Assembly: GCA_963753345.1 (NCBI GenBank)
Contig: CAVWBU010000039.1
Span: 1 to 12,115 of the forward strand
From: an uncultured Fibrobacterota bacterium
GTDB lineage: Bacteria; Fibrobacterota; Chitinivibrionia; Chitinivibrionales; FEN-1185
Direction: 5' to 3'
Length of the DNA stretch: 12,115 nt
Positions 1 to 12,115 of this stretch are shown here, piece after piece. The translations under genes and the position numbers were made by a program. The notes beneath the pieces are model-generated. The model saw only the letters and a list, made by a program, of their open reading frames with translations. It did not search any database and was not told the origin of the DNA. Numbering within the stretch: the stretch's first letter is position 1; every line of letters starts with the position of its first letter.

Positions 1-1
1 G

Positions 2-160
2 ATAGCCAAGTCGCTCGATGACGAGTCCGACGGGAAGAAATCTTTTTCGTGTACGGTGCACGGAAACCTTGCAAACCCGGCCATCGACATCGACAGGACC
101 ATCACCGACCGGGCGGTCCACAACGTGTTCGACGAGGTGAAGAAATTCTTTCAGCGATGA
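2..160 (+). CDS. 3' end of an upstream gene (partial); hypothetical, possibly AsmA-like/GspN-like C-terminus
   Basis: Open frame from the window edge: IAKSLDDESDGKKSFSCTVHGNLANPAIDIDRTITDRAVHNVFDEVKKFFQR, ending in TGA at 158-160. GC3-rich codons. 'V.G.L.NP.I' resembles AsmA/GspN C-terminal strands (weak). Confidence 0.7.
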   Translation: MAKSLDDESDGKKSFSCTVHGNLANPAIDIDRTITDRAVHNVFDEVKKFFQR

Positions 161-228
161 CGTTGGACGTGCTCGGCAAGGCTGCAATGGGGTATCAAAA
201 GGTACAATGATTGAGGATGGAGTCGATT

Positions 229-1779
229 ATGCGGCACCGCAACGCATTTGCAGCCCGGTCAAGCGATATACTGTTTGTAAACCCCCTTCATCCGTACAAC
301 CACTATTTCACCCAGCCCGAACTCGTGCGGCTGATGCGCAAAAAAAACAGCCTGGCCCCGCTGTCGCTTGCGCTGCTCGCCGCGCTCACGCCGGACACCT
401 ACTCGACGATGGTGTGGGACGAGGACGTTATGCCCCTCGCCCCTCGCGCCGTGAAAGCGAAACTGGCTGGAATCAAGGTGGTGACGCCGGCGTCGGTCCG
501 GGCCTACGGTCTGGCTGACCGCTTCAGGGCGGAGGGAACAAAGGTCGTTTTTGGCGGGCCGCATATCACGGCGACAACGGTGGAGGCGGCGCTGGCGCAC
601 GCCGATGCCGTGGTCGTGGGCGAGGCCGAGGGTGTCTGGCCCGGCCTGCTCGACGATTTCGGGCGGGGAGCTTTGCAAAAAGTCTATTCGTCCGAAGGCC
701 TTATTCCCTATGCCAGGGCGGTGCTGCCGCGCTGGGACCTGTTCGACACCCGCAAGTACCTGTCGCTGCCCGTGCAGGCGTCGCGCGGGTGCCCTTACAA
801 TTGCGAATTCTGCAACGTGAGCGCCACCTACGGCCGCGCAGTGCGCGTGCGGGACATCGACAACGTGGTCGCAGAAGTGGCCTCGCTCCCGTTGAAGCGG
901 GTCTTCTTTGTTGACGACAATATTTCGATAAACCGCGGGTTTGCGCGGGACCTCATGCAGGGACTTGCGGGAACGGGCATCACCTGGTTCTGCCAGGCCA
1001 GCATCGACATCGCCGACGACGCGCCGCTACTTAGGGCAATGGCCGCAGCAGGATGCGAAAACATTCTTATCGGATTCGAATCGCTCAACAGCGCGAATCT
1101 CAAGGACGTGGAAAAACTCCACAACCTCCGCAGGGACTACAAGGAGGCTGTGCAAACAATCAACGCGGCCGGCATCCACGTGCAGGCCACGTTCATGTTC
1201 GGTCTTGACAACGACACGCTGGACGATTTGGAACGGCTCAACCGGTTAAGCCTCGATGCGCCCCTTCCTTTTCTATCGCTCAGTTTCGTCGCCGCGGCCC
1301 CCGGTACGCGCCTCGAGGATCGCGTGAAGAAAGAGGGGAGGCTGTACCCCATCCCCCCCGAAATCAACGGCGGCCTGTACCCCTCGATACGGCACCCGTC
1401 AATCGGTCCCGTGACGCAGTATAATGCCTTCGTTGATGCGTTGCAAAAGATGTACGGGTTCGACGCCGTGTACCATAAGGCGCGGTCCCTTTTTTCGTCC
1501 GGGCATTTTGCCGGTGCGAAGAAGGACTCCGAGGTTTCGTTCGCCGACAAGGTCAGGTTCAGCATCCTGCTTGTACGGGCGTATTTATTAACAAATGATA
1601 AATGGCGGCGCCGGCTGCTACTGTATCTGTTTTCGCTGGTCCGCGCAAAGACCGTCGCGCCGGAACGCGCGGTTGTCTTCCTGATGACCATGCACGCGTA
1701 TTCGCTCTCGGTGGAAAAGATTGCAGGGGAGAGGGAGAGAAGTTTGGAGATAATTCGAGAGTATACTGGAGAGAAATAA
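229..1779 (+). CDS. B12-binding domain radical SAM protein (class B methyltransferase-like; possible DUF4070-like C-terminus)
   Basis: ORF 211..1779 with CxxxCxxC in ASRGCPYNCEFC, cobalamin-binding features (PLSLALLAALTP, VVFGGPH, DAVVVGEAE), FFVDDN, IGFES and FMFGLDND. Start placed at ATG 229 because GGAG lies at 219-222; ATG 217 is an alternative. Confidence 0.92.
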   Translation: MRHRNAFAARSSDILFVNPLHPYNHYFTQPELVRLMRKKNSLAPLSLALLAALTPDTYSTMVWDEDVMPLAPRAVKAKLAGIKVVTPASVRAYGLADRFRAEGTKVVFGGPHITATTVEAALAHADAVVVGEAEGVWPGLLDDFGRGALQKVYSSEGLIPYARAVLPRWDLFDTRKYLSLPVQASRGCPYNCEFCNVSATYGRAVRVRDIDNVVAEVASLPLKRVFFVDDNISINRGFARDLMQGLAGTGITWFCQASIDIADDAPLLRAMAAAGCENILIGFESLNSANLKDVEKLHNLRRDYKEAVQTINAAGIHVQATFMFGLDNDTLDDLERLNRLSLDAPLPFLSLSFVAAAPGTRLEDRVKKEGRLYPIPPEINGGLYPSIRHPSIGPVTQYNAFVDALQKMYGFDAVYHKARSLFSSGHFAGAKKDSEVSFADKVRFSILLVRAYLLTNDKWRRRLLLYLFSLVRAKTVAPERAVVFLMTMHAYSLSVEKIAGERERSLEIIREYTGEK

Positions 1780-1959
1780 GGGGTCGCTAATATAAATTAA
1801 ATCAGGAATATTTGAGCGGGGGAGGTGCAGCCTGCTTAAAAACTCAAGACAAGATCTGGGCGCCCCGCTGCTTCGCCGCGGCGGCCGTCCTTCCGGTCCA
1901 CCCCTTCGGGTGCTTCCAAGGGTCGTCGGCCTTCGGCCTCGGGCCGCCTCGGCCCTATT

Positions 1960-2000
1960 CCTTTTGTAGAGACGCAGCGCCGCTGCGTCTCTACAAAAGG
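1960..2000. repeat. Perfect 20-bp inverted repeat, GTAG-type REP-like hairpin
   Basis: CCTTTTGTAGAGACGCAGCG-C-CGCTGCGTCTCTACAAAAGG. The GTAG...CTAC core is typical of GTAG-family REPs. Confidence 0.8.
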
Positions 2001-2266
2001 CGGGTCCGGGCGGCATCCCGCCTCAAGCGGGACCAATTTTCCGTTCCTGCCTGGCGCGGCGCAGAGGATTGCTGCCAATCCTATTTTTCCCCACTAATAG
2101 TTTCCCATTTGTGAACCGCATCTTTGGTTGGATTAGGCGAGTGACTTACTAGCCGCGTTAGGTGGACCGGAGGGTGAGCCAGAGCGAATTGCCGGCCGAC
2201 CCCTCGCCGGAGGCCACTAGAGCGGTCCGGCAACGAGGCGAATAGCCGAGCCCGAAGGGAGACCGA

Positions 2267-2306
2267 CCCCTTGTAGAGCCGGACAGCCGTGTGGCTCTAC
2301 AAGGGG
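2267..2306. repeat. 14-bp inverted repeat, GTAG-type REP-like hairpin
   Basis: CCCCTTGTAGAGCC (2267-2280), 12-nt loop, GGCTCTACAAGGGG (2293-2306). Confidence 0.7.
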
Positions 2307-2336
2307 GAGCGCCCATTTTTTCTCATTTTTTAATAT

Positions 2337-3809
2337 TTATTCTACCGGCGTCGGAGCATTTGAAAAGCGGGAGAGCGTCTGGGGAACGGATTCTTTGGAA
2401 GCGCGTATGAGTTCGGGGACCGTCACAAAGGAATAGCCGCGCGCCTTGAGATCGCGGATGATGGCTGGAAGGGCCTGCACGGTGCTCGCGCACTGCGGGT
2501 TGGGCCTGGTTTCGAGGCCGTCGTGCAGCAGGATGATTGATCCGGCGCGCGTCTTTGAAAGCACGCGCTGTTCGATTGTCCTGGCGCTCACTTTCTGCCA
2601 GTCGTCGGGAGATACGGTCCATGTGACCACGGTGTAGTGGTCTTTTCTTGCAAGCCCCATCATCCACGGGCTGCGCCAGCCGTGCGGGGGCCGGAAGTAT
2701 TCGGGAACAACGCCGCACGCAATGCGAATGGCGGCGGTAGCCTTGTCGATTTCTGCGTTTATCCTGTCCGGCGTTTCAACCGGGGCCCAGAAGGGGTGCG
2801 AATAGGTGTGGTTTCCCACCACATTACCGTCCTGCACGATCCGCCTGGCAATGACCGGGCGACGCTCCACGTTCTTGCCGATCAGGAAAAACGTGGCATG
2901 TACGTCGTATCTGGAAAGCGTGTCGAGAATCTCCCGGGTGTAGGCGCTGGGGCCGTCGTCAAAGGTGAGCGCCACCAGCGGCTTGTTTTGCAGACCGTGG
3001 GCGAACACCGACCCGAACAGCCTGTTCTCCGTGTTTTCGGTGACAAAGAGAAAGCACGCGACGGCGCAGGCGGCAACCGCATATTTCATGAAGGGAAAAC
3101 GCGAAGCGGCGGCATATTGCGCCCGCCTGATGTTGGGAAAATCGTAGAAAACCGGCCGTTTCAGGAGATACAGCGAGAGATCGTTGAGGTAATAACGGTA
3201 CAAGGTCTGGAAAAAGGCGAATTGAAACCTTCGTCCCGATGTTTTCACTATTATTTTCCTGTCGATAAGGACTCTGCCGAAGCGCTTGATTCGCAGGCCA
3301 AGCTCAACGTCGGCTCCCAAATTTACCTCGGGATTGAAACCGCCGCTTGCCAGATATACGGAGCGCCACAGGGCCATATTGGCGCCGGCAAGATGATAGT
3401 TCAAACGTCCCCCCACCTCTCCCATAAGCTTTACAAGAATGGGGCCGTCGTGGAAGGTGAACACGCCGCTGCATGCCACGATCCCCGGCTTCGAGAGGTT
3501 GCAAACCATTTTGGAAATCCAGCAGGGCGGGGCCATGGTGTCGCCGTCGGTGCAGGCGATGATATCCCCGCACGCCTCTGAGAACCCGGCCCTTAGCGCG
3601 TGAACGTAGCCTTTTTTCGGCTCGTACACTACGCGCGCGCCCCCCAACCGCGCGAGGCGCGCCGTGTCGTCGGTGGAGGCGTTGTCGACGACGATGACTT
3701 CAATGTCTCCGTCGTAGTCCTGCTGTTTAAGCGAAGAAACGCACGCAGCGATCAATTCTTCTTCGTTGAACGCAGGCACAACGATGGAAACTGAAGGTCT
3801 TTGCTTCAT
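2337..3809 (-). CDS. Family 2 glycosyltransferase fused to a NodB/CE4 polysaccharide deacetylase
   Basis: N-terminal GT2 motifs: VSIVVPAFNEE, VIVVDNASTD, DxD (TDGD), GANMA, TSGRR. Hydrophobic segment YAVAACAVACFLFV. C-terminal CE4 motifs: LTFDDGP, ATFF, GNHTYSHP, FRPPHG, DW, IILLHDG. Confidence 0.93.
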   Translation of the reverse strand: MKQRPSVSIVVPAFNEEELIAACVSSLKQQDYDGDIEVIVVDNASTDDTARLARLGGARVVYEPKKGYVHALRAGFSEACGDIIACTDGDTMAPPCWISKMVCNLSKPGIVACSGVFTFHDGPILVKLMGEVGGRLNYHLAGANMALWRSVYLASGGFNPEVNLGADVELGLRIKRFGRVLIDRKIIVKTSGRRFQFAFFQTLYRYYLNDLSLYLLKRPVFYDFPNIRRAQYAAASRFPFMKYAVAACAVACFLFVTENTENRLFGSVFAHGLQNKPLVALTFDDGPSAYTREILDTLSRYDVHATFFLIGKNVERRPVIARRIVQDGNVVGNHTYSHPFWAPVETPDRINAEIDKATAAIRIACGVVPEYFRPPHGWRSPWMMGLARKDHYTVVTWTVSPDDWQKVSARTIEQRVLSKTRAGSIILLHDGLETRPNPQCASTVQALPAIIRDLKARGYSFVTVPELIRASKESVPQTLSRFSNAPTPVE

Positions 3810-3908
3810 GGATGCTCGAGAATCTTTGTACCAGTTAAATGCAAAACGGTGAAGAATAAAGACTGGACCGACTGTGATTTAAACGGGCTGCAAAACAACC
3901 CATGTAAA

Positions 3909-3936
3909 ATAATACAATAAGTGCGGCTGGAGTCAA
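3909..3936 (-). promoter_or_regulatory. Putative sigma70 promoter of the GT2-deacetylase gene
   Basis: Minus strand TTGACT (3936-3931), 16 nt, TATTAT (3914-3909), in an AT-rich stretch about 100 nt upstream of the start codon. Confidence 0.45.
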
Positions 3937-3983
3937 GGGAAACCTGATATAAATATTCTAGCAGATTTTAAAAAGAAAAGATT

Positions 3984-4382
3984 TGGGCGCCCCGCCGCCG
4001 TTGCGGCGGCGGCCCTCGCTTCGGTCTCGGCCTTCGGCCTCGGGCCGCCTCGGCCCTATGGCCCACAGGGCCGGGTCCGGGCGGCACCGCGCTTTAGCGC
4101 GGCCTTCGTTCCGGCCTGGCGCGTGGCATCAGAATGGTTCCACAATTTTAATGCGCCTGACCAATAAGAATTCAGTTGCGCTGTTATGGGAATATTTCAG
4201 ATGACGCAAGAAATAATTCTTGACAGAACATAGCTCTGTTGCCGCGCGCCAGGCAGGACTGGAAGGTGCGCTGGAGCGCATTGCCGGCCGACCCCGGCCG
4301 AAGGCCTTTGGGGCGGTCCGGCAGCGAGGCCGATAGGCCGAGCCTGGAAGGAGGGCCGCCGCCGTCTTCGGCGGGGCGCCCA
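3984..4382. repeat. Composite inverted structured repeat, copy B (left arm ~3984-4122, right arm ~4245-4382)
   Basis: Termini TGGGCGCCCCGCCG...CGGCGGGGCGCCCA form a 14-bp terminal inverted repeat. Inner ends CCTGGCGCG / CGCGCCAGG. The reverse complement of the right arm aligns along the whole left arm. A-rich left flank and T-rich right flank, as in copy A. Confidence 0.85.
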
Positions 4383-4406
4383 GAATTTTTTAACTTTTCT
4401 TACTCA

Positions 4407-4427
4407 GGTGTATACCAATGGTATACG
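4407..4427 (+). promoter_or_regulatory. 21-bp pseudo-palindromic operator box, copy 1 (upstream of the TIGR02147 gene)
   Basis: GGTGTATACCAATGGTATACG, with core palindrome GTATACC-N3-GGTATAC. 19/21 identical to 9747-9767 and to the reverse complement of 9676-9696. Confidence 0.75.
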
Positions 4428-4444
4428 AAAAGTTTTTGAGGCTG

Positions 4445-4473
4445 TTGATTTTATTCCTTGGATGGCGTATACT
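4445..4473 (+). promoter_or_regulatory. Sigma70-type promoter of the TIGR02147 operon (probably leaderless transcript)
   Basis: TTGATT (4445-4450), 17 nt, TATACT (4468-4473). ATG at 4482 follows after only 8 nt, with no Shine-Dalgarno sequence. Confidence 0.7.
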
Positions 4474-4481
4474 TCTAAGTA

Positions 4482-5312
4482 ATGAAAAAGACCTCCATCT
4501 TCCACTACATCTGCTATCAGGACTACCTGAAAGCGTACTTCGCCGCGCGGAAGAAGGACGATCCGAAGTTCTCCCACCGCTTTCTTTCCACCAGGCTCGG
4601 GCTTTCGTCCCCGAATTTCATCATGCTGGTGATGCAGGGCAAGCGCAAGCTCACCCGGTCCATGGCGTTCAAGATATCGCGGGCGTTCAGACTGTTGCCG
4701 AAAGAGGCGGAATACCTTGAGTCCATGGTGGAATTCACCAGGGCGGCGTCGAACTCGGAAAAGGACAAATATCTTTCGCGCATGATGGAACTTCGCAAAG
4801 ACACGGACGTAAACAAGCTTGCCGATTACCAGTACGAGTATTATTCCAAATGGTACAATCTTGCGATACGGGAACTGGCCGCGTCCCCCGAATTCAAGGG
4901 CGACTATGCCTGGCTTGCCAGAAAAGTATTCCCGCCCGTCACTCCCGGCCAGGCCAGGGACTCGGTTGAATTGCTCCTCAAGCTCGGGCTTCTCAAAAAG
5001 AAAGGCGGCGTTTTTGTCCGCAACTCGCCGCTTATCACCACGGGCCCGGAAGTGTCGTCCGTGGCAGTTGCGAATTTCCACCGCGCCATGGCCCGGCTCG
5101 CGTCCGAAGCGCTCGACACGGTGAGCCGGGACGAGCGGAACATGACCGCCTGCACCGTGAATATCTCGCGCAAGGGGTTTGAAGAGATCAAAGAAGCAAT
5201 CGCGGAATGCAGGGGCAGGGTGCTTGCGGTCGCGGAAAAAGACGCGGCGGCGGACAGGGTGTACCAGGTGAACTTCCACGTGTTTCCGGTTTCCAGAAAG
5301 AACAATGGATGA
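4482..5312 (+). CDS. TIGR02147 family protein (N-terminal HTH plus DUF4423), putative transcriptional regulator
   Basis: 276 aa. Family hallmarks: 'IFHY..YQDYLK.YF..RK..DPKFSHRFLS.RLGLSSPNFI..V.QGKRKL', 'YYSKWY..AIREL', 'A..SVELL.KLG', 'FHRAM..LA.EAL......ER', 'VYQVNFHVFPVS'. Confidence 0.9.
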   Translation: MKKTSIFHYICYQDYLKAYFAARKKDDPKFSHRFLSTRLGLSSPNFIMLVMQGKRKLTRSMAFKISRAFRLLPKEAEYLESMVEFTRAASNSEKDKYLSRMMELRKDTDVNKLADYQYEYYSKWYNLAIRELAASPEFKGDYAWLARKVFPPVTPGQARDSVELLLKLGLLKKKGGVFVRNSPLITTGPEVSSVAVANFHRAMARLASEALDTVSRDERNMTACTVNISRKGFEEIKEAIAECRGRVLAVAEKDAAADRVYQVNFHVFPVSRKNNG

Positions 5313-5322
5313 GGAGCCGAAT

Positions 5323-7092
5323 ATGAAAAATTGTCCATTGATGAAGCCGGCTGTGCTGGTTGTCTTGGCCCTGGTCCTTTCGCACGTGAATTGCACACGC
5401 ATTGTTTCGGGCGGAGGGACGGAAACGGGCAACCCAACGGTTTCCGCCATGCTCTACAATCCCGGCGGCTCGCCCGCTGCGCATGCCAAGGTAAGGTTTT
5501 ATCCTGTCAATTACAACCCCCGTACCGGCGGCCTGTCCAAGAAACTGGCCGCGGCCGATTCCACATCGACCGACGCCAACGGCAATTACACCGCAAAATT
5601 AGACACCGGCGCATATAACGTGCTTGCCAGCGGCGACAGCGGCGTGGTGTATCAGGACTCGATAACCGTTGTCAAAGACTCAACCATTCACCCGCCTGCC
5701 GACACGCTGAAGGCGCCGGGAGGGATACGGGGAAGGGTGCGTTTGCAGCCTGGGGATGACGCGAGGACCGTGTTTATCCTGTTCTTGGGGACAAATACGT
5801 GGGGAACACCGGATGACTCGATTGGCAGGTTTACCGTTGCGAACATGGCGGAAGGAACGTATCGGGTGAGGATTTTGACGACGCTCGATGCATATGTGCC
5901 GAAGGACACGGTGCTGAGCGTGAGTGCGGGGAGGACGGATTCGCTGCCGCATGATATTGTGCTGCAATATACGGGGATTCCGGTGGTGGGAGGATTTCAG
6001 ATAAGCTATGATTCGTTGAAGGAGATTGTTACGCTAATCTGGAAAAGGGCCGATACAGCACTGGTTAAATCATACAACGTTTATCGCAGAAATATCGATT
6101 CAAATACCATACTGGGGAGAATAAACTCAGTACCAATCATAGACACGACATTTGCAGATTCTGGCACAATTCAAGGCCAAGCGTATGAGTATGAGGTAGC
6201 TGCGGTTAATAAGAGTGATGCTGAAGGAAACAAAACTACAGGAATCTCCTTAACTGCAACAAGTGCTTTTGAGCTTACCACAACTATAGGAAATGGCGAA
6301 GGAATAGGCCCTGGTAAGTTTTCTGGTCTCATGGGCATTGCAGTCGATCGATACGGCAATATATACGCCGTCGACAATGGGCACCAGTTAATCCACAAGT
6401 TCGATGCAAATGGCATTGAAACGTTAGAATGGGGTGGAACATTTGGCAACAGTGCAGGACAATTCAGGTATCCAACAGGCATTTGCGTTGACACTTTCGG
6501 CTACGTTTACGTTGCCGACGCCGAGAATGACCGCGTGCAAAAATTTGACAGTAACGGGAGCTTCATTCTGGCGTGGGGCAGCACCGGCTCCGGAGATGGT
6601 CAGTTCCAGAACACCTATGCTATCTCTGCTAATAGCGCATTTGTATACGTGGGGGAAGGGCAGGGTACGCGCGTACAAAAGTTTGATTTGCAAGGCACCT
6701 ATATTTCAACTATCAGCGTCAATGCAAAACCGAATGCTGTGTTTGCAAACGACAGTTGCGTTCTTGTCATTTCAGAGGGCAAGAACATTTTGAGATTTAC
6801 GGTTGATGGAACATTTGTCGATACCGTTTATCAGGCCAGAAGCAGACCTGGCATTAGCTATCCAGACAGTGTAATTATAGGCGACCTGTGCGCCTTTGGC
6901 CCTAGCGTTTACACTGTCAAACCATATGAGGAAACGGTCGTGGGTCTTGACTACAGTGGAAAAGAAATCTTCGAATGGCAAATAACGAGTGGTGTGTCCG
7001 AGAATTGGCCGCAACGAATCGATGTGGTAAGCGACCAGAGCATCTTCGTTTCTACTGTAGCAGGATACGTTCTGAAGTATCGGCTAAAATGA
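5323..7092 (+). CDS. Putative lipoprotein: GGGTETGN motif, two carboxypeptidase-regulatory/Ig-like domains, FN3-like domain, NHL-repeat beta-propeller
   Basis: RBS GAGGAG (5311-5316) overlaps the upstream stop and precedes ATG 5323. Hydrophobic leader ends in Cys (VLVVLALVLSHVN-C), followed by SGGGTETGN. 'TDANGNYT..LDTGAYNV'; FN3-like 'VTLIWK...SYNVYRR...YEYEVAAVN'; NHL repeats 'GIAVDRYGNIYAVDNGHQLIHKFD' and 'GQFRYPTGICVDTFGYVYVADAENDRVQKFD'. Confidence 0.88.
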   Translation: MKNCPLMKPAVLVVLALVLSHVNCTRIVSGGGTETGNPTVSAMLYNPGGSPAAHAKVRFYPVNYNPRTGGLSKKLAAADSTSTDANGNYTAKLDTGAYNVLASGDSGVVYQDSITVVKDSTIHPPADTLKAPGGIRGRVRLQPGDDARTVFILFLGTNTWGTPDDSIGRFTVANMAEGTYRVRILTTLDAYVPKDTVLSVSAGRTDSLPHDIVLQYTGIPVVGGFQISYDSLKEIVTLIWKRADTALVKSYNVYRRNIDSNTILGRINSVPIIDTTFADSGTIQGQAYEYEVAAVNKSDAEGNKTTGISLTATSAFELTTTIGNGEGIGPGKFSGLMGIAVDRYGNIYAVDNGHQLIHKFDANGIETLEWGGTFGNSAGQFRYPTGICVDTFGYVYVADAENDRVQKFDSNGSFILAWGSTGSGDGQFQNTYAISANSAFVYVGEGQGTRVQKFDLQGTYISTISVNAKPNAVFANDSCVLVISEGKNILRFTVDGTFVDTVYQARSRPGISYPDSVIIGDLCAFGPSVYTVKPYEETVVGLDYSGKEIFEWQITSGVSENWPQRIDVVSDQSIFVSTVAGYVLKYRLK

Positions 7093-7120
7093 GGCGCCTC
7101 CCTTTCTAAAAGGAGGCGCC
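7093..7120. terminator. Hairpin between convergent genes, possible bidirectional terminator
   Basis: GGCGCCTCC (7093-7101), CTTTCTAAAA, GGAGGCGCC (7112-7120), directly after the TGA at 7092 and 20 nt from the stop at 7141. No strong U-tract. Confidence 0.55.
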
Positions 7121-7140
7121 CCCAACCGGAGTTTCTATCC

Positions 7141-9387
7141 TCAAGGTGGCGTTGTAGTGTGCGTCCAAGTGACGCCGGTACCGGTCAGATTCAGATACTT
7201 GTATCTGACTGTCCCCGCATCATTGAACTGTATGATAAGTTTATTATTGCGGATGTAAACTCTCCCTTCCGCATTTTGAGCGGGACTCGGTGGGGCACTT
7301 GTCGGATAAAGGGTTGCAGCCCCATTAATTGCGAACGCCGTTCTTACCGCAGAATTTGTACCAGGGGCATTTCCCTGTGACTCCCTGTAATCATTCCCAT
7401 ATACTATTCCGACATCCGCACCGCTGGTAATACTAATGCATTGCGTAAATCCGCCGCTATTGTGCTGAAACAAACACCCGTATATCTGGGCTCGGCCTTT
7501 TGTAACATACACGCCGTTTGCGACGGCCGTAGTATTGTCGATAAACAGAAAACTGGTTACCCTCAAGAAAAACTGTATTTCCCAGTCAATTGTGTTCCCG
7601 CCTATCCAACTCATTAAAGTGCCGTTGGTCAGCATGAGCGAGCATTGAGACGACGCGTTGCTGTTGGGATCGCCGTAAATGCAATGGTTCCTCGCGTACA
7701 CGGTCGACGCTTGGTTGACGTTTCCGACGTTCCCACATGTTATTCTAACATTCACAAATTCGGCATTCGCGACATGTGCGCCCGATTGGGAAACGTAAAT
7801 GCCGCAATCTGCCATGTCAAACTGGATATTTGTCCCGAAAAGACCTTGAACAGATCCCGTTGTAGCGTCGTCGGTAATCCATATGCCGTTGTGCGCGAAT
7901 ATTGCGAAGATATCCTTAAGCACCAGGAAAACCGCGTGCGCTATCTTGATTGCCGTCAGGTTTTGAACAAAGAAGGTGTTCCAGTCATTACGGAGATTTG
8001 GTGTCGCATCATAGGTGTAGTCGTACAAATAAAAGAAATCCGGCTGGAAGTGAACCTTTTCTATGTAGCTTACATCGGAAAGATTGTTGATGGAAATTCC
8101 AATAGACAAAGGGCAACCGTATATGTTGCATACATGGTTTCTTCCAACGCCGCCGCCCCCTTGGCCGGCTTGCGCTTCCATTTTGATTCCCTGATACGGA
8201 TTGACAAGAAGTAAGTTCATGGCCCTGCAATCGCAAACGTAACCGTTCGCTTGGCTAATGGAACTGTTGCTCTGGAACTCAATACAATAGGGGTATAGCT
8301 GAACAGTAAACGAGGTAGAACCTGACGTACCTTGAAGGTATTGGATGGGATAGTAGATTGTCAGCCCTTCAACCGAACAGGAGCCGCCCATGGCCCCATA
8401 CGGACTCTGATTGACGCCACCCGAAAGAGTAATGAATGATGGATGAGATGCATCGCCGGCGGTTCCTTGGTTCGACAGACATAATAGGACAGGGCCCTGG
8501 GGGATTCCCGCCTGCCAACGGTTGCTTATCCATGTGGGTGAAGCCGACCACATCCCCCGCAAAATGACGTTAGTCGGTATGAATATTGTAGTGGTACTGT
8601 TGTTGAATATGTAGTAGCCGGTTGGCACGTAAACAACGCCGCCACCCTCGGTACCGGCCGCGGAAAGCGCCTGGTTGAATGCAAATGTGTTATCGCCAGA
8701 AGTGCCGGCCGAGGTTACCTTCCAACTCACATTGCTTATCGTACCTGAGCTGTAACCCCGAAACGAACCGGAAATTGTGAGATAGCCGCTGTAAACGTTT
8801 GTGACCGTATACATTCCAAGGTTTGCGTTGTTTTGGACCCATAGTATGTCTCCGTTGGTCACATTGGAAGTATTAATATTTGAATCAGTGAGTGTATTGG
8901 ACGCAGTGATTTGTCCGATGATGCTTGCCACTCTCGTTTGGAGTTGCACCGCCCCATAATCAAGCACATTATACACTTTCTGTGTCGTCGCGACCCTTTT
9001 CAACCCCGGATACCCCGTCCCATCGTCGACCTGAATGTTTCCGTTAATCTTAAGGTCACCGTTGTTCTTGAAGATGGCGGTTGTCGCCAGGGCCGGCGTT
9101 CCCGTTGAATTCGGGTCCATCAAGATGCTGAGATCGCCGGTCGAATCGTTAATATCGAGCCCGCCCGCTTTGTTCCCATCCGTTATCCTATGCCAGGTCC
9201 CATCGTAATAGGCATTTTGAGTGATCCACAAATGTGGATTGTCGAGAATTCCCACGTGGTCAAGGCGAACCACGTTGGTCGATCCAGCGATATGCAGCGG
9301 TGCGGCGGGGGTTGTGGTAGCTATTCCTACCCTTCCATTCGTGCCGTCCGTGCCGTAACCTTCGGAGCCTAAATGCAGCGTAGCCAT
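7141..9387 (-). CDS. Tailspike/depolymerase-like right-handed beta-helix protein (Pectate_lyase_3-like N-cap), no signal peptide
   Basis: 748 aa, RBS AAAGGAG upstream. 'VYNVLDYGA...GDNTFAFNQALSAAGTEGGGVVYVPTGYY' is a Pectate_lyase_3/GH55-like cap. 'VEGLTIYYP', 'LVNPYQGI', 'NIYGCPLSIGI' and Asn/Gly-rich rungs follow. The N-terminal 'GRVGIATTTPAAPLHIAG' resembles a tail-fibre-type repeat. Confidence 0.82.
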   Translation of the reverse strand: MATLHLGSEGYGTDGTNGRVGIATTTPAAPLHIAGSTNVVRLDHVGILDNPHLWITQNAYYDGTWHRITDGNKAGGLDINDSTGDLSILMDPNSTGTPALATTAIFKNNGDLKINGNIQVDDGTGYPGLKRVATTQKVYNVLDYGAVQLQTRVASIIGQITASNTLTDSNINTSNVTNGDILWVQNNANLGMYTVTNVYSGYLTISGSFRGYSSGTISNVSWKVTSAGTSGDNTFAFNQALSAAGTEGGGVVYVPTGYYIFNNSTTTIFIPTNVILRGMWSASPTWISNRWQAGIPQGPVLLCLSNQGTAGDASHPSFITLSGGVNQSPYGAMGGSCSVEGLTIYYPIQYLQGTSGSTSFTVQLYPYCIEFQSNSSISQANGYVCDCRAMNLLLVNPYQGIKMEAQAGQGGGGVGRNHVCNIYGCPLSIGISINNLSDVSYIEKVHFQPDFFYLYDYTYDATPNLRNDWNTFFVQNLTAIKIAHAVFLVLKDIFAIFAHNGIWITDDATTGSVQGLFGTNIQFDMADCGIYVSQSGAHVANAEFVNVRITCGNVGNVNQASTVYARNHCIYGDPNSNASSQCSLMLTNGTLMSWIGGNTIDWEIQFFLRVTSFLFIDNTTAVANGVYVTKGRAQIYGCLFQHNSGGFTQCISITSGADVGIVYGNDYRESQGNAPGTNSAVRTAFAINGAATLYPTSAPPSPAQNAEGRVYIRNNKLIIQFNDAGTVRYKYLNLTGTGVTWTHTTTPP

Positions 9388-9629
9388 GATCGTCTCCTTT
9401 CGTGAGGTGAAAACACCTTGTGTTTAAAAATGGGATGAACCAGGTCAAAATATCTTTGTCATGATTGACGGCAGGCACCCGGCCTTTTCCGGCTTCCGCT
9501 CTGCCCGAAGCGGCATGATGCGCGATCCCCGGCCCGCTGGCCGCTCTGCGTTGCAACCGTATTCTTGCTTCTCATGCGTGCTTCTAACGACGAAATTCTA
9601 TTATTCACTTCTGCAGTATACTATGTAAT

Positions 9630-9658
9630 ATTGCAGGTGGGGGGGGGGCGAATGTCAA
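9630..9658 (-). promoter_or_regulatory. Putative promoter of the beta-helix gene with a poly-C(10) tract in the -35/-10 spacer
   Basis: Minus strand TTGACA (9658-9653), 17 nt containing C10 (G10 at 9639-9648 on +), then TGCAAT (9635-9630). The -10 is imperfect. Confidence 0.55.
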
Positions 9659-9675
9659 TACCAAATGCAACTTTC

Positions 9676-9696
9676 CGTATACCGTTGGAATACACC
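9676..9696 (-). promoter_or_regulatory. 21-bp operator box, copy 2 (oriented towards the beta-helix gene)
   Basis: CGTATACCGTTGGAATACACC on +, the exact reverse complement of 9747-9767. It ends 17 nt before TTGACA (9658-9653) on the minus strand. Confidence 0.75.
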
Positions 9697-9746
9697 ATTT
9701 GTCAAGTTACAAGTGCGGGGAATTTCTCTTGAAGTTATCGGCATCG

Positions 9747-9767
9747 GGTGTATTCCAACGGTATACG
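9747..9767 (+). promoter_or_regulatory. 21-bp operator box, copy 3 (oriented towards the secreted FN3 gene)
   Basis: GGTGTATTCCAACGGTATACG. After 17 nt comes a weak -35 (TGGCTT, 9785-9790), then an AT-rich -10 region (TATCTTATATAT, 9803-9814). Confidence 0.72.
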
Positions 9768-9862
9768 TTTTCTTTCTGAATCCGTGGCTTTCCGGCCCTA
9801 AATATCTTATATATAGGATTAAGAGAAAGAACCTGACTTTGCAGAGAAGGAAGGGGATCGCT

Positions 9863-11608
9863 ATGAAACGGAAATTCGCCTTGTTGATGCTCCTCGCGTT
9901 CCAGGCCTCCTTTGGACTGAGCGCACCCTACCTCTACTCCGCCGATTCGGTTGGGGCGGGCAAGGTCCAATTGACCTGGCGAAACAACGCCACGGACTAT
10001 GTTGGAATCGTAGTGCTGAGAAAACCCGGATTGACCGCGCAGTTCGCGGCTGTGGATACGGCCGCCGGCACTGCCACCACGTTCACGGATGCGGCCGTAC
10101 CTGGGTCGGCAACACCCTACGTATATGCGTTAACGGCATATTCTCAGACCGCGCATGCGGACACGTCGAACACCGACACGGTGACCATGGCGCCGACGAA
10201 GGTGCCGGATATTTTTGTAGAGCCGCAGAATCTGACCGTCTCCTATGATACGGTAACGCGCGTGGTTAATCTGCAATTCTATGACAGCTCCACTGCGGAA
10301 ACCGGGTACAGGATTTTCAGGTCGACCAACTTCGCCGCTTCCAAGATGATAAAAGATATCGTGTCATCAGCGCCTGCTCAAAAAGGAGAAATCTTGTGTA
10401 CGGATTCGGCGGTCTCTCCAAACACGTGGTATCTTTATTATGCTATAGCCTACAACAGCCAGCAAACCCTGAGTTCACTCTCTGACACTCTCTTCACCTT
10501 TGATGCGGGTGCCATGGCGCAGGGCGCTTCGAGGAAGTGCATTCTTTCCAGCAACCTGAGCACTTTTCCCATCACATACAAAGGTTGGAGTTTGAAAAGC
10601 GGGGATACCATCGTCCTCAACGAGACCGGCGCTCCCGACTCAACAACTTTTTCGATTATTGACATATCAAACCCCAGCGCGCCAAAGTTCGCAGGAACGG
10701 GAAAGTCTTCGGCGGCAATTTTGGGAAGGGCATCCGTTTCTCAGGGCGCGAACATCTTTGGAATTCCATACGGCGATTCGCTGTTCTGTTATCAGTACGC
10801 TACTGGTCAAATTAAAGTGATTAGCAGTAAGATTGTGCCAACGTTGACGAACGGTTTTCGTTGCCCGGCTGAGTTCTTCCCGGGCTTTCTGACTAATTCC
10901 TTGTTCGCAACTGCGGGCGAGATCAACTTTGGTATTGGAGGGTGGATATACCTCATCACGGCGTATTCGTTCAATAACAATGTCCTCTCGTTTGTCGACA
11001 CGGCCCTCATTTCCAACGGCGGCCGTTTCAATGCATTTGCGATTACAAACGGCAGGGCTTGCAACGGGAGATATTTCTTCAATGCCTTGCTCTCCACTGC
11101 CTATCCGCCGCCGGACAGCATATTCGAAATTGTCGACTTTGGCCTTTCTCCCAAGGCAAAGACGGTTATTTATCACCATGCTCAGGTCGATATCCCGTTG
11201 TTGATAAATGGTATTCTTGTTGACGCGCCGCCGCTTGAGAGCGCCAATAACATATTTATTGATACCGTGAAAAATCTTGTTGTCGCAGTGTCGGATTCGC
11301 AATTGTCAATCTTCAGCTGTCAACTTCAGGTTGGAACTATGCGCGGAATCTCCTTGCCGTTCTCTTCCCGGCAGAGGATACGCATGACAGGAGGGCCGGG
11401 CGGAGCGGCAAGTTTGATCCTCTTGCCCCGCCATGCAAAACCGGTTGAGTTGACCATCTTCAACGCTTCCGGAAAACGGGTTCAGGTTTTTAGCGGAATT
11501 CAGGGCGAATCGGTTGAATGGAACCCTGGAAACAGAACCGGCGTGTTCCTTGTCAAGGCCCTCATCGACAACCGCCTCTACACGGCCAGATTCGTCTTGT
11601 CAAGATAG
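9863..11608 (+). CDS. Secreted protein: signal peptide, two FN3-like domains, LVIVD-like region, C-terminal T9SS type A sorting/FlgD-Ig-like domain
   Basis: ATG 9863 follows AGGAAGGGGA and is in frame with ORF 9665..11608. Signal peptide MKRKFALLMLLAFQASFG. FN3-like 'VQLTWRNNA...YVYALTAY' and 'DSSTAETGYRIFRS...SPNTWYLYYAIAYN'. LVIVD-like 'FSIIDISNPSAPKFAG'. Tail 'VELTIFNASGKRV...VEWN....TGVFLVK......TARFVL'. Confidence 0.85.
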   Translation: MKRKFALLMLLAFQASFGLSAPYLYSADSVGAGKVQLTWRNNATDYVGIVVLRKPGLTAQFAAVDTAAGTATTFTDAAVPGSATPYVYALTAYSQTAHADTSNTDTVTMAPTKVPDIFVEPQNLTVSYDTVTRVVNLQFYDSSTAETGYRIFRSTNFAASKMIKDIVSSAPAQKGEILCTDSAVSPNTWYLYYAIAYNSQQTLSSLSDTLFTFDAGAMAQGASRKCILSSNLSTFPITYKGWSLKSGDTIVLNETGAPDSTTFSIIDISNPSAPKFAGTGKSSAAILGRASVSQGANIFGIPYGDSLFCYQYATGQIKVISSKIVPTLTNGFRCPAEFFPGFLTNSLFATAGEINFGIGGWIYLITAYSFNNNVLSFVDTALISNGGRFNAFAITNGRACNGRYFFNALLSTAYPPPDSIFEIVDFGLSPKAKTVIYHHAQVDIPLLINGILVDAPPLESANNIFIDTVKNLVVAVSDSQLSIFSCQLQVGTMRGISLPFSSRQRIRMTGGPGGAASLILLPRHAKPVELTIFNASGKRVQVFSGIQGESVEWNPGNRTGVFLVKALIDNRLYTARFVLSR

Positions 11609-11642
11609 CCGAGGCCCGGTGCCGGGCGTCTTCGCCAACGGT

Positions 11643-11681
11643 GAACCGTCCATGCTTCGACAAGCTCAGCACGAACGGTTC
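11643..11681 (+). repeat. REP-like hairpin of the CTTCGACAAGCTCAG family
   Basis: GAACCGT...TGCTTCGACAAGCTCAGCA-CGAACGGTTC. A related copy lies in the opposite orientation at 11882-11901. Confidence 0.65.
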
Positions 11682-11802
11682 TTCATTTATATGGACGTAG
11701 CGCTATTCTTGTCGTTCACTGTAGCTCAATCCGGCCGCTTGCTTTTGCGGAACACATCCCATAAGGCCATGCCTTTCTTCCCGCGCCAGGCAGGACCAAT
11801 CC

Positions 11803-11916
11803 ATTGTAGATTTTAGATTGTAGAATGTAGAATAAAGGAATTATCGTATTCTCGTTTTCAAATCCGCATTCCGCAATCCTGCCCTGAGCGTTGTCGAAGG
11901 GATCAATCCACATTCT
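11803..11916. repeat. Two short heptamer tandem arrays in opposite orientation, the second interrupted by a REP-like hairpin
   Basis: ATTGTAG ATTTTAG ATTGTAG AATGTAG AATAAAG (11803-11837). AATCCGC ATTCCGC AATCC (11861-11879), then CCCTGAGCGTTGTCGAAGGG (11882-11901), then AATCCAC ATTCT (11905-11916). Confidence 0.7.
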
Positions 11917-11960
11917 TTCTTGGTGCCCCCGCAGCCGAAGTTTCTTTCTTGCAAACCAAC

Positions 11961-12079
11961 TTCCTGGGGGGCTACCCACGAGGGGGTGTGGGTGCAAACA
12001 ACCGACGAGCGTCGAAATTGCATATTCTATTCGCCGGTTGGTTGCACCCCAGGGGGACACTTCCCCCTCCAAGAGAGGC
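11961..12079. repeat. Degenerate GC-rich palindromic (REP/REPIN-like) element
   Basis: GGGTGCAAACAACCG (11990-12004) and CGGTTGGTTGCACCC (12035-12049) form a 14/15 inverted repeat. Flanked by ACCCACGAGGGGGTGTGGGT and AGGGGGACACTTCCCCCTCCAAGAGAGG. Confidence 0.5.
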
Positions 12080-12115
12080 ATTTTTCAAAGTAATAGAAAT
12101 ACCAGCTCTCTTAAT

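Follow-up and report, generated by a model that had tools for sequence, protein, structure and literature searches.

A palindromic box upstream of a TIGR02147 gene as the probable operator of the encoded regulator in a Fibrobacterota bacterium

The window, that is, the whole analyzed stretch of 12,115 nucleotides, encodes a TIGR02147 protein and a lipoprotein whose gene starts 10 nt behind the regulator gene in the same operon. These are followed by a reverse-strand gene for a tailspike-like protein and a forward-strand gene for a secreted protein. Three copies of a palindromic box accompany these genes, and the features are as follows.

4410..4426, + strand: Box 1, putative palindromic operator core of 17 bp with perfect 7-bp arms, centre at 4418
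4445..4473, + strand: predicted sigma70-type promoter TTGATT-17-TATACT downstream of box 1, TATACT at 4468
4482..5312, + strand: TIGR02147/DUF4423 protein, 276 aa, proposed reader of the box
5323..7092, + strand: lipoprotein, 589 aa, with signal peptide, Cys at 5392, carboxypeptidase-regulatory-like domain and NHL propeller
5410..5436, + strand: Gly-rich tag GGGTETGNP at the lipoprotein N-terminus, directly after the lipidated Cys
7141..9387, - strand: 748-aa protein, tailspike-like (a lead only, taken from the nearest Atlas clusters, those of phage proteins and pectate-lyase-like beta-helices)
9639..9658, - strand: TTGACA (9658-9653), then a 10-base C run in the -35/-10 spacer (G on the + strand, 9639-9648)
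9677..9693, - strand: Box 2, directed at the tailspike-like gene, about 290 bp upstream of its start
9750..9766, + strand: Box 3, matching box 2 at all 21 positions, spacer included
9785..9813, + strand: predicted promoter TGGCTT-17-TATATA with a poor -35, TATATA at 9808; same layout on contig C43
9863..11608, + strand: secreted protein, 581 aa, with a weak C-terminal T9SS type A sorting domain (19.7 bits, cut-off 23)

The preliminary description had placed three 21-mers at 4407-4427 (+), 9696-9676 (-) and 9747-9767 (+), and all of them were verified; none of 200 dinucleotide shuffles matched the 21-mer. The palindrome proposed there also stood, but its 21-bp length did not: the conserved unit is the 17-bp palindromic core GTAT(A/T)C(C/T)-N3-(A/G)GTATAC, and the 5' GGT flank is variable in homologues. 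The centres of boxes 2 and 3 are 73 bp, or seven helical turns, apart. In a scan of the 4.5-Mb genome with a matrix trained on seven homologue boxes plus box 1, the top five scores (21.8-27.4; the next was 18.2) belonged to boxes 1-3, a copy on the strain-variant contig C43 and a copy on contig C35. The C43 copy precedes a T9SS-type gene, and the C35 copy an unlinked gene of the same type. With only these five strong sites, the box lacks the genome-wide spread apart from TIGR02147 that, by the preliminary description, would have counted against the proposal. Nor does it resemble REP-like dispersed repeats, which have tens to hundreds of promoter-independent intergenic copies; GC-rich repeats of the same window gave about 50-230 hits. 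Genomes with the closest homologues contain the box only once or twice. Exact matches in three further genomes (G009, G039 and G050) lie within long ORFs and were taken as chance.

The 4482-5312 protein is a full TIGR02147 (Fsuc_second)/DUF4423 member and exceeds the curated thresholds across the entire model (TIGR02147, 270 bits, cut-off 50; Pfam DUF4423, PF14394, 117.8 bits, cut-off 30). There are 18 TIGR02147 loci in the genome and dozens of candidates in some relatives; the family was present in 140 of the 151 genomes searched of the phylum and in none of 14 control genomes. Structure prediction reached a pLDDT of 42 from the single sequence and 90 with a 147-row alignment (94-97 for residues 11-90). 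The predicted domains are an XRE/HigA-like HTH (about 10-93), a winged helix (about 112-187) and a C-terminal helical/beta part. The N-terminal domain has the lambda-repressor fold and most closely resembles HigA antitoxin repressors and DdrO. In both fold searches HigA chains rank first (Z 8.2-8.9; 6chv, Z 8.2, rmsd 2.6 over 75), with Foldseek E-values of only 0.05-0.4. Pfam HTH_3 did not match the window protein and matched 10 of 147 relatives at E 0.01. The middle domain fits winged helices, residues 190-276 are barely covered by the fold search, and Foldseek found no solved structure for the whole protein at E 0.001, which is no proof of a new fold. No TPR, sigma or kinase domain was matched. 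Residues 43-49 form the predicted recognition helix and align (E 0.48) with what we take to be helix 3 of lambda CI. Literature searches on TIGR02147, Fsuc_second and DUF4423, with supplements outside their scope, found no described function or binding site. DUF4423 turns up in one source, where a table has a row on Bdellovibrio Bd3700; among the entries listed by wider searches on regulation in Fibrobacter, none was relevant.

Does the box follow this protein across genomes? In all seven homologue loci examined, at 59-89% identity, a GTAT(A/T)C box lies 70-72 bp before the start codon, beside unrelated upstream genes. In the clade at 45-50% identity, all nine boxed promoters have GTGT(T/A)C. 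On the sequences compared, the GTAT(A/T)C box is specific to the clade of the window paralogue and not to the whole TIGR02147 family. Of the other paralogues in this genome, C49:30568 has a GTGTTC box and C41:168387 a GTTTTC box. Perfect GT..AC palindromes with 6-bp arms occur in 52 of 182 TIGR02147 promoters, at loci chosen by similarity to the query and including non-independent kin, versus 0.96 in shuffles (maximum 4, 50 shuffles). AT-rich control regions have such a palindrome in 17 of 942 cases, and the remaining 15 terminal dinucleotides give 1-9 palindromes each. A box at 5 of 6 or better is absent from 92 of the 182 promoters, including the greater part of a large clade whose helix reads KSPNF. 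Judged by eye, only 6 of 20 rumen-Fibrobacter-type loci have the GT..AC palindrome; in many of the 20, half-sites recur in the vicinity of the promoter.

The preliminary description had asked whether each paralogue has its own palindrome covarying with the recognition helix. In the promoter comparison other paralogues have palindromes of their own, and the half-sites covary best with residues 43-49. Among 276 alignment columns, N45, P44, L49 and S43 give the strongest signals for bases 3 and 4 of the half-site, and the ranking holds after dereplication at 60% and 50%. With partial correlation, every one of the top 12 windows of 8 residues begins between residues 42 and 54. A tree-based independent-pairs test had too few pairs: P44 versus base A yielded five, 2.6 changing the same way and 0.0 the other (p 0.25), and the remaining residue-base results, among those listed, were weaker. 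Two homologues, L040 (81% identity, P44 to S) and L058, retain GTATAC without the proline, so residues and bases do not pair off one to one. Box abundance points the same way in trans. Copies of the paralogue box GTTTTC-N5-GAAAAC number 9 at the median in the 23 genomes that encode the paralogue versus 1 in the 38 that do not, and all 15 genomes with at least 6 copies encode that paralogue. Within one family (f5), three genomes with the paralogue have 9, 14 and 30 copies, and the 23 without it have 0-4.

The 17-nt gaps reported from the boxes to TTGATT (4445), TTGACA (9658, minus strand) and TGGCTT (9785) are correct. Box 1 is centred 50 bp upstream of its -10 hexamer, and the layout with TTGATT at the same offset recurs in five of seven close homologues. 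Only 8 nt separate TATACT from the ATG of the TIGR02147 gene, so the mRNA of the regulator is probably leaderless or nearly so. Unlike boxes 1 and 3, box 2 has no good -10 hexamer at 17 bp; TGCAAT stands there, and the best candidate, CAATAT, lies at 19 bp from the -35. A possible leftward -10 is also found 49 bp from box 3 and would place box 2 at its start site. Among contigs from four DNA runs covering 2300-11700, two that span the G run at 9639 have one or two gaps somewhere along their length, which speaks neither for nor against variation in run length. A consensus promoter scan gave seven hits in total versus a chance mean of 6.2 and recovered only the box-1 promoter of the three; at this chance level, the promoters of the window are to be read as predictions.

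Spacing was also compared for 53 perfect boxes. From the best predicted -10, 32 of them lie at 49.5-51.5 bp and 11 at 59-62 bp; the -35 match is 4.1/6 in the nearer group versus 2.4/6 in the farther one. The DNA just downstream of the box is A/T-rich. Taking predicted starts, 43 of the 53 occupy a class I position (near -61.5 or -71.5, in helical phase). CRP class I sites in E. coli peak at -61.5 and -71.5, according to the available part of PMC4132738.

Turning to the neighboring genes, the Gly-rich tag is family-wide in lipoproteins encoded after TIGR02147 genes. A predicted complex of the dimeric regulator and the 32 N-terminal residues of the mature lipoprotein scored 0.27 (mark 0.32), which weighs neither way. 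Homologues of the 9863..11608 protein are encoded immediately after a TIGR02147 gene at two loci (L042 and L196). The 748-aa protein has no Pfam or NCBIfam match at E 0.001. By its unclear -10 and a boxless paralogue on contig C49 (52%), the tailspike-like gene appears to be the weakest regulon member. A 1399-aa reverse gene at L196 was considered as its counterpart and rejected, having no detectable homology and no box upstream; it lends no support to a conserved four-gene set. The proposed four-gene module thus survives as a local set and not as a conserved one, with a doubtful tailspike-like member and a probable fifth, unlinked member on C35. No toxin or restriction gene was found among the window proteins scanned.

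Taken together, the comparison supports the earlier proposal that the local TIGR02147 protein reads the box: the box tracks the protein, other paralogues have palindromes of their own at the same spacing, and box and helix covary. We consider it probable that the box is the operator of the 4482-5312 protein, a dimeric XRE-like regulator that probably acts as a class I activator. Direct binding is very likely, judging from sequence comparison. If the protein binds, its position would favor activation over repression with good, though lesser, confidence. In such a dimer, each GTAT(A/T)C half-site would be contacted by the XRE-type recognition helix of one subunit (residues about 43-51). As the site would be centred at about -62 relative to the predicted start and hence beyond the core promoter, RNA polymerase would most likely be recruited by the dimer through the alpha C-terminal domain, class I style. 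The regulator would thereby switch on its own operon, lipoprotein included, in positive feedback. Further targets would be two T9SS-type genes, the one at 9863 and the unlinked one on C35; the tailspike-like gene is a less certain third.

The same protein might instead repress, or do both depending on concentration, by blocking the alpha-CTD from a distal UP element or by bending DNA. Many XRE-family proteins autorepress, and the closest folds belong to HigA antitoxin repressors and DdrO. The box would cover about -70 to -54, adjoining the UP-element zone, promoters in the 50-bp phase have a fairly good -35, and both the repeated half-sites of Fibrobacter-type loci and the possible leftward -10 with box 2 at its start site would suit a repressor. 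However, the box does not overlap the -35/-10 elements, and there are two spacing peaks one helical turn apart with the poorer -35 at the farther one, a phasing that repressors seldom require. We therefore regard repression as unlikely. It is less likely still that another factor (the paralogues C32:93936 or C18:94598, or a global regulator) reads the box and that the link to the adjacent gene is inherited linkage. C32:93936 has the helix SPVF and a GTATAC-N5-GAATAC box close to that of the window, which makes cross-talk possible; on C43 the box precedes the T9SS-type gene without an adjacent regulator, and the independent-pairs test falls short of significance. Against this stand the joint shift of both arms from clade to clade, the covariation peak at the recognition helix and not elsewhere, and a box abundance that follows the matching paralogue even within one family.

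Quite improbable, in our view, is that the copies are recombination-duplicated promoter fragments or mobile-cassette ends that bind nothing, with the block 4390-9730 moving between boxes. Such an origin would fit the 21-bp identity of boxes 2 and 3 including the spacer, the resemblance of the 5' flank of box 3 to that of box 1 in locus L002, and the arrangement on C43, where a glycosyltransferase gene is joined straight to box and T9SS-type gene and the regulator, lipoprotein and tailspike-like genes are missing. But the sequences flanking boxes 1, 2 and 3 and the C35 copy show no further relationship, the scan of six window proteins turned up neither an integrase nor a transposase, and a fixed distance to the -10 with clade-specific compensatory changes is unexpected for recombination sites. 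Duplication may account for the origin of the copies, not for their retention.

Under the preferred reading, in which the regulator activates from its own box, the sister proteins of the genome each appear to use a different box, and the family would then act as a bank of switches, insulated from one another, that control surface and secreted proteins. A signal would most likely enter through the co-encoded lipoprotein or its tag. A bolder and rather doubtful extension is that TIGR02147 cassettes form an undescribed class of trans-envelope signalling: paralogous activators with private operators written by four helix residues, a lipoprotein sensing an outside ligand, and the GGxTETGN tag, released or exposed, controlling the regulator. 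If true, tens of orthogonal sensor-activator channels per genome, each possibly made bistable by positive feedback, would run the secreted-enzyme and surface-protein repertoire of Fibrobacterota. For TIGR02147, among the largest paralogous families of this phylum and without a described function in the literature searched, the comparison assigns a site, a spacing rule and candidate specificity residues. Exact protein-DNA pairs, candidate residues and target lists make control of secreted proteins in these polysaccharide degraders testable, and such a natural group of activators, non-cross-reacting and with operators of 16-18 bp, would serve to model how DNA specificity diversifies.

Among known systems, XRE/Cro-CI regulators (HigA, lambda CI and C proteins such as C.AhdI) share the N-terminal fold, with a weak sequence match to CI, and the proposed autoregulation through a palindrome. 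The mRNA of CI made from PRM is near-leaderless, as predicted for that of the window regulator. However, CI and C proteins activate from beside the -35, whereas the window site is well upstream of it, and the 276-aa window protein has a second, winged-helix domain. Controller proteins are small, single-domain and encoded beside endonuclease and methylase genes; here the neighbors are lipoprotein and secreted-protein genes. Surface-sensor/regulator pairs include the RRNPP peptide sensors, SigI-RsgI, and the Bacteroides hybrid two-component and ECF systems. The TIGR02147 partner differs in being a lipoprotein, in which no part that spans the membrane for signalling was seen; alike are the many paralogous cassettes, the regulator with a variable extracellular partner and the control, proposed here, of secreted proteins. 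Finally, CRP of E. coli as a class I activator (PMC4132738, available part) offers the same geometry: a palindrome near -61.5 or -71.5, on the same helix face, with A/T-rich DNA downstream. The proteins are unrelated: Pfam matched no cyclic-nucleotide-binding domain, as in CRP/FNR, in the window protein or in 147 relatives, and the XRE-like HTH, followed by a winged helix, is N-terminal. And whereas CRP reads one global site, the TIGR02147 proteins would use private operators for about 18 paralogues.

The window is the entire contig C39 of a 4.5-Mb assembly, and DNA runs on peat and on freshwater sediment, five in all from two studies, contain half or more of it. Its features are as follows.

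Genes, boxes and repeats of the window
229-1779, plus strand: B12-binding radical SAM gene, without a box in front
1850-1960, 3980-4125 and 4225-4392: GC-rich palindromic intergenic repeats, REP-like
2337-3809, minus strand: fused GT2 glycosyltransferase/polysaccharide deacetylase gene, without a box in front
4410-4426, plus strand: box 1
4482-5312: TIGR02147/DUF4423 protein (the regulator), from profile matches
starting 10 nt after the regulator gene: lipoprotein with a carboxypeptidase-regulatory-like domain and an NHL propeller
9387-7141, minus strand: tailspike-like gene
9677-9693, minus strand: box 2
9750-9766, plus strand: box 3
9863-11608: secreted T9SS-type protein, T9SS sorting domain weak

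The GC-rich repeats have about 50-230 genome matches of at least 60 bp, and one of them terminates about 20 bp upstream of box 1. The label "tailspike-like" is a lead only: the gene product matched no family at E 0.001, and the Atlas clusters closest to it are those of phage proteins and of pectate-lyase-like proteins.

The feature is real. The preliminary description had reported three 21-mers, each separated by 17 nt from a -35-like hexamer; all three were recovered in place, with matches in 0/200 shuffles, and the gaps proved correct. A scan allowing up to two mismatches found four exact copies of the box in the window's own genome (G000), three in the window and one on contig C43. A matrix trained on seven homologue boxes and box 1 placed these four and a site on C35 at the top (scores 21.8-27.4, next 18.2). 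At the C35 site, TATAAT follows at exactly 50 bp, ahead of a gene whose 454-aa product has a T9SS sorting domain. Just five sites rank at the top, so the box is not a repeat dispersed over the genome and not a global site either, the alternatives that genome-wide spread had been expected to indicate. The exact core was found in five of 61 genomes: G000, a genome with an 89% orthologue, where it sits at the orthologue's promoter, and three others, where it lies inside ORFs.

Strain-variant contigs (G000:C43:307-6209 and C10) are 97% identical to the left part of the window. C43 has no regulator, lipoprotein or tailspike-like genes, and its glycosyltransferase gene directly adjoins the retained box; behind that comes the T9SS-type gene, only 51% identical past its start.

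The box travels with the protein. A GTAT(A/T)C-type box lies 70-72 bp upstream of the start codon in every one of the seven loci whose homologue is 59-89% identical, and the genes further upstream differ; in the next clade (45-50% identity) the box type is GTGT(T/A)C. G000 itself has 18 TIGR02147 loci above cut-off, including three broken or truncated. In seven of them a GT..AC box, different in sequence each time, starts 58-59 nt before the -10 hexamer (one is a 4/6 match only, read by eye), and in two more it does so at 67-69 nt. The broken paralogues (C13:6148-6951, C24:57692-58018 and C49:65622-66435) show an internal stop, truncation and an apparent frameshift; the C49 paralogue among them retains its box, which has no further copy at promoter spacing.

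We assembled a set of 201 loci of the family (130 from the best 150 of 987 matches, 57 from other searches, plus those of G000), dropping loci with <150 nt of upstream sequence; 182 remained after removal of near-identical promoters. A perfect GT..AC palindrome, 16-18 bp long, is present in 52/182 promoters (shuffles 0.96, maximum 4) and in 17/942 control regions; the GT frame was picked after inspection of the G000 paralogues, and the other 15 dinucleotides yield 1-9. At five or more of six positions the counts are 90/182 (shuffles 10.7, maximum 16) and 65/942; the other 92/182 family promoters lack such a box. In a large conserved clade whose helix is KSPNF (loci L012-L025, L099, L120, L122, L137), an upstream box is mostly missing; the lipoproteins encoded behind its genes have a helical domain and an unchanged GTETGNP tag. 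At locus L201 (G003:C3:191909), a GTATTC-N5-GAATAC site lies about 59 bp (counted by eye) upstream of a TATATT hexamer; 13 kb away is a TIGR02147 gene whose helix reads TPNY and which lacks a box of its own.

Which protein reads the box? The regulator model (pLDDT 90) has an XRE/HigA-like domain (10-93) and a winged helix (112-187). The proposed check, whether each paralogue has its own palindrome covarying with the recognition helix, gave differing boxes and a covariation peak at residues 43-49, the predicted helix. Across 80 protein-box pairs and 276 columns, mutual information with half-site bases 3 and 4 is highest at N45, P44, L49 and S43; these still peak in 49 and 33 dereplicated pairs, with A88, K64 and H200 outside the helix also high. 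Once overall identity is corrected for, each of the top 12 windows begins within residues 42-54. For pairs <40% identical, half-site similarity runs 0.40, 0.38, 0.47 and 0.78 as identity at the four residues rises (463, 317, 105 and 27 pairs). Base 3 is A in 18/21 cases with proline 44 versus 2/54 without, a link for which a tree-based test offers 5 independent pairs only (p 0.25). C-terminal positions 191, 194 and 223 covary with the length of the spacer (4, 5 or 6 bp), a pattern that would fit dimer geometry but may reflect ancestry. Most likely, the box serves the adjoining TIGR02147 protein as a private operator and would function in the manner of a class I activator site. Such regulation would be of a known kind, in a family that is uncharacterised and with a recognition code that can be tested.

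G000 also has sets of unlinked sites that match other boxes. The box of paralogue C41:168387, GTTTTC-N5-GAAAAC, has 21 exact copies; 16 rows stand at the correct spacing outside long ORFs, mostly upstream of secreted proteins, including the C34 paralogue of the gene at 9863. Among 61 genomes, some related and thus not independent samples, the median is 9 copies where a matching paralogue was found (23) versus 1 where it was not (38), and all 15 genomes with at least six copies have it. The contrast persists inside one family, f5 (9, 14 and 30 copies versus 0-4). This comparison applies to C41:168387 only, because the box of the window's regulator is too rare. A further set, GTTACA-N6-TGTAAC-type boxes (C18:71430, 71447, 78731; C21:197807, 256269; C26:72066; C52:63044), lies 60.5-61.5 bp before the -10 with a poor -35, ahead of genes for secreted proteins, glycoside-hydrolase-like by eye. 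Paralogue C18:54854 is tentatively its reader, since its own copy is weak (4 of 6) and differently spaced.

The four-gene regulon originally proposed holds in part. The regulator and lipoprotein as one operon are firm. Membership of the T9SS-type gene is independently supported, because homologues (31-36% over about 290 aa) directly follow the regulator, under its single box, in loci L196 and L042. The tailspike-like gene is a doubtful member: a good -10 is missing at 17 bp, and at its C49 paralogue the TTGACA-C-run promoter recurs with no accompanying box. As the box type is present only 0-2 times in each of five related genomes searched, membership is local and quickly changing. TTGACA and the C run behind it occupy 9639-9658 (minus strand) in the window, where the run has 10 bases; at G000:C49:71967 (minus strand) the run has 8, and both promoters have a -10 candidate at 19 bp; G000 has only six G/C runs of at least 10. 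Loss of two run bases would give a 17-bp spacing, making this promoter a phase-variable candidate.

An ORF directly follows the regulator in 165/172 loci; by eye, these are mostly lipoproteins, most beginning within a few bases of the regulator stop codon. They have in common a tag after the Cys (consensus AGxGTETGN, 67 aligned members), retained even with an unrelated downstream domain. Because the adjoining ORF is near-universal and the tag is kept beside unrelated domains, the lipoprotein is likely an input to the regulator.

Promoters of Fibrobacter-type loci (L204-L223) carry clade-specific repeated half-sites (e.g. GTGTTC or TG(G/A)GAC) and 15-bp palindromes in place of the 16-18 bp box; these loci possibly use another binding mode. 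The box-spacing rule may not cover the entire family, since the GT..AC palindrome occurs in 6/20 loci of rumen-Fibrobacter-type genomes, many having repeated half-sites near the promoter. Measured to the best -10, 32 of 53 perfect boxes lie at 49.5-51.5 bp, 11 at 59-62 bp and 10 elsewhere; -35 elements are poorer in the 59-62 bp group. A/T content is higher in the flank facing the promoter than in the one away from it (A-tract in 38/53 versus 22/53). The pattern of spacing, -35 elements and flanks favours activation. If the start is assumed 7 nt past the -10, the two spacing groups fall at about -62 and about -72 from predicted starts, positions at which class I activation by CRP has its first and second peaks (PMC4132738).
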